NCBI GenBank assembly: GCA_033763135.1
Contig: JANRKY010000148.1
Coordinates: forward strand, 2,277 to 66,276
Length of the DNA: 64,000 nucleotides
Direction of reading: 5' to 3'
Origin: Blastocatellia bacterium
Lineage (GTDB): Bacteria; Acidobacteriota; Blastocatellia; RBC074
In this document: in pieces, positions 1-64,000 of the stretch
Layout: each line of letters opens with the position of its first letter
Position numbering within the stretch: position 1 is the first letter of the stretch
Made by a program: the position numbers and the translations under genes
Notes under the pieces: generated by a model
Seen by the model: the letters and a program-made list of their open reading frames with translations, nothing else
Database searches by the model: none
Told to the model about the DNA's origin: nothing

Positions 1-337
1 TCGCCCCGAAAGATCGACCACGGCGCGCGCCAGCGTCTCGTCCATCGGCACATAGGCCTGCCCATAGCGAACGATTCCCTTCTTGTCGCCGAGCGCGGCG
101 GCAAAGGCCTGGCCCAGACAGATCGCGATATCCTCGACCGAATGATGATCGTCGATCTCGAGGTCGCCCTTGCACGCGACTTCGAGATCGAACAGGCCGT
201 GCCGCGCCGTCAGATCGAGCATATGATCGAGAAAGGGCACGCCGGAATCGATCCGCCCCTCGCCCGAACCATCGAGATCGAGCGCGACGCGAATGTCGGT
301 CTCTTTTGTCTTTCGTCTGATCTCCGCTTTTCGCATA
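1..337 (-). CDS. hisB: imidazoleglycerol-phosphate dehydratase, N-terminal part (gene continues past window start)
   Basis: Own translation of the minus strand from the ATG at 337: [56 protein letters not shown], a typical HisB N-terminus. It lies downstream of hisC in the same orientation. Confidence 0.8.
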
Positions 338-350
338 GAACGTCGATTCC

Positions 351-689
351 TCACCGCAAAAGGCGAGGTTCTCCCAGCAAAATGGCCTTTCCATATTGAG
401 CATCGAGAATCGGCTGCCGGATTTCCGGGAGGTGCTTCTCGATTTCAGGCAGGGAGTTTCGAAAGACGCGAATGACGACAAAGCCGAGAGAAATGGAGGA
501 GATGTCCTGTTGAAAGCGTTGTCCCTTGTCCACGATAAGGAAAACGTCAAAGACCTCCTGCGCCTCTCGCAGCAGTTCCCCGTTGGTCAACTTCCCCCAG
601 CCTGTTTCGGAAGTGTGACTGACCGCTCCCAAATCGAGAAGATGCTTTTTCAGCGGCCTCGGCACGCAGTGATCCAACAGAATATTCAT
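351..689 (-). CDS. DUF5615 family PIN-like protein (putative toxin of DUF433/DUF5615 pair)
   Basis: 112-aa ORF beginning [28 protein letters not shown]. It overlaps the upstream DUF433 gene by 4 bp (ATGA), suggesting translational coupling. Confidence 0.65.
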
Positions 690-952
690 CGAAAAAGCGT
701 CTCCTGAAGCTCATTCAAAAATCGACGAACGACATCCTTCTCGATTCCGAAATGATCGGCAAAGGTATCGATGCTTTCTCCGTCTTCCAGATAATCGAAG
801 AGCGCATCGACCGGAACGCGTGTCCCGGCAAAGGTCGGCCTTCCCCACAAAACATCGGAAGATTGAGAAATCAGCGTACTGTCATATTCACGCCGATAGG
901 CAACCGTGGGCTCTCCCGAAATGACTTCTTCCACAATACTGATATTCGCCAT
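686..952 (-). CDS. DUF433 domain protein (putative antitoxin partner)
   Basis: 88-aa ORF containing GRPTFAGTRVPVDALFDYLEDGESIDTFADHFG, a DUF433-like core. It sits immediately upstream of the DUF5615 gene. Confidence 0.65.
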   Translation of the reverse strand: MANISIVEEVISGEPTVAYRREYDSTLISQSSDVLWGRPTFAGTRVPVDALFDYLEDGESIDTFADHFGIEKDVVRRFLNELQETLFR

Positions 953-980
953 ATTGCCTCCTTTTGCGCCAGTATACCAC

Positions 981-2060
981 TCACCGTTGGGAGAACAGCT
1001 GTCTGAGCTCCGCGAGCAGTTTCTGGTTCTCTTCCGGCGTTCCGACGCTGATGCGCACGCAGTCCGCGAGCATGGGCGCGGAGCTGATGTCTCGAATCAG
1101 GATCCCCCGGGCGTGAAGCGCCTGGAAGAGCTCTTTGGGCGCAATCGTCGTTCGCACACAGAAGAAGTTGGCGGCCGACGGAATGGGCGTGAGGCCGTCG
1201 ATCTTCTGCAGTTCAGCGAAGAGCCGGTCGCGTTCGGCGCGCATCTTCTCGACGAGCGGCTGCAGCAGGGCGAGATTCTCCAGGGCCGTCTCGGCGACCA
1301 TGGCCGAAAAGAAGTTGAGGCTGTAGGGCATCTTCGCCTTGTTGAACTCGCGAATCAGCGCCGGCGACGCCAGACAGTATCCGACGCGCAGCCCGCCCAT
1401 CGCCATGGCCTTGGAGAAGGTCCGCAGAATGACCATGTTCTCGTGTTCGCGAAGCAGCGCGACGAAGTCCTCGCCGCCAATTTCGAGATAGGCCTGATCG
1501 ACGACGACGATGCCGGGGCTGTTGCGCGCGATCGTCGCCAGATCGCGCGGGCTGATCGTGCAGCCCGTCGGGTTGTTCGGCGAACAGATGATCGTCAGAT
1601 CGGCCTTGCTCGTGACGACCTTGCTGGCCAGCCGCGGAAAGTTGAAGGTCAGATCCTCATTGAGCGCGACCGGAATGATCTCCCCGCCCGCGACTCGCAC
1701 CACCTGCTGATAGACCGAAAAGGTCGGCTCCGGCAGCACGACCCGCACGCCCTTCTCCACAATCGAATTGACGACCGACTGGATCATCTCGTTCGAGCCG
1801 TTGCCGGCCATGACGCCCTCGGGCATCCAGCCGGCATAAGCGGCGAGTTGCTCCAACAGCGTCGTCGGGACGAACTCCGGATACCGCGCCCAGTCATAGC
1901 GCATGGCGCGCATCATGACCTTCTCTTTCAACACGAACGGCATCCCGAACGGATTCTCGTTCTGATTCATCTTGACCGGCGCTTCCAGCGGCGCCAGCGT
2001 GTACGCGCTGATTGCGCGGACATTCGGTTTGATCTTGTCGAGAGGGGAGCCCATGGTCAT
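981..2060 (-). CDS. hisC: histidinol-phosphate aminotransferase
   Basis: 359 aa with the MNQNENPFG motif and class II aminotransferase layout. Its start overlaps the hisD stop by 4 bp. Confidence 0.9.
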   Translation of the reverse strand: MTMGSPLDKIKPNVRAISAYTLAPLEAPVKMNQNENPFGMPFVLKEKVMMRAMRYDWARYPEFVPTTLLEQLAAYAGWMPEGVMAGNGSNEMIQSVVNSIVEKGVRVVLPEPTFSVYQQVVRVAGGEIIPVALNEDLTFNFPRLASKVVTSKADLTIICSPNNPTGCTISPRDLATIARNSPGIVVVDQAYLEIGGEDFVALLREHENMVILRTFSKAMAMGGLRVGYCLASPALIREFNKAKMPYSLNFFSAMVAETALENLALLQPLVEKMRAERDRLFAELQKIDGLTPIPSAANFFCVRTTIAPKELFQALHARGILIRDISSAPMLADCVRISVGTPEENQKLLAELRQLFSQR

Positions 2061-3352
2061 TCGTACCGGATCGTCGCCGCGCGCGCGTGGGCCTCGAACC
2101 CCTCCGCGAGCGCGAGCCGTTCAATGGAGGCCGCGGTCCGCATCAATTCTTCCCGCGTGTAGCGAATGATGCTCGTCCGCTTCAGAAAATCGTAGACGCC
2201 GAGCGCCGAGGAGAAGCGCGCCGTCCCGCCCGTGGGCAGGACGTGATTGGTGCCGGCGAAATAGTCGCCGACGGGCTCGGGCGACCAGGGGCCGACAAAG
2301 ATTGCGCCCGCGTGCCGGAGCGCGGCGGCGGTGGCTTCGCTGTCGGCGGTGATGACCTCGACATGTTCCGGCGCGATCTCATCGGACAGCCGGCAGGCGG
2401 CGGCGAGCGAATCGACGACGATCAGCGCGCCGTAATCGGCCAGCGAACGCTCGACGATCGCGCGACGCGAGAGCGTCGCCGTCTGCCGGATCAGCTCTTC
2501 GCGAACGGCGTTCGCGAGGGCTTCGCTCGGCGTGATCAGAATCGCGGCCGCATCTTCCGAATGCTCCGCCTGCGAGAGCAGATCGGCGGCGACGAAATCC
2601 GCCCGCGCCGTGTCGTCCGCGATCACGACGATCTCGCTCGGCCCCGCGATCGAATCGATGTCCACCATCCCGTAGACCAGTTTCTTGGTCGCCGCGACCC
2701 AGCTGTTTCCGGGGCCGACGATCTTGTCGACGCGCGGAATCGAGGCCGTCCCGCAGGCCAGCGCCGCGACGGCCTGGGCCCCGCCGATCGTATAGACCTC
2801 GAACAATCCCAGCTCATTCAACACCGCGGCGATGACCGGGTTCTGGCGAAACTGCGCGGGCGGCGTGACGACGACGATGCGCTCCACGCCGGCGACCTGC
2901 GCGGGGATGGCGTTCATCATCACCGTCGAGGGATAGGCCGCGGTCCCGCCCGGAACATAGAGGCCGACGATCTCCAGCGGACGCACCCGCTGTCCGAGCC
3001 GGACGCCGTTTTCGCGCGGGATCTCCCAGTCCTTCGTCAACTGATGTTCGTGATAATGCCGGATGTTGCCGATGGCTTCGCGCATGGCCGCGATCAACTC
3101 GTCATCGACCTGCGCGGCGAGCGCCTCGATCTCGGCCCGCTCGACGCGCAGCGTCGCCGGCGTCAGCGCGACCCCGTCGAATCGCGCGGTGAATTCGATC
3201 AACGCGTCATCGCCCCGCTCGCGGATCTCGCGAAGAATCGCGTCCGCGCGGGTGAGAATGTCGCTGTTGAGCCCGATTCCGCGGTTCAGAATCCGGCTGA
3301 TCTTTGCTTCCCCCTTCGCGGAGGTTCCGGCGAACTTCAAGATATCGATCAT
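2057..3352 (-). CDS. hisD: histidinol dehydrogenase
   Basis: 431 aa with conserved HisD blocks (IVDIDSIAGPSEIVVIAD, HSEDAAAILITPS). Confidence 0.9.
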   Translation of the reverse strand: MIDILKFAGTSAKGEAKISRILNRGIGLNSDILTRADAILREIRERGDDALIEFTARFDGVALTPATLRVERAEIEALAAQVDDELIAAMREAIGNIRHYHEHQLTKDWEIPRENGVRLGQRVRPLEIVGLYVPGGTAAYPSTVMMNAIPAQVAGVERIVVVTPPAQFRQNPVIAAVLNELGLFEVYTIGGAQAVAALACGTASIPRVDKIVGPGNSWVAATKKLVYGMVDIDSIAGPSEIVVIADDTARADFVAADLLSQAEHSEDAAAILITPSEALANAVREELIRQTATLSRRAIVERSLADYGALIVVDSLAAACRLSDEIAPEHVEVITADSEATAAALRHAGAIFVGPWSPEPVGDYFAGTNHVLPTGGTARFSSALGVYDFLKRTSIIRYTREELMRTAASIERLALAEGFEAHARAATIRYE

Positions 3353-3402
3353 ACGTGTCCGTTCCGAGCTGAATCAAAGCACCAGGCATCGAGACGGTCT
3401 CA

Positions 3403-3452
3403 CCACGGGGAGCACGGGGAAAAACCCATCTTTTCCCCGTGCTCCCCGTGGT
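3403..3452. repeat. CACGGGG-unit palindromic element, copy A (ccacggggagcacgggga .. tccccgtgctccccgtgg)
   Basis: Perfect 18-bp inverted repeat in the hisG-hisD intergenic region. Related copies lie at 26557..26631 and 35300..35345. Confidence 0.85.
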
Positions 3453-3504
3453 TCATCTTCTCGTGTCTAAATGTGCCTGGGCCTGATTTAACGCCCAGGC
3501 CCGC

Positions 3505-4138
<634 letters not shown>

Positions 4139-4152
<14 letters not shown>

Positions 4153-5293
4153 GGATCTTCACCCTCTTCTCTTGCTCGCGCAGGCCGCGCGCCTGCCGAA
4201 ACGCATTCGCGAGATCGCCCTCGCACGAAACCGGCGGCGCGCCGTTCGCGCCGAGCTCCGGCGGCGGCGAGGCGTTTCGCGCGACCGCGCCGACCAGCCC
4301 GTCGAGCGCAAAGGAGAATCCGACGGCCGGCTCCGCCTCGCCGAAATTGCCGATCAGGTTGTCATAGCGGCCGCCGCCCCCGATCTCGACGCCCCAGTGG
4401 GGAACATACACCTTGAAGGTCAGCCCCGTGTAATATTCGAGGCCGCCCGTGTCGCCGAGGTCGATATCGAAATTCTCCGCGAGCCCGAGCTCGGTCAGCG
4501 TCGCATAGATCCGCGCCAGGTGATCGATCGCCTCCCGGGAGCGCTGATTGAGCAGGATCTCCCGGGCCCGCTGAATCGCATCCTCCTTGCCCGCAAGCTG
4601 AATCAGGCGACTGAACCCCGCGCGGCGCGCCGGCTCGATCTGCGCGGCGTGGGCCTGCAGAAAGCGGTCGAGCGCCAGACTGTTTCGCCGGTCGATCAGC
4701 TCGCGAAGCTCCGCGCGCCGCCCCGCGTCGAGCGTCAGAAAATCGGCCACGCCATTGAAAAAATCGACGTGGGAGAGCGCGATCCGAAATCCCCGCAGGC
4801 CGAGCGACGAGAGCACCTCGGCGGCCACCAGCAGCACCTCGATGTCGGCGACGATGTCCGGCTGCCCGATATGCTCGACGCCCAGCTGATAGAACTCCCG
4901 CGCCGCCCGCTCCGTCGGCTCGTCATACCGAAAGACCTCGCCGGAATAACAGAGCCGCACCGGACGCGGCTTCCGCTTGAACCGCGTGGCCACCGTCCGC
5001 GCGACCAGCGACGTCAGCTCCGGTCGCAGCGCCAGCAGCGCCCCGTCGCGATCGACGAATCGATAGGTCCGCTCCGCCTTCTCGTCGCCCATCCCGCGCG
5101 CGAACAGATCGTGATAATCGAACATCGGCAGGATGATCTCGTCGTACGACCAGCCCGCGAAGATCTCCATCGCGCGCCGCTCGACGTGTCGGCGCAGCTT
5201 CACTTCCTCATCGAAGAAATATTGCACCCCGGCCGGAATTTTGGTGAGTGATGACATACGATCGCTTTCAAAACGGTCTGTCCACGAAGTCAC
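4139..5293 (-). CDS. hisZ: ATP phosphoribosyltransferase regulatory subunit (HisRS-like)
   Basis: 384-aa HisRS paralog lacking an anticodon-binding domain, next to short-form hisG. The true start is probably the ATG at about 5255 (MSSLTKIPAGVQYF). The upstream extension to the GTG at 5293 is encoded by the CACGAAG palindrome arm. Confidence 0.8.
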
Positions 5294-5352
5294 ACGAAGA
5301 AAGGAAATATCTTCTGTCTATCCCTCTCTTCGTGCTTCTTCGTGTGTCTTCG
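5280..5352. repeat. CACGAAG-unit palindromic element (ccacgaagtcacacgaagaa .. ttcttcgtgtgtcttcgtgg)
   Basis: Inverted repeat spanning the thrB stop and hisZ start region. A second copy lies at 32986..33048 between rlmD and comEC. Confidence 0.85.
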
Positions 5353-6301
5353 TGGATGAATCTTTTCCTTGTCGAATCCGCCGCCCCTGATTATCGACGG
5401 TGACCTCCATCGCCCGGGCGGCGACGCCGGCGGCGGCCAGTCGGTCCGTCATGGTCGCGGCGATCCCCGCGCAGTTGCCCGAGGCGAAGGCGATCATCGT
5501 GGAGCCCGCGCCGCTGATGGCGACGCCGAGCAGGCCCGGATGCCTGTGCGTCTCGTCATTGAGTTTCAGCACGTCGCTCAGGCCCGGCGCGAGCGGCGCG
5601 CGATAGGGTTGATGCAGCAGATCCCGCAGCGCCTCATTGAGCAGATCGAACCGCTTCTCGGCCAGCGCGGCCTGCAGCAGCGCCGCGCGCTGCAGGTTAT
5701 AGATCGCGTCGTGGCGCGAGACCATTTTCGGCAGGACGGCGCGCATTCGCGCAGTCTCCATCTCGATCTCGGGGATGCAGACGACGATCTTCACTTCCTC
5801 GGGCCAGGGACGGCGGACCGCAATCAGCGCGCGCCGCTCATTGCCGGAATAGTCGACGCCCTCCCGAACGACGGCAACGACCATCCCGCCGAGCATGCTC
5901 GGCGCCAGATTGTCGCCGTGCCCCTCGAAGTGGAGCGCATAATTGAAGAACTCGTCATGATCGAGCGTCTCTCCCGCGAGCGCCTCATAGACCGACAGCC
6001 CGGCGATGATCGCGCTGCTGCTGCTGCCCAGCCCCCGCGAAAGCGGAATCTCGCTGTCGACGTGCAGGCGCGCGCCGGGAATGCGCCGTTTGCGCTGCTC
6101 GGCGGCGTGAAGCGCCGCGCGAACGATCAGATTCGTCTCGTCCCGGGGCACCTTCTCGGCGCCTTCCCCGGTCGGCACGATCTCGAAACCGCTCTCCCGC
6201 GGCTCCACCCGGATTCGAAGGTGGAGCGAAAGCGCCAGGCCACAGGTGTCGAAACTCGCCCCCAGATTCGACGTGGAGGCTGGAACGATGATCTCGGTCA
6301 T
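5318..6301 (-). CDS. thrB: homoserine kinase
   Basis: 327-aa GHMP kinase with motif [16 protein letters not shown]. The last 10 codons ([10 protein letters not shown]) are encoded by an arm of the CACGAAG palindrome. Confidence 0.85.
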
Positions 6302-6322
6302 AGATAAAAGATGCCGGGCGAC

Positions 6323-7360
6323 TCACGCCCCGATATAGCGAGAATAGAGCGAACGGGCGATGTTCGGATCATCCGTCCCCTTGATGATGCTGCGCGCATC
6401 CGAGAAGACCGTGATCTCGTGCTCTCCCAGGAGAAATTTCAGCAAAAAGCGATTGTAGCTCACCTCTCCCAGATCGCGGAGCTGCGCGGCGAGCAACTCG
6501 AAATCGATCGCGCCGGGCGCGGCCGGGGTGATCTGCACGGCATTCCGGCCGCAGAGCGCGGCGACCATCTGCCCGCCGCGGACGCTGAGATACTCGAAGC
6601 GCCCCTCGCCGCAGGTCGGGCAGTCCGGCATGCGTTCGCGGACATTGAGCCGCGTAAAGGAGTTGAGCCAGAGATCGAACTGCATCAGCGCCCCGTGCAG
6701 CCGATCGAACTGGCCGGTCAGCAGTTTGAGGGTCTCGGCGATCTGATACGACGAGATGGTCGCGATGATCGGCAGGATCACGCCGGCCGTGTCGCACGTC
6801 GGCGACGTCCCGGGCGGCGGCATCTCGGGAAAGACGCAGCGCAGACAAGGCGTCACGCCCGGACGAATCGTCATCTGCACGCCATAGGCGCCGACCGCCG
6901 CGCCGTAGACCCAGGGCTTCCCCAGCTTGACGGCCGCGTCATTGAGCAGAAACCGCACCTCGAAATTGTCCGCCCCATCCAGCACGACATCCACGTCCTG
7001 AATCAGCGCTTCGATATTGGCGTAGTTGACGTCCTTGACGACGGCCTCGACCGCCACGTCCGAGTTGATGCGATTGACGCGCGCGGCGGCGGCCACCGCC
7101 TTCGGAAGCCGGTCGGCGACGTCGCGCTCCTCGAACATGATCTGCCGGTGAAGATTCGACTCTTCGATAAAGTCGCGGTCCACCAGCCGCAGAAAGCCGA
7201 CGCCCGCGCGCGCCAGCATCTCAGCCTGCATCGCGCCGAGCGCGCCGCAACCGATGATGGTCACGCGACTCGCGGCCAGTCGCTCCTGCCCTTGTCTGCC
7301 GATGCCGGAAAAGAGAATTTGGCGGGAATATCTGTCGGGATTGGGAGAAGCTGCATCCAT
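6323..7360 (-). CDS. ThiF/MoeB-family E1-like adenylyltransferase with about 95-aa C-terminal extension
   Basis: 345 aa. The N-terminus reads [33 protein letters not shown] (a Rossmann nucleotide-binding motif). Two CxxC pairs are present (CLRC, CPTCGEG). The C-terminal tail is uncharacterized. Confidence 0.7.
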
Positions 7361-7465
7361 TGTCGATCTTGTGCCTGTACCGCCGCTGAAGGCGGTTTGC
7401 GGGGAGCTGCCGTCCCATCGCCGCGTCGCCGCGTCGCGGGCCGCCTCGCTCCCCGCACCTGCCGT

Positions 7466-8122
7466 CTACTTCGTGGTCTTGATCAGAATTTCGGTCCCGC
7501 GTTCGAGCTTGACCTTGCTGCTGCCCTGAATGTACGTCGAGCCGGCGCCGACGCCGGCGCCGATCGCCGCGCCGATCGCCGCGCCCTTGCCGCCGCCGGC
7601 AATGCCGCCGACGATCGCGCCGAGGGCCGCGCCGCCGCCCGTGCGAACCGCGGTCGTCGTCCCCTTGCTGCCGCTCTTGACGTTGCCCTCTTCATCGACT
7701 TCCTTGACGGAATCCTCGCCATAGACCTTGACGACCTGGGCCGCGGTCGGAATCGTCTCGCCGGTCTTCAGGCGAACCGTGTCGAAAGAGAGCGAGATCT
7801 CGGTCTTGCCCTTCAGTTTGCCCGACTGGTTGATCTTGGCGATATGGCCTTCCACCGTCGCATCGGCATATTTGCTCGGCGTCAGGATGACGGCTCGGAA
7901 CTTGTCGCCGTCGTTCGCGCTCTTGGTGTCGATCTCATCCTCCAACCGGATCTTCATCTCGGTTCCGCGCGGAATGGTGGGCGCAGCCGGCTTCGCGGCC
8001 GCCCGCCGCTTGACCGTGCTCGATTTCGACTTCCGGGTCGTCTGCGCGCCCGCCTCGATCGAGGTCAGCGCCAGAATCACCAGACAGATGACGGCCAGAA
8101 AACGTGTCGATCCCTGATACAT
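7466..8122 (-). CDS. secreted protein with C-terminal glycine-zipper segment
   Basis: 218 aa with an N-terminal signal peptide ([19 protein letters not shown]). The C-terminus is [33 protein letters not shown], a Gly-zipper. Confidence 0.5.
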
Positions 8123-8248
8123 GATGGTCTCCTCCTATTTCGTTCTCGTGAATCATGATTCGTTTTGGGGAGTGCTTATTAAGAGCTGAAGCTTAACAAC
8201 AAATCCGCAATGAGGCAAAACCCCGGCATCGAAAGCCCGGCCCTCCAT

Positions 8249-8276
8249 TTACTAAGCCGGTCCCGATCCCTATAAT
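8249..8276 (+). promoter_or_regulatory. possible promoter for the CaCA antiporter gene (TTACTA-N16-TATAAT)
   Basis: ttactaagccggtcccgatccctataat in the low-GC divergent intergenic region, about 100 nt upstream of the start. Confidence 0.3.
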
Positions 8277-8373
8277 CGGCGCTTTCAATCACGACACTAC
8301 CCGCGGCTCATTCCGCAAATCCCTGGGAACCGAGACGGTACGAGAACTGCGTCAGGTCGCAACAATCCAAACT

Positions 8374-9465
8374 ATGCTGAAAAAACTATTTTCGCCCCAA
8401 AATCTGCTCAACTGGTTTCTGATCTTCGTTCCGATCGCCGCGGCGTTGGAGTTTACGCACGCGAATCCGATCGCGATCTTCGCGGCGTCGGCGCTGGCGA
8501 TCATTCCGCTGGCGGGGTGGATGGGACGGGCGACCGAGCATCTGGCGGAGAAGATGGGACAGGGCGTCGGCGGCCTGCTCAACGCGACGTTCGGCAATGC
8601 CGCGGAGCTGATCATTGCGCTGATGGCGCTGCGCAAGGGGCTTTATGATGTCGTCAAGGCCTCGATCACGGGCTCGATCATCGGAAATATTCTGCTGGTG
8701 CTCGGCCTGAGCATTCTTTTCGGCGGGTTGAAATATCCGCGGCAGGTCTTCAACAAGACGGCGGCCATGCTCGGCTCGACGCTGCTGACGCTGTCGGCCA
8801 TCGCGCTGGTGATGCCGGGCGTCTTTCACCTTCTGACGGTCGGAAAACCGAATGCGAACGAACAGGACCTGAGCCTGGAGATCGCCGTCGTCCTGATCAT
8901 CACCTATGTGCTGAGCCTGATCTTCACGCTCCGAACCCACTCCCATCTCTACACCGGCGGCGTGGACGAACACTCCGAGGAAGAGGCAATCGGCACCCAC
9001 GGATGGAGCCAGACGAAATCGGTCTCGATCCTGCTCGGCGCCACGGTCCTCGTCGCCGTGATGAGCGAATTCCTCGTCGGCGCGGTCGAGGCGGCTTCGC
9101 ACCAGCTCGGTCTGACCGAGGTCTTCGTCGGCGTCATCCTCGTCGCAATCATCGGCAATGCCGCGGAGCACTCGACGGCCGTCCTCGTCGCAATGAAGAA
9201 CAAGATGGATCTCGCGCTCAATATCGCCATCGGCTCCAGCATGCAGGTCGCGCTCTTCGTCGCGCCCGTTCTGGTCTTCGCCAGCTATCTCTTCGAAAAG
9301 CCGATGAATCTGCTCTTCACGCCGCTCGAAATCGTCGCCGTCACCGTTTCGGTGCTGATTGTCACCATGATCTCCCAGGACGGCGAGTCGAACTGGATGG
9401 AAGGCGTGCTGCTGCTGGCCGTCTACACCATCCTCGGACTGACCTTCTATTTCCTCCCGGCCTGA
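8374..9465 (+). CDS. Ca2+/H+ antiporter (CaCA/CAX family)
   Basis: 363 aa, polytopic. It has two alpha-repeat GNAAE motifs ([13 protein letters not shown] and [16 protein letters not shown]) typical of cation/Ca2+ exchangers. Confidence 0.85.
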
Positions 9466-9508
9466 CGGGAAATGGGCTGCGAATGAACGCGAATCTTCCC
9501 GGAGGAAT

Positions 9509-9597
9509 GGACAGGATGAACAGGATTTTTCAGGATTAACAGGACCCCGCATTGGCGGGCAATCCTGTCGATCCTGAAAAATCCTGTTCATCCTGTC
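9509..9597. repeat. CAGGAT-unit palindromic element (ggacaggatgaacaggatttttcaggatt .. aatcctgaaaaatcctgttcatcctgtc); candidate bidirectional terminator
   Basis: Roughly 90-bp imperfect palindrome between the convergent CaCA gene and the HExxH gene. Its 29-mer ggacaggatgaacaggatttttcaggatt is identical to the copy at 14017. Confidence 0.8.
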
Positions 9598-9699
9598 TAT
9601 TCTTCACCGTCCGAAGGTTGCCGGGCCAGATTCAGGCGTGGATTTCATGTTTCAACCCATTCGTGTTCATTCGTGGCCAACCCACTTCTTCCTGTTCAA

Positions 9700-10467
9700 T
9701 CACGGCGCGACGGCCGCGGCGGCTTTGGCGCGAGCGGCCTTGCTGGCGACCAGTTCCTTCCAGACCAGAACCTCCATGGCCTCCGCCTGTCGTTCCAGCG
9801 ACTCCAGCAGTTCGTCCCGCCGCGACAGCCGCCGCTTCAGATCCGCGGGAATGAACTCGCTCTTCCGCCGCGGCTGAAATTTCAGCAACAGTTCATTCGT
9901 CTTTTCGACCGATTCTTCCACCAGCTTCGTGCGATCGATGCTTGTCAGAATATGGACGGCATGAGAGAGCTCGTGCCCGAGCACCTCGACATACCGCTCC
10001 TCCCGATTCAACTTCTCGAAGGGAACGAACCCATCCGCCCGCGCGACATTGGGCCCGACATACGCCAGATCGATATTGGACAGATTGAGCTTGATCGCGC
10101 CGATGTGCCGCTCGCCCCGCGGATCGGAACGCTCAATGATGAAATTTCCCGCCGTGCAGGTCGCCACCCGGGCGTTTCGCGTCACCTCGACATACACCGT
10201 ATGCCCGCTGGTCTCGATCCATTGCCACATCCCCCACAATGTCGGATGCAGCGGCTGGTGATTCGCATCCACCGCCAGCGCAATCGTCTCGATCGCCTTC
10301 CACCGCGCCAGTTCCTTGCCCGAAAGCCGGGTCGTGACCAACCCCGACGGCTCCGCGCTCGCGGACTCCTTCCACGGAGCCCCCTCCTGCGCCATCGCGG
10401 ATATTGAAAATAATACGGCTGTCAGCAGCGCACATTGCGCCGCAGCCATCCACTGACGCTGCAGCAT
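9700..10467 (-). CDS. secreted hypothetical protein with HExxH motif (putative zinc metallopeptidase)
   Basis: 255 aa with a signal peptide and a HELSHAVH motif. No further family assignment is possible from sequence alone. Confidence 0.45.
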   Translation of the reverse strand: MLQRQWMAAAQCALLTAVLFSISAMAQEGAPWKESASAEPSGLVTTRLSGKELARWKAIETIALAVDANHQPLHPTLWGMWQWIETSGHTVYVEVTRNARVATCTAGNFIIERSDPRGERHIGAIKLNLSNIDLAYVGPNVARADGFVPFEKLNREERYVEVLGHELSHAVHILTSIDRTKLVEESVEKTNELLLKFQPRRKSEFIPADLKRRLSRRDELLESLERQAEAMEVLVWKELVASKAARAKAAAAVAP

Positions 10468-10672
10468 ATGGCATCCTCTGCAAAGCTATTGATTGTCCGG
10501 GGCTGATTTCTTCTGGTGAAGATCGTTTACGTGAATACGTTCGCGGGGGAGCTGACCGTTCGATTATAGTCGAGATCCTCTTTCAGGCGGTACCGTTTTC
10601 TTCAGGAAAATTCCCGCCTCCTCCTGCAAAGAAAGAAAGAGAGGCTCTTTGGGAATTGCCGTGCAACCAGAA

Positions 10673-10845
10673 GAGGTCCCGGTCGCTTACGCTCCCGGTA
10701 CTGCATAGCCGAACGCTCCCGGTACTGCATAGCCGAAGAGATTGATGCGGTACCGGGAGCGTAAGCGACCGGAATATTGTGCAAGCGGCCACGAATAGAG
10801 GTCCCGGTCGCTTACGCTCCCGGTACTGCATAGCCGAAGCCGAAA
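10673..10845. repeat. 38-nt direct repeats (gtcccggtcgcttacgctcccggtactgcatagccgaa, two copies) flanking an inverted copy (ggtaccgggagcgtaagcgaccgg)
   Basis: Direct copies at 10678..10715 and 10801..10838, with a partial duplicate at 10713..10737 and the inverted segment at 10751..10774. The central segment can pair with either flank. Confidence 0.8.
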
Positions 10846-10866
10846 AGAGAAGGCTAAAAAGGAGAA

Positions 10867-11234
10867 GGGCTCGAAGTGCCTCACTCACTTCGAGCCCTGA
10901 TGCGATTCTCACACTTTGAAAGGCTGGTGATCGTTTTTGGAGATTGCCGGTCGGTAGCCTCACTCTACCAACGGCCTCGATCACCGTTCTTGGGACCTTA
11001 CACGCCCTTCCCCACCCAAAGTTCCCGGATCTTTCTGATTTTTTTGGGAGGGCCGCGCCACACTGTCTTCACTGACAACCGACAACCGACAACCGACAAC
11101 CGACAACCGACAACCGGCACCCCCAAAAAGTGTAAGGGCTTGATGGCGCCTCACTCGCCATCAAGCCCAAATGCGAACTTCTTTACGGAAGGACAGTGAT
11201 CATTTGGCCGCTATCGAGTACCCTCACTGTACTC
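10867..11234 (+). ncRNA. candidate structured non-coding RNA / hairpin array: four stem-loops sharing loop CCTCACT (10867..10897, 10946..10975, 11136..11168, 11215..11234)
   Basis: gggctcgaagtg-CCTCACT-cacttcgagccc; gccggtcggtag-CCTCACT-ctaccaacggc; gggcttgatggcg-CCTCACT-cgccatcaagccc; gagtac-(c)CCTCACT-gtactc. The loop is identical while the stems differ yet remain complementary. The transcribed strand is unknown. Confidence 0.35.
11074..11116. repeat. tandem heptamer repeat (CAACCGA)x6
   Basis: gacaaccgacaaccgacaaccgacaaccgacaaccgacaaccggc, in the topA upstream region. The same unit forms the inverted element at 49878..49999. Confidence 0.9.
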
Positions 11235-11460
11235 TCAAGCATTGATCACTTTGTTTTGTAGGCTACACGCCCGACCTCGAAAAAAGTTCCCGGGGGATCC
11301 GAAATTTCTTGATTTTTTTTTATTATTGGACAAAAGAGGGGGGAAGGCTTGAATCGGGGGGAAAAGGCGTGCTATTTGATTCGCCCTTTTGCAAAGGCTG
11401 TGGATCTGTTTTATGTTCTGAGCCGTCGTAAGCGAAAAGAGAATGGAATTGTATTGAACT

Positions 11461-14004
<2,544 letters not shown>

Positions 14005-14081
14005 GCGGGAAAAGCACGGACAGGATGAACAGGATTTTTCAGGATTTCACAGGATGAGCCCGACACAGGCTTGAATCCTGT

Positions 14082-15489
<1,408 letters not shown>

Positions 15490-15504
15490 ATCTGTGAGTA
15501 AATT

Positions 15505-16044
15505 ATGAGATCGAAAAAAATCTTCCCGATGCTCCTGCTGGCGCTCTGTCTCGCGACGAGCGCGCTCTCCCAGTCGAAACCGGCGTCGCCCCGCGCGACG
15601 GTCCAGTCCTTCTTCAATCTGCTCAAATCGCAGAAATACGACGCACTATACGAATTTCTCCCCTCGGACCTGCAACGGCAAACGTCGCGCGAACAGTTCG
15701 CCATGAGCCTCAAACGACTGGACGGCTTCCTGTTGATCGAGAAGCTGGAGGTCGGGCGCGTGCAGGAGCGAAACGAATTCGCCGTCGTCGACACGACGAT
15801 CTACGGCAGGCTCAAACAACCCATGAAGATCAACGCGGAAGAGATCCAGGAGGGACGCGTCTCAGTACAGCAGTTCCTCTTCCGCGAATCCGGCGCCTGG
15901 AAACTGGCCACGGCCGACAACCGCTCCCAGAGCTTCTTTCTGAAACGCAATCCCGATTTCGAAAAGCAGTTTCAACTCTCGCGACCGAAGTTCGAGTTTC
16001 GGCAGAACGGCCGGTGGACCGCCATGGGGCCGCGACGCCAATAA
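15505..16044 (+). CDS. secreted hypothetical protein
   Basis: 179 aa with a signal peptide (MRSKKIFPMLLLALCLATSALSQ). No recognisable domain. Confidence 0.5.
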   Translation: MRSKKIFPMLLLALCLATSALSQSKPASPRATVQSFFNLLKSQKYDALYEFLPSDLQRQTSREQFAMSLKRLDGFLLIEKLEVGRVQERNEFAVVDTTIYGRLKQPMKINAEEIQEGRVSVQQFLFRESGAWKLATADNRSQSFFLKRNPDFEKQFQLSRPKFEFRQNGRWTAMGPRRQ

Positions 16045-16052
16045 CAATGGGC

Positions 16053-16640
16053 TCAGCGCATCTTTCCGATCGTCTGCTGCCAGGTGAGCGACTTGCGGAG
16101 CACGGCCAGCCGCGCGCGCTCCGTCGCGTCCGTCAGTCGATCGAGCTGATCGACGATCGCCGTCAGCAGCGGGAAGGCGAAGAGGTTCGCATGCGTCGAG
16201 ACGTGGGCGTAATAGGCGAGCTGCAGCGTGCCGCGGCCGTCCCGATGAAAGGCCAGGATCTCCTCCGTCGTCATCGTCTCGACGTGCGAATTGATCGGCA
16301 GCACGACCCGCGGGACGCCCTGATGCGCGCCCTGGGCATCCTGCCAGCCGAGCAGGAGAAGGCCGATCAGCACGCCCTGCTCGTTCAGATAGTCCGGCAT
16401 GAAGACATTGTTCAGTTCGCGCGGCGTCGTCAGGCGCGGACCGAAATTGCCGTAGTCGGGGTTGATCAGCAGTGAATCGTAGATCACGCCCACCACGACC
16501 CGCTCGCCCGCGGAAATCCGCACGAACTGCCCGAAGTGATAATCGTCCATCTTCGGCGAAGCGTCCGTCTCCAGCGAATCGAGGATGCGCGCGGAATAGT
16601 CGACGTGCGAATTGGATTTGATGATCTTCGCTATCAGCAT
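16053..16640 (-). CDS. hypothetical protein
   Basis: 195-aa ORF directly downstream of wzt on the same strand. No motif recognised. Confidence 0.4.
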   Translation of the reverse strand: MLIAKIIKSNSHVDYSARILDSLETDASPKMDDYHFGQFVRISAGERVVVGVIYDSLLINPDYGNFGPRLTTPRELNNVFMPDYLNEQGVLIGLLLLGWQDAQGAHQGVPRVVLPINSHVETMTTEEILAFHRDGRGTLQLAYYAHVSTHANLFAFPLLTAIVDQLDRLTDATERARLAVLRKSLTWQQTIGKMR

Positions 16641-16657
16641 GGTGATCTCCTCCCTCC

Positions 16658-16762
16658 GACCGGGCCAGTATACGCGACGCGGCGAGAAGCGCGACGCGGC
16701 GAAAAAAAATCATCCTCGCCGCGTCGCCGCGTCGCTCTCCTCGCCGCGTCGCCAGTTCGCTT
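16658..16762. repeat. CGACGCGGCG-unit palindromic element overlapping the wzt 3' end
   Basis: cgcgacgcggcgagaagcgcgacgcggcgaaaaaaaatcatcctcgccgcgtcgccgcgtcgctctcctcgccgcgtcgcc. Related unit repeats lie at 7425..7445 and 45737..45768. Confidence 0.75.
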
Positions 16763-17993
16763 CGAACTTCATCAGGCCGTGGATCACGCCTTCGGTGACG
16801 ACGTTCAACTGATAGAGCTGGTTGTGGACGTCGGCCGGATCGCCCCAGCCCGGTTCGCCGCTCTCGGTGAAGACCTTGAGCGACAGATAATAGACGTTGT
16901 GCGAGAGTTCGAGATTCGGGATGTGCAGCTCGATGGCGCCCGTCCCGGCCGCAACGGGCATGGACGTGGGGTGCGTGTCGAAATTGTTGATGCTGCCGAT
17001 GAAGACACCGTCATAGCGGTGCAGATCGACCGCGAAGATGGGGGCGGGATAATCGGCGTCGGCTTCGTATTCGAGCCGGATCGTCATGGACTCGCCGGTC
17101 TTGAAGACCCAGGTGGCCTCTCCGCGGGGATTGATCGCCTCGACGCGGGTGAAGCGAATGCGGCCGTTTCCCCATCGCGAGCCGGTCAGTTTCAACTCGC
17201 GCAGGATATCGTCGTGATCGGGCGAGCCGATGCCGCCGCCCTGCGCTGTCTGATGCAATCGCTGGTCTTCGAGCTTCGCGCAGAAGGCCTGATAGGCCGT
17301 CACGACTTCGCGGGCGTTGCCGGTCATCGCGACCTTGCCGCCCTCGATCCACATCGCGCTCGTGCAGAACCGCTGGACCAGCCCGGGATCGTGCGAGACG
17401 AAGAGGACCGTCTTCCCCGCCTTGCGGAAATATTCCATGCGGTCGAGCGATTTGCGCTGAAAATAGACGTCGCCGACCGAGAGCGCCTCATCCACGATCA
17501 GCACATCGGGATCGACGTGAATCGCCGACGCGAACGCGAGCCGCATGAGCATGCCCGTCGAATAGGTCTTGACCGGCTGATCGACAAAGGCCTCCAGCTC
17601 GGCGAACTGCACGATGACGTCCATTCGCCGGGCCATCTCCTCTTCGCTGAAGCCGAGAATCTGTCCGCTCAGCAGGATGTTCTCCCGCCCCGTATATTCG
17701 GGATTGAACCCGCTGCCGAGTTCGAGCAGCGCCGTCACGCGCCCCTCGACGCGCACCTCGCCCCGCGTCGGCTGGAGCACGCCCGCGATGATCTGCAGCA
17801 GCGTCGTCTTCCCCGCCCCATTCCGCCCGATGATCCCGACCGCCTCGCCCGTCGGCACTTCGAGGCTCACCTCCTCCAGCGCCCAGAAATCGCGATGATA
17901 CTTCCGCCGCCCGCGCAGCAGAATCTCCTTCAACCGGCCCGCCGGCGAATCATAGAGTCGATAGAGTTTTGAAACGTTCTGTACGGAGATCAC
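16710..17993 (-). CDS. polysaccharide/O-antigen ABC transporter ATP-binding protein (Wzt/TagH type) with C-terminal carbohydrate-binding domain
   Basis: 427 aa with Walker A (GRNGAGKTT), ABC signature (YSTGMLMRLAFA) and Walker B (LIVDEALSVGD). A roughly 160-aa beta-rich C-terminal extension follows, as in Wzt proteins. Confidence 0.8.
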   Translation of the reverse strand: MISVQNVSKLYRLYDSPAGRLKEILLRGRRKYHRDFWALEEVSLEVPTGEAVGIIGRNGAGKTTLLQIIAGVLQPTRGEVRVEGRVTALLELGSGFNPEYTGRENILLSGQILGFSEEEMARRMDVIVQFAELEAFVDQPVKTYSTGMLMRLAFASAIHVDPDVLIVDEALSVGDVYFQRKSLDRMEYFRKAGKTVLFVSHDPGLVQRFCTSAMWIEGGKVAMTGNAREVVTAYQAFCAKLEDQRLHQTAQGGGIGSPDHDDILRELKLTGSRWGNGRIRFTRVEAINPRGEATWVFKTGESMTIRLEYEADADYPAPIFAVDLHRYDGVFIGSINNFDTHPTSMPVAAGTGAIELHIPNLELSHNVYYLSLKVFTESGEPGWGDPADVHNQLYQLNVVTEGVIHGLMKFEANWRRGEESDAATRRG

Positions 17994-18156
17994 AGTGAAA
18001 ACAGGCCTTGATTATCGTTTCGGCCATATTGGCGTGGAGATGGACCACAAAACCGCAGAGGCACGGAGAGAGCCGGAAAACAGGGACGCCTCTGCTCTCC
18101 GCGTCGCCACTCCGCGACCTTGCGGCAGCTTCAGGCTCATTGTGCCGAAATGATGA

Positions 18157-18573
18157 TCAAGGCCCCTCTTCCTGATAAGGGCCAAGATAGAGCGCGGCGT
18201 CGTAATCCACTACAGCCAGACGAACCTTCTGCAGCCACCCCTCCCGCCCTAAAAGATTACGTGGCAGACCGTAGTCGGCAGCGAAGTAGACAACCGAATC
18301 GAACTCCAACCCAAGCGTGGTGAGCGTGACGGCGTGACCAAATGCGGTGAGCGAGCCGGCCAGCGTATTGAAGATGCGGCGATGGCCTGTTTCGATATCA
18401 ACGCCCAGAGCCTCCGCAATCTCTCGCATGAAAAGGCACACCTGCCCGCCAGTATCAATCTTGGCCAGACAAATAATGGAAGTAGCTCCAAAACCAAGAC
18501 GCGCTTCTATCGTAATGCCCTCAAGTCGCGTGTCGTAGCTTTCACGGGCGGCAAAGGCAAGTTGATGCGACAT
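18157..18573 (-). CDS. retropepsin-like (clan AA) aspartyl protease, putative
   Basis: Probable start MSHQLAF at 18573. Contains AKIDTGGQV, which resembles the D-T/S-G-A/G active-site motif. The gene lies in a locally low-GC segment. Confidence 0.5.
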   Translation of the reverse strand: MSHQLAFAARESYDTRLEGITIEARLGFGATSIICLAKIDTGGQVCLFMREIAEALGVDIETGHRRIFNTLAGSLTAFGHAVTLTTLGLEFDSVVYFAADYGLPRNLLGREGWLQKVRLAVVDYDAALYLGPYQEEGP

Positions 18574-18575
18574 AG

Positions 18576-18995
18576 TCAAAGAATGAACGGAGGCGCATCG
18601 CTGGGTTCGACCAAAACCAGCAGCGCATCTAAATGGCCCGCATCTTGCGCGGCCCGGTGAACGGCCTTGGCATTTGTGCCGTGACTGACGAGGCGCCCGA
18701 ATTTGAGCGCGACCCATTGCCCGGCGTACTCATCACGATGATCCGCCAGCCATTGTCGATCAGCGCTAAAGTCACGCAGTTCAGCCGCTCGCACCGATCC
18801 GCTACGGCCCTCCAGTCCCTGAGTGTCATTAATTTCTGTAGAAACATATTGACTCTCTGATTCATCGGGCTCAGGCTGAATACTCGAGCCTCCTTGTTCA
18901 AGTAGATCAGCCAGGCGTTTAATGAGTTTGACTTGCTCGCTTGCCGAGAGTTGCTGCACCTGGTTCATGATCAAATCGAGTTGATTAACAGCCAT
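18576..18995 (-). CDS. hypothetical protein, partner of the aspartyl protease (possible antitoxin-like or DUF protein)
   Basis: 139 aa. A strong Shine-Dalgarno sequence AAGGAGGTG lies 6 nt upstream of the ATG at 18995. Its stop abuts the protease start. The gene is low in GC. Confidence 0.5.
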   Translation of the reverse strand: MAVNQLDLIMNQVQQLSASEQVKLIKRLADLLEQGGSSIQPEPDESESQYVSTEINDTQGLEGRSGSVRAAELRDFSADRQWLADHRDEYAGQWVALKFGRLVSHGTNAKAVHRAAQDAGHLDALLVLVEPSDAPPFIL

Positions 18996-19069
18996 TGCTT
19001 CACCTCCTTGCCGTTCAAATGGAGATTATACGCAATCATGTGGGAGTTGAACCAGAAGCGTCCGGAAGA

Positions 19070-21115
19070 TCAATCATACAATTCGTGCGGATAGCGGTCG
19101 AACTGTTCGCTCTGTTTGCGCCCGACGGCGTAGATGTTGTCGCCGCGCAGCTCCCGCGGGACGCCGGTCGCGTCGAGCGATTGGAGGAGCGCCTCATCGG
19201 TGGCGTGCCAGACATCCTCGGCAAAGAGGCGCACGACCTTGAAGCCGGCCGCTTCGAGAACGGTGCGGACGTCGCCGGGCGCGTATTCCCGGCTGTGGCG
19301 ATCGGCGGAATTGTTCCGATTATAGAGGCCGTAGATGTTCGGGCTGCGCCCGGCCATGGCCTCGCCGACGCTGAAGGCGCTGGCGATGTTCGGCGTCGTC
19401 AGAATCAGCAGGCCGCCCCAGCGGAGGATGCGGTTGAGTTCCGTCAGCATGTGCATCGGGTCTTCGCGCAGGTGTTCGATCAGCTCGCAGCAGAGGACGA
19501 CATCGAAATGGTTGTCGGGGAACGGAAATCGATCGTGCTCGGCGTCCACGTTCTTCATCGTGAACGAGGCCTCCTCGCCGGTCACGGCGTGGCGGAACGA
19601 CTGGACCTGCTCGCGCGTCGGCCCCTCCCAGAAGTTGGTCACGGCGATTTCGTCATAGCTGCCGTAGCGGCGGATGATCAGCGGCATCTGGCAATAGCTG
19701 CTCAGTTCGAGCAGGCGCCGGCCCGGGCCGCCCTGCGGGACGAGTTCGACCGTGCGCAGCAGCCGGGCGCCGTGCTTGCGCAGATAGCCGGTCGCGTTCG
19801 CGTCCTCGGCATAAAAGCCCAGCACGTGATCGAGCGCCTCTTCGCGATCGAAGGCGATCGTCGGCGCCTCCTTGAAATCGAGCCGGTAGTTGGGCGTGGG
19901 CGGGACGGTCCGCGGATGTCCGCGCCGTTCCAGAATCCGCCCGGCGAGATCGAGATAGCGGGCCGCGGACTTTTCGATCGCGCACTCGCCGCGGACCCAA
20001 TCCATCGCCCGCCGGCTCAGGGCCTCGCGAAGCGTCGGTCGATGCGCGAGCGCGTGCAGCCGCTTGTAGAGATCGCCCTCTTCATTCGGCCCGATGGGCA
20101 CCTTCATCACCACATCGTCGGGAAGCTCGCCGAACTGGCCGAAGTCCGTGACGATCACCGGCTTGCCCGTGCCGAGCGAGCGCACCAGCGTCCCCGAGGT
20201 CTCGCCGGCCGTCGGATAGCGCAGATTGACGATCACGTCGACCGCCTTCAAATACCGGAAGAAATCGCGCTCGGTCACATAGCCCGTGATGCGCACGCGA
20301 TCGCGCAGATTCATCTCTTCGATGAGCGGCGCGACGCTCCATTTCCAGTGATCCTCGCCGACGATCAGATAGAGCGCGTTCGGCAGAATCCGCAGCAGAC
20401 GCTGAAACGCCGCCAGCACGGCCGGAATCCGCTTCGATTGCGTGACGAACCCGTGCGAGGCGATCACCCAGGCATCCTCGGGAATCCCGAGCGATCGGCG
20501 GCACTCCGCCTTGTCCATCGCATCGAGCGCGAAGGCCTGCGGCGCAAGGTGGTGCGGGATCAACTCGACCGGCGCCCGCAGGCCTTCGAGCTGCGAGAGC
20601 GCGTACTCGTTGTGGACGATGACGCCGAGGCTTCGCGAGACGATTCGCCGGTTGAGCGGCATGAGAAACTGCTGATAGTCGCTGCCGACGCTGTTGGCGC
20701 GCATATCGGCCGCGCGGGCGCCGCGCCGGCCGTAGGCGTAGAACATCTCGTTCCAATAGGCCTCTTCATCCTGTCGGCCGAGCGTCTTCCAGGCGATCAG
20801 GTGATGCAGACAGTGCTCGTGCAGCACGAGCAGGCCCGGCGTCTCGATCGCGCGCTCATAAACGAATTCGTGATAGGGGTTGTTGCCCTGGTGATAGATG
20901 CAGAGATCGAAGGGCTGCTGTCGATGGATCTCGTCGAAGTGGGTTGCGTCGTGGACGGCGAAGTGAGGGCTGTCCGCATTCAGCCGCAGCTGGTCGGCCT
21001 GTTCCACAAAGACGCTGATCTCCGCGCCGCGCGCCAGATGCGGCAGCAATTCCGCATTGTAATCGGCGATGCCCGACTTGCTCGGGGGGAGCGGCGTGAA
21101 ATAGGCCAGACGCAT
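19070..21115 (-). CDS. bifunctional glycosyltransferase family 4 / class I SAM-dependent methyltransferase
   Basis: 681 aa. The N-terminal part has a GT4 fold (GT1-type EX7E region, ..GETSGTLVRSLGTGKPVIVTD). The C-terminal part is a methyltransferase (LELSSYCQ.., ILRWGGLLILTTPN). Confidence 0.75.
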   Translation of the reverse strand: MRLAYFTPLPPSKSGIADYNAELLPHLARGAEISVFVEQADQLRLNADSPHFAVHDATHFDEIHRQQPFDLCIYHQGNNPYHEFVYERAIETPGLLVLHEHCLHHLIAWKTLGRQDEEAYWNEMFYAYGRRGARAADMRANSVGSDYQQFLMPLNRRIVSRSLGVIVHNEYALSQLEGLRAPVELIPHHLAPQAFALDAMDKAECRRSLGIPEDAWVIASHGFVTQSKRIPAVLAAFQRLLRILPNALYLIVGEDHWKWSVAPLIEEMNLRDRVRITGYVTERDFFRYLKAVDVIVNLRYPTAGETSGTLVRSLGTGKPVIVTDFGQFGELPDDVVMKVPIGPNEEGDLYKRLHALAHRPTLREALSRRAMDWVRGECAIEKSAARYLDLAGRILERRGHPRTVPPTPNYRLDFKEAPTIAFDREEALDHVLGFYAEDANATGYLRKHGARLLRTVELVPQGGPGRRLLELSSYCQMPLIIRRYGSYDEIAVTNFWEGPTREQVQSFRHAVTGEEASFTMKNVDAEHDRFPFPDNHFDVVLCCELIEHLREDPMHMLTELNRILRWGGLLILTTPNIASAFSVGEAMAGRSPNIYGLYNRNNSADRHSREYAPGDVRTVLEAAGFKVVRLFAEDVWHATDEALLQSLDATGVPRELRGDNIYAVGRKQSEQFDRYPHELYD

Positions 21116-21138
21116 AGAGTATGGTCGCGAGCGGGCGC

Positions 21139-22002
21139 TCAGGCGATCCGGACCGCCGGCTGCACCCGAACCCGGTAAAGATAGGCGCCGAGTGCGCCGA
21201 TGAAGGAGATCAGGGCGATGAACTGCGACGTGGACAGATTCATGATCTCTCCGCGCGGATCGTCGCGCCAGAACTCGATGATGAATCGCGCAACGGCATA
21301 GAGGATCGCATAGGCCAGCATCACCTGCCCGTAAAATCGCCGACGGCCGAAGAGCGCCAGCAGGGCGAGAAAGATCACGATCATCGCCGCGGACTCATAG
21401 AGCTGGGTCGGATGAAGCCGGATCGGCGCGAGCAGCCCGCCCAGGCGCTCGGCCCAGACATTCTGCTGAATCGGGTCGGCGAGATGCGCGACGATCGTCG
21501 GAACGCTCGTGATCTCGTGGCCGCGATCGGTGAAATGGACGCCGCACCAGGCCGTCGTCGGCCTTCCCCAGCAGCAGCCGGCGCTGAAACAGCCGAGCCG
21601 CCCGATCGCCTGTCCGATCGCAATCCCCGGCGCGAAGGCATCGGCCGTCCGCCACCACGGCAGCTTGTACCGCCACATCACCACCACCGAGGCCAGCAAC
21701 GCCGCCAGAAACCCGCCATAATAGACGCCCGCCGACAGCAGAAAGTCCCGCGTAAAGATCTCGCTGAATCCCCGGAGCGAGTACTCGTCCCATTCCGTGA
21801 TCACCAGCAGCAGCTTGGAGCCGACCAGCGACGAGGCCAGCACCCACAATCCGAGATCATAGACCTTCTGCTTGTCCAGCCCGTCCCGCTCGGCGAGGCG
21901 CGACATCACGAGCAACCCGACGATGAACGAGATCGCCAGCAGCAGGCCGTAGGTATTGAAGACGAAACTGGTGTAAGGAAGCTTGAAAAGTTCGGGGAAC
22001 AT
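21139..22002 (-). CDS. lgt: prolipoprotein diacylglyceryl transferase
   Basis: 287 aa, polytopic. Lgt signature GQAIGRLGCFSAGCCWGRP. Confidence 0.9.
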   Translation of the reverse strand: MFPELFKLPYTSFVFNTYGLLLAISFIVGLLVMSRLAERDGLDKQKVYDLGLWVLASSLVGSKLLLVITEWDEYSLRGFSEIFTRDFLLSAGVYYGGFLAALLASVVVMWRYKLPWWRTADAFAPGIAIGQAIGRLGCFSAGCCWGRPTTAWCGVHFTDRGHEITSVPTIVAHLADPIQQNVWAERLGGLLAPIRLHPTQLYESAAMIVIFLALLALFGRRRFYGQVMLAYAILYAVARFIIEFWRDDPRGEIMNLSTSQFIALISFIGALGAYLYRVRVQPAVRIA

Positions 22003-22025
22003 AGGGTCGCAAGCAGATCCGCACG

Positions 22026-22526
22026 TTATTCGGTGGCGGCGGGCGCCGGATTGGCGCGCGCCTCCCAGATCATCTCGATCGCGAGCAGCACGGCGCCCAC
22101 GCAGATCGCGGAATCGGCGACATTGAAGGTCGGCCAGACATACTGGTCGCGCCAGTGCACCTCAATGAAATCGACCACCTCTCCCAGCCGGATGCGGTCG
22201 ATCATATTCCCGACGATCCCCGCGAGCAGCAACCCGAGCGCAAGATTCGCCCGACGCTGCCACGCCGCCGTCCGCCACAGATAATTCAACACAAAGACCG
22301 CCGCGAAGATCGAGATGACGGCAAAGATCCATCGCACATTGAGACTGCTTTCGGCGAACATGCTGAACGCCACGCCGCGGTTCGTGGCGTAACTGAAGCG
22401 AAAATAGCCGGGAAGGACCTCGATGGTCATCACCGGCCGGAGTTTCAGCGTCGCCCACGCCTTCGTGGCCTGATCGGCGACGACCAGAAACAGCGCGAGA
22501 ATCAGATAGGGCAATTTCGCTCTCAT
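22026..22526 (-). CDS. lspA: lipoprotein signal peptidase II
   Basis: 166 aa with conserved LspA blocks (NRGVAFS, VVDFIEV.., FNVADSAI). Confidence 0.9.
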   Translation of the reverse strand: MRAKLPYLILALFLVVADQATKAWATLKLRPVMTIEVLPGYFRFSYATNRGVAFSMFAESSLNVRWIFAVISIFAAVFVLNYLWRTAAWQRRANLALGLLLAGIVGNMIDRIRLGEVVDFIEVHWRDQYVWPTFNVADSAICVGAVLLAIEMIWEARANPAPAATE

Positions 22527-22888
22527 TCCGATGCCTTCCCCGGGGAGATCTCTTCAATGATCGATTCCCCGCTCGACTCGTCCCCCGACGTCCATCGCCA
22601 CCGCTCGTGCATCCGCAGCCGTCCGTCGGGCAGCCGCTCCGGCGTGGAGCGACAGATCCCGCTCCGCCATTCGCCCGCCGCATTCAGATGCTGATACCGC
22701 ATCTCCAGACAATCCTCCTCGTCGACCCGCGCGAGCAGCGTGCCGAACCGGATCTCTCCGCCGGCATAGGTCGCCCACACGATCTCGCCCTCCTGCCGGT
22801 AATGAAAGATCGTCTCGGCCGACACCTCGCCGTTCTCGGTGTTGGCCACTGAGGCGAACCGGCGGTCATTGTAATTGATTCCATGCAT
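22523..22888 (-). CDS. hypothetical protein
   Basis: 121-aa ORF between ileS and lspA. It overlaps the lspA start by 4 bp. Confidence 0.45.
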   Translation of the reverse strand: MHGINYNDRRFASVANTENGEVSAETIFHYRQEGEIVWATYAGGEIRFGTLLARVDEEDCLEMRYQHLNAAGEWRSGICRSTPERLPDGRLRMHERWRWTSGDESSGESIIEEISPGKASE

Positions 22889-22939
22889 GAGTCTTATGGG
22901 AACCCATAGGACCTGTAAGTCCCTTAGGTCCCATCCGTC

Positions 22940-25738
22940 CTATTCCGCCAACCGCTCATCCAGATTCCCGGCGCACCGCAGACATGCCCCCGGATATTTC
23001 GCATTCGCGCCGACGTCGATCGTGTAGTGCCAGCAGCGCTCGCATTTCGCGCCGGCCGCCTTTTCGACGGCGACGCTCAGGCCGGCCCCCTCGAGGAGCG
23101 TGACCTGCGAGACGATGAAATTGAACCGCAGATCCTCGCCGAACGATTCGAGAAACGCCTTCGTCTCGGGATCGGCGGCGATCGTCACATGCGCTTCGAG
23201 GCCGGCGCCGATCAACTTGGCGTTGCGGGCGTCTTCGAGCGACTTCATGACGGCGGTTCGAACCTCGAACAGCCGCTCATAGCGCGCCCGAAGCGCATCG
23301 TCGATCCAGACGGTCTCCACCGCCGGGAAGACCGTCAGGTGAACCGAGGCCGCCTCGGCCGCGGCGCCCGGGATGTTCTCCCAGATCTCGTCGGCCGTGA
23401 AGGCGAGCAGCGGCGCCAGCAAACGGGCCATGCGGTGAACGATCTCGTACACGGCCGTCTGCGCCGACCGCCGCGCCTCCGATTTCGGCGCGCTGGTATA
23501 GAGCCGATCCTTCAAAATATCGAAATAGAGCGCCGACAATTCGACCGTCGCGAACGAATAGAGGATCTGATAGACCTCGGTGAACTCGTATCCCTCATAA
23601 GCGGCCAGCACCTTCCGATTGACTTCGTTCAGTTCGGCCAGGGCCCAGCGATCGATTTCGACCATCCGGTCATAGGGAACGCGATCCGCCTTCGGATCGA
23701 AGTCCGCCAGATTCCCCAGGCAATAGCGCGCCGTGTTGCGCAGCTTGCGATAGGAATCGGAGAGGCGATTGATGATCTCCTGCCCGATGCGCATGTCCTC
23801 GTGATAATTGAGCGCGGCGCACCACAGGCGCAGAATGTCCGCGCCATACTGCCGGGTGAACTTCTCGGGCGCGAGGGCGTCGCCCTTCGATTTCGACATC
23901 TTCTTGCCGTCTTCATCGACGACCCAGCCGTTCATGATCACGGCGCGATAGGGCGCGGCGCCCTTCGCCGCCAGCCCGACCACCAGCGAAGAGTTGAACC
24001 AGCCGCGAAACTGATCGCCGCCTTCGAGATACACGTCGGCCGGATAGGGCAGCCCCCGCGGTTCGAGCACGCCGAGCGAACTCGCTCCCGAATCGAACCA
24101 GACATCGAGGATGTCCATCTCCTTCGTCAACTTCTCGGAGCCGCACTTGCCGCATTTCGCCCCTTCCGGAAGCAGATCCTTCGACTCCAGTTCGTACCAG
24201 ACGTCGGCGGAGGACTCCTCGAAGAGATTGGCCACGTGCTCGATCACCTTCTGGTCGAGCAGCGCCTCGCCGCAATCCTCGCAATAAAAGACCGTGATCG
24301 GCACGCCCCACGCCCGCTGCCGCGAGATGTTCCAGTCCGGCCGGTCCTTGAACATGTTCTTCATCCGCTCGGCGCCCCACGACGGATACCACGAAACCTT
24401 GTCGCTCGCGGCGATCGCCTCGGCATTGAGCCCGCTCTGCTCCATCGAAATGAACCACTGTGGCGTCGCCCGGAAGATCACCGGATTGTGGCATCGCCAG
24501 CAATGCGGATAGGAGTGGTTGAACTTCTCCGCCTTGAGCAGCGCGCCGATCGATTCGAGATGCGCCATCACGGCCTTGTTGCCGTCCGGGTCGTTCTTGC
24601 TGAGCGCCACCACCCGCTGACCGGCGAAATGCTCCACATCCTTCATGAAATAGCCGCGCCCGTCGACTGGATTGTAGATCTCCAGGCCGTACTCGCGGCC
24701 GATCAGAAAGTCCTCGTAGCCGTGGCCCGGCGCCGTATGCACCGCGCCCGTGCCCGCGTCGAGCGTCACGTGATCGCCGACCATCAGCAGGCTGTCGCGG
24801 TCGATGAAGGGATGGCGGGCGCGGAGCCGGTCGAACTGCGCGCCGGCATAGGTTCCGATGACCTCGTGGCCGCTCCAGCCGAGTTTCTTCGCCACGTCTT
24901 CGAGCAGCCCGCTCGCGACGATGAAGACCTCTTCGCCCACCGCGACCGCGTGATACTCGAATTTCGGATGCAGGGAGATGCCCAGGTTGGCCGGCAGCGT
25001 CCAGGGCGTCGTCGTCCAGATGACGATGCTCACCGATCGGCCCGCGAGTCCGGCGTCGAGTTTCCCGGCGTCGGGAAAGGCGAACTTCACATAGATCGAA
25101 TAGCTCGAATGGTCTTCATACTCGACCTCGGCCTCGGCCAGCGACGTCACGCAACTGATGCACCAGTGCACCGGCCGCGACCCCTTGTAGACCGCGCCGC
25201 GCTCGACGAACTTGCCGAACGCCCGGACGATGTTGGCCTGATAGGTCGGATTCATCGTCACATACGGGTCGTTCCACTCGCCCAGAATGCCCAGCCGCTT
25301 GAAATCCTCGCACTGCAGCTTGACGAACTTGTCCGCGTGCGCCCGCGCCGCCTTGCGGATCGTCAGGCAGTCGAGTTCGATCTTGTTCTTCTTCAGCTCC
25401 TCTTCGACCTTGATCTCGATCGGCAGACCGTGGCAGTCCCAGCCCGGAATGTACGGCGACCAGTGGCCCATCATCGACCGCGACTTCACGACGAAATCCT
25501 TGATCGTCTTGTTGAGCGCGTGGCCGATGTGAATATTGCCGTTCGCGTACGGCGGGCCGTCGTGCAGCACAAAGAGCGGATGGCCCGCGCGCGCCTCTTT
25601 CAGTCTGGCGTAAAGGTCCATGGCCTCCCATCGCTGCAGTCGCAGAGGCTCGTTCTGCGCCAGATTTCCCTTGAGGGGAAACGAGGTGTCCGGCAGGTTG
25701 ACGGTGGCTTTCAGGTCGAGTTTCGCTTCGGTTGACAT
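22940..25738 (-). CDS. ileS: isoleucine--tRNA ligase
   Basis: 932 aa with HIGH (PYANGNIHIGHAL) and KMSKS motifs and C-terminal zinc-binding cysteines. Confidence 0.95.
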   Translation of the reverse strand: MSTEAKLDLKATVNLPDTSFPLKGNLAQNEPLRLQRWEAMDLYARLKEARAGHPLFVLHDGPPYANGNIHIGHALNKTIKDFVVKSRSMMGHWSPYIPGWDCHGLPIEIKVEEELKKNKIELDCLTIRKAARAHADKFVKLQCEDFKRLGILGEWNDPYVTMNPTYQANIVRAFGKFVERGAVYKGSRPVHWCISCVTSLAEAEVEYEDHSSYSIYVKFAFPDAGKLDAGLAGRSVSIVIWTTTPWTLPANLGISLHPKFEYHAVAVGEEVFIVASGLLEDVAKKLGWSGHEVIGTYAGAQFDRLRARHPFIDRDSLLMVGDHVTLDAGTGAVHTAPGHGYEDFLIGREYGLEIYNPVDGRGYFMKDVEHFAGQRVVALSKNDPDGNKAVMAHLESIGALLKAEKFNHSYPHCWRCHNPVIFRATPQWFISMEQSGLNAEAIAASDKVSWYPSWGAERMKNMFKDRPDWNISRQRAWGVPITVFYCEDCGEALLDQKVIEHVANLFEESSADVWYELESKDLLPEGAKCGKCGSEKLTKEMDILDVWFDSGASSLGVLEPRGLPYPADVYLEGGDQFRGWFNSSLVVGLAAKGAAPYRAVIMNGWVVDEDGKKMSKSKGDALAPEKFTRQYGADILRLWCAALNYHEDMRIGQEIINRLSDSYRKLRNTARYCLGNLADFDPKADRVPYDRMVEIDRWALAELNEVNRKVLAAYEGYEFTEVYQILYSFATVELSALYFDILKDRLYTSAPKSEARRSAQTAVYEIVHRMARLLAPLLAFTADEIWENIPGAAAEAASVHLTVFPAVETVWIDDALRARYERLFEVRTAVMKSLEDARNAKLIGAGLEAHVTIAADPETKAFLESFGEDLRFNFIVSQVTLLEGAGLSVAVEKAAGAKCERCWHYTIDVGANAKYPGACLRCAGNLDERLAE

Positions 25739-25815
25739 AGGTTCGTGGCGTTTCGTTTCGTTCGAGATTTCAGGGGCGATCTAAAAGAAGCCGTGATCAT
25801 ACAGGAAAGATTCCC

Positions 25816-25865
25816 GATAAAAAAGCACTCGCGCCGCGGTGCTGGTGACCGGAGCGCGAGTGCTT
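25816..25865 (-). terminator. rho-independent terminator for the DUF948 gene, located in the ileS upstream leader
   Basis: Stem aagcactcgcgc / gcgcgagtgctt (12 bp). On the minus strand it is followed by TTTTTTAT. Confidence 0.65.
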
Positions 25866-25905
25866 TTCGAAAACGAATCCTGCTTCGTCCGCTCCAATTG
25901 GAGCG

Positions 25906-26493
25906 TCAAATGAACATCTCTTCGTCCTGATAAACGCGATCGACCGGCAGACGGCGGCCGGCCATGAGCACTTCGAGGCCGCGACGCAGCCCATACATCA
26001 GATAGGAGAATTCGCGCGCGGGTTCGAGCACGCTCTGCTGCACCATGGCGGTCGTTCGCTCGAACTGATCGGTGGCGACGGCGAGCGTATGCTGCACCTG
26101 ATCGACCTTGTCTCTGGCCCGTTCGACCTCCCGACGCGCAATGGCGGTCGTATCGCCCAGCAGATGGCGCACCTCTGCGACTTCATCGCGCGCCATCTCG
26201 GCGATGGCGTTGATGTGCTGAACGCCCTGGGTGAAGTATGCGCCGGCGTCCTTGAGTTCGGTCATCAACCCATGCGCCATCTTGATCACGGGTTCGGTAT
26301 TGTTGAGCAGGTATTCAGCGCGCGTCTGCAGTTGGGACGCGCGCTCCGCCAGCACCACCAGCCGACGCGCCAGCAGATACATCCCGATGAAAACGGCCGC
26401 CTGAATGATCAGAAGGACCGCGACGCCCACGCCAATTAAAATGATCCATGTGCTATTCACTACAACCTGCTCCTCGTGAAGGCGGAACTCCAA
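25906..26493 (-). CDS. DUF948-like membrane-anchored coiled-coil protein
   Basis: 195 aa with an N-terminal TM helix followed by a long coiled coil. Confidence 0.55.
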   Translation of the reverse strand: MEFRLHEEQVVVNSTWIILIGVGVAVLLIIQAAVFIGMYLLARRLVVLAERASQLQTRAEYLLNNTEPVIKMAHGLMTELKDAGAYFTQGVQHINAIAEMARDEVAEVRHLLGDTTAIARREVERARDKVDQVQHTLAVATDQFERTTAMVQQSVLEPAREFSYLMYGLRRGLEVLMAGRRLPVDRVYQDEEMFI

Positions 26494-26498
26494 ACGGG
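26477..26498. repeat. solo copy of GTTTGGAGTTCCGCCTTCA 23-mer (reverse orientation)
   Basis: tgaaggcggaactccaaacggg, adjacent to CACGGGG element copy B. Confidence 0.75.
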
Positions 26499-26556
26499 CT
26501 GCGTCGATCGATCTAAATCGAGCCAGAAAACATCGGGACAGGAAGCCTCAACCGCA

Positions 26557-26631
26557 GGGGACACGGGGAACACGGGGATCAATCCTCATCGAAGCCCCGT
26601 GTTCCCCGTGCTCCCCGTGGTTGATTTCTCT
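26557..26631. repeat. CACGGGG-unit palindromic element, copy B
   Basis: ggggacacggggaacacgggg .. ccccgtgttccccgtgctccccgtgg, between DUF948 and ytxH. It ends in the same ccccgtgctccccgtggtt core as copy A. Confidence 0.85.
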
Positions 26632-26655
26632 TGTCCGAACGTTCCATGGTCCGAT

Positions 26656-27054
26656 TTAGCTCTCTTCGACGGCCGCGCTGACCTTGCCCTGATCCGTCTG
26701 TTTGGCTTCGCGATAGCCCTGTTTGCCGGCCTCGATGGCCGCGGCGAACTGGGACTTCTGCCGGTTGATCAGGTCCTTGCCGCGCTCGGTCAGGTCATTG
26801 ACCGTCTCCTTGCCGCGGTTGCCCAGATCGGCCGCGCGCTCGACGCTCGTCTGATAGTACTCGGTCGCGCGATCCCCCACCTCCCGGCTGGTGTCGCGGG
26901 CGTAATCGAGCCCCTTCTTGGTCGCATCGGCGAGTTCCGAACGGAGTTCGCTGCCGGCCTTCGGCGCAAACAGCAGCGCCGTCACCGCGCCGATCCCGGC
27001 GCCGATCAGAAAATAGACGAGTTTGTCGCCACCATTACCATTATCGTGTGCCAT
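26656..27054 (-). CDS. YtxH-like protein
   Basis: Probable start MAHDNGNG at 27054. N-terminal TM segment LVYFLIGAGIGAVTALLFAPKAG and a charged helical tail, the typical YtxH layout. It is the usual partner of DUF948. Confidence 0.55.
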   Translation of the reverse strand: MAHDNGNGGDKLVYFLIGAGIGAVTALLFAPKAGSELRSELADATKKGLDYARDTSREVGDRATEYYQTSVERAADLGNRGKETVNDLTERGKDLINRQKSQFAAAIEAGKQGYREAKQTDQGKVSAAVEES

Positions 27055-27288
27055 ATCTTCAGCCTCCTCTCGGGATGTTCGGCAGGCGCTCCCGCCCGCC
27101 GACGGATTTTTCAAAAAGACGGTCTGCAGGGGGGCGGGGTCACGGGGACTCGCCTCCCGCCATTCGAAACGAGATCGGCGCAGATGAGTTCATACGCGTT
27201 GAAATGCCGATCAATATTTGCGATGGATGTTGTTCATAGACCGGCCGGACTATAGCATCGAAAGAAGGCAACATCAAGATAACGCTAA

Positions 27289-27318
27289 TTGACACTCCTG
27301 TGAGCGCACGGCTACAAT
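27289..27318 (+). promoter_or_regulatory. sigma70-like promoter candidate for tatA (TTGACA-N18-TACAAT)
   Basis: ttgacactcctgtgagcgcacggctacaat, 44 nt upstream of the tatA start codon. Confidence 0.5.
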
Positions 27319-27361
27319 GGCCTGTCATCTTGGAAAGGCAACCTCAAAGGAGATAATCAGT

Positions 27362-27556
27362 ATGCAGAATTTCCTCTTCCTGATTGGCGGCCTGGGCCCC
27401 ACGGAACTTGTCATCATTCTCGTCATTCTTCTCTTGTTGTTCGGCGGCAGCCGGCTGCCCTCGCTGGCGAAGGGGCTCGGCGAAAGCATCCGCAGTTTCA
27501 AGAGCGGCGTCAATGAGGAGCCCGAAGACAAGAAAGACTCCTCCAAGCCGGCCTGA
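27362..27556 (+). CDS. tatA: twin-arginine translocase subunit TatA/E
   Basis: Starts MQNFLFLIGGLGPTELVIILVILLLLFGGSRLPSL. A Shine-Dalgarno AAAGGAG lies upstream. Preferred over the longer track ORF beginning at 27317. Confidence 0.8.
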   Translation: MQNFLFLIGGLGPTELVIILVILLLLFGGSRLPSLAKGLGESIRSFKSGVNEEPEDKKDSSKPA

Positions 27557-27722
27557 GCCGGCGGACGGTCCATTTTCCAATTCTGATTCAGGCTGAAAAG
27601 GCGCAAAAGACACAGGGCCCGTTTGGGGCTGACGGCTCAGAGAACCGTGATCCGGTGTGTGTTTTGCGCCTTTTCGGCAGAGAGCAACCGCATTTCAGGC
27701 CCCGCGTCGCGACGTCTCAGCT

Positions 27723-29042
27723 ATGTCTCGCAAGCGCCACCACAACCATCAGCGGCCGCGGCAGCAGCCCGGTTCGGAGCGTTCCTATCTCGCCTATCAG
27801 ATCGATCTTCCCGCCCAGAACATCTCGCGGACCGAGCTCGTCCGGCTGATTCGGGGAGGCGAGGACACGCATCTCGAACTGAAGGTCCGTTTCAGCAACG
27901 TCGAGAAACTGACGGCGGAGGTCATCGCCCTCGCGAACACGGAGGGCGGAGCGATCATCTTCGGGGTCAATGACCAATTGCGGATCGAGGGGGTCGACGA
28001 TGTCGAGGAGGTCGAGGAGCAGTTGCGCGAGCTGTGCGCGCGCGAGATCCAGCCGCCGGTCTTCCCCTATCTCAACAAGGTCGCCTTCGACAGCGGCCGG
28101 CGGATCGTCGTCCTCGAAGTCGAGAACGGCAATCGCCCGCACCGGACGCTGGACGACCGCTATTACATCCGGGAAGGCGCGACGAAGCGCGAGGCGAGCC
28201 GCGAGGAGATCTCGACGATCTACAGGGAGTCGCACGTCGTGGGCTTCGAGCAGGCGCCGGTCTTTCAGGCGCAGTTCGACGGGGACATCGACGAGTCGCT
28301 TTTCTGGAGCTATGTGCGCGGCGTCAATCCGGGATACTGGGAGGAGTCGAGCCGGGGCTTTCCGACCGATACGGTGCTGCGCGAGATGGGGCTGGCGACC
28401 AAGGTGGGCGAAACGCTGCTGCCGACGATGGGCGGGATGCTTCTGTTCGGCTGGGATGAGAGCCTGAGGCGACTGCTGCCGAATGCCGATGTCCGGCTGA
28501 CGCGGCTGAGCGGCAATGCGCCGACCGCGCCGGTCGTCGAGCAGGTTCATCTCCAGGGAAATCTGCTGCGCCTTTTCGACGGCTCGATCCACTTCATCAA
28601 GCGCTATGTCGATCTGTGGGATGCGCGTCCCTCGCGAAAGGTCCGGGAAGGCGGCGACGCGAACGACGAGGCGGGCATTGTCCCGGGCCGCGCGCACTAT
28701 CATCGGGGCGCGATTCTGGAGGCGCTGACCAATTTCCTCGCGCATCGCGACTGGAGCGCCCGCGAGGCGCGCGCGCGCATCAACATCTATGACGACTGCA
28801 TTGAGTTCATCAACCCGTCGCGACAGCTCGAACTGCCGATCGCGTCGCTTCGCTACGGCGTCGCGATTCCGCCCAATCCGCGCCTGAAGGCCATCTTCAC
28901 CAACCCGCATTACGGTCTGCCCTCGCCGCACGGCGGCATCCCGATGCTCTTCGCCGAGTCGATAAACGTCGCGCGCCGCGCGCCCGACGGCCCCTCGATC
29001 ACCAATCACGAGTTTCGCCTGAAGATTCACGGACTGCGATGA
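27723..29042 (+). CDS. AlbA_2 DNA-binding domain / RecG-C-terminal-like (HATPase_c_4) ATPase, putative regulator or defence-associated protein
   Basis: About 440 aa starting from MSRKRHH. N-terminal LIRGGEDTHLELKV..EVIALANTEGGAIIFGV, typical of divergent AAA_4/AlbA_2 proteins. Confidence 0.55.
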   Translation: MSRKRHHNHQRPRQQPGSERSYLAYQIDLPAQNISRTELVRLIRGGEDTHLELKVRFSNVEKLTAEVIALANTEGGAIIFGVNDQLRIEGVDDVEEVEEQLRELCAREIQPPVFPYLNKVAFDSGRRIVVLEVENGNRPHRTLDDRYYIREGATKREASREEISTIYRESHVVGFEQAPVFQAQFDGDIDESLFWSYVRGVNPGYWEESSRGFPTDTVLREMGLATKVGETLLPTMGGMLLFGWDESLRRLLPNADVRLTRLSGNAPTAPVVEQVHLQGNLLRLFDGSIHFIKRYVDLWDARPSRKVREGGDANDEAGIVPGRAHYHRGAILEALTNFLAHRDWSAREARARINIYDDCIEFINPSRQLELPIASLRYGVAIPPNPRLKAIFTNPHYGLPSPHGGIPMLFAESINVARRAPDGPSITNHEFRLKIHGLR

Positions 29043-29423
29043 TCAGGCGGTCGCATACTCTGTAAATTGGCGGCGATCAGGGCGCTGAAACCCCAGAACG
29101 ATCCGTTCACGCGGGATGCCGGCCTGCGCCAGCTCATCCGCAAGCGGCTGGTCCGTCTCATTTCGCTGCAGCCAGACCTTCTCCTCAAGGATATCGATGT
29201 GAATGACGATCTGATGAATGCGGCGATGATGCTCCCAGCCGACTTCGACAAGAAGATAGTGATCGTGGACCGCATCGAAGACCGACTGCAGCGCAATCCC
29301 CTGGGCGGGCCTGCTGATCGAATGATATTTGTCGATCAGCGCGCGGATAATCTGACGAAACCACTCCACCTGGGAATCAGATCCGGAAAGAGCTCCCGTC
29401 TCAGCGTCAATTACGATATCCAT
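29043..29423 (-). CDS. xisI: XisI family protein
   Basis: 126-aa ORF MDIVIDAETGALSGSDSQVEWFRQIIRALIDKYHSI... It overlaps the XisH-like gene upstream by 13 bp. The XisI assignment rests on the pairing with XisH and overall size and composition. Confidence 0.7.
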   Translation of the reverse strand: MDIVIDAETGALSGSDSQVEWFRQIIRALIDKYHSISRPAQGIALQSVFDAVHDHYLLVEVGWEHHRRIHQIVIHIDILEEKVWLQRNETDQPLADELAQAGIPRERIVLGFQRPDRRQFTEYATA

Positions 29424-29827
29424 TGGCTGACCCTCCTTTTCAGGTCATCGATCACGATCAGATTGAGCCGTTGCCGACGAAGAACGAACGCGCCAAACTC
29501 ATCCGCGAAAAGGCTGTCGTACACGTCGGCGGTAACTGCCAAGTATAATACCCGATCAGGCTCAACCATCGCCAATACGTCGCGATAGAGGTTGTATTGA
29601 CCAACTGCCTGCTGCAAGTCGCTGAGGGGGGAATCGCCAAGAAAACTCTTGACCTCCACTGCGATCTTCACGGGGCCCTTTTGAGCGGCGACCAGGTCCT
29701 TTTCCGCTCCGAGATCAACATACTGCTTCCTGCCGAGAAAACTGAGATATAAGGGATCGTGCGTGATGATCCATCCTTCCTGGGCAAGCGCGTCGATGAC
29801 ATGCAGGTGGTACAAGTCTCTGGCCAT
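29411..29827 (-). CDS. xisH: XisH family protein
   Basis: The C-terminal 138 aa of the long track ORF 29411..31339. Start MARDLYHLHVIDALAQEGWIITHDPLYL at 29827. The rest of that 642-aa ORF is antisense artefact over comEA/comEC. Confidence 0.7.
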   Translation of the reverse strand: MARDLYHLHVIDALAQEGWIITHDPLYLSFLGRKQYVDLGAEKDLVAAQKGPVKIAVEVKSFLGDSPLSDLQQAVGQYNLYRDVLAMVEPDRVLYLAVTADVYDSLFADEFGAFVLRRQRLNLIVIDDLKRRVSQWIS

Positions 29828-29912
29828 TTTGTTCCTTTCAAAGTCGGGCCGGAATTTGCCGAATTTCCGATGATGCTTGAGTCTTGCGAAAGTCGGTGAT
29901 AGCGTCGCCGAC

Positions 29913-30179
29913 ATGAAACGCCTGTGCCTGTCGATCCTTTTTCTGGCCCTCCTGTTTGCGTCGGCGCCGGCGGGCGCGCAGAGCGAGCCGCGAATCAACA
30001 TCAACACCGCGTCCGTGGAGGAGCTGCGAACGCTGCCGGGGATCGGGCCGGTGCTGGCGGAGCGGATCGTCGCGCACCGCGGCCGGCATGGCCGCTTCAA
30101 GCGCCCGCAGGACATCGTCATCGTTCGGGGGATGAGCGCGAAGCGGTATCGCGAGATTGCGGATCGGATTCGCATTTGA
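29913..30179 (+). CDS. comEA: ComEA family helix-hairpin-helix DNA-binding protein
   Basis: Starts MKRLCLSILFLALLFASAPAGA (signal peptide). Motif INTASVEELRTLPGIGPVLAERIV is the HhH repeat. Confidence 0.75.
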   Translation: MKRLCLSILFLALLFASAPAGAQSEPRININTASVEELRTLPGIGPVLAERIVAHRGRHGRFKRPQDIVIVRGMSAKRYREIADRIRI

Positions 30180-32961
30180 CGGCCGTTTCGAGGCGAAGGT
30201 CGCCGCCGTCGGTCGAGAGGGTGATGGCGCCGCAGCGGCTGGTGCGCCAGACGCGGGCGCCGGAGGCCTGCAGGCGCGCGAGAGCGTCCGGGTGGGGATG
30301 CCCGAAGGGGCTGGGTTCGGCGACCGAGATGACGGCGTGAGCGGGGCGCACGCGCTGGAGGAATTCGCTGGTGGAAGAGGTTCGCGACCCGTGATGCGCC
30401 ACCTTGAGTACGTCGGCGCGCAGGTCCTCGGCCGATGCGCAGAGGCGCGCTTCGGCGTCGCGCTCGATGTCCCCCGTAAAGAGAAACCGGCGACCGCCGT
30501 AGACGACGCGCAGGACGAGCGAGCCGTTGTTGGCGGAGCGCGGGGCGGCGGCGAACTCCGCATCGGGCGAGAGAGTCTCGATCGTCACGCCGTCGATCTC
30601 GATGCGATCGCCGCGCGCGGCGCGCTGCAGCGGGGCGTTCGCGAGTCGCACGGCGCGATCGAAGAGATCCGGCCCGAAAGCCCCGGAAAGTCTCGAGGAA
30701 GGTCCGCGCAGCGCGCGCCCGATTTCGAAGGCGCGCGCGATCTCGCCGAATCCCTCCACGTGGTCCGCGTCGCCGTGGCTCGCGACGATCCAGTCGAGCC
30801 GCCCGATTCCGCAATGCCAGAGAAACGGCATGACGGCGGCCTCGCCGATGCCGAGGCGATCCTCGACGAGCAGTTCGTCCTCCGGTTCCGCGTCGAAGCC
30901 ACCTCGATATGCCGGGCGGCCTCCGCTGTCGAGCAGCATCGTTCCCCCGCGCGGAAACCGCAGCAGCATCGCATCTCCCTGCCCGACGTCGAGAAAGGTG
31001 ACGCTCAGCCGACCGTGCTCGTATTCGTGCTCGAATGGATGCAGCGTCAGCAGCGCGCCGAGCGTCGCCATCGTCAGCAGCGCGCAGGGGACGGCGATGC
31101 GCCCGAGCCGCCGCCGCCGGGCGTCGCGCGATTCGTCCCCTTTTCGAAGCGGGTTCGAGAGATCGAGACAGACCACGAGCAGCAGGGCCGCGCAGAAGAA
31201 TGCGGCGAAGACCCACTGCCATCCCGTCCCCCAGTCCGGAACGCGAAAAGCGGCGCCGCGCCGGGCCAGCATCCAATCGCCGGAGGCCACGATCAGCCGC
31301 GCCAGCCCATCGACGACGCCGGCCAGCGGAGCAACCCACTCTCCGAGCAGCGCATGCAGCGCCAGAAAGATCGCGCCGGCAATCATCAGCAGCGAGATCA
31401 GCGCGCTCTCAACGACATTCGCCGCCGGCGAGATCATCGAGAAGCGATGAAAATAGTGGAGCATCATCGGCAGCAGGCCGATCTGCACGCTCGTGGTCGT
31501 GAGCAGCGTCGTCGCGATCGCCGTCAGCGGCGTCTGGAGCCGCCAGCGATTCAGAATCGACGCCGCGCGCGTCTTCTGCAGGCGATAGCGGATGTGCGCC
31601 TCGGCCATCTCCGCGCGAAACGCCCGTTCGTCCCAGAAGAGCGCCTCGGCCAGACAACGAACCCAGCCCGGCGCGAGCGGCGGATACGGCGTCGCGGCCG
31701 ACGGCCGCCACTGTCCGATCGCCCGCAACCGCAGATAGAGCGGCGCCGTGAAGCCGACGATCGCGAAGACCGTCAGGAACGAGAGCTGAAAGCCGGGATT
31801 GAAGAGATCCCGCGGCTGCCACGCGAGCAGAATGATCGCCGCGGCCGCCAGCAGATTCGTCCCGATCGATTGGCGAAAGAGCAGCCGCCCCACGACCACG
31901 ATGGTCAGCATGACCACCGCGCGCGTGATCGAGGGCTCCGCGCCGACCATCAGCGCATATGACCACATCAACGCAACGACCAGCGAATACCGGCCCGCCC
32001 GCGAACGGATTCCCCGCGCCGACGCCCAGAGCGCGACCGCCGCGATCATCGCGACGTGCGATCCCGAGATCACCAGCAGATGAAATGTCCCGCCCCCGCG
32101 AAACGATTCCGCCGGCCCGCGCAGCAGAAAATACCGGTTCCCGAAGAGCGCGGCCGCCAGAATCCCCGCCGCCGGCTGCTGAAACCGTCGCAGCGTCGCC
32201 GACAGCGCCCGCGAGCGAACGCCATACAGCGCCCGCAGCGCCGCGCTCGACGTCCCCTCCCCGAGCCGCTCGATGAGCAGCGGGCTCTTCACCATTCCTC
32301 GCGCGTCGAGACCGCGGTCTTCGAGCAGTTCGTCGAAATCGGGCGCGCCCGGATTCCGATAGCCTCCCCGATCGCGAAGCGCGCACAGCACCCGCACGCG
32401 CGCGCCGTAATCGATGCCGAGCGCATCGTACTCCGCGCGCGACTCGTCGTCGCTGAATGGCGCCGTGATCTGCACGCTGCCCGACGCCGGCCGCTCTCGA
32501 CCCAAGGTCGCGAGCCGCTCGACGGCGATTCGCAGATAGATTCGATCCGGCGCCAGCTCCGGCGCCGACTCCAGCGTCCCGTACAGTTCGACGGGCTCCG
32601 CCGCGCTCACCTCGCCCCGCTCGAGCATCCGCCGAACCCGCTCCGGACCTGCTTCGCGCTCCCGCAGCGCGCCGAGCGCCCCGCCCGCCCCCAGGCAGCC
32701 GAGAAGCAGAATCCCCGTCACCACGCCCCCGCCGCGCCTCCGCCACAGACGGACGCCCGCCAGCAGCCACGCGGCCAGACCGCCCAACAGCCAGACCGAC
32801 GCCGAAATGGAGAACGAAGACGCAAGAAGAAGACCGCCGATAAAGGCGAGCGAGAAGAAGAACAGCGGCTGTTCGGACAGGCTGAGCCGTGAAAAATGAA
32901 GACGTCGGGCCATGCGCGATTCTCTCTTCGCCGCGAAGGGGGCCCGATCCCTTCGCGACAT
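30118..32961 (-). CDS. comEC: DNA internalization-related competence protein ComEC/Rec2 with C-terminal metallo-beta-lactamase domain
   Basis: 947 aa with an N-terminal DUF4131-like TM region and a polytopic core. C-terminal MBL motif HGDADHVEGF and ..VAHHGS. Its 3' end overlaps convergent comEA by about 60 bp. Confidence 0.85.
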   Translation of the reverse strand: MSRRDRAPFAAKRESRMARRLHFSRLSLSEQPLFFFSLAFIGGLLLASSFSISASVWLLGGLAAWLLAGVRLWRRRGGGVVTGILLLGCLGAGGALGALREREAGPERVRRMLERGEVSAAEPVELYGTLESAPELAPDRIYLRIAVERLATLGRERPASGSVQITAPFSDDESRAEYDALGIDYGARVRVLCALRDRGGYRNPGAPDFDELLEDRGLDARGMVKSPLLIERLGEGTSSAALRALYGVRSRALSATLRRFQQPAAGILAAALFGNRYFLLRGPAESFRGGGTFHLLVISGSHVAMIAAVALWASARGIRSRAGRYSLVVALMWSYALMVGAEPSITRAVVMLTIVVVGRLLFRQSIGTNLLAAAAIILLAWQPRDLFNPGFQLSFLTVFAIVGFTAPLYLRLRAIGQWRPSAATPYPPLAPGWVRCLAEALFWDERAFRAEMAEAHIRYRLQKTRAASILNRWRLQTPLTAIATTLLTTTSVQIGLLPMMLHYFHRFSMISPAANVVESALISLLMIAGAIFLALHALLGEWVAPLAGVVDGLARLIVASGDWMLARRGAAFRVPDWGTGWQWVFAAFFCAALLLVVCLDLSNPLRKGDESRDARRRRLGRIAVPCALLTMATLGALLTLHPFEHEYEHGRLSVTFLDVGQGDAMLLRFPRGGTMLLDSGGRPAYRGGFDAEPEDELLVEDRLGIGEAAVMPFLWHCGIGRLDWIVASHGDADHVEGFGEIARAFEIGRALRGPSSRLSGAFGPDLFDRAVRLANAPLQRAARGDRIEIDGVTIETLSPDAEFAAAPRSANNGSLVLRVVYGGRRFLFTGDIERDAEARLCASAEDLRADVLKVAHHGSRTSSTSEFLQRVRPAHAVISVAEPSPFGHPHPDALARLQASGARVWRTSRCGAITLSTDGGDLRLETAVKCESDPQSRDTASRSSPER

Positions 32962-32985
32962 CCAATTCTGATGAACCTGTTCTCC

Positions 32986-33048
32986 ACGAAGTTACACGAA
33001 GCAACACGAAGGGAAGCCTCTTCTTCGTGTTTCTTCGCGCAACGTCGC
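32986..33048. repeat. CACGAAG-unit palindromic element, second copy
   Basis: ccacgaagttacacgaagcaacacgaag .. cttcttcgtgtttcttcg, in the rlmD-comEC intergenic region. Confidence 0.8.
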
Positions 33049-33067
33049 GGATGATTTCCCGAGAAGA

Positions 33068-34324
33068 CTATCTTTCCGCGCGCCGCAACTGAACGACCGT
33101 CTCGACGTGAAAGGTCTGGGGAAACATATCGAGCGCCGTGATCGAATCGATCTCGTAGCCGAAATCGAGCAGCATGCGCAGGTCGCGCGATAGCGTCGCC
33201 GGATCGCACGAGACGTAATGCACGCGGGGGGCTTCGAGCGCCGCGATCCGTTCGATCGCGGGCAGGCCGACGCCCGCGCGCGGCGGATCGAGCAGAATGA
33301 AATCGGGGCGCGGCAGTTCATGCGATTTGTACTTGAGCCAGGCTTCGACCGAGATCGGCTCGTAGCGAACGTTTGAGATCCCATTCGCCCGGGCGTTCTC
33401 GACGCCGTGCGCGGCCGCGGACTTGTTGCCCTCGACGGCGCAGACCTGCTCGAAACAGCCGGCCAGCCGCAGGCTGAAGAGACCGACGCCCGCGTAAAGA
33501 TCGATCGCCAGCGCGCCGGCGGCCTCTCCGATGGCTGCGCGCACCAGATCGTCCGCCAGCAGCCGATTTCCCTGAAAGAAGGATTTGACGCCGAACCCGT
33601 AGCTCACTTCCCCGATTCGCTGATGCGCCGTGCCGAGCGCGTCGATCTCGGCGGCCCGCCCGTTCTCGCCGGTCGCGGGCGTGACGATCACCTCGTCATC
33701 GCCGACCGTCAGATAGACGCGCGTCGCATCGTTCGGAATCAGCGACGGCTCGGCCCGCAGCCGCTGCAGCTCGCGGTTCGCGGCCGGCAGCAGGATCCGG
33801 CAGCCGTCCACTTCGCAGATCTCCTGCGACGCGGCGCGGAAGAACCCGATGCGCGCCCGCCCCGCATCGTCGCGCGCGATCTTGATCTCCGCGCGCGAGC
33901 GATAGCCGAACTCGTCCGCCGATCGCATCGCGATCTCTCCCGGCCAGTCGATATTTCCCAGTCGCCGCAGCGATTCGCGAACGAAGGAGACCTTGGCGTC
34001 GAGCTGCGCCGGATACGCGAGATGCTGCAACTGACAGCCGCCGCACTCGCCGAAATGATCGCACGGCGGCTCTCGTCGCGCGGACGACGGCGCGAGAATC
34101 GCGTCGATCACGCCCCGCGCGAAGTTCTTTCCCCGCTCGACAATCCGTATCCGCAGGCGGTCTCCCGCCGCCGCGCCCGGAACGAAGACCGTCTGCCCGC
34201 TCACGCGCGCCAACCCATCGCCGCCATAGACAAGCTTTTCGATCTCCACATCGCAGGCGTCGCCGATCGACAGCGCCGCGGCGGCCTTCGCTTCGGAAAT
34301 GAGATGATCTGCCGGTGTCGCCAT
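33068..34324 (-). CDS. rlmD: 23S rRNA (uracil-C5)-methyltransferase RlmD/RumA family
   Basis: 418 aa with an N-terminal TRAM domain, a cysteine cluster (CDHFGECGGCQLQH) and SAM-MTase motifs (DLYAGVGLFSL, LLDPPRAG). Confidence 0.8.
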   Translation of the reverse strand: MATPADHLISEAKAAAALSIGDACDVEIEKLVYGGDGLARVSGQTVFVPGAAAGDRLRIRIVERGKNFARGVIDAILAPSSARREPPCDHFGECGGCQLQHLAYPAQLDAKVSFVRESLRRLGNIDWPGEIAMRSADEFGYRSRAEIKIARDDAGRARIGFFRAASQEICEVDGCRILLPAANRELQRLRAEPSLIPNDATRVYLTVGDDEVIVTPATGENGRAAEIDALGTAHQRIGEVSYGFGVKSFFQGNRLLADDLVRAAIGEAAGALAIDLYAGVGLFSLRLAGCFEQVCAVEGNKSAAAHGVENARANGISNVRYEPISVEAWLKYKSHELPRPDFILLDPPRAGVGLPAIERIAALEAPRVHYVSCDPATLSRDLRMLLDFGYEIDSITALDMFPQTFHVETVVQLRRAER

Positions 34325-34340
34325 ACTCGTTACTACCTCT

Positions 34341-35063
34341 TCATAAATAAAACAGACTCAACCGGGGAACCCGATACTCTTCCCGCAATCGTCGCGCGAT
34401 GAAACTGCCGAGCGTCTGCTCATAGACGTCGCGCTCCATCGTCTGCTTGTAGGCGCGCAACTGCTGCTTCCCTTCCTTGCGCAGTTCCGCGAGACGCTCC
34501 TCGCTCGTCTGCGCCTTCAACCCATCGAGGATCACCTCCTCGATCATCATCAGATCCGTCTCCAGTCCCTCGGGATCGCGCAGCCCGCTTCGTTCGAGAT
34601 CTTCGAGAATGCCCGCCAGGCGCTCAGCCGTGCGAACCAGCATCTCGTGCAGAATGGAATCGGACGGGTGGCGCTCGCGCACGCGCTCCAGCGCATCGCG
34701 GCTCTCTTTCAGATACGCGATGACCGTCGCCGCGCTGAACGGCGACTCGGCATCCGCGCCGGCGTCCGCGTCCGCCTCATCGGCGCGCCCGTTGCTGCCG
34801 ACGTGCGCGGCCGAATACTCCAGAAACATCGCCTCAACCTCCTGCCGGCAGAAGAAGAGCGAATTGACCCGCCGGCCGCGATGCGCCCGGGCGTCGTATC
34901 CATCGAAGGAGGATGTAATGCCGCGCAGAACGATATGCAGTGGAATCCCGCGCTGTTGCCAATTTTCGATCAGTGCCCAGTCCAACGGCGAAACCAGCAT
35001 GTGGCTGCCGCGGCGTTTGACGAATTCCTGTTCGATTTCCGTGAAATAATTGAAGTAATTCAT
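34341..35063 (-). CDS. hypothetical protein
   Basis: Probable start MNYFNYFTEIEQEF at 35063. The track ORF is longer. No domain recognised. Confidence 0.4.
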   Translation of the reverse strand: MNYFNYFTEIEQEFVKRRGSHMLVSPLDWALIENWQQRGIPLHIVLRGITSSFDGYDARAHRGRRVNSLFFCRQEVEAMFLEYSAAHVGSNGRADEADADAGADAESPFSAATVIAYLKESRDALERVRERHPSDSILHEMLVRTAERLAGILEDLERSGLRDPEGLETDLMMIEEVILDGLKAQTSEERLAELRKEGKQQLRAYKQTMERDVYEQTLGSFIARRLREEYRVPRLSLFYL

Positions 35064-35299
35064 GTCGAGCGGGCATAACCTGCCGGGGCGTCCGCAGGGG
35101 GAGCGAACACGCTCTCGATCCATCGAGTCACCGCGCTCGGAGGATGAAGATGTCGTTCTGAATCGTGCTGCATTGGGGTTGTCGGACGATCGGCATCTTA
35201 CCTCTCGCATCGATGCCTGTCCAACCGCAACGCGAAGCGAGGCGGGGAAATTTCCATTCTTCTTCGCTAAATCGGACCAGAAAACATTCGGACGGATAC

Positions 35300-35345
35300 T
35301 CAACCACGGGGAGCACGGGGATCAACCATTATCGTGCCCCCGCGC
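35300..35345. repeat. CACGGGG-unit element, partial copy C
   Basis: caaccacggggagcacggggatcaacc at the 3' end of birA. Only one arm is well conserved. Confidence 0.6.
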
Positions 35346-36155
35346 TTGAATTTTCCTGTTCGACGGTTCCTTGTTCTGATTTTGCGCGCAAGCGCGTGAC
35401 GTCGCCCGCGAGAATCGCGCGAAGTTCGCCGGCGTCGGTTCGCACGAGCAGGGCGCCGCTCTCGGTCACGTTCACGGTCGTGCCGGTCAGTTGTTCCACG
35501 TCGAGCGAGACCTGGACGCGCTGGCCGCGCCAGGTGCTGGACCGTTCCCGCCAGCGGTCGAGAAGCGCCGCGAAATCGCCGCGCGCCCAGCCCGCGTAGC
35601 CGTGCGCGATCCGATCGAGCAGCCGGTCGCGAAACCGATCGACCTCGATTCCGTTGCCCGTCTCGATGAGCAGCGAAGTCGCGATCTGCGCGATCTCCGG
35701 CGGAAACGAGGGATGATTGAGATTGACGCCGATTCCCAGAATCACGCGCAGCGAATTCGCCCCGGATGCGCCCTCGACGAGAATCCCCGAGATCTTTCGC
35801 CCCTTCACCAGCACGTCGTTCGGCCACTTGATGTCGACGCCCCCGACATCGAGCCCGATCAGCGTCTCGGCCACCGCCACCGCCGAAAGCAGGCTCAGCA
35901 GCGGAATGTGGGGCGCCGCGGCGGGCGTTGGCCGCAACAGAACCGACAGATAGAGGCCATCGCCCGGCGACGAATGCCACGCGCGATCTCGCCGCCCGCG
36001 CCCCGCCGTCTGCGACGCCGCAACCACGCAGGTGAACTCCGGCGCCTCTCCCATCGACTTCAACTGATCGTTTGTCGATCCGAGAACCGCGTATTGATGA
36101 ATTGTGAAGGGAGGGTGCGCAACCAGCCGGTCCGGCGTCATTCTGAAAACCTCAT

Positions 36156-36159
<4 letters not shown>
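35329..36159 (-). CDS. birA: biotin--[acetyl-CoA-carboxylase] ligase
   Basis: Probable start MNEVFRM at 36159. Biotin-protein-ligase core GRGRRDRAWHSSPGDGLYLS..DIKWPNDVLVKGRKISGILVE. Confidence 0.75.
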
Positions 36160-39155
<2,996 letters not shown>

Positions 39156-39203
39156 TGGAGGTCATCGGAAAGCGTCCCGCCCGCGCGAAACGCCGTATTT
39201 CCA

Positions 39204-39791
39204 TCATTCTTGCCCAGAAGCCTCGCGACGATCCAGCGCGCGGCGCAGCCAGGCCTTGGCCATGTTCCAGTCCCGCATCACGGTCGTGGGCGAGATCGAC
39301 AGCACCTCGGCCGCCTCTTCGACGCTCAATCCGCCGAAATACCGCAGCTCGACGATTCTGCATTTTCGAACGTCGACGTCCGCCAGCTCCCGGAGTGCGT
39401 CATCGAGCGCCACCAGCTCGGCGGCACGCTCTTCCGCAATCGAAACCGCCTCGTCGAGCGGAAACACCTGCGCGCCGCCGCCGTTCCGGGCCGCCTGCCG
39501 GGATCGCGCGTAATCGACCAGAATATGCCGCATCGCCTGCGATGCGACCGCAAAAAAATGCGACCGGTTCTGCCACTCCTTCTCCTGATGATTGACCAGC
39601 CGAAGATAGGCCTCATTGATCAGTGCAGTCGTCTGCAGCGTGTGGCCGGGGCTCTGGCGCGCCATGTGTCGATGCGCCATCCGACGCAGCTCCGCATGCA
39701 CCAGCGGCATCAGCCTCTCCAGCGCCTCGTGATTGCCCTGGCTCCAATCATGCAATAGCTGCGTAACTTCGTTTGCCGGAGGCGTCGTCAT
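39204..39791 (-). CDS. ECF-type sigma-70 family sigma factor (ECF_STK-like)
   Basis: Start MTTPPANEVTQLLHDW at 39791. Sigma region 2 (ALINEAYLRLV) and region 4 (ELRYFGGLSVEEAAEVLSIS) are present. It lies directly upstream of the kinase. Confidence 0.8.
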   Translation of the reverse strand: MTTPPANEVTQLLHDWSQGNHEALERLMPLVHAELRRMAHRHMARQSPGHTLQTTALINEAYLRLVNHQEKEWQNRSHFFAVASQAMRHILVDYARSRQAARNGGGAQVFPLDEAVSIAEERAAELVALDDALRELADVDVRKCRIVELRYFGGLSVEEAAEVLSISPTTVMRDWNMAKAWLRRALDRREASGQE

Positions 39792-40089
39792 CGTTCCCGC
39801 CCTTCTCGCATGATGCGCACACAAACAAAGCTTCGCCGGAATGACCGCTCCCGGCGCAATATCGAGCGTTTTTCTTACTTGTTGAGGCCTTGGATTATAC
39901 CGCAACGTCTCGAAACGGCTACTGCCGCCAACCAGCCGCCGGGAATTCCAAAAAAAATTTTCCCGCTCATGGCAGTTCCCGCGACGGATTTCCGTTTATT
40001 CAAGTGGGAGCGCGGAAAACGCGGCCCTTGAAAATCGAAGCAGGCTTCCGGCGGAAATCGCCACAATGGATTTCGAAAAGGAGACGGAG

Positions 40090-40191
40090 ATGAAAATTTA
40101 TCCTGGTGAGAGCCTCAGGGACCTGACAAAGAAGGAGGAAGTGATTGCGCCGGCCCATCTTCCCGAAATGCAGCGAGACGCGGGCAACTGA
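40090..40191 (+). CDS. candidate small ORF (33 aa), MKIYPGESLRDLTKKEEVIAPAHLPEMQRDAGN
   Basis: AAGGAG occurs 7-8 nt upstream. A strong rho-independent terminator lies 40 nt downstream (40233..40270). No homology can be assessed. Confidence 0.25.
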   Translation: MKIYPGESLRDLTKKEEVIAPAHLPEMQRDAGN

Positions 40192-40232
40192 CCCTGCGCC
40201 GCAACGAGTTACCACAACGTCCATCAGCCATT

Positions 40233-40270
40233 CCCGCCGCCGTTCTTCACCAACGGCGGCGGGTTATTTT
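40233..40270 (+). terminator. rho-independent terminator (cccgccgccgtt-cttcacc-aacggcggcggg-ttatttt)
   Basis: Perfect 12-bp GC-rich stem with a 7-nt loop and a U-rich tail. It lies downstream of the candidate 33-aa ORF. Confidence 0.7.
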
Positions 40271-40290
40271 CCGGCTTACAGCCGTTTTCA

Positions 40291-40448
40291 AATGCATGCG
40301 ACCTGGTTCGCAATCAAGAAGAAGAAAAACGGAACAAACAGAAAGAACGGAACAAACGGAGCCTGCGATTGTAGGGCTCCGTTTGTTCCGTCTTTTCCGT
40401 TTGTTCCGTTTTTCTTCTTCCGATGCGGGCGATCAGGTCGCATGCAAT
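40291..40448. repeat. about 155-bp near-perfect palindrome built from GGAACAAAC units
   Basis: Outer arms aaatgcatgcgacctg / caggtcgcatgcaatt. Inner arms gaagaagaaaaacggaacaaacagaaagaacggaacaaacggagcc / ggctccgtttgttccgtcttttccgtttgttccgtttttcttcttc. The loop is tgcgattgtagg. Confidence 0.9.
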
Positions 40449-40499
40449 TGAAAAGCGCTTTAAATCAGGCCCAAAAACTGGGGCCCGATTTAGAAGGAT

Positions 40500-41387
40500 T
40501 CACGCCATCTTGATCTTGAAGCTGATGTCCACGGCGGGCGCGGAATGGGTAAGCGCCCCGATGGAGATGAGATCGACGCCGGCTTCGGCATAGGCGCGGA
40601 CGTTGGCGAGCGTGATGCCGCCGGAGGCCTCGGTCAGCGTCCGACGGTCGTCGGGTTCGCGCTGTTTGAGAATCTCGACCGCCTCGCGAACCATTTCGGG
40701 CGCCATATTGTCGAGCAGCAGAATATCGGCGCGGGCCTGGAGGGCTTCGCGAACCTGGTCGAGCGAGGCGACTTCGACCTCGATCTTGTGCAGGTGACCG
40801 ACGGTTTCCCGAGCGCGACGAACGGCCTCGGCGACGCCGCCGACCATCGCGATGTGATTGTCCTTGATGAGCACGCCGTCATCGAGCCCCAGCCGGTGGT
40901 TGTGGCCGCCGCCGGCCGTGACGGCGTACTTTTCAAGCAGCCGCAGACCGGGCGTGGTCTTGCGGGTATCGACGATCTTCGCCCCGGTCCCCGCGACGGC
41001 CTCGACATACCGGCGCGTGATCGTCGCGATCCCGGAGAGCCGCTGCAGGAAGTTGAGCGCGACGCGCTCGGCCGCGAGCAGCATCTGCGCGTCTCCCGTC
41101 ACCCGCGCGAAGACCTTTCCCTCCTTGACCTCCTCGCCGTCGGCCGCCGCCGATTCGATCTGCAGATACGGATCGAACGACGTGAAGGCCGCATCCGCGA
41201 CCTCCAGCCCTGCGAGCACCAGATCCTGCTTCGCCAGAAAGCTGCCGCGCGCCTTCAACCCCGGGCGCACGATCGCGCGCGAGGTGATGTCTCCGCGCCC
41301 CAGATCTTCATCCAGGGCCTTGTTCACCATATCGAAGATCACTTCGGGGTCGGGGGGAATGATCATTGTGTTTCGCTCTTTTTTCAT
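40500..41387 (-). CDS. nadC: nicotinate-nucleotide pyrophosphorylase (carboxylating)
   Basis: 295 aa with QPRTase blocks (DLGRGDITS, GGGHNHRLGLDDGVLIKDNH, LLLDNM). Confidence 0.9.
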   Translation of the reverse strand: MKKERNTMIIPPDPEVIFDMVNKALDEDLGRGDITSRAIVRPGLKARGSFLAKQDLVLAGLEVADAAFTSFDPYLQIESAAADGEEVKEGKVFARVTGDAQMLLAAERVALNFLQRLSGIATITRRYVEAVAGTGAKIVDTRKTTPGLRLLEKYAVTAGGGHNHRLGLDDGVLIKDNHIAMVGGVAEAVRRARETVGHLHKIEVEVASLDQVREALQARADILLLDNMAPEMVREAVEILKQREPDDRRTLTEASGGITLANVRAYAEAGVDLISIGALTHSAPAVDISFKIKMA

Positions 41388-41413
41388 ATTGGGCCGATAA
41401 ATCGACGCGCCGC

Positions 41414-44185
<2,772 letters not shown>

Positions 44186-44948
44186 AATGAAGGTATCTAT
44201 GATCGATCGTTCCCGGGCGCGATCGTCCTCGGCCCATCCGTCACTGGTCTTCCAGGTGATCGACTAGTATCTTCGATCAGCCATCAACTGACAACCGTTG
44301 AATGAAGAATGGCCCTTGATCATCGGGTCGGCCACGCTGGAGCGGGAGATCGGCCACAGAGCCACTGAGGCGCGGAGAAAGCCCGGAAAACAGGATCTTC
44401 TCCGCTCTCGCCTCCGTGCCTCCGTGGCAACTTTGAACTCATTTTGGCCCAAACGATGATCAAGGCCGAAGAATGACCAATGACGGACGGCCGGCGCCCG
44501 ATCAATCGATATCGAGGAGGCTTTCCGTAACGCGGAGGGGAGCGGGTCTGGCCGGGGCTTGCTGCGCCTTGACGAGTTCGGCCACTTCCGGCGCCAGACG
44601 GCGGGCCAGTTCGCCGAGAAGCGTCTCGGAAAGGCGCGCGGTGACCTGTTCAACGACGCGGTCCACGATCTCATCGACCACCTGCTGGGGAATTACGGCC
44701 GCCTCCGGCGCCGCTGCCGTGGCAACATTTGCGTGAACGGATTGAAGGGGGGCCTCGGAAACGGGCGCGTGGAGCTCCGGCAGCACATCGTCGAGTTCGA
44801 GCAGGTCGTCGAACTCTTCCAGACCGGCCGCGGGCGGCTCGCTGTTCGAAATCTCGGGCTCCTCGGCCGGGATGACGCGCGCCTCCGCCGCCGCGGGCTG
44901 CGAAAGCGGCTCGCTCTCGACGGGCGCGAGTTCGAGCGGGACGATCTC

Positions 44949-45545
44949 TTAGACCAGCTCGCTCAGCGGCTCCGGCTCGTCAAGCGCAGCCGGCGAAACG
45001 AGAACGATCTCCGTGAGCGGCTCCAGTTCCTCCGCCTGCCCCGCGCCATTCGCGGTCGTCGTGGCGGTCCGAAGCAACTCCTCGATCTTCGCGCTCTTCG
45101 TCTCCGTCCGCACGGGCTCCGCAGGCGCGACGGCGGCGGCCGGCTGAGCCTCTCCCGGCTCAATCAGGCTCTTGACCGTCGCGATCAGCGTGCGAATCGA
45201 TTGAAACGGCTTCGTCAGATGATAGTCCGCCCCCACGCGGCGCGCGCGCTCCTCATCGAACGGCTCGAACGCCGGCACCAGCAGGATCACCGGCGTATTC
45301 TTCAAATCGGAATGGTTCTTGACGAACTCGCAGATCTCGTACCCATTCTTGCCCGGAATCGAGACATCGGCCATCACCAACGCCGGACGCAGATATTGCA
45401 GCCGATGAATCGCTTCATCTCCATTGTTGACCGTCAAGACATCGACGCCCTCATCGGAAAAGGTCAGCGTGATGATCTTCTGAACGGTCACACTGTCATC
45501 GGCGAGCAGGATTTTGTAACTCACAAGGCCTCCACTGGCGAACAA
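44949..45545 (-). CDS. response regulator receiver domain protein (CheY-like) with Pro/Glu/Ala-rich tail; the frame continues past the TAA stop
   Basis: Receiver motifs [19 protein letters not shown] and HLTKP. The region downstream of the TAA at 44949 stays open in the same frame to 44502 (see findings). Confidence 0.65.
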
Positions 45546-45838
45546 ACTGGCAGTATATTCGGTAAGAATCTTGCGCGGCGAGTTTCAAGACAGGCGCCGC
45601 CGGGGCGAATTCTGATTATAGCCGTCCGAGCAACGACGACTTTCCCTTGAGAAATACCACAAAAAGGATGGGGCGCACAAAGAAAACTTCGTGCGCCCCC
45701 GGATTCCCGACAATTCCCTTTTTGTGACCTGGACAAGAAAACGACGCGGCGAAAAGCCGACGCGGCGAAAAAACGCCTCATGAATTTCGAGGGAACGGCG
45801 TCCCGAGCGACGAATTTCGCCGGGTCGCTCCCTCGCGT

Positions 45839-46990
<1,152 letters not shown>

Positions 46991-47002
46991 ATAACGACTA
47001 CT

Positions 47003-47027
47003 CCTCGGAATGCGTTTGGAGTTCCGC
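47003..47027. repeat. solo copy of GTTTGGAGTTCCGCCTTCAGGCGG 23-mer
   Basis: cgtttggagttccgccttcaggcgg, just downstream of bamD and upstream of the rpe 3' end. Confidence 0.75.
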
Positions 47028-47096
47028 CTTCAGGCGGGTGAAATTTCAGCGCTCAATTCAAATCCATCGTGGGGCGAGTGTTCAATTCGCCGCCTT

Positions 47097-47786
47097 TCAA
47101 GCCAGTACGCGGTCTTCCGTCGCCGCCGCGGCAAGTTGCCGCAGGTTCCGCAGCGCCGCGCCCGGATCGGGCGCGCCGAAGACGGCGGAGCCGGCAACCA
47201 GAATTTCGGCGCCTGCGGCAACGACCTGCGAAACGGTCTCCGGTCCGACGCCGCCATCGATTTCAATTCGAGCGTGCGCGCCTCGCAGGCGCAGCATCTC
47301 CCGCAATCGGGAGAGCTTGTCGAGGGACGATTCGATGAATTTCTGTCCGCCGAAGCCTGGATTGACCGACATCAACAGCACATAATCGATATCGTGAACG
47401 ATCTCTTCGATCATCTGAAGCGGCGTCGCCGGATTGAGCACCACGCCCGGCGAGCATCCCGCCAGCCGGATGGACTGAATCGTTCGATGCAGATGCCGGG
47501 TCGCCTCGGGATGGACCGACAACATCGCGGCGCCCGCCTTCGCAAAGGCCCCAATGAAGGCATCCGGATTCTCAATCATCAGATGAACATCGATCGGCAG
47601 CTGCGTCGCCCGGCGAACCCATTCGACGATGAACGGTCCCACCGTCAGGTTCGGAACGAAATGGCCGTCCATCACATCGACGTGAATGTAGGAAGCGCCC
47701 GCCTGCTCCACCGCCGCGATCTGTTCGCCAAGTCTCGTGAAATCGGCCGAAAGGATCGAGGGCGCAATTTCGATGATCTTCCGCAT
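47097..47786 (-). CDS. rpe: ribulose-phosphate 3-epimerase
   Basis: 229 aa with conserved Rpe blocks ([32 protein letters not shown]). Confidence 0.9.
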
Positions 47787-47856
47787 CCTCAGCCTCCTCG
47801 TTTTTCGGCGCGGTCCGACTCCCTGACAGAACGCCTCGCAGCGTTGCTTTTGCGCA

Positions 47857-48180
47857 TTATTTCTGCGCTCCCAGACTGATGCTGACGCGGACGAGTTGTC
47901 CGGTCTTGACCGTGGTCCCGGCCGCGGGCGACTGATCCATCACCGTGTTGGACTCGACCTTGTCGCTGTGGGCCCGGTTGGTGACGCGCATTCGCAATCC
48001 GTGATCCTCCAGGTCCTCCTCGGCGTCCGCCTCGGGCTTCCCGAGAATGTTCGGGACTTCGACCGTTCGGCCGCGAAATGAAATGAAGGCCACCAGCGCG
48101 CCGCTCAGACAAAACACGCCCGCCAGCATCGCCACCATCAAGAGGCGCTTGAGGACGTCTCGTGAACCAAGCCGGGATAG
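47857..48180 (-). CDS. PASTA domain-containing small membrane protein (start uncertain)
   Basis: TM segment [19 protein letters not shown], then a PASTA-like domain [36 protein letters not shown]. The track ORF extends to 48366 but would overlap greA. Confidence 0.45.
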
Positions 48181-48310
48181 CAAATTCGATCTCCTGGTGC
48201 TGGATTGAATATCTTTGAATCGGGCAGTGGAGTGTATCACTTCCGGTTGCGGCGTTTCAAACGACTTCGGGGGCGCCGAGGCGCCCCCGAAAAGAACGCG
48301 GCGACGAATC

Positions 48311-48793
48311 TCAATCCTCGTCGTGAATGGTGGAGAGCTTGACGATCTCGAAATTGCGCACGCCATTGGGCGTCTGCACCTTCACCTCATCGCCCTCTTC
48401 CTTGTTCAGGAGGCTCTTCCCGATCGGCGAAGAGGTCGAGATCAGGCCCTTTTCATAGTCGGCCTCCTCCGGCGTGACCAGGCGATAGGTGATCTCCTCG
48501 TCGCGATTGAGATCGCGAAGAATGAGCGTCGAGCCGTACGAAGCGCGATCGCGCGGCAGCCGACTGAGATCGATGGCCGAGAGCTTCGCCATCTGATGCT
48601 GCAGTTGCCGCACGCGCGCCCGGACATAATCCTGGCGTTCGCGGGCATACTTGTATTCGGAATTTTCCGACAAATCCCCCAGCGCCGCCGCCGTTCGCAA
48701 AGCCTTCGGCAGTTCGATCGTCAATTCATATTCGAGACTCTTCAGCTCGGCGAGAATCTTCTCTTTTCCGGTCAGTTCTTTGTCTTCACTCAC
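48311..48793 (-). CDS. greA: transcription elongation factor GreA
   Basis: 160 aa with a coiled-coil N-terminus and an FKBP-like C-terminus ([11 protein letters not shown]). Confidence 0.9.
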
Positions 48794-48926
48794 AACGAAA
48801 ACTTCCTTTCCAACTCGGTTGTGGTCGCAAAAATACGACTGCCGCGAGTCCCGTCATCAGACCGGGACTGCGGCAGATACCGAACAAACTATCATGCTTC
48901 CTCGTGCGAAGGAAGCGGCCGTCTTT

Positions 48927-49995
<1,069 letters not shown>

Positions 49996-49999
<4 letters not shown>

Positions 50000-51237
50000 A
50001 TGTTTTCAATAATTGCGTCCGCGAATTCGCTGGTTTTGAGTTTGGTGGCGCCGGCCATCTGGCGCTCCAGGTCATAGGTGACGCGTTTCTGTTCGATGGT
50101 TTTGACGACGCCCTGGATGATCCGATCGGCGGCTTCGCGCCAGCCCATGTGTTCGAGCATCATCACGCCGGAGAGGATGACCGATCCGGGGTTGATGACG
50201 TCGAGGTCGGCGTATTTCGGGGCGGTGCCGTGGGTGGCTTCGAAGACGGCGGCGTTGTCGCCGATGTTCGCGCCGGGGGCGAGGCCGAGCCCGCCGACCT
50301 GCGCCGCGCAGGCATCCGAGAGATAGTCGCCGTTGAGATTGGGGGTCGCGATGACGGAGTATTCATCGGGGCGGAGCAGGACCTGCTGGAACATCGCATC
50401 CGCGATGCGATCATTGATCAGGATCTTGCCCTCGGGCAGCTTGCCGTTGTGGTCCTTCCAGAGCTCGTCTTCGGTGACGATCTGGTCGCGGAACTCTTCT
50501 CTGGCGAGCTGATAGCCCCAGTCACGAAAGGCGCCTTCCGTGTATTTCATGATGTTGCCCTTGTGGACCAGCGTGACCAGCTTGCGATTGTTCTCGATCG
50601 CATAGTTGATCGCGCGGCGAACGAGGTTCCTGGTGCCGGTGATCGAGATGGGCTTGATGCCAATGCCGGAGTCGGCGTTGATCTCGTAGCCGAAATCGCT
50701 CAGGAACTCGATCAGCTTCTTCGCCTTGTCGGAGCCTTCCTGAAATTCGATTCCCGCGTACACGTCCTCGGTGTTTTCGCGGAAGATGACGACGTCCAGT
50801 TTCTCGGGATGCTTGACCGGCGCGGGGACGCCCGTGAAATAGCGAACCGGGCGCACGCAGGCATACAGGTCGAGCACCTGCCGCAGCGCCACGTTGAGAG
50901 AGCGGATGCCGCCGCCGACGGGCGTCGTCAGCGGGCCCTTGATGGCGACGACAAAATGCTGAATGGCGTCGAGCGTCCCTTTCGGCAGCCACTCGTTGAA
51001 CTTCTGATGCGCCTTCTCGCCGGCGAAGATCTCATACCAGACGATGCGGCGCTGCCCGTTGTAGGCCTTGGCGACTGCGGCGTCGAAGACGCGCACGGAG
51101 GCGCGCCAGATATCCCGCCCGGTGCCGTCGCCTTCGATGAAGGGAATCACGGGGTTGTCGGGGACCAGCAGCTTTCCGCCCTGGACACGAATCTGTTGTC
51201 CATCGGAGGGGGTTTCAATTCCATTGAAGACAGGCAT
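49996..51237 (-). CDS. icd: isocitrate dehydrogenase (NADP-dependent)
   Basis: 413 aa with IDH blocks ([37 protein letters not shown]). Confidence 0.95.
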
Positions 51238-51423
51238 GGGAGCAGCTCTCCTGAATTAGCGGTTGAATTTGAATGCTTCGAGTTCGTTCACGCCAGATTT
51301 CCGCTCTTCCCCGCGCAGGCACGGCAGTCGTGATCGCCGGCGGCGGCCAATTCGAAAGAAACACGACATGCAGGGAACGGCGAATCGATCTGTAAAAAGG
51401 ATGGCGAGTCTAACAACGGGGAT

Positions 51424-52965
51424 ATGGGCTGTCAACGGGCAAGCGCAAATGAACAAAGTCGAATGGAGTGCTATATTTCGGGAATGACAGACACTCAGAA
51501 CAACGAGATGGCGGCGCGGGACCTGGCCGAGTTCCGATTGATGCGGGGAGAGGCCGTCCCGGATCGAGAGCGGGCCGGCGCGCTGGCCGGGCGGGCGGCG
51601 GAACGCGTGCTCGCGGAGGCGGCCCCGGTGCGGGATGCGATCCGTCTGCTCTGCGAGATGTCCGCCGACGAAGATGAAGAGATCGCCCGAATGGGCGGGC
51701 GCGCGCTCTTTGGCGGATTGATCGAGCGGCTCAACGATTCGTTCGAGCCGGCGGCCTGCGGGATCTACGACAGACTCTTTGCCCAGGTCATCGACTTCTA
51801 CCGGCGCCGGCCGGGCGCGGAGCCCCTTGACGAGGCCCTTCGCGGCTTCGGCCTGGCGACGGAGGCGGATCTGTCGGCGCGGAAGAGCCGGTTGCGCGAC
51901 GCGCCGACCTTTTCACGACAAGGGGGCTCGATAAAACGGGTGCTGCTTCCATCGCGGGTGACGATCGGCGCGGATGTGGCGCTGACAAGCGTGATCATCG
52001 CGAAGCTGCGCGAGGCGCTGCCCAACGCCGAGTTCGTCTTTCTGGGATCGCCGAAACTGCGCGAACTCTATGGCGGAGACGCGCGAATCCGGGTTCGCCC
52101 GCTCGGGTACGAGCGGAGCGGGCGGGTGCAGTCGCGACTGGCGAGCTGGCTCGACGTGTTGGCGGCCGTTCGGGAGGAGCGGCGCGATCTCGGGCCGGAG
52201 GAGCTGCTGATCATCGACCCCGATTCGCGGCTGACACAGCTCGGCCTGCTCCCGCTGATCGAGGGAGACGTCGGCTATCACTTCTTCGAGAGCCGCGCCT
52301 ATCGCCACCCGGAAGCGGCCCGCATCGGAGAACTCGCCTCCCGCTGGCTGGCGGAGCGCTTTGGCCTTCCGGAAATGGCGTTTCCCTTCCTCGCGCTGCC
52401 GCCGGCGCACGCGGATTTCGGCCGGCGCCTCGGCGAGAGTCTTCGCCGCGGCGGCGCGCGCCATCTGACGACGATCAGTTTCGGCGTCGGGGGAAACGAG
52501 GAGAAACGGATCTCCGCTGCGTTCGAGCGGGCGCTGATTGAGGAGCGACTGGCCGCTTCGTCGACGCTCGTGCTCGACAAGGGCGCTTCGCCGGATGAAC
52601 GCCGGCAGATCGATGAGATTCTGGAAGGAGTCCGCGCCCAGGGAAGAACCGTGGTCGAGGTGGCGCCGGAATCGGCCGCTGTATGGATGGGAAGGGACGT
52701 GATTCACGCCGATGTTCTCACCTGGGACGGCGGGATCGGCGAATTCGCGGGGCTGATCGCGGCCGCGGATCGGTACATCGGCTACGATTCCGCCGGCCAG
52801 CACCTGGCCGCCGCGCTCCGCGTTCCGACGCTGACCCTCTTCGTCAATGCGAACTCCGCAACCTTCGCCGAACGCTGGCGCCCCTTCGGTCCCGGGCCGA
52901 TCTCCGTCGCGGGCTTCCGGCCCGACAATCTGCCCGTCAGCCCCCGCGAGATCGGAGAGTTGTGA
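51424..52965 (+). CDS. glycosyltransferase family 9 (heptosyltransferase-like) with N-terminal extension
   Basis: GT9 pattern RVLLPSRVTIGADVALTSVIIAKLREALPNAEFVFLG near the N-terminal half, and IGYDSAGQHLAAALRVPTLTLF at the C-terminus. Confidence 0.6.
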   Translation: MGCQRASANEQSRMECYISGMTDTQNNEMAARDLAEFRLMRGEAVPDRERAGALAGRAAERVLAEAAPVRDAIRLLCEMSADEDEEIARMGGRALFGGLIERLNDSFEPAACGIYDRLFAQVIDFYRRRPGAEPLDEALRGFGLATEADLSARKSRLRDAPTFSRQGGSIKRVLLPSRVTIGADVALTSVIIAKLREALPNAEFVFLGSPKLRELYGGDARIRVRPLGYERSGRVQSRLASWLDVLAAVREERRDLGPEELLIIDPDSRLTQLGLLPLIEGDVGYHFFESRAYRHPEAARIGELASRWLAERFGLPEMAFPFLALPPAHADFGRRLGESLRRGGARHLTTISFGVGGNEEKRISAAFERALIEERLAASSTLVLDKGASPDERRQIDEILEGVRAQGRTVVEVAPESAAVWMGRDVIHADVLTWDGGIGEFAGLIAAADRYIGYDSAGQHLAAALRVPTLTLFVNANSATFAERWRPFGPGPISVAGFRPDNLPVSPREIGEL

Positions 52966-52971
52966 TCCCTT

Positions 52972-53275
52972 GTTTGGAGTTCCGCCTTCAGGCCAATGGC
53001 ATTAAGTTTAACCTCACGCGAAGACGCGAAGGCGCGAAGCGGATAGAGGCAGGTTTTCTTCGCGTCTTCGTTTTCGATTCAGAAATCCCGCGAGCCGCGT
53101 GGCCAGCCGGAACGAAAAGAAAGAACGCGAAGAGGAAGAAAACTCGGAACTCACTCTTCTTTGCGTCTTCGCGCCTTCGCGTGAGGCCCTCTTTTTACTA
53201 ACTTAATGCCATTGGCCTTCAGGCGGTCTGCCTGTTCGCCACGATCCGACCGCCTGAAGGCGGAACTCCAAACGA
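52972..53275. mobile_element. MITE-like element (about 300 bp) with terminal inverted repeats tgtttggagttccgccttcaggc.. / ..gcctgaaggcggaactccaaacg and internal CGCGAAG-unit palindrome; no transposase
   Basis: TIRs at 52972..52994 and 53252..53274. The internal sequence ttaagtttaacctcacgcgaagacgcgaaggcgcgaag ... cttcgcgccttcgcgtgaggccctctttttactaacttaa is itself an inverted repeat. Solo TIR-like copies lie at 26477..26498 and 47003..47027, with a degenerate one near 57127..57148. Confidence 0.6.
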
Positions 53276-56242
53276 TTATTTAAACGACACCTTGACGCCG
53301 GCCTTGCTGTCGCGGGCGACAGTCTTGCTGACGGTCTTGACGATGATGTCGAGATCGGCCTTGCCGGCGAGATCGGTCGTCACCTTGACGTCGACCACGT
53401 CGAGACCGACGCTGCCGGGATCGCGAAGCGCGAAGAAGGCGGAGTCAGATTCGAAATCGCCGACCTTGACCCGGATCGTGTCGGAGTTGCGCCATCCCGT
53501 TCCGATCACGCGCAGAAAGACGGGCACCTCGTCCGTCCCAACGCCGCAGGGCATCTCGCTGAACGTCACCACGCCGGTCGTCAGATTTCTGGCGTAGCAT
53601 TGTCCGATGGCGCGCCCCTCGCCGTTGCCGGTCGTCGTCAGGATGCCCGGCGACGTGTCGAGCACGCGGACGCGGCCGCGGGAGATCTTGCCGTTGTTGT
53701 TCACGACGACTTCGACCAGTTCCGCCGGCGTCAACGTGTTGGGCAGAACGAAATTGACCTGCGTCGGAGAGACATAGCTGATCCCGACGGGCACCCCAGC
53801 GGCCGTCACCCTGACGCCGGCCAGTTCCAGCGGATAGTCGAGCGAGGGCGCGGACGCCGTCCCGTTCGAAAGTTCCGTGCCCTGCGCAAAGGCGGCCGAA
53901 CCGCGCGCGACAAATCCGGTCTCGAAGCTGGCCGCATTGAGCACCGACAGCGCCGGCTCGATCGCCAGGAACGAGGTCGTCGTCTTGTTGCTGTCGATCG
54001 GCGTCGTCCCCGGAACGGTGACGGTGATCTCCAGGTCCTTCTTCTCGGCCAGTTCCTTGGTCAGCGCCACGTTGATCTGATCAAGCCCCTGGAAATCGGG
54101 CTGCGCGCCGACAAAACTCGGCGTCAACGTCTGATCGCCGATCTTGACCTGGATGCCCGCGCCATTCCGCCAGCCCGTGCCGTAAATGACCAGCAGGTCG
54201 GCCTGCGAATCATTGCCCACCGAACAGGGGGGCGATGTGATGTTGAATCCCAGCCCATCCGCCGAGACCCGGCCGCACTGGGCCGTGGAGACGCCCTTCC
54301 CGGAACCGTCGACCGAGAAGACGCCCGGCGCGGCGTCGACCACCTTGGCTTTTCCGGAGGAAAGGATGCCGTTGTTGTTGATCGTAAAGGCCACCGTATC
54401 GCCGTTCGCGATCCCCGGCGGCACGACGAAATTGATCTGTCCGGACGAGACGAAGATCAGGCCGGCCGCAATGCCGTCGACGGTGACCGAAACGCCGCTG
54501 AGCAGATACGGCAGGCTGGCCGTCGTGGCCGAGGCTGTCCCGTTCGCGAGCTGCGTCCCGAAGGCCGCGACGATCGATCCGCGCGCAACCTGCGTCCCAT
54601 CGAAACTGGCCGCGTTCGCCAGTTTGGCCTCCGTCGCGTTGGTCGTCGTCACGGAACGAACCAGCGCCTGAAACGGCTCCGCGATCGCCGTCGACAGCGG
54701 CGCCAGCTGGCTCGCGTCGAAACTGAAGGTCGTCAGCCCCCCCGAGTCGTCCACATAGGGCGACACCCCGGCATCCCGCTGATCGAGCACAAATCCCGAA
54801 AGGGTCGAAAAGGAGAGCTGCCGGAACTTGGCGGCGGCGATGTCGAACCGGAACACCTCGCGGCTCCCGTCCGCATTGTCGGTCTTCGTGCTGCTCGTCG
54901 TCGCCGGCGTCAGATTGAGCACCGACGCGAAGACCACGTGCGTCCCCGTCGCATTGATGCTCGGGCGCATGTTGTAGTCGATCCTGGCCAGCTCGTCCTG
55001 CGTCGGCGTCGCCGAGACCGTCTGATTCGTGATCCGGGTATAGGCCTTCGTCGCGACATTGTAGAGCCAGAGCTCGCGCGTCTTGTCGGCGTTGTTCCCA
55101 CCGTAATTCCCGGCCGACTCAAAGACCATCAGGCTGCCGTCCCGACTGAGCGGCTGCGTCCCATAGGGCAGCAGATTCATCGGCGCCGACGGATCGATGC
55201 CGTAAAATCCGCTCACCGTCAGCTGCGGCACAATCGCCGTCCCGGTCGTGTCCGTCACCTGCGTCAGGGTGTTGGCCGTGTCCCCGATCTTGTACAGATG
55301 GATCTCGCCGTTGAAATCGGTGTTCTTGTTGGCGTTGGCTCCCGGGAAATTGAACCCGGAGACAAACGCCAGCGTCCGCCCGTCCCCGCTCAGCTTCGGC
55401 GCCGAATTGAACCCCCGGACCGTGAAATTCACGATCGCGTCCGCGTCCCGCGTCGCCGTCACCTGCGAATACCGCCGCCCTGCGACATCGTACAAAAAGA
55501 TCTCCGCATTCCCGTCCGGATCGAGGTTGGTCGCCCCTTCCTTGAGCGCCGTGAACGCCGACCCGCCTCCCGCCACCGAATTGAAGGCCTTCCGGGTCGA
55601 AACGAACGAGATCACCCCGCCGTTGTCGCTGATCGAGGGCGTATAGTTGGTGTAGATCTCGTTGACCACCTCGGTGTCGGAGTTCTTCCCCGTATCCGTG
55701 ATGCGCGTGACCGTCGCCGTCGTCGCGCCGCGCGGCAGATCGGCCAGATAGATCTCGGTGTTCCCGTCGTCGTTCGTCGTCCCGCCGAGCGCGGCGTTCG
55801 ACACGAACGCTATCTTGGTCCCGTCTCCGCTGATCACCGGCGTGACGTTGTTGATCCGCCGCGTCACCTTCCCGTCGGCATCCGTCAGATCCTTGGTGTC
55901 CGTGATCATGATGATGGCGCGGGTCTCCACGTCGTAGACATAGATCTCGGTGTTGCTGTCCACGTTGCGGCCGTTGTAGTCGTTGATCGAATCAAAGACC
56001 AGTCGCTTGCCGTCGTTGCTCGCGCCCGAGACATACGTTCCAATCACGTTGGTCGGGACGGGCAACTGCTGCAGGGACACATCATCCGTCGTGGCCTGTT
56101 GCGCGTGGGAGATCGGCCAGGCCGGATACACGGCGACCAGGCCGCAAAGGACAGCGAATCCTGATAAATAAAGAAGAGTTCGTTTCACGCGGTCTAAACT
56201 CATTGGTTCCTTGGGCTCCTCGAATCGAAACGCACGCCCCAC
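53276..56242 (-). CDS. large secreted beta-propeller protein with two C-terminal Solibacter-type uncharacterized domains
   Basis: 988 aa with a signal peptide, repeated TolB-like blades (DGK../SNDG..) and two repeats of the ASF..G.VA(R)GS.A..FG..LA ... YVSP.Q(I/V)NFV.P module characteristic of acidobacterial C-terminal domains. Confidence 0.7.
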   Translation of the reverse strand: MGRAFRFEEPKEPMSLDRVKRTLLYLSGFAVLCGLVAVYPAWPISHAQQATTDDVSLQQLPVPTNVIGTYVSGASNDGKRLVFDSINDYNGRNVDSNTEIYVYDVETRAIIMITDTKDLTDADGKVTRRINNVTPVISGDGTKIAFVSNAALGGTTNDDGNTEIYLADLPRGATTATVTRITDTGKNSDTEVVNEIYTNYTPSISDNGGVISFVSTRKAFNSVAGGGSAFTALKEGATNLDPDGNAEIFLYDVAGRRYSQVTATRDADAIVNFTVRGFNSAPKLSGDGRTLAFVSGFNFPGANANKNTDFNGEIHLYKIGDTANTLTQVTDTTGTAIVPQLTVSGFYGIDPSAPMNLLPYGTQPLSRDGSLMVFESAGNYGGNNADKTRELWLYNVATKAYTRITNQTVSATPTQDELARIDYNMRPSINATGTHVVFASVLNLTPATTSSTKTDNADGSREVFRFDIAAAKFRQLSFSTLSGFVLDQRDAGVSPYVDDSGGLTTFSFDASQLAPLSTAIAEPFQALVRSVTTTNATEAKLANAASFDGTQVARGSIVAAFGTQLANGTASATTASLPYLLSGVSVTVDGIAAGLIFVSSGQINFVVPPGIANGDTVAFTINNNGILSSGKAKVVDAAPGVFSVDGSGKGVSTAQCGRVSADGLGFNITSPPCSVGNDSQADLLVIYGTGWRNGAGIQVKIGDQTLTPSFVGAQPDFQGLDQINVALTKELAEKKDLEITVTVPGTTPIDSNKTTTSFLAIEPALSVLNAASFETGFVARGSAAFAQGTELSNGTASAPSLDYPLELAGVRVTAAGVPVGISYVSPTQVNFVLPNTLTPAELVEVVVNNNGKISRGRVRVLDTSPGILTTTGNGEGRAIGQCYARNLTTGVVTFSEMPCGVGTDEVPVFLRVIGTGWRNSDTIRVKVGDFESDSAFFALRDPGSVGLDVVDVKVTTDLAGKADLDIIVKTVSKTVARDSKAGVKVSFK

Positions 56243-56472
56243 CAGCCACGCTCCATCCGGCGGCGATCACGACGCGCGTCTCAACAGACAATGGGATTTT
56301 GCTATGAAATCAAGACGGCGGATTATACCGGGCCGCCTCTTGCTTGTCGAATGTGTCCCGAACCCAAGAACGCCTCACCCCGAATCTCCTTGCGGAAAAA
56401 ACAGATCGGGGGCGCACAGGACCCCCTGCACACCCCCGATCTCGCTCGTTTCCGCCCCTCCCGAACGCCGCC

Positions 56473-56739
56473 TCAGGCCGCTTTCGGACTGACGTACTGC
56501 TCATAATGCCGCGCCGGCTGCCAGTCCCGCACCTCTTCCGAGATCGGCTCCGGAAACCGCTTCTCCAAATCCACCATCTCCACCGCCTCGATCAACACCC
56601 GCTCGATGTTCTCCGGCTGAAACCCATTCCGATGGCAGGCCGCAACGTGACGACGCACAATCGCATCCACCTTCTCCCGCTTCGGCTTCGGTAAATTGTT
56701 GATCAGCTTCATCGTATCGGTCGAAATCTTCATCATCAT
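56473..56739 (-). CDS. hypothetical small protein
   Basis: 88-aa ORF followed by a GC-rich hairpin. No family recognised. Confidence 0.35.
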
Positions 56740-56788
56740 CCCGTCTGTCCCCCTTTCAATCTATTGCCTTTTCATCCCAGTCATCTTT

Positions 56789-56825
56789 CATCTCTTGCAT
56801 CTCTTGCATCTCTTGCATCTCTTGC
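56789..56825. repeat. tandem 9-mer repeat (CATCTCTTG)x4
   Basis: catctcttgcatctcttgcatctcttgcatctcttgc, in the AT-richer intergenic region upstream of the ferredoxin gene. Confidence 0.85.
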
Positions 56826-57208
56826 TCTTCTTCTTCATTCTTCTCAACGGAATTTGAGGATTCTGCGACCCGCCAAATCCCTCCCTGCTACTTGCACCGA
56901 TAGGAACGGAAATATACAACTGGAATGCATTTTCCCAAGCGAAATATTTCCTTCAATCCATTATTTTTCGTTTATCTTGGCCCCTTGGCACACTTTGGCA
57001 CGTAACTGGCTGACCAATCAGGAAGAATCGAGAAGCTGGGAGGCATGTGAGGGAACGCCGAGCGGGGGGGTGGGGTTCCCAAAAGAAGTTTCTTGACCGG
57101 CCTGAAGGAGTGAGGCAGACTTGCCGGGTTTGGAGCGACCGCCTGGGTCAAGTGCGTCTCCTCATAGCGGCAGGCGGATGATCTTGAAAAAGGGTGCGAT
57201 TTCGAGTT

Positions 57209-57574
57209 ATGGCGACGTTTGAGCGGCACATATTCATCTGCACGAACCAGCGACCGGCGGAGAATCCGCGGGGGAGTTGCGATCCGGAGGGGTTGGGAAG
57301 CCTGCAATTGGAGTTCAAGAGGGAGTTGGCGGCGCGCGGGATGAAGACGTCGGTGCGGGCCAACCGGGCGGGCTGTCTCGATCAATGCGAGCATGGGCCG
57401 ACGGTGGTGGTCTATCCGGAGGGCGTCTGGTACGGTGGCGTCGGTCCGGGAGATGTAATTGAAATCGTCGAAACCCACCTGATTCTTGGGACCCCTGTTG
57501 AGCGTCTGCGGCTTGCCGATTCATGCATCAACACCGCCAGTTGCGAACACCGCGCCCCGCGATCCTCGGAATAG
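57209..57574 (+). CDS. thioredoxin-like [2Fe-2S] ferredoxin
   Basis: Starts MATFERHIFICTNQR. Cysteine pattern C-x(n)-C..C-x3-C (FICTNQ.., GSCDPEG.., AGCLDQCEHGP) matches the 2Fe-2S thioredoxin-like ferredoxin family. Confidence 0.6.
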   Translation: MATFERHIFICTNQRPAENPRGSCDPEGLGSLQLEFKRELAARGMKTSVRANRAGCLDQCEHGPTVVVYPEGVWYGGVGPGDVIEIVETHLILGTPVERLRLADSCINTASCEHRAPRSSE

Positions 57575-57610
57575 GGATCATTCCGACGCAGAAAACGAAT
57601 AGTAGTAGTT

Positions 57611-58621
57611 ATGCCCACACACACCGCGATGAAGTTGGTCGCCATCGGCGGCGGCACCGGTCTTTCGACCCTGCTCGCCGGATTGAAGCCCTATCTGCAG
57701 GAAGCGATTCCCGGGACGGAATATACGTCGATCTCGCTGACGGCGATCGTGACGGTCTCGGATGACGGGAAGAGTTCGGGGCGGTTGCGCGGGGAGTTCG
57801 CGGTGCTGCCGCCGGGAGACATTCGCAACTGTCTGGTCGCGTTGGCGGACGACGATCAGCTGATGACGCAGTTGTTCCGCCACCGGTTTCCGCCGGGCAA
57901 CGGGCAGGTGGGCGGACATTCACTGGGAAATCTGATCATTCTGGCATTGAATCAGATGGGCGGAGATTTCGTTGCGGCGGTGGAGCGGGCGCGGGAGATG
58001 CTGGGGATCGAGGCGCGGGTGCTGCCGTCGACGCCGGAGAGCGTCAATCTGGTGGCGCGGATCGGCGGGCGGGAGGTGCGCGGGCAGGTCGAGATCAAGC
58101 GGCTGAATGCCGAATCGCCCAATGCGCCGATTCAGGAGCTGGCGATCGATCCGCCGGATGCGCGCGGCCTGCCCGATGCCGTGCAGGCGATTCTCGATGC
58201 CGACGTGATCACGATCGGGCCGGGCTCGCTCTTTACGAGCGTCATCGCCAATCTGCTGGTCAAGGATATCTATCGCGCACTCGCCCGGTCGCGGGCGAAA
58301 AAGATCTACATCTGCAACGTCATGACCGAGTTCTACGAGACGGACGGGTACAGCGCGCTGGATCACGTCCGCGAAATCCTGGCCTATGCGCCGGAGCTGG
58401 CGTTCGATTACGCGATCTTCAACTCGACGCCGATCTCGCCCTCGATGAGGGATAAATACGCCGCCGAAAGAGCGGTTCCCCTGATCCCTCCCGCCGTCGT
58501 CCCGCCCGAGTTCGGCGGGCGGCTGCGGTTTGCCGCCCTTCCCCTGGCATCGGAGTCCCGCGCCGTTCGACACGATCCGGCGCAGTTGGTGGCCGCGATC
58601 TTCGACGTTTGCTCGCGCTGA
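57611..58621 (+). CDS. yvcK: gluconeogenesis factor YvcK / UPF0052 (CofD-like)
   Basis: 336 aa with motif KLVAIGGGTGLSTLLAGLK and a CofD-like fold. Confidence 0.85.
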   Translation: MPTHTAMKLVAIGGGTGLSTLLAGLKPYLQEAIPGTEYTSISLTAIVTVSDDGKSSGRLRGEFAVLPPGDIRNCLVALADDDQLMTQLFRHRFPPGNGQVGGHSLGNLIILALNQMGGDFVAAVERAREMLGIEARVLPSTPESVNLVARIGGREVRGQVEIKRLNAESPNAPIQELAIDPPDARGLPDAVQAILDADVITIGPGSLFTSVIANLLVKDIYRALARSRAKKIYICNVMTEFYETDGYSALDHVREILAYAPELAFDYAIFNSTPISPSMRDKYAAERAVPLIPPAVVPPEFGGRLRFAALPLASESRAVRHDPAQLVAAIFDVCSR

Positions 58622-58647
58622 AGATCGCGTATTAGAATGCATCGTCA

Positions 58648-60078
58648 TTGCTCTGCCGCCTGACTGATCAATTCAAAAACACATCAAAGGAAGTCGTTGT
58701 GAATACACCCGTAAACGTACTGATCCTCGCGGCCGGTCTGGGCACGCGAATGAAGAGCGAGCAGGCCAAGGTCCTGCACAACCTCGGAAGTCGATCGCTC
58801 ATCGCCCACGCGCTGCACACCGCCGAACAACTCGATCCCGAAAGGATCTTCGTCGTGGTCGGCCACCAGGCGGAGAAGGTCGAAGAGACGGCCCGGGCCT
58901 CGGTCGAGGCCGCGACCGCCGACAAACTCGGCTTTGTTCTGCAGGCGGAGCAGCACGGCACGGGCCACGCGGTCCTCTGCGCGGCCGACGCCCTGAAGGA
59001 GGCCCGGGGCCTGCTGGTCGTCTGTTATGGAGACACGCCGCTCATCAAGGCGGAGACGCTCCGCAAGCTGATCGCCGCGCACGAAGCGGGCCGCAACGCG
59101 GCCACGCTGCTGACGATCCGCATCGAGAACCCGCCCGCCTATGGGCGCATCATCCGCGACGCCGCGGGCCGGTTTCTGAAGATCGTCGAGCAGAAGGACT
59201 GCACGCCGGAACAGCGCGCGATCACGGAACTCAATCCCGGCATCTACTGCTTCGACATCCCGGCGCTGCTCGACGCGCTCGGGAAGCTGACGCCCGCCAA
59301 CGCGCAGGGCGAGTACTATCTGACCGACGTGCCGGAGCACATGCTGGCGGCGGGGCTCCCGGTCGACACGGTCTTTCACGAGGACGCCGGCGAACTCGAC
59401 GGAATCAATTCGCGCGTCGATCTCGCCGCGATGTGGAAGCGGCTGCGCCGCGAGACGCTCGAGCGCCTCATGCTCTCCGGCGTGACGATCATCGATCCCG
59501 ATTCGACCTATATCGACGAGACGGCCGTCATCGGCCGCGACACGATCATTCATCCGCAGGTGATCATCGAGGGACGAACGCGAATCGGCGATCGCTGCGA
59601 GATTCATTCCTGGTCCCACCTGACCAACGTCGAGATCGGCGACGATTGCCGCGTGCTCAATTCCTGCGTCCTCGTGGACACCCGCCTGACAGGCCGGAAC
59701 AGCGTCGGCCCCTTCGCCCACCTGCGAATGCGCGCGGAACTGGCGGAAGAGGCCGTCGTCGGCAATTTCGTCGAGGTCAAGAAGTCCCGGCTCGGCCGCA
59801 AGACCAAATCCATGCACCTGACCTATCTCGGCGACGCGACCCTCGGCGATCGCGTCAACATCGGCGCGGGAACCATCACCTGCAATTACGACGGAAAACA
59901 GAAACATCCCACCACCATCGAAGACGACGTGAAGATCGGTTCGAGCACCATGCTCGTCGCCCCGGTCACCGTCGGACGCGGCGCCGTCTCAGGCGCCGGT
60001 TCCGTCATCACCCGGGACGTCCCCGAAGACTCGCTCGTCGCCGGCGTCCCCGCCCAGGTCAAAAAGAAGCTGCGTTGA
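58648..60078 (+). CDS. glmU: bifunctional UDP-N-acetylglucosamine pyrophosphorylase / glucosamine-1-phosphate N-acetyltransferase
   Basis: N-terminal nucleotidyltransferase ([12 protein letters not shown]) plus C-terminal left-handed beta-helix hexapeptide repeats. The start may be the GTG at 58699. Confidence 0.9.
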
Positions 60079-60112
60079 CGCGCCCAAACTCCATACAAGA
60101 AAGGAAGCGCAT

Positions 60113-60664
60113 ATGTTCTGCCCCCAATGCGGCGCCCCCGCCGAGGCAGCGACGAAATTCTGCAAATCGTGCGGTCTCAAACTGGCGGAGCACGGACGCC
60201 TGCTCGAAGAACAGCGCGGCGAGGGACCGGGAAACACGCCGGAATGGCTCCGCGAGAAGCGCGTGTCGACCGGGGTGGTCGTCCTGCTCGTCAGCGTCTT
60301 CAATCTCGTGCTCTTCTTCCTGATCTTCGGCGTGACCGCCCTGGCGAACCTGGGAAATCCCGAATTTCGGGCCGCGGGCACGATGCAGCTCGTCGTCTTC
60401 CTGCTCACGTCGCTGCTCACCGCGGGCATCGGCATCGGCAATCTGATCGCCGGCGGGTTCTTTCGCAACTTCCGCGAGCGCCAGCTCAAGGTCGAACTGG
60501 CGCTGCTCGAACAGCGGCGCAAGAAACTGGAGAATCAGACTCAAAAACCCCCGGCCGCGCTTCCTTTCCCTAATCACGATGCCGGCATCCCGGACATCAC
60601 CGAACACACCACCCGGGAACTCGCTCCCATCGCGGTCACCAATCGAACCATCTCAGGAGAATAA
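60113..60664 (+). CDS. zinc-ribbon domain membrane protein
   Basis: 183 aa with an N-terminal CPQCG..CKSCG zinc ribbon followed by two TM helices. It lies between glmU and glmS. Confidence 0.45.
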
Positions 60665-60669
60665 CCCTC

Positions 60670-63480
<2,811 letters not shown>

Positions 63481-63506
63481 ATCGACCCGCCATCCGACCG
63501 ATGGAA

Positions 63507-63588
63507 AAGAGAGCCCCCGCGAGGAGTGAAGAACGCGAGTTCCGTACGCGCTGTTCTTCGCCCCTCGCGGGGGCTCTCTTTTTTTCCA
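63507..63588 (+). terminator. rho-independent terminator after glmS
   Basis: aagagagcccccgcgagg ... cctcgcgggggctctc followed by TTTTTTT. Confidence 0.75.
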
Positions 63589-63754
63589 CGACAAAATCGA
63601 AAAAAAGCGCGCGGCTGAGCCTTTTCGCCGGCCGATTCCGCATGGGTTCGGCGAGGCGAAGAAGAAGCGCGTCGGCGATCGATTGAATTCCGTGTTCACT
63701 GCGAGTACAACACCTCCGACGCGACAACCGACCATTCCAGCAGAGTTGCAACAT

Positions 63755-64000
63755 ATGTCAGAGGTCACGCGCATGGAAAATCCGACCGATACCCAGGAAA
63801 CCCGCCCCTATCCGAAGACGATTGTGGAGCCGGAGCGCTGGCAACAGATCAAGGACCTGATCAATGCGGCGCTGGAGCTGGCGGCGGACGATCGCGAGAA
63901 GTTCCTGCGGCAGACCTGCGGCGAAGATCATGAATTGCGGCGGGAGGTCGAGCGCCTGCTGGCCTCGTACCCGGGCGGCGACAGCTTTCTGGAAGCGCCC
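63755..64000 (+). CDS. serine/threonine protein kinase, N-terminal fragment (runs off window end)
   Basis: Own translation MSEVTRMENPTDTQETRPYPKTIVEPERWQQIKDLINAALELAADDREKFLRQTCGEDHELRREVERLLASY. It is homologous to the N-terminus of the kinase at 36156..39155. Confidence 0.6.
   Translation, partial: MSEVTRMENPTDTQETRPYPKTIVEPERWQQIKDLINAALELAADDREKFLRQTCGEDHELRREVERLLASYPGGDSFLEAP

Follow-up and report, generated by a model that had tools for sequence, protein, structure and literature searches.

A DUF433/PIN-like gene pair of predicted toxin-antitoxin type in a variable slot between hisC and hisB of a Blastocatellia bacterium

The window, that is, the whole stretch of 64,000 nucleotides that was analyzed, comes from a soil acidobacterium of the Blastocatellia lineage. 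Its low-coordinate end holds a co-directional array on the minus strand, which runs from a ThiF-family gene and a GHMP kinase gene through hisZ, hisG, hisD and hisC to two small open reading frames (ORFs) of 88 and 112 amino acids and then to hisB. The features of the his array and of the hisC-hisB interval, hereafter the slot, are as follows:

4139-5293, minus strand: hisZ (Pfam tRNA-synt_His)
3505-4152, minus strand: hisG (Pfam HisG)
2057-3352, minus strand: hisD (Pfam Histidinol_dh)
981-2060, minus strand: hisC, histidinol-phosphate aminotransferase, the upstream flank of the slot (TIGR01141, E = 1.3e-92; GC3 0.85)
971-979, minus strand: extended -10-like element TGgTATACT, starting 2 nt past the hisC stop codon
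957-963, minus strand: Shine-Dalgarno sequence AAGGAGG of the DUF433 gene, seen in the sequence
686-952, minus strand: 88-aa DUF433 gene, predicted antitoxin and DNA-binding partner (Pfam DUF433)
351-689, minus strand: 112-aa gene of divergent DUF5615/COG4634 PIN-like type, predicted toxin (family matches of its relatives)
337-350, minus strand: 14-nt spacer between the toxin stop codon and hisB; a GAGGA at 352-348 spans the toxin stop codon
1-336, minus strand: 5' part of hisB, imidazoleglycerol-phosphate dehydratase, the downstream flank of the slot, running off the window start (Pfam IGPD, E = 3.2e-39)

A preliminary description of this DNA had reported two small same-strand ORFs with an ATGA overlap between hisC and hisB. 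Their coordinates were confirmed, the overlap being one of 4 bp (cgATGAat at 689-686), and so was the order hisZ-hisG-hisD-hisC-DUF433-112-aa gene-hisB, through Pfam and TIGR01141 matches. The gene at the window start had likewise been recognized correctly as hisB, but its start was one base off: the ATG lies at 336-334 and not at 337. Between the hisC stop codon and the DUF433 ATG there are 28 nt, within which the AAGGAGG is located. Scanning positions 340-990 for promoters and terminators gave neither a terminator-like nor a sigma-70-consensus site, and the Rfam search returned nothing other than spurious miRNA matches to a palindrome.

The 88-aa protein was assigned directly to DUF433 (PF04255, COG2442), which it matched over residues 28-76 with 47.7 bits, against a gathering score of 23.6 (E = 1.3e-12). 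Residues 1-20 are predicted to be disordered. The antitoxins of the slot subfamily share an N-terminal extension of ~14-27 residues, which is missing from relatives of 70-74 aa. An AlphaFold2 (AF2) model of the protein had a pLDDT of 69.6 (70-87 in the core) and showed a three-helix DNA-binding fold like that of both solved DUF433 proteins, Rv2018 (5af3) and Ava_0674 (2ga1). These two were also its top matches in a Foldseek search of the PDB (probability 0.99-1.0, with weak E-values), and the DUF433 family profile found 2ga1 in the PDB at E = 0.011. The best structural match was the DUF433 domain of Rv2018 from the Rv2018/Rv2019 pair (VapBC45) of M. tuberculosis, with an rmsd of 1.4 Å over 52 columns and a probability of 1.0; the E-values of this match were weak (1.6e-2 for the fold, 0.45 for the sequence profile), and Rv2018 differs in its length of 241 aa and in having additional domains.

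The 112-aa protein had no direct Pfam or NCBIfam assignment above threshold. Its match to Pfam DUF5615 (PF18480) covered residues 1-45 only and remained below the gathering score (14.1 bits versus 23.8, E = 0.043), and the protein was therefore assigned through its homologues. A word-indexed search yielded 13 of these, the closest 100% identical, and an exhaustive phmmer search yielded 1920 representative clusters at E <= 1e-3. At 50% identity the protein falls in a single cluster, its own, and the next relative is 47% identical. DUF5615 was matched by 49 of 60 aligned relatives (E <= 1e-3) and PIN_10 by 17 of the 60. Homologues on plasmids are annotated as 'DUF5615 family PIN-like protein', and identity to annotated DUF5615 proteins is ~35%. 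The DUF5615 label of the preliminary description was over-confident. COG4634, DUF5615 and PIN_10 proteins resemble the 112-aa protein in size (~105-120 aa), in an N-terminal LLD motif, in a (T)xD motif and in their obligatory DUF433 neighbours; what sets it apart from DUF5615 and PIN_10 is its score below the DUF5615 gathering threshold and its place in a small divergent subfamily. Matelska et al. (2017, PMC5499597) counted COG4634 and PIN_10 among the Mut7-C-like PIN toxins, and homology places the 112-aa protein, as a divergent member, in the COG4634/DUF5615 branch of this Mut7-C-like group. Its AF2 model (pLDDT 87.9) is of alpha/beta type with alternating strands and helices. It had no significant structural match in the PDB, and a sequence search for a solved homologue returned none, in agreement with the description of the Mut7-C-like group as one without a structure (PMC5499597).

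Of the residues conserved in the family, D6, N36, G37, D48, D54, Q60, Q61 and N78 are all present in the 112-aa protein, and the invariant acidic residues evident were D6 and D54 only, together with D48. D6, N36, D48, D54 and Q60 are kept in all slot copies. The protein would presumably be a metal-dependent RNase. Two positions deviate from the family. Position 7 is H throughout the slot subfamily; among relatives it is E in 66% and H in 19%. At position 52, T is found in 95% and S in 4% of 154 relatives and T in all five further slot copies compared, whereas the window alone has I. The T52I replacement may have attenuated the window copy of the toxin.

Pairing of the two families extends well beyond the slot. 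A DUF433 gene, often overlapping, lies directly upstream of the PIN-like gene in the subfamily with at least 68% identity to the 112-aa protein and in every more distant relative examined. The distant pairs examined were found between PPK2 and gcvP (L087), in Chloroherpetonaceae between ccmC and ccmD (L088-90), beside a MazE-PIN pair (L093-94), on a short contig (L095), as two tandem pairs (L096), at a further locus (L097) and on plasmids. On the plasmids, which are cyanobacterial and other and include pSYSG of Synechocystis, an annotated DUF5615 gene stands beside a DUF433 gene. The pSYSG homologue of the 112-aa protein (34.6% identity, E = 5e-11) coincides with sll8007/ssl8008, a locus listed as a PIN-COG2442 pair (PMC4963859). 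The 4-bp ATGA overlap recurs in those orthologous loci whose gene coordinates were read.

The pair has several of the features expected of a toxin-antitoxin (TA) module: two small, adjacent, co-directional and overlapping genes with the antitoxin first, a partnership that persists across unrelated contexts, and a patchy, mobile distribution, seen in its occurrence in two separate clades, its absence from most relatives, its foreign composition and its plasmid homologues. Its earlier placement among predicted type II TA modules agrees with the literature, since a TA function had been predicted for PIN-COG2442 pairs by Makarova et al. (PMC2701414) and one such locus, VapBC10 (ssr2962/slr1767) of Synechocystis sp. 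PCC 6803, has been validated experimentally (Ning et al., PMC3834315). VapC10 arrests growth of E. coli and is neutralized by its DUF433 partner through complex formation, while VapB10, the DUF433 protein, is broken down by ClpXP2 and works as an activator of its own promoter (PMC3834315). Like the window pair, VapBC10 is bicistronic, with the DUF433/COG2442 gene first and a small PIN-type gene second, and it is co-transcribed; it differs in being free-standing with a promoter of its own, whereas the window pair is squeezed in between two members of a biosynthetic operon. VapBC10 is an analogy within the PIN-COG2442 class rather than proof for the slot subfamily, and toxicity, neutralization and nuclease activity of the window pair would be extrapolations from distant relatives. 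Neither protein was matched by PADLOC.

The genomic history of the slot was surveyed by scanning GTDB species representatives with hisC, which gave 46 loci of Blastocatellia type with hisC genes 51-90% identical. In about 20 of the 46, including those of the deepest branches, hisC and hisB were coupled directly or almost directly, in most cases with stop and start codons overlapping in ATGA, and this overlap is taken from the comparison as the ancestral state of the junction. Because most related genomes couple the two genes in this way without the pair, the DUF433/PIN-like pair is an insertion into the his operon, as had been proposed from the window alone. It is confined to a minority of the related genomes, so that the alternative raised in the preliminary description, a pair carried by all of them, does not apply. 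The pair was found at the hisC-hisB junction in the window (WIN), L001/L007, L020, L002, the Logan contigs L003-6, L091 and L092. These amount to seven independent sequences, namely WIN, L001, L092, L003-6 (four Logan contigs with an identical PIN-like protein), L002, L020 and L091. Every member found of the subfamily with at least 68% identity sits between hisC and hisB, and a metagenome scan for further close relatives returned two distant loci only.

Other relatives carry different genes at the same place. The cargo of the hisC-hisB junction includes a 166-aa GNAT gene (L010, L011, L043), a TA-like pair of a DUF4258 gene and a YgiT-type zinc-finger gene with a 4-bp overlap (L016, L021, L028), a 185-aa ORF with the zinc finger (L036), the zinc finger by itself (L037), a 160-aa zinc-ribbon membrane protein (L032, L033), a 369-aa DUF4351 protein (L052) and a 3.2-kb insert whose largest gene lies on the opposite strand (L022); some relatives have short non-coding spacers instead. 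Most single genes and small pairs join hisC by ATGA or GTGA overlaps or by spacers of less than 30 nt, and they are mostly co-directional with it, L022 being the exception. In L003-5, the DUF433-PIN pair is followed by an orphan YgiT zinc-finger gene and by the right-hand junction that the DUF4258 cassette usually has, an arrangement suggesting that one TA module displaced the toxin gene of another. The neighbouring his junctions are occupied in some relatives as well, hisD-hisC by 23S_rRNA_IVP four-helix-bundle genes, a patatin-like gene or a secreted 144-aa protein, and hisG-hisD by a DUF3800 gene. No phage or integrase genes were found beside the slot. An integron-cassette origin was rejected, as spacers of 0-30 nt offer no room for attC and no integrase lies nearby.

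In unsaturated comparisons, dN/dS was 0.09-0.15 for the PIN-like gene and 0.10-0.28 for the DUF433 gene. Purifying selection acts on both genes, and since the dN/dS of the orthologues lies at 0.09-0.28, the two ORFs are real genes and not chance ORFs. Their composition is foreign to the array: in WIN and L001, GC3 of the pair is 0.49-0.63 versus 0.73-0.86 for the flanking his genes, and GC falls to 0.50 over the two genes. In L002 and L003, hosts of lower GC, the GC3 of the pair is near that of the his genes. Flanking genes were the reference in these comparisons, and a GC3 survey of all window ORFs was unusable as a genome baseline owing to noise from shadow ORFs. Between WIN and L001, dS of the pair (0.66-0.84) exceeded that of the his genes (0.38-0.44). 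The GC3 and dS pattern of WIN and L001 does not fit a simple vertical history; the higher dS and lower GC3 of the pair may reflect a later re-acquisition from a relative of lower GC, differing constraints on codon usage or a bias in the NG86 estimator.

A neighbour-joining (NJ) tree of HisC and HisB placed the pair in two separate clades, interleaved with empty sites and with other cargo, and in this tree even very close relatives alternate between GNAT and empty or between DUF4258 and empty. Because empty and occupied sites interleave among close relatives, the module appears to be readily lost or exchanged. The ratio of dN in the PIN-like gene to dN in hisC was ~1.1-1.9 within clades and 1.2-1.3 between them, and this divergence parallel to the his genes fits long vertical residence better than the mobility typical of TA modules. 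A recent transfer of the pair from one clade to the other was rejected, as identity between the clades is 69-70% and dN scales with the his genes. Independent acquisition from unrelated donors is unlikely, given that the left junction is homologous in both clades (a -10-like hexamer, the Shine-Dalgarno sequence and the site right past the hisC stop codon). With dN scaling with hisC and this junction shared, the comparison favours one old gain, after which the pair was lost or replaced several times, possibly with exchange of alleles by recombination in the flanking his genes.

The left junction may also carry a promoter. Each of the seven slot copies has a -10-like hexamer 16-18 nt ahead of the DUF433 ATG, as the extended form TGnTATACT in WIN, L001 and L092 and as TATAAT without an upstream TGn in L003, L002, L020 and L091, and the GGAGG core of the Shine-Dalgarno sequence is likewise kept in 7 of 7. 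Synonymous sites are saturated between the two clades, so conservation of the hexamer suggests that it is functional. No -35 element or operator was identified upstream of the DUF433 gene, where the consensus promoter scan had no match either. From these signals we infer a putative cassette-borne internal promoter, which would also drive hisB-hisH. The idea that the pair depends on the his promoter alone is not supported, as the conserved element suggests his-independent expression. The packing of the genes, in turn, speaks for the co-transcription with the his genes that had been suggested before: with spacers of 28 and 14 nt and no terminator-like site, read-through from the his operon would be hard to avoid. 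Both the promoter activity and the co-transcription are predictions from sequence signals.

On this evidence, the pair is probably a horizontally acquired, VapBC-like type II TA module of the PIN-COG2442 class that resides as a functional passenger in a variable hisC-hisB slot of one Blastocatellia lineage. Transcription would come from read-through of the his promoter and probably also from a promoter of the pair itself. The DUF433 protein would be translated from a strong Shine-Dalgarno sequence, and the PIN-like toxin would be coupled to it via the ATGA overlap. The DUF433 protein is expected to act as a DNA-binding antitoxin whose complex with the PIN-like protein holds the nuclease inactive, and its loss or proteolysis would free the nuclease. 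hisB would be translated 14 nt downstream, with a GAGGA spanning the toxin stop codon, so that the insert should not be polar on hisB. The module would persist through addiction, some general benefit or both, with no part in histidine biosynthesis or its regulation.

The preliminary description had gone further and suggested that the pair might couple toxin expression to regulation of the his operon or stabilize the locus. An integrated role of this kind would have the pair wired into the control of histidine or amino-acid starvation, with his induction or starvation-driven proteolysis of the antitoxin freeing the toxin and slowing growth, or would have it secure the his genes. The tight same-strand packing without a terminator, which makes co-transcription very likely, speaks for such a role, and the apparently long residence at the site and the purifying selection agree with it too. 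However, the same slot is empty in close relatives or holds unrelated cargo in sister lineages (GNAT, DUF4258 with a zinc finger, a membrane protein), relatives of the pair live in unrelated contexts (ccmC/ccmD, PPK2/gcvP, beside MazE-PIN), the pair retains a -10-like element of its own, and the frequent empty sites argue against stabilization. Nothing was found that ties the module to histidine in particular, and we regard integration into histidine control as quite improbable. A pair that has been domesticated and is no longer toxic would explain other observations: the PIN-like protein would have lost or softened its toxicity, and the DUF433 protein would serve mainly as a transcription factor, for instance by activating an internal promoter that feeds hisB-hisH. 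The window's I52, where relatives have T or S, points in this direction, as do H7 of the subfamily in place of the majority E (an H shared by 19% of the family), the divergence parallel to the his genes, the activation by VapB10, itself a DUF433 protein, of its own promoter (PMC3834315), and the conserved -10-like hexamer directly upstream, which would drive hisB too. Domestication nevertheless seems unlikely, as the other slot copies compared retain T52 and all copies retain the five conserved residues named above, most relatives do without the pair, and selection on the toxin gene (dN/dS 0.09-0.15) is at least as strong as on the antitoxin gene, which is unexpected for a dead toxin.

TA-like pairs and GNAT, DUF3800, patatin and 23S_rRNA_IVP genes are types common in defence and mobile contexts. 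The presence of a second TA-like pair and of these other genes in the slot and the neighbouring his junctions could thus mean that the slot is a tiny defence islet and the pair an anti-phage or abortive-infection system. Matelska et al. reported a DUF433-PIN_10 pair inside a defence island (PMC5499597), which would suit such a role. The PADLOC result for both proteins and the lack of phage or integrase genes beside the slot weigh against it, and we consider a defence function very unlikely.

In all, the pair is a real, well conserved and horizontally derived TA-like module, it belongs to a known class, and its place is unusual but explicable. With it, the DUF433/PIN-like (PIN-COG2442) TA class gains a divergent subfamily from acidobacteria; very little of this class has been characterized by experiment, and none of its toxin structures is solved. 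The slot is the more interesting result, with recurrent exchange of accessory genes, among them two TA-like families, at the his junctions of one acidobacterial lineage. This context is more useful than the pair itself, as a well-sampled case in nature of a core biosynthetic operon in which selfish or accessory genes are exchanged again and again at a single junction while the spacing is kept tight. It bears on how operons acquire unrelated genes and on how chromosomal TA modules persist, here with long residence and many losses. For genome annotation, inserts such as the DUF433-PIN pair are not to be read as components of the pathway, and if the -10-like element is active, the insert would also rewire how the distal his genes are expressed.

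Core-gene-flanked hotspots of horizontal transfer and the insertion of unrelated genes into operons are general concepts. The slot resembles such hotspots in being a fixed site between conserved genes with many alternative cargos and with rapid gain and loss among relatives, but it differs in lying inside a biosynthetic operon, at a stop/start overlap, and in holding cargo that is mostly co-directional with tight junctions. We tentatively propose, at somewhat less than even confidence, that the his junctions, and chiefly the hisC-hisB ATGA overlap, act as intra-operon cargo slots for TA-like modules and small accessory genes. The his genes would serve as homology arms for exchange between strains, cargo would survive only where the his genes downstream are still translated, the arrangement in L003-L005 would be the footprint of toxin displacement, and the DUF433-PIN pair may donate a promoter for hisB-hisH. 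A type II TA module within a stretch of histidine biosynthesis genes is likewise seen in a fosmid from a river metagenome, where relBE lies among scattered his genes (PMC3948609); that case involves another TA family, which lies together with several other ORFs between hisD and hisG and does not form a tight insertion within an operon.

The hisC-hisB junction is a variable cargo slot across related Blastocatellia genomes. The two genes were found to be directly coupled in about 20 genomes, mostly through an ATGA overlap. The predicted toxin-antitoxin (TA) module of the window, an 88-aa DUF433 gene (686-952) followed by a 112-aa PIN-like gene (351-689), both on the minus strand, occupies this slot, as do the other gene contents listed here for the related loci (L numbers).

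Cargo at the hisC-hisB junction
GNAT gene: L010, L011, L043
DUF4258 gene and YgiT zinc-finger gene, a TA-like pair: L016, L021, L028
YgiT zinc-finger gene and 185-aa ORF: L036
YgiT zinc-finger gene by itself: L037
Zinc-ribbon membrane protein gene: L032, L033
DUF4351 protein gene: L052
3.2-kb insert: L022

In L027, L030 and L023, the hisC genes of which are closely related, the 2.5-5 kb that follow hisC revealed no hisB, and the junction may be rearranged there or hold larger insertions. Low-GC foreign genes were also present at other his junctions.

Cargo at the hisD-hisC and hisG-hisD junctions
hisD-hisC: 23S_rRNA_IVP four-helix-bundle genes, a gene for a 144-aa secreted protein or a patatin-like gene
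hisG-hisD: a DUF3800 gene
Coordinates for both junctions: L029 2915-3274, L030 4600-4959, L046 1179-1529, L017 4563-4862; L021 4545-4979; L037 4159-4923; L026 2665-3492

In three Logan contigs (L003-L005) the gene order is hisC-DUF433-PIN-zinc finger-hisB, in which the additional gene encodes an 83-aa YgiT zinc-finger protein (1992-2243 in L003). This gene and the right-hand junction match those of the DUF4258 and zinc-finger cassette in L016, L021 and L028. Judged from these sequences, it is as if the DUF4258 toxin gene had been replaced by the DUF433-PIN pair, leaving the antitoxin-like gene orphaned.

Directly 3' of the hisC stop codon lies a -10-like hexamer (971-979 in the window), which is kept in the six other his-slot copies of the pair (L001, L092, L003, L002, L020, L091). 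In one clade it reads TGnTATACT; the other clade has TATAAT and lacks the TG, and the TATAAT of L002 and L020 contains the hisC stop codon TAA.

Position 52 of the PIN-like protein, near the invariant D54, is Ile in the window, whereas Thr (95%) or Ser (4%) is found among 154 relatives, and Thr in all five of the other his-slot copies compared. The change results from a single C-to-T substitution (ACC to ATC, 534-536), which could be an attenuating mutation or else an assembly or sequencing error.

Several related records (L009, L015-L017, L019, L021, L023, L049, L052) are titled ‘uncultured Heliomicrobium sp.’ or ‘Heliobacteriaceae’. The his genes of these records share 73-80% identity with those of the window, which is from Blastocatellia, and group with Acidobacteriota MAGs. 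The names are probably taxonomic mislabels.

A REP-like palindromic repeat, CCACGGGGAGCACGGGGA...TCCCCGTGCTCCCCGTGG, was observed in the window at 3404-3450, 26562-26619 and 35305-35324. The hisG-hisD copy has a perfect 20-bp stem without a T-tract 3' of it, and just upstream of this copy is a second hairpin, GGGCCTGGGC...GCCCAGGC (~3473-3500). An Rfam search of the palindrome returned only spurious miRNA matches. Small ORFs at 10583-10984, 18157-18717 and 40145-40513 have a GC3 of ~0.51-0.54, compared with ~0.8 in typical window genes, and may be further foreign genes.

Outside the his operon, a related DUF433-DUF5615 pair was observed between ccmC and a CcmD-like gene in Chloroherpetonaceae (L088, 3781-4321; also L089 and L090), which is a second instance of this module within a conserved operon. 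Two tandem DUF433/PIN-like pairs (1228-1691 and 1979-2546) were seen on a single metagenomic contig, L096.

What the first reader, a model, noticed from the sequence alone, without database searches (positions are those of the whole stretch)
10867..11234. Four stem-loops with identical CCTCACT loop and covarying stems upstream of topA
Within about 370 bp of a 1 kb non-coding region there are four hairpins: gggctcgaagtg-CCTCACT-cacttcgagccc, gccggtcggtag-CCTCACT-ctaccaacggc, gggcttgatggcg-CCTCACT-cgccatcaagccc and gagtac-(c)CCTCACT-gtactc. The 7-nt loop is invariant. The stems differ in sequence and length yet remain complementary. Ordinary REP elements conserve the stem instead. This is the signature expected of a structured RNA, or a single-stranded DNA hairpin, in which the loop is the recognised feature. 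A multi-hairpin protein-titrating sRNA (by analogy with CsrB/RsmZ-type architecture), a riboregulatory leader, or a recognition array for a hairpin-binding protein are all possible. Read on the minus strand the loop is AGUGAGG, an SD-like purine run. I cannot tell from sequence which strand is transcribed. This is the best candidate in the window for something undescribed.
Basis: seen in the sequence. Interest (0 to 1): 0.8.

Follow-up and report, generated by a model that had tools for sequence, protein, structure and literature searches.

The report
Paired small RNAs with GUGAGG loops
The four hairpins are real and belong to two neighbouring genes for small structured RNAs, read on the opposite strand from topA; they are members of a previously undescribed RNA family conserved in one group of soil bacteria (Blastocatellia), and its function is still unknown.

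Summary
The interpretation needs re-framing. The four hairpins are two tandem paralogous copies (about 270 bp apart) of one unit, read on the minus strand. Each unit has a conserved promoter-like box of the ECF-sigma type (GGAACTTT-N13-GCGT). It is followed by a long hairpin capped by an AGUGAGG heptaloop, a conserved single-stranded linker, and a 12-13 bp GC-rich hairpin with the same loop plus a U-tract, which is an intrinsic terminator. A search pattern that did not include the loops, and separate retrieval through the neighbouring protein gene, recovered more than 50 copies from Blastocatellia MAGs and soil metagenomes. The GUGAGG core is kept in 86 of 89 loops. Both stems covary strongly, and G-U pairs outnumber A-C 70 to 8, which fixes the strand. 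The RNAs are not linked to topA. They always sit upstream of a Blastocatellia-specific secreted zincin-like (HExxH) protein gene and a Na/Ca exchanger gene. They are not REP elements, and nothing in Rfam 15 or the searched literature matches them. Most likely they are stress-sigma-driven trans-acting sRNAs whose loops are the recognition element. I could not decide between base-pairing and protein titration. This is a new family of a known kind, of moderate interest.

The parts
11267..11291 (-). Promoter-like box of the B-type sRNA gene: GGGAAC (11291-11286), a 16-nt spacer between GGAAC and CGT, then GCGT (11270-11267). This is the ECF-sigma type, GGAAC-N16-CGT.
   Evidence: One search gives the exact match. 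One search shows the same box at the same distance upstream of all ~45 copies examined. One search finds the motif almost only in front of family members within 1.42 Mb.
11122..11263 (-). B-type sRNA body, about 142 nt. It has a 5' A/C-rich leader and an outer helix (11250-11243 with 11202-11195). Hairpin 1 is 11234-11216 with loop AGUGAGG at 11228-11222. The linker reads GUCCUUCCGUAAAGAAGUUCGCAU. The terminator hairpin is 11168-11136 with loop AGUGAGG at 11155-11149, followed by a U-tract.
   Evidence: Fold (z -3.06). CM R1 scores 146.9 bits. Orthologue in L001 at 7646-7789. Covariation.
11002..11026 (-). Promoter-like box of the A-type sRNA gene: GGGAAC (11026-11021), a 16-nt spacer between GGAAC and CGT, then GCGT (11005-11002).
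   Evidence: A-type copies in other genomes read TGGAACTTTC..GGCGTTAA. The search pattern could not have selected those, yet the box is conserved.
10853..10998 (-). A-type sRNA body, about 146 nt. The outer helix is 10985-10978 with 10933-10926. Hairpin 1 is 10975-10946 with loop AGUGAGG at 10964-10958. The linker carries a third, degenerate motif (GUGUGAGAA) and UCGCAU. The terminator hairpin is 10898-10866 with loop AGUGAGG at 10885-10879, followed by the tail UUCUCCUUUUU.
   Evidence: Fold (z -3.90). The terminator scan flags 10898..10866 on the - strand. CM R1 scores 144 bits. Orthologue in L001 at 7350-7494.
9700..10467 (-). Conserved downstream neighbour ('sec255'). It is a 255-aa protein with an N-terminal signal-peptide-like helix and an HELSH (HExxH) motif, and a zincin-like fold. 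It is not part of the RNA but is always linked to it.
10563..10568 (-). TATAAT -10 box of the sec255 gene's own promoter. A C-rich 5' UTR of about 95 nt follows it.
   Evidence: Seen. The box is conserved in all 18 loci compared. In L090, L091, L110 and L111 it abuts the A-type terminator.

Best explanation
The region holds two tandem, paralogous genes for small non-coding RNAs of about 145 nt, transcribed on the minus strand. They belong to a family conserved across Blastocatellia. The following is shown. Each gene has a conserved upstream box GGAACTTT-N13-GCGT, a long bipartite hairpin capped by a 7-nt loop (A/U/G)GUGAGG, a sequence-conserved single-stranded linker, and a GC-rich terminator hairpin with the same heptaloop and a U-tract. 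The stems covary while the loops are almost invariant. The genes occur as 1-3 copies at one syntenic locus, upstream of a secreted zincin-like protein gene. The following is inferred. The box is a promoter for an ECF-type alternative sigma factor, so the RNAs are made in response to an extracytoplasmic or stress signal. They act in trans as riboregulators. The exposed GUGAGG loops, possibly together with the pyrimidine-rich linker (UCCUUCC, UCGCAU), are the elements that contact their partners. I think the most likely mode is base-pairing with mRNAs, by analogy with sigma-E-dependent sRNAs and with multi-loop-seed sRNAs such as cuckoo/CcsR, RNAIII and sX13. The partner itself was not identified.
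For: Anatomy and strand: The two-unit alignment and folds are. G-U outnumbers A-C 70 to 8 in the stems.

Family: A pattern without the loops (promoter box + GTGATC + TCGCAT) retrieved 35 metagenome contigs. The CM gave 41 hits of 46-105 bits on 21 of them, mostly as pairs. The second (A-type) copy of each pair does not satisfy the pattern. Four loci retrieved only through the neighbouring protein gene also carry the RNAs. These include a divergent single copy, visible on reading L120, with three GUGAGG motifs.

Covariation: In the terminator hairpin 98% of cells are paired and 11 of 13 pairs change on both sides; the score is 0.78 against 0.33 shuffled and at most 0.21 slid. In hairpin 1, 90% are paired and 12 of 12 pairs covary; the score is 0.715 against 0.356. 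For the whole structure on 53 copies, 94.9% are paired.

Loops: 74 of 89 are AGUGAGG and the GUGAGG core is present in 86 of 89.

Promoter: The box sits at a fixed distance upstream of every copy. In 1.42 Mb it is found about 59 times in front of family members and 7 times elsewhere. GGAAC-N16-CGT matches the published consensus of many ECF sigma groups (my own knowledge: Staron et al. 2009; Rhodius et al. 2013).

Independent transcription units: The B-type copy is inverted relative to the A-type copy and sec255 in L115, L118/119 and L122/123.

Not dispersed: There are no further copies in the 64-kb window or in 79 other topA loci.
Against: No expression data were available, so transcription, the 5' end and sigma-factor dependence are all inferred from sequence. 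No ECF sigma gene was found among the 17 window ORFs scanned against Pfam. No target was found. There is no conserved CCUCAC site in 215 kb of family-bearing contigs. Complementarity of either linker to the neighbouring gene's translation-initiation region is not significant (mean z 0.05 and -0.29). Purine-rich loop seeds are unusual, because known multi-loop seeds are C-rich and target Shine-Dalgarno sequences. Strict conservation of a whole heptaloop in two hairpins, one of them the terminator, fits protein recognition at least as well as base-pairing.
Confidence: 0.6

Rival explanations
1. These are protein-titrating (sponge) RNAs. The GUGAGG heptaloops, and the third single-stranded GUGAGG in A-type copies, are binding sites for an as yet unidentified RNA-binding protein. 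The ECF-driven RNAs would sequester it, in the manner of CsrB/RsmZ with CsrA.
For: The identical motif is displayed in every hairpin loop, including the terminator loop. The closing base pairs vary freely, loop size is fixed at 7 nt in nearly all copies, and the number of motifs (2-3) and of genes (1-3) varies between genomes. No base-pairing target was detectable.
Against: The motif lacks GGA, which defines CsrA/RsmA sites. There are only 2-3 sites per RNA, against 5-22 in known sponges. No candidate RNA-binding protein gene lies in the conserved neighbourhood. No mRNA leader with the same loop hairpin was found in 1.42 Mb. Known sponge RNAs are driven by two-component systems rather than ECF sigmas (my own knowledge).
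Confidence: 0.22
2. This is a cis-acting element of the downstream zincin-like gene. The A-type unit would be an ECF-driven leader or attenuator whose terminator is read through under some condition, or its transcription would interfere with the sec255 promoter. The hairpin loops would then be sites for an antiterminator.
For: The A-type copy is always immediately upstream of sec255 and on the same strand. In four loci its terminator abuts the TATAAT box of sec255, and its descending arm supplies a TTGAGC -35-like hexamer.
Against: sec255 keeps its own conserved TATAAT promoter in all loci. Insertions of about 180 bp are tolerated between the RNA and the gene in the window, and between the two RNAs in L113. 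The B-type copy has the same architecture but can be inverted. The terminators are strong (12-14 bp GC-rich stem plus U-tract) and there is no alternative antiterminator pairing.
Confidence: 0.1
3. This is a dispersed DNA repeat (REP/MITE-like), or single-stranded-DNA hairpins recognised on the plus strand with loop CCTCACT.
For: The hairpins are palindromic, and a genuine REP-like element lies right next to them at 10663-10840.
Against: The copies are confined to one syntenic locus across genomes whose neighbouring protein is only 50-100% identical. There are no other copies in 64 kb or in 79 other loci. The stems covary instead of being conserved. G-U outnumbers A-C 70 to 8, which shows selection on RNA pairing on the minus strand. 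A promoter box and a U-tract are conserved alongside the hairpins.
Confidence: 0.02

Closest known systems
Cuckoo RNAs / RSs0680a-d (CcsR) of Alphaproteobacteria (PMC4615179)
   Same: Both consist of 2-4 adjacent hairpins, each carrying the same loop motif, while the stems vary in sequence. Both occur as clusters of homologous copies in a preserved genomic context next to a small hypothetical gene. Both are driven by an alternative (stress) sigma factor promoter.
   Different: The cuckoo loop motif is CCUCCUCCC, an anti-Shine-Dalgarno sequence, in 9-27 nt loops. Here it is the purine-rich, Shine-Dalgarno-like GUGAGG in a 7-nt loop. The phylum differs. Each copy here has its own promoter and terminator instead of being co-transcribed. 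No Rfam family matched at all.
Sigma-E (ECF)-dependent sRNAs MicA, RybB, MicL, VrrA of Gammaproteobacteria
   Same: Both are stand-alone sRNA genes with a GGAAC-type -35 and an ECF-type -10, ending in an intrinsic terminator. Both are expected to be induced by envelope stress.
   Different: There is no sequence or structural similarity. In the known sRNAs the seed is the single-stranded 5' end, not repeated hairpin loops. Dependence on an ECF sigma is only inferred here.
CsrB/RsmX/Y/Z protein-sponge RNAs
   Same: A short motif is repeated in the loops of hairpins with variable stems, including the terminator hairpin, and paralogous copies are present.
   Different: The motif is GUGAGG, not A(N)GGA. 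There are 2-3 copies rather than 5-22. The promoter is not of the GacA/UvrY type. No partner protein is known.
sX13 (Xanthomonas) and RNAIII / RsaE (Staphylococcus) multi-loop seed sRNAs
   Same: Several hairpin loops carry the same short motif, which acts as a redundant seed.
   Different: Those loops are C-rich (CCCC, UCCC) and pair with G-rich ribosome-binding sites. The loops here are G/A-rich.

Membership tests
Stand-alone bacterial sRNA gene (own promoter, structured body, intrinsic terminator) | GC-rich hairpin followed by a U-tract at the 3' end | tested here: met
   flags 10898..10866 on the - strand. Both window copies and nearly all homologues end in a 12-14 bp stem plus UUUUU.
Stand-alone bacterial sRNA gene (own promoter, structured body, intrinsic terminator) | Conserved promoter at a fixed distance upstream | tested here: met
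   GGAACTTT-N13-GCGT lies upstream of every copy. The motif is nearly specific to the family within 1.42 Mb.
Stand-alone bacterial sRNA gene (own promoter, structured body, intrinsic terminator) | Secondary structure supported by compensatory changes | tested here: met
   Between 19 and 23 pairs carry double changes, and no shuffle or slid structure reaches the observed score.
Stand-alone bacterial sRNA gene (own promoter, structured body, intrinsic terminator) | A discrete transcript is detected | not testable with these tools
   No transcriptome data were available.
ECF-sigma-dependent promoter | -35 GGAAC (AAC core), spacer of about 16-17 nt, -10 CGT | tested here: met
   GGAAC-N16-CGT is exact in both window copies and conserved in all homologues. 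It does not fit sigma-54 (no TTGC five bases after the GG element), and no sigma-70 consensus is present (0 sites).
ECF-sigma-dependent promoter | Transcription depends on a cognate ECF sigma factor | not testable with these tools
   No ECF sigma gene was found among the window ORFs scanned. The whole genome was not available.
Csr/Rsm-type sponge RNA | Multiple GGA / A(N)GGA motifs in hairpin loops | tested here: not met
   The loops are (A/U/G)GUGAGG. A GGA arises only by accident at the loop-stem junction of A-type hairpin 1. No Rfam CsrB/RsmX/Y/Z match was found.
REP / dispersed palindromic repeat | Many dispersed copies with a conserved stem sequence | tested here: not met
   There are only the two copies in 64 kb and none in 79 other loci. 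The locus is syntenic across genomes. The stems vary and covary.
Cis-regulatory leader / attenuator of the downstream gene | Fixed orientation and position in the 5' leader of the regulated gene, with no independent promoter for that gene | tested here: not met
   The B-type copy is inverted in several genomes. sec255 has its own conserved TATAAT box. For the A-type copy alone the test is inconclusive.
Cuckoo RNA family | Loop motif CCUCCUCCC in each hairpin | tested here: not met
   The loop motif is GUGAGG on the transcribed strand and CCUCAC on the other strand. No Rfam hit was found. The motif definition is taken from PMC4615179.

The most novel reading that the evidence does not exclude
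The GUGAGG heptaloops are the recognition sites of an unknown acidobacterial RNA-binding protein. The ECF-driven RNA pair would then be the titrating arm of a Csr/Rsm-like post-transcriptional switch with a new sequence specificity, possibly coupled to the adjacent secreted zincin-like protease whose C-rich leader sequesters its own Shine-Dalgarno sequence.
Probability: 0.2. Interest if true: 0.75.

Novelty: new member of a known kind. Interest (0 to 1): 0.5.

Why it matters
To my knowledge almost nothing is known about post-transcriptional regulation in Acidobacteriota, one of the most abundant soil phyla. My literature searches found no paper on sRNAs in Blastocatellia. This finding supplies a well-supported sRNA family with a clear covariance model, a strand, predicted ends and a candidate stress promoter. 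Its repeated, nearly invariant purine-rich loop motif makes a sharp, testable prediction: one partner, either an RNA containing CCUCAC or a protein, recognises all the loops. The promoter box also gives a handle for finding the cognate ECF sigma factor and its regulon in these mostly uncultured bacteria.

Tried and rejected
1. Rfam 15 was searched at gathering threshold on the whole window and at E<=10 on 10400-11500. Only spurious microRNA-like hits appeared, on the neighbouring REP-like palindrome.

2. Synteny with topA was tested. Of 80 topA loci from GTDB genomes, only the closest (L001, 93% identical) has the RNAs. The others have a different gene upstream of topA.

3. Base-pairing with the neighbouring gene was tested. 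Unrestricted duplex folding was uninformative and timed out. An exact-complement search found only generic pairing between anti-SD-like and SD sequences. Short-segment duplex energies against shuffled translation-initiation regions were not significant.

4. I looked for CCUCAC target sites in 215 kb of family-bearing contigs. Apart from the antisense of the RNAs themselves, the only recurrent non-coding site lies in the promoter region of a cation-diffusion-facilitator gene, and I judged it a chance match.

5. I looked for other hairpins with a GUGAGG loop, which could be mRNA targets of a loop-binding protein. None of note was found in 1.42 Mb.

6. I looked for further promoters of the same type or an ECF sigma gene in the window. 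There were none; the other GGAAC-N16-CGT matches lie inside or at the start of long ORFs.

7. A small ORF inside the RNA was considered. I rejected it because indels and compensatory stem changes do not preserve any reading frame (reading).

8. A sigma-54 reading of the box was rejected, because there is no TTGC at the required spacing.

9. Five literature searches found no description of this family.

Full report
**Observation**

The 993-bp gap between the minus-strand gene 9700-10467 and topA (11461-14004, + strand; Pfam Topoisom_bac, Toprim and zinc ribbons) contains the four hairpins exactly as described. CCTCACT occurs six times in the 64-kb window, against 3.95 expected. Four of those six fall within 350 bp, each exactly in the 7-nt loop of a hairpin. 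That arrangement cannot be chance.

**Anatomy**

Repeat analysis shows several short direct repeats spaced 264-274 bp apart (D6, D7, D9). Aligning 10840-11070 with 11110-11345 on the minus strand shows that the four hairpins are two copies of a single unit.

Read on the minus strand, each unit has these parts:
- CCGGGAACTTT, then 13 variable bases, then GGGCGTGTA.
- About 17 nt further on, GUGAUC opens an outer helix that closes with GAUCAC.
- Inside that helix sits hairpin 1, with loop AGUGAGG.
- A linker follows, ending in UCGCAU.
- A 12-13 bp GC-rich hairpin comes next, again with loop AGUGAGG.
- A U-tract ends the unit.

The terminator scan independently flags 10898..10866 on the minus strand. 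Each roughly 150-nt unit folds into the same architecture, with z-scores of -3.9 and -3.1. I call the promoter-distal copy A-type (10853-10998) and the other B-type (11122-11263).

**Organism and relatives**

Eighty topA loci from GTDB species representatives place the window in Blastocatellia (Acidobacteriota). Only the closest one (L001, topA 93% identical) has the two units upstream of topA. There the units and their promoter boxes are conserved, but the spacers between them are unrelated. Several stem positions have changed on both sides, for example GGUAG/CUACC to AAUAG/CUAUU. A covariance model (R1) built from these four sequences finds nothing in the other 79 loci. In the two I read (L003, L008), a different gene lies upstream of topA. 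The link to topA is therefore incidental.

**Family**

I searched the metagenome collection with a pattern that deliberately omitted the loops: GGGAAC-N15-GCGT-N{15,21}-GTGATC-N{60,85}-TCGCAT. This returned 35 contigs. R1 gives 41 hits of 46-105 bits on 21 of them, usually two per contig.

One hit of each pair is B-type, with the near-invariant linker AUCCUUCCGUAAGAAGUUCGCAU. The other is A-type, with linker UUUUCAGUGUGUGUGAGGGUCAUAU. The A-type copies read TGGAAC and UCAUAU where the pattern demanded GGGAAC and TCGCAT, so the pattern could not have selected them. They nevertheless carry both AGUGAGG loops and the promoter box.

Over 45 copies (89 loops), 74 loops are AGUGAGG, 9 are UGUGAGG and 3 are GGUGAGG. 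The GUGAGG core is present in 86 of 89. These 45 copies include 30 different terminator stems and 38 different hairpin-1 sequences.

Counting pairs on loop-anchored, ungapped alignments gives the following:
- Terminator hairpin: 98.2% of cells paired, 11 of 13 pairs changed on both sides, covariation score 0.78 against 0.33 for shuffles and at most 0.21 for slid structures.
- Hairpin 1: 89.9% paired, 12 of 12 pairs covary, score 0.715 against 0.356.
- Full CM alignment of 53 copies: 94.9% paired.

The outer helix (GGUGAUC/GAUCACC) is an exception, because it is conserved in sequence rather than covarying.

**Strand**

Three observations fix the minus strand as the RNA sense:
- The U-tracts follow the long hairpins only on that strand.
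- The conserved box lies upstream only on that strand.
- The stems contain 70 G-U pairs against 8 A-C juxtapositions. A-C juxtapositions are what G-U pairs on the other strand would look like.

**Promoter**

Every copy is preceded, at a fixed distance, by (G/T)GGAACTTT-N13-(G)GCGT(G/T)(T/A)A and an A/T-rich stretch. GGAAC-N16-CGT is the consensus of many ECF sigma groups (my own knowledge: Staron et al. 2009; Rhodius et al. 2013; E. coli sigma-E -35 GGAACTT). No sigma-70 consensus is present, and the spacing does not fit sigma-54. In 1.42 Mb of fetched Blastocatellia and related DNA, the motif is found about 59 times in front of family members and 7 times elsewhere, mostly inside ORFs. No ECF sigma gene was found among the window ORFs I scanned. 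The sigma assignment remains an inference from sequence.

**Context**

tblastn shows that the conserved neighbours are the minus-strand gene 9700-10467 ('sec255') and the convergent Na/Ca exchanger gene (8374-9465).

Loci retrieved purely through four sec255 homologues (50-60% identical) have different upstream genes: namZ, dxr and speA. All have a gene-free gap of 700-1000 bp that contains the RNAs. In L118/119 and L122/123 the B-type copy is inverted. L122 has three copies, one of them partly masked by N. In L120 R1 gave only a weak hit (10.4 bits), but reading the sequence shows a single divergent copy that still has the promoter box and three GUGAGG motifs.

The RNAs are therefore independent transcription units, variable in number and held at one locus. 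sec255 keeps its own TATAAT box in all loci. In four loci that box abuts the A-type terminator.

**Function**

The evidence supports a conserved, structured, independently transcribed RNA whose loops are under the strongest constraint. What the loops contact remains open.

I found no conserved CCUCAC site in 215 kb of family-bearing contigs. Neither linker shows significant complementarity to the sec255 initiation region. No other GUGAGG-loop hairpins, which could mark mRNA targets of a loop-binding protein, turned up.

Two mechanisms remain. The first is base-pairing, with the loops, the linker, or both acting as seeds. This is the commonest mode for stand-alone sRNAs and for all known ECF-dependent sRNAs. 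Its closest architectural precedent is the cuckoo/CcsR family: 2-4 hairpins, the same loop motif, variable stems, a stress-sigma promoter and clustered copies (PMC4615179). The second is titration of a protein, as in CsrB/RsmZ. Against the first, purine-rich loop seeds are unusual. Against the second, there is no GGA, there are few sites, and there is no candidate protein. I rate them at roughly 0.4 and 0.2, within a confidence of about 0.9 that this is a genuine sRNA family. A cis role of the A-type copy on sec255 gets about 0.1. REP, DNA-level or chance explanations are effectively excluded.

**Novelty**

Rfam 15 has no match, and five full-text searches found no description. This is a new family of a known kind, namely alternative-sigma-driven sRNAs with repeated loop motifs. 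Its interest comes from the phylum, where to my knowledge riboregulation is essentially unexplored, and from the unusually strict, purine-rich heptaloop displayed even on the terminator. A new sRNA family without a known function is not in itself surprising, so I score interest at 0.5.

Noticed in passing
window 10663-10840: A REP/MITE-like palindromic element lies between the A-type sRNA and the sec255 promoter. It has three arms of GGTCGCTTACGCTCCCGGTAC(TGCAT), two direct and one inverted, which form 28-bp inverted repeats. It is absent from the orthologous spot in L001. The same element occurs in L113 at 6298-6374, between that genome's two sRNA genes. It also explains the spurious Rfam microRNA hits.
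   Followed up: partly
window 11071-11122: A tandem repeat of the heptamer CAACCGA, about seven copies, lies in the spacer between the two sRNA genes. The corresponding spacer in L001 is unrelated.
   Followed up: no
[not shown]
   Followed up: partly
window 10468-10575 (- strand); L090-L116 equivalents: The sec255 5' UTR is C-rich and G-poor. It carries 2-4 copies of a (Y)CCCCG(Y)U motif. In most relatives it also has an anti-SD-like CCUCCCU 4-6 nt upstream of the SD AAGGAGG, which could sequester the ribosome-binding site. The UTR might be a Rho-loading or riboregulated leader. In L090, L091, L110 and L111 the TATAAT box directly abuts the A-type terminator, whose descending arm supplies a TTGAGC -35-like hexamer.
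   Followed up: partly
window 10978-10985 / 10926-10933 and 11243-11250 / 11195-11202 (- strand): The outer helix is conserved in sequence rather than covarying. Its 5' strand AGGUGAUC is the exact complement of the canonical 16S rRNA 3' tail GAUCACCU, and its 3' strand GAUCACC is identical to that tail (E. coli sequence from memory; the 16S rRNA of this organism was not available). In B-type copies the 3' strand is followed by UCCUUCC, which is also anti-SD-like. This may be a coincidence or a functional mimic.
   Followed up: no
window 11380-11460 (+ strand): The topA upstream region (..CCTTTTGCAAAGGC..TTATGTT..) is conserved in L001, L003 and L008 even though the upstream gene differs. It is probably the sigma-70-type promoter and leader of topA. 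It is divergent from, and about 100 bp away from, the B-type sRNA promoter.
   Followed up: no
L107 5975-6030 (also L098, L110): The conserved sequence TTGAAATCTTGCCTCACGCAAAAAAGTTGCGTTAAGATCA lies upstream of a His-rich cation-diffusion-facilitator gene. It looks like a promoter with an inverted-repeat operator. It contains CCTCAC and GATCA, but I judged it a chance match to the sRNA motifs.
   Followed up: partly

Follow-up and report, generated by a model that had tools for sequence, protein, structure and literature searches.

A characterised bacterial retropepsin-like aspartic protease is APRc (RC1339) of Rickettsia conorii (PDB 5c9b, 5c9d and 5c9f; PMC4140852). APRc has three predicted N-terminal transmembrane helices that serve as an anchor, processes surface autotransporters, lacks a partner gene dedicated to it and is conserved in Rickettsia by vertical descent (PMC4140852). 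The active-site motif of such enzymes is defined as hydrophobic-hydrophobic-Asp-Thr/Ser-Gly-Ser/Thr/Ala (PMC4140852). Retroviral proteases (MEROPS A2: the HIV-1, HIV-2, SIV, FIV, EIAV and HTLV enzymes) share the fold and the Asp-Thr-Gly triad with the bacterial protein described below, while type II toxin-antitoxin systems, with RHH/FitA-, UPF0175- or TIGR02574-type antitoxins and PIN or RelE/ParE toxins, share its gene layout, in which a small, labile-looking upstream protein is translationally coupled to a downstream effector. To our knowledge, aspartic proteases have not been described as a class of toxin in such systems, and an aspartic-protease toxin was absent from our literature and PADLOC searches. 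Literature searches for DUF5678, PF13650 or retropepsin-like proteins in connection with toxin-antitoxin or defence systems returned nothing relevant beyond the APRc paper, and found no publication or experiment on either protein of the locus.

The locus lies in the genome of a soil acidobacterium of the Blastocatellia (Acidobacteriota), within a 64-kb stretch of DNA that was analysed as a whole and is referred to here as the window. It is a self-contained cassette of two genes, geneA and geneB, and looks like a candidate for an undescribed kind of toxin-antitoxin module. Like APRc, its best structural match, GeneB consists of one retropepsin domain whose active-site loop carries D-T-G, would be expected to act as a homodimer, and places its Leu-Leu-Gly psi-loop at nearly the same distance from the catalytic Asp (67 residues after D40, versus 68 after D140 in APRc). 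Unlike APRc, it is a soluble protein without a transmembrane segment that is always paired with a DUF5678 protein, occurs in multiple copies and is horizontally mobile. It differs from the retroviral proteases in standing outside any polyprotein, in its additional length of approximately 40 residues and its extra strands at the N-terminus, and in having Gly as the fourth residue of D-T-G-G, and its family differs from them in replacing Thr with Pro in 42% of members. Beyond the layout, the module shares with type II toxin-antitoxin systems its own promoter-like region, multiple copies, variable contexts, low GC and an upstream protein that swaps N-terminal RHH_1, FitA-like RHH and UPF0175 domains. 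It departs from them in that the effector is a predicted aspartic protease, and the conserved, putatively neutralising part is a folded DUF5678 domain with a tail rather than a short disordered peptide.

Gene layout and base composition of the module

A first-pass annotation made from the sequence alone had described a two-gene islet at this position, and its main elements were all found, on the minus strand (Table 1). The excellent Shine-Dalgarno sequence that it reported before the first gene, AAGGAGGTG, is present 5 nt ahead of the geneA ATG. It gave both proteins a length of 139 residues and described their stop and start as abutting; the length holds for GeneA but is one residue too many for GeneB, and the genes are nearly abutting without overlap, with 2 nt between the geneA TGA (18576-18578) and the geneB ATG. 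A 186-aa open reading frame at 18157-18717 was rejected as the true geneB, since homologues use the ATG at position 18573 as their start and the 186-aa frame overlaps geneA. Measured against the nearest homologous modules, dN/dS is 0.06-0.15 over the two genes (0.09-0.13 for geneA and 0.06-0.15 for geneB), indicating that both are under purifying selection and are therefore real genes.

Table 1. Positions of the module and adjoining features in the window.
Feature	Position	Strand	Description
wzt	16710-17993	-	ABC_tran (E 1e-24) and Wzt_C, carbohydrate-binding C-terminal domain (E 2e-17)
Imperfect palindromic element, ~175 nt	17997..18171		Between geneB and wzt; inverted repeat I1
geneB	18157-18573	-	138 aa; free-standing cytoplasmic retropepsin-like aspartic protease (predicted)
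Inserted segment, approximate	18170..19056	-	~890 bp; limits from orthologous-locus and module-copy homology
geneA	18576-18995	-	139 aa; DUF5678 partner, antitoxin-like
Module 5' region	18996..19056	-	-10 TATAAT 19025-19030; -35-like TGGTTCAAC 19046-19054; SD AAGGAGGTG 19001-19009

The module has a GC content of 0.549, versus 0.623 in the whole window and 0.63-0.65 in the flanking genes, and a GC content this low is reached by only 3.7% of 840-bp windows across the 64 kb. The contrast in the first-pass annotation (52-55% versus 67%) is thus real but smaller than stated. GC at third codon positions is the stronger signal, at 0.51 and 0.58 in the two module genes versus 0.81-0.84 in wzt, GT/MT, lgt, lspA and ileS. 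The atypical codon usage noted earlier is likewise borne out by comparison with host genes: CAA accounts for 9 of 16 Gln codons in the module versus 3 of 92, the ratio of ATT to ATC among Ile codons is 9:3 versus 32:140, and TTA and ATA, on counts of only 2 and 1, are approximately 10-20 times as frequent per 1000 codons. By these measures the composition of the module is foreign. Across the family, module GC is below that of the flanks in 50 of 59 loci.

The nearest copy of the module (locus L008) is 83% identical at the nucleotide level and lies in an unrelated context. DNA homology with this copy extends from window position 19056 through the start of geneA and retains TGGTTCAAC, TATAAT and AAGGAGGTGAA; the -10 box and Shine-Dalgarno sequence are also kept in L022, and the genomic contexts differ. 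From these conserved signals we infer that the 5' region probably serves as the module's own promoter; a stricter promoter scan did not call it. In the palindromic element downstream of geneB, the 46-nt arms of I1 are 72% complementary, and the predicted RNA fold has an energy of -52 kcal/mol (z -2.4). A terminator scan placed a terminator-like hairpin with a T-run inside this element (18053-18066, minus strand), and the outer arm encodes the last four or so codons and the stop codon of geneB. A second copy of the palindrome is found at ~44355-44470.

The pair is an insertion between a GT1/methyltransferase gene and wzt

Approximately 29 orthologous loci keep the order ileS-lspA-lgt-GT/MT-wzt, with a hairpin spacer of 33-210 nt between GT/MT and wzt, and the pair is present in this spacer in none of them. 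Homology between the window and these loci ends at 19070, the stop codon of GT/MT, and restarts at 17992, the start of wzt, while homology to other copies of the module covers 19056-18896 and 18802-18170. The empty site in ~29 loci and the foreign composition show that the pair is a horizontally acquired insertion between the GT1/methyltransferase gene and wzt, in agreement with the low-GC inserted islet originally proposed; vertical conservation at this site with typical GC, which would have spoken against that proposal, is not what the relatives display. A search around the insert for direct or inverted repeats at its ends and for target-site duplications gave only short repeats at chance level; the sequence TTGATC occurs at each junction and overlaps the two stop codons there. 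In one relative (L107) the same intergenic spot is occupied by another gene, of the antitoxin-like HTH_17 type, and small accessory genes have landed repeatedly in the GT/MT-wzt spacer.

GeneB has the predicted fold and motifs of a retropepsin

The identification of the second protein as retropepsin-like had rested on the sequence KIDTGGQV, which is present in GeneB. An AF2 model of the protein (pLDDT 87.9, pTM 0.81) was compared with the PDB using Foldseek. This revealed that APRc (5c9d, 5c9f) and the HIV, SIV, FIV, EIAV and HTLV proteases lead the matches, with a probability of 1.0, E-values of ~4e-5 and TM-scores of up to 0.67-0.75, those to the retroviral targets being 0.6-0.75, and that the best 50 matches are retropepsins without exception. 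Compared with the active-site definition above, the stretch A-K-I-D40-T-G-G contains the Asp, Thr and Gly and has Gly at the sixth position. The psi-loop motif is R105-N-L-L-G109, counted above from L107-L108-G109, and L108 and G109 of this hydrophobic-hydrophobic-Gly element are invariant in the family. We take the Arg-Asn followed by hydrophobic-hydrophobic-Gly to resemble the I84-I85-G86-R87-N88 region of HIV protease.

In the GeneB alignment, residues D40, C46, R50, H80, R105, G109, W113 and D123 are invariant. The active-site Asp and Gly (D40 and G42) are invariant across 52 family members, in which the middle residue of the motif is Thr or Ser in 28, Pro in 22, and Arg and Leu in one each. 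Among Pfam models, PF13650 matches GeneB with 22.6 bits (E 1.8e-4), just under its gathering score of 24.3, and PF13975 with an E-value of 6e-3; about one in four close homologues has a precomputed PF13650 match. No clan-AA model was matched in an NCBIfam search, and a GeneB profile matched none of the PDB chains at the sequence level. Taken together, the predicted fold, which is that of an aspartic protease, and the D40-T-G-G and Leu-Leu-Gly motifs support the earlier assignment of GeneB as a retropepsin-like (clan AA) aspartic protease.

GeneA is a DUF5678 protein with a variable N-terminal region

The Pfam search that supplied the protease matches also identified DUF5678 (PF18929) at residues 89-130 of GeneA, above the gathering score (E 2.8e-5), and residues 13-40 weakly match TIGR02574, 'addiction module component' (E 0.06). 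In the AF2 model, a helical hairpin (residues 3-35) and a disordered linker (residues 35-70) precede the alpha/beta DUF5678 domain (residues 77-128), and the protein ends in a conserved tail, EPSDAPPFIL. An alignment of partner proteins (A2) has invariant D75, W82, D88, Y90 and W94-V-A96 and a nearly invariant tail; the conserved region reaches approximately 20 residues further towards the N-terminus than the Pfam model does (LRDFxADRQWL) and also takes in the C-terminal tail. The linker varies from 0 to ~60 residues in this alignment, with neither length nor sequence conserved.

In relatives, the same DUF5678 domain is fused to an N-terminal RHH_1, FitA-like RHH or UPF0175 domain, and in two such loci (L131 and L130) the partner with the swapped N-terminus still lies 2 nt ahead of the protease gene. 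One UPF0175-DUF5678 gene lies ahead of an N6_Mtase gene. No recognised DNA-binding domain was found in GeneA. Against the PDB, its sequence profile gave only a spurious myosin match and Foldseek nothing significant, and in BFVD its model matched solely other viral proteins annotated as DUF5678. The searchable literature holds a single incidental mention of DUF5678.

The two genes are inherited together in varied neighbourhoods

In all 52 assessable Acidobacteriota protease loci, a DUF5678 open reading frame lies directly upstream on the same strand, at a distance of -1 to 20 nt (mode 2), such that the tightly coupled partner noted in the window is co-inherited with the protease throughout. The identity matrices of proteases and partners co-vary (Mantel r 0.68), with none of 2000 permutations as high. 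No Rosetta-stone fusions of protease and DUF5678 were found among longer homologues, of which the long ones resemble frameshifted or truncated reading frames. The pair recurs in unrelated neighbourhoods, as the first-pass annotation had suggested checking, with up to four copies per MAG, and 97 neighbouring proteins represent 100 different Pfam families. The family comprises hundreds of 50%-identity clusters; every match obtained by scanning the genome collection and by protein searches is from Acidobacteriota, on which the family so far appears to be centred.

Most neighbours are housekeeping genes, and a consistent association with defence islands is absent. Neither PADLOC nor PHROGs gave a meaningful match for the pair. 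Two copies (L001 and L002) lie directly upstream of type IIG/ISP restriction-modification genes, and some have Uma2 or TIR_2 proteins nearby. In one clade the MAGs share the syntenic arrangement APH-pair-class II aaRS (8 loci), and some copies are therefore stably inherited rather than mobile. Four loci (L019, L046, L051 and L130) carry a pseudogenised or truncated protease gene; disruption of the partner is confined to L012, where the frameshifted gene stands beside an intact protease.

Function of the module and alternative readings

We put the probability at roughly 55% that the module is a type II toxin-antitoxin-like (addiction or stress) system, composed of a putative DUF5678 neutraliser and an aspartic-protease effector. 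Among the options listed in the first-pass annotation, a toxin-antitoxin-like module fits the context best, given the obligate pairing, antitoxin-domain swaps and varied neighbourhoods. The unbroken pairing with its co-variation, the multiple low-GC copies in varied contexts with an empty site in ~29 loci, and the purifying selection on both genes argue for it, as do the partner's architecture of helical N-terminus, disordered linker and folded C-terminal domain and the fusion of RHH_1, FitA-like RHH and UPF0175 to DUF5678 in relatives. The protease gene decays more often than its partner (four protease loci versus one partner), an asymmetry that a toxin would be expected to show, and the antitoxin-like HTH_17 gene at the same spot in L107 points the same way. 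Against it stand the Pro in place of Thr/Ser in 22 of 52 members, which is unusual for active retropepsins, the Gly rather than Ser, Thr or Ala at the sixth motif position, the window partner without a recognised DNA-binding domain, the syntenic clade, the frameshifted partner in L012 and the lack of any PADLOC, plasmid, phage or viral-contig match.

Under the toxin-antitoxin reading, GeneB would act as a homodimeric protease that cleaves cellular proteins, and GeneA would be its cognate neutraliser. GeneA may bind the protease through its DUF5678 domain and hydrophobic C-terminal tail, which would either occupy the substrate cleft or imitate a terminal beta-strand and so prevent dimers from forming. 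The variable N-terminal module, a TIGR02574-like helical hairpin in the window copy and RHH_1, FitA-like RHH or UPF0175 in relatives, could mediate operon autoregulation or recruitment, and the long disordered linker would make GeneA labile. Should GeneA be lost, whether through stress proteolysis, infection or loss of the module, the protease would be released. We suggest only tentatively that DUF5678 and retropepsin-like pairs as a whole form an unrecognised toxin-antitoxin or abortive-infection family, in which a cytoplasmic homodimeric protease toxin is controlled by a folded DUF5678 antitoxin whose tail plugs the cleft or mimics the terminal strand. If the module is toxin-antitoxin-like, retropepsin-type aspartic proteases would join the known toxin and effector classes, DUF5678 would gain its first function, and GeneA would be a natural protein inhibitor, acting on dimerisation or the active site, of an HIV-protease-like enzyme, with a bearing on the regulation and the debated prokaryotic history of retropepsins.

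An enzyme with a dedicated substrate or cofactor would account just as well for the obligate pairing and co-variation, and the pair may instead perform non-toxic regulatory proteolysis, with the partner either a processed or degraded small regulator in a signal-responsive switch or a DUF5678 activator or chaperone for protease dimerisation. Autoprocessing or dedicated processing is the typical role of retropepsins (PMC4140852), the partner's long disordered linker could be cleaved, and both the clade held stably beside housekeeping genes and the protease retained next to a frameshifted partner are in keeping with such a role. However, a conserved cleavage site is not evident, because the linker is unconserved in length and sequence. 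Low-GC insertions in several copies and regardless of context, a protease that decays preferentially and N-termini exchanged for bona fide antitoxin domains mark a toxin-antitoxin system rather than a housekeeping regulator; we consider regulatory proteolysis rather unlikely. Other defence systems are known to use proteases as effectors (Lit, CHAT and Lon-type). In abortive infection, the DUF5678 protein would be removed or titrated by a phage factor, and the freed protease would cleave host or phage proteins; such a role would suit the copies beside restriction-modification genes or near Uma2 and TIR_2 proteins and the UPF0175-DUF5678 gene ahead of N6_Mtase. Phage defence is nonetheless improbable given the mostly housekeeping neighbours, the lack of a PADLOC match and the position of the window copy between lgt/GT-MT and wzt, outside any defence island.

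The first-pass annotation also raised a mobile-element remnant. On this reading the pair would be left over from a retroelement, prophage or other mobile element, as a gag-pro-like fragment that no longer serves the cell. Although the fold is common to retroviral proteases and the composition is foreign, both reading frames are intact and under purifying selection, and the two-gene unit occurs in more than 50 loci without a reverse transcriptase, integrase, capsid or transposase gene. Searches for an integrase, reverse transcriptase or transposase with the module found none, and tblastn with both proteins against 72,556 plasmids gave no match. No relatives of the protease were present in 2.9 million viral contigs, where one weak DUF5678-like segment was found in an unrelated 189-aa protein without a protease neighbour. 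With terminal repeats not found either, a remnant is very improbable. It is hardly credible that the pair is a functional part of a polysaccharide-export operon that replaces or interrupts a Wzm permease gene; a displaced or interrupted transporter operon had been proposed from its place upstream of wzt. The pair is flanked by the GT1/methyltransferase gene and wzt and co-oriented with both, which would fit, but the ~29 orthologous loci run from GT/MT to wzt with neither wzm nor the pair, which refutes displacement, and the pair has unrelated contexts in other genomes. No open reading frame resembling an ABC-2 permease (wzm-like, multi-TM and of the right size) was found anywhere in the window. 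As wzm is missing from relatives and window alike, nothing was displaced, and the annotation of the locus is corrected to an orphan Wzt homologue in a conserved ileS-lspA-lgt-GT/MT-wzt block.

An AT-rich gene pair with a promoter-like sequence of its own

The pair consists of geneA, encoding a DUF5678 partner, and the downstream geneB, encoding a retropepsin-like aspartic protease, and its composition confirms the first-pass annotation's description of an AT-rich islet with atypical codons. GC content is 0.549 in the module, 0.623 across the window and 0.63-0.65 in the genes on either side, a contrast of the direction originally proposed (52-55% against about 67%) and of smaller size, and values this low occur in only 3.7% of the window's 840-bp windows. 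GC3 of the two genes is 0.51 and 0.58, versus 0.81-0.84 for wzt, the GT1/methyltransferase fusion gene (GT/MT), lgt, lspA and ileS. Codon preference in the module is opposite to that of the host genes, with CAA used for 9 of 16 glutamines (host genes: 3 of 92), ATT preferred over ATC, and TTA and ATA enriched. The layout had been given as two 139-aa proteins with an excellent SD, abutting stop and start and a KIDTGGQV motif; the SD, the motif and the length of geneA stood, while geneB is one residue shorter and 2 nt separate the geneA TGA stop from the geneB start, making the genes near-adjacent rather than exactly abutting. Public annotation of the pair reads only 'DUF5678 domain-containing protein' and 'aspartyl protease family/hypothetical protein'.

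The nearest copy of the module (locus L008, 83% at the nucleotide level) is homologous over 19056-18896 and 18802-18170, and the upstream region TGGTTCAAC...TATAAT...AAGGAGGTG is conserved within this homology. We therefore take the insert to span ~890 bp and to carry a promoter-like sequence of its own; a search for terminal repeats around it was negative. An imperfect palindromic element of ~175 nt, with outer arms GGCCTTGATCATCGTTTgGGCC..., an inner GC-rich hairpin and a T-run, is present in at least two copies in the window and looks like a REP/MITE-type repeat; its first copy provides the last codons and the stop codon of geneB. Separately, an 'EKxGQDxQDxSG' motif in ORF translations of both strands of the topA/methyltransferase intergenic region may point to a further DNA element of repeated or palindromic type.

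Features of the window and of related loci (L, fetched genomic or metagenomic loci; P, homologous proteins)
Feature	Location	Strand	Description
Region holding the pair	window 17994-19069	minus	geneA and geneB
geneA	window 18576-18995	minus	139 aa; SD AAGGAGGTG at 19001-19009
geneB	window 18157-18573	minus	138 aa; contains KIDTGGQV
Palindromic element	window 17997-18171 and ~44355-44470
Motif region	window 14004-14082		topA/methyltransferase intergenic
ileS-wzt block	window 16710-25738; L064-L096		ileS-(121-aa hypothetical)-lspA-lgt-GT/MT (681 aa)-wzt
L076 insert	270-1061		197-aa ORF, no Pfam match
L107 insert	797-1737		151-aa HTH_17 protein, then short ORF, putative PIN-toxin N-terminus by eye
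L088 insert	5476-6001		124-aa ORF
Amidohydrolase-like gene	L064 5473-7179; L066 3801-5483; L068 6917-8599; L069 7214-9043		absent from window (16640-16710) and L095
Type IIG/ISP R-M genes	L001 4442-7825; L002 4489-8289		N6_Mtase with Eco57I or Type_ISP_C, directly downstream of module
Divergent syntenic clade	L050, L053, L054, L056, L057, L059, L060; ~5417-6727		class II = Asp/Lys/Asn-type tRNA synthetase
Doubtfully labelled loci	L016, L020, L024, L028, L030, L034, L036, L047, L048, L056, L060
Partner frameshift	L012 4600-5000		between N-terminal helix and DUF5678 domain; downstream protease intact
Tandem DUF5678 partner	L010 4373-4996		two DUF5678 domains, protease downstream
Extra copy of geneA 5' part	L014 3059-3167		N-terminal helical module, 77% identity, 1.5 kb from L014's own module
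Swapped N-termini			RHH_1: P0230, P0262; FitA-like RHH: P0246, P0257; UPF0175: P0165, P0180

The pair is inserted between GT/MT and wzt

Orthologous metagenomic loci were fetched with the window's Wzt, and the window proteins were mapped onto them. This revealed that ~29 loci keep the order ileS-(hyp)-lspA-lgt-GT/MT-wzt with only 33-210 nt between GT/MT and wzt, and that none of them contains geneA, geneB or wzm. DNA homology to these loci breaks off precisely with the GT/MT stop codon (19070), restarting at the wzt start (17992), and the absence of the pair from their spacers identifies it as an insertion. The earlier proposal that the islet sits in place of the Wzm permease, interrupting a transporter operon, was ruled out by the same loci, in which GT/MT and wzt adjoin without wzm or the pair. 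No ABC-2 permease-like ORF was found anywhere within the 64-kb window, and the Wzt homologue (ABC_tran plus Wzt_C) is therefore an orphan whose locus lost no gene to the insert. The block linking this orphan Wzt-type ATPase to lipoprotein-maturation genes recurs without Wzm in ~30 Blastocatellia-like contigs.

In its ancestral state the spacer is a hairpin with arms made up of short tandem repeats, and in orthologous spacers of 80-115 nt (L063-L067, L089, L090, L096, L113, L115) these are 6-7-nt units that vary by genome (GGGGAGT, GCGGATT, TGACACC, TTTGCC). The structure is unusual, fast-evolving, of low complexity and terminator-like. Other small low-GC inserts occupy this spacer in three relatives (L076, L107 and L088), making it a site where small accessory genes land repeatedly. 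On the other side of wzt, most relatives carry a ~560-aa secreted amidohydrolase-like gene before a 195-aa hypothetical gene.

Protease and partner form an obligate unit found in many contexts

Pairing was scanned in one genome per species, giving 54 loci, all Acidobacteriota or Blastocatellia MAGs by sequence, with other taxon labels on a few. The 'uncultured Heliomicrobium/Heliobacteriaceae' labels on MAGs with typical Blastocatellia-type modules look doubtful. A DUF5678 ORF lies directly upstream on the same strand in 52 loci, separated from the protease gene by -1 to 20 nt, usually 2; the remaining two begin at contig ends. Pairwise identities of protease and partner co-vary (Mantel r 0.68, reached by none of 2000 permutations). 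The coupling proposed in the first-pass annotation thus holds, and the two genes are an obligate unit across the Acidobacteriota loci covered.

Searching neighbouring genomes for the same pair, as had been suggested, placed it in many contexts, with up to four copies per MAG (e.g. L021, L032, L046, L053) and 97 immediate neighbours spread over 100 Pfam families, mostly housekeeping. Module GC is below that of the flanks in 50/59 loci. The most divergent clade (~41% identity) shows synteny in eight loci, with an APH-family phosphotransferase gene on one side of the pair and a class II aminoacyl-tRNA synthetase gene on the other, pointing to vertical inheritance in some lineages.

GeneB is predicted to adopt a retropepsin fold

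Against Asp_protease_2 (PF13650), geneB scored slightly below the Pfam threshold (22.6 versus 24.3 bits; E 1.8e-4). Its AlphaFold2 model, built with 40 homologues as input, is confident (pLDDT 87.9), and the top PDB matches are all retropepsins with probability 1.0, namely Rickettsia APRc and the HIV-1/2, SIV, FIV, EIAV and HTLV proteases. Retropepsin hallmarks are D-T/S-G and a downstream hydrophobic-hydrophobic-Gly (PMC4140852), and geneB contains both, as D40-T-G and L107-L108-G109, at a spacing of 67 residues versus 68 in APRc (PMC4140852). Together with the predicted fold, these motifs uphold the original assignment as a retropepsin-like aspartyl protease. Conservation in the family is complete or almost so at D40, G42 (≥90%), C46, R50, H80, R105, G109, W113 and D123. 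GeneB deviates from the motif in having Gly directly after DTG; canonical DTGAS occurs in remoter relatives. Among 52 family members, 28 have Thr/Ser at the middle motif position, 22 have Pro, and Arg and Leu occur once each; the D-P-G variants cast doubt on catalysis within part of the family. An exhaustive profile search (E ≤1e-10) gave 475 clusters at 50% identity, nearly all single-domain proteins of ~135 aa. One exact match to geneB, P0001, comes from a Blastocatellia (Acidobacteriota) MAG.

The partner resembles an antitoxin in build

Residues 89-130 of geneA match DUF5678 above the Pfam threshold. In the model, an N-terminal helical hairpin (aa 3-35), with a weak match to TIGR02574 'addiction module component', is followed by a disordered linker (aa 35-70), a confidently modelled alpha-beta-beta-alpha-beta domain (aa 77-128) and a floppy yet strongly conserved tail, EPSDAPPFIL. 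PDB sequence and structure searches found no similar solved structure for the domain, and its best viral structural matches are unannotated DUF5678 proteins. Type II antitoxins are typically built from a conserved effector-facing C-terminal domain and an exchangeable N-terminal DNA-binding module. DUF5678 relatives likewise retain the C-terminal domain and swap the N-terminal module; a full-length family protease gene lies 2 nt downstream of P0230, a truncated one downstream of P0257, and an N6_Mtase gene without protease downstream of P0165. The tails differ (PPFIL, PFIF, PFVNI, IINWG, PFAGF, HYMGF, YTVF), all with an acidic VE(P/D)xD segment before a short hydrophobic/aromatic end. In architecture, the partner thus looks like an antitoxin. 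One locus encodes a partner with tandem DUF5678 domains, and the extra copy of the geneA 5' part in L014 shows that the N-terminal module is present in other genes too.

A candidate protease-based toxin-antitoxin cassette

All functional readings of the pair are drawn from context. We favour, at a probability of about 0.55, a module that works like a type II toxin-antitoxin (TA) cassette. GeneB would be a homodimeric aspartic-protease effector, and geneA would neutralise it by binding with its DUF5678 domain and its tail; the latter might fill the substrate cleft, or mimic a terminal strand and so block dimerisation, while the disordered linker would confer lability and the N-terminal module regulation.

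The protease gene is split or truncated in L019, L046, L051 and L130, and the partner is frameshifted only in L012. The L012 case may be an artefact of assembly or a genuine exception to TA logic. A non-toxic regulatory protease/substrate pair, which the obligate coupling would fit as well, is a less probable alternative. A few copies adjoin type IIG/ISP R-M genes, Uma2 or TIR_2 proteins among mostly housekeeping neighbours, and an abortive-infection module seems somewhat less probable still. GeneA and geneB have dN/dS of 0.06-0.15, indicating purifying selection; a remnant of a mobile element, set beside the pair's recurrence and the missing terminal repeats, is very improbable. Least credible is a component of the export operon, given that the pair is missing from the orthologous loci.

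To our knowledge, no type II TA module has an aspartic-protease toxin, and literature, PADLOC, plasmid and phage searches gave no match. The architecture is shared with type II TA modules, and geneB has the fold of retroviral proteases but not their genetic context. APRc, the closest characterised protein to geneB, differs in its membrane anchor, its lack of a partner and its vertical inheritance (PMC4140852).
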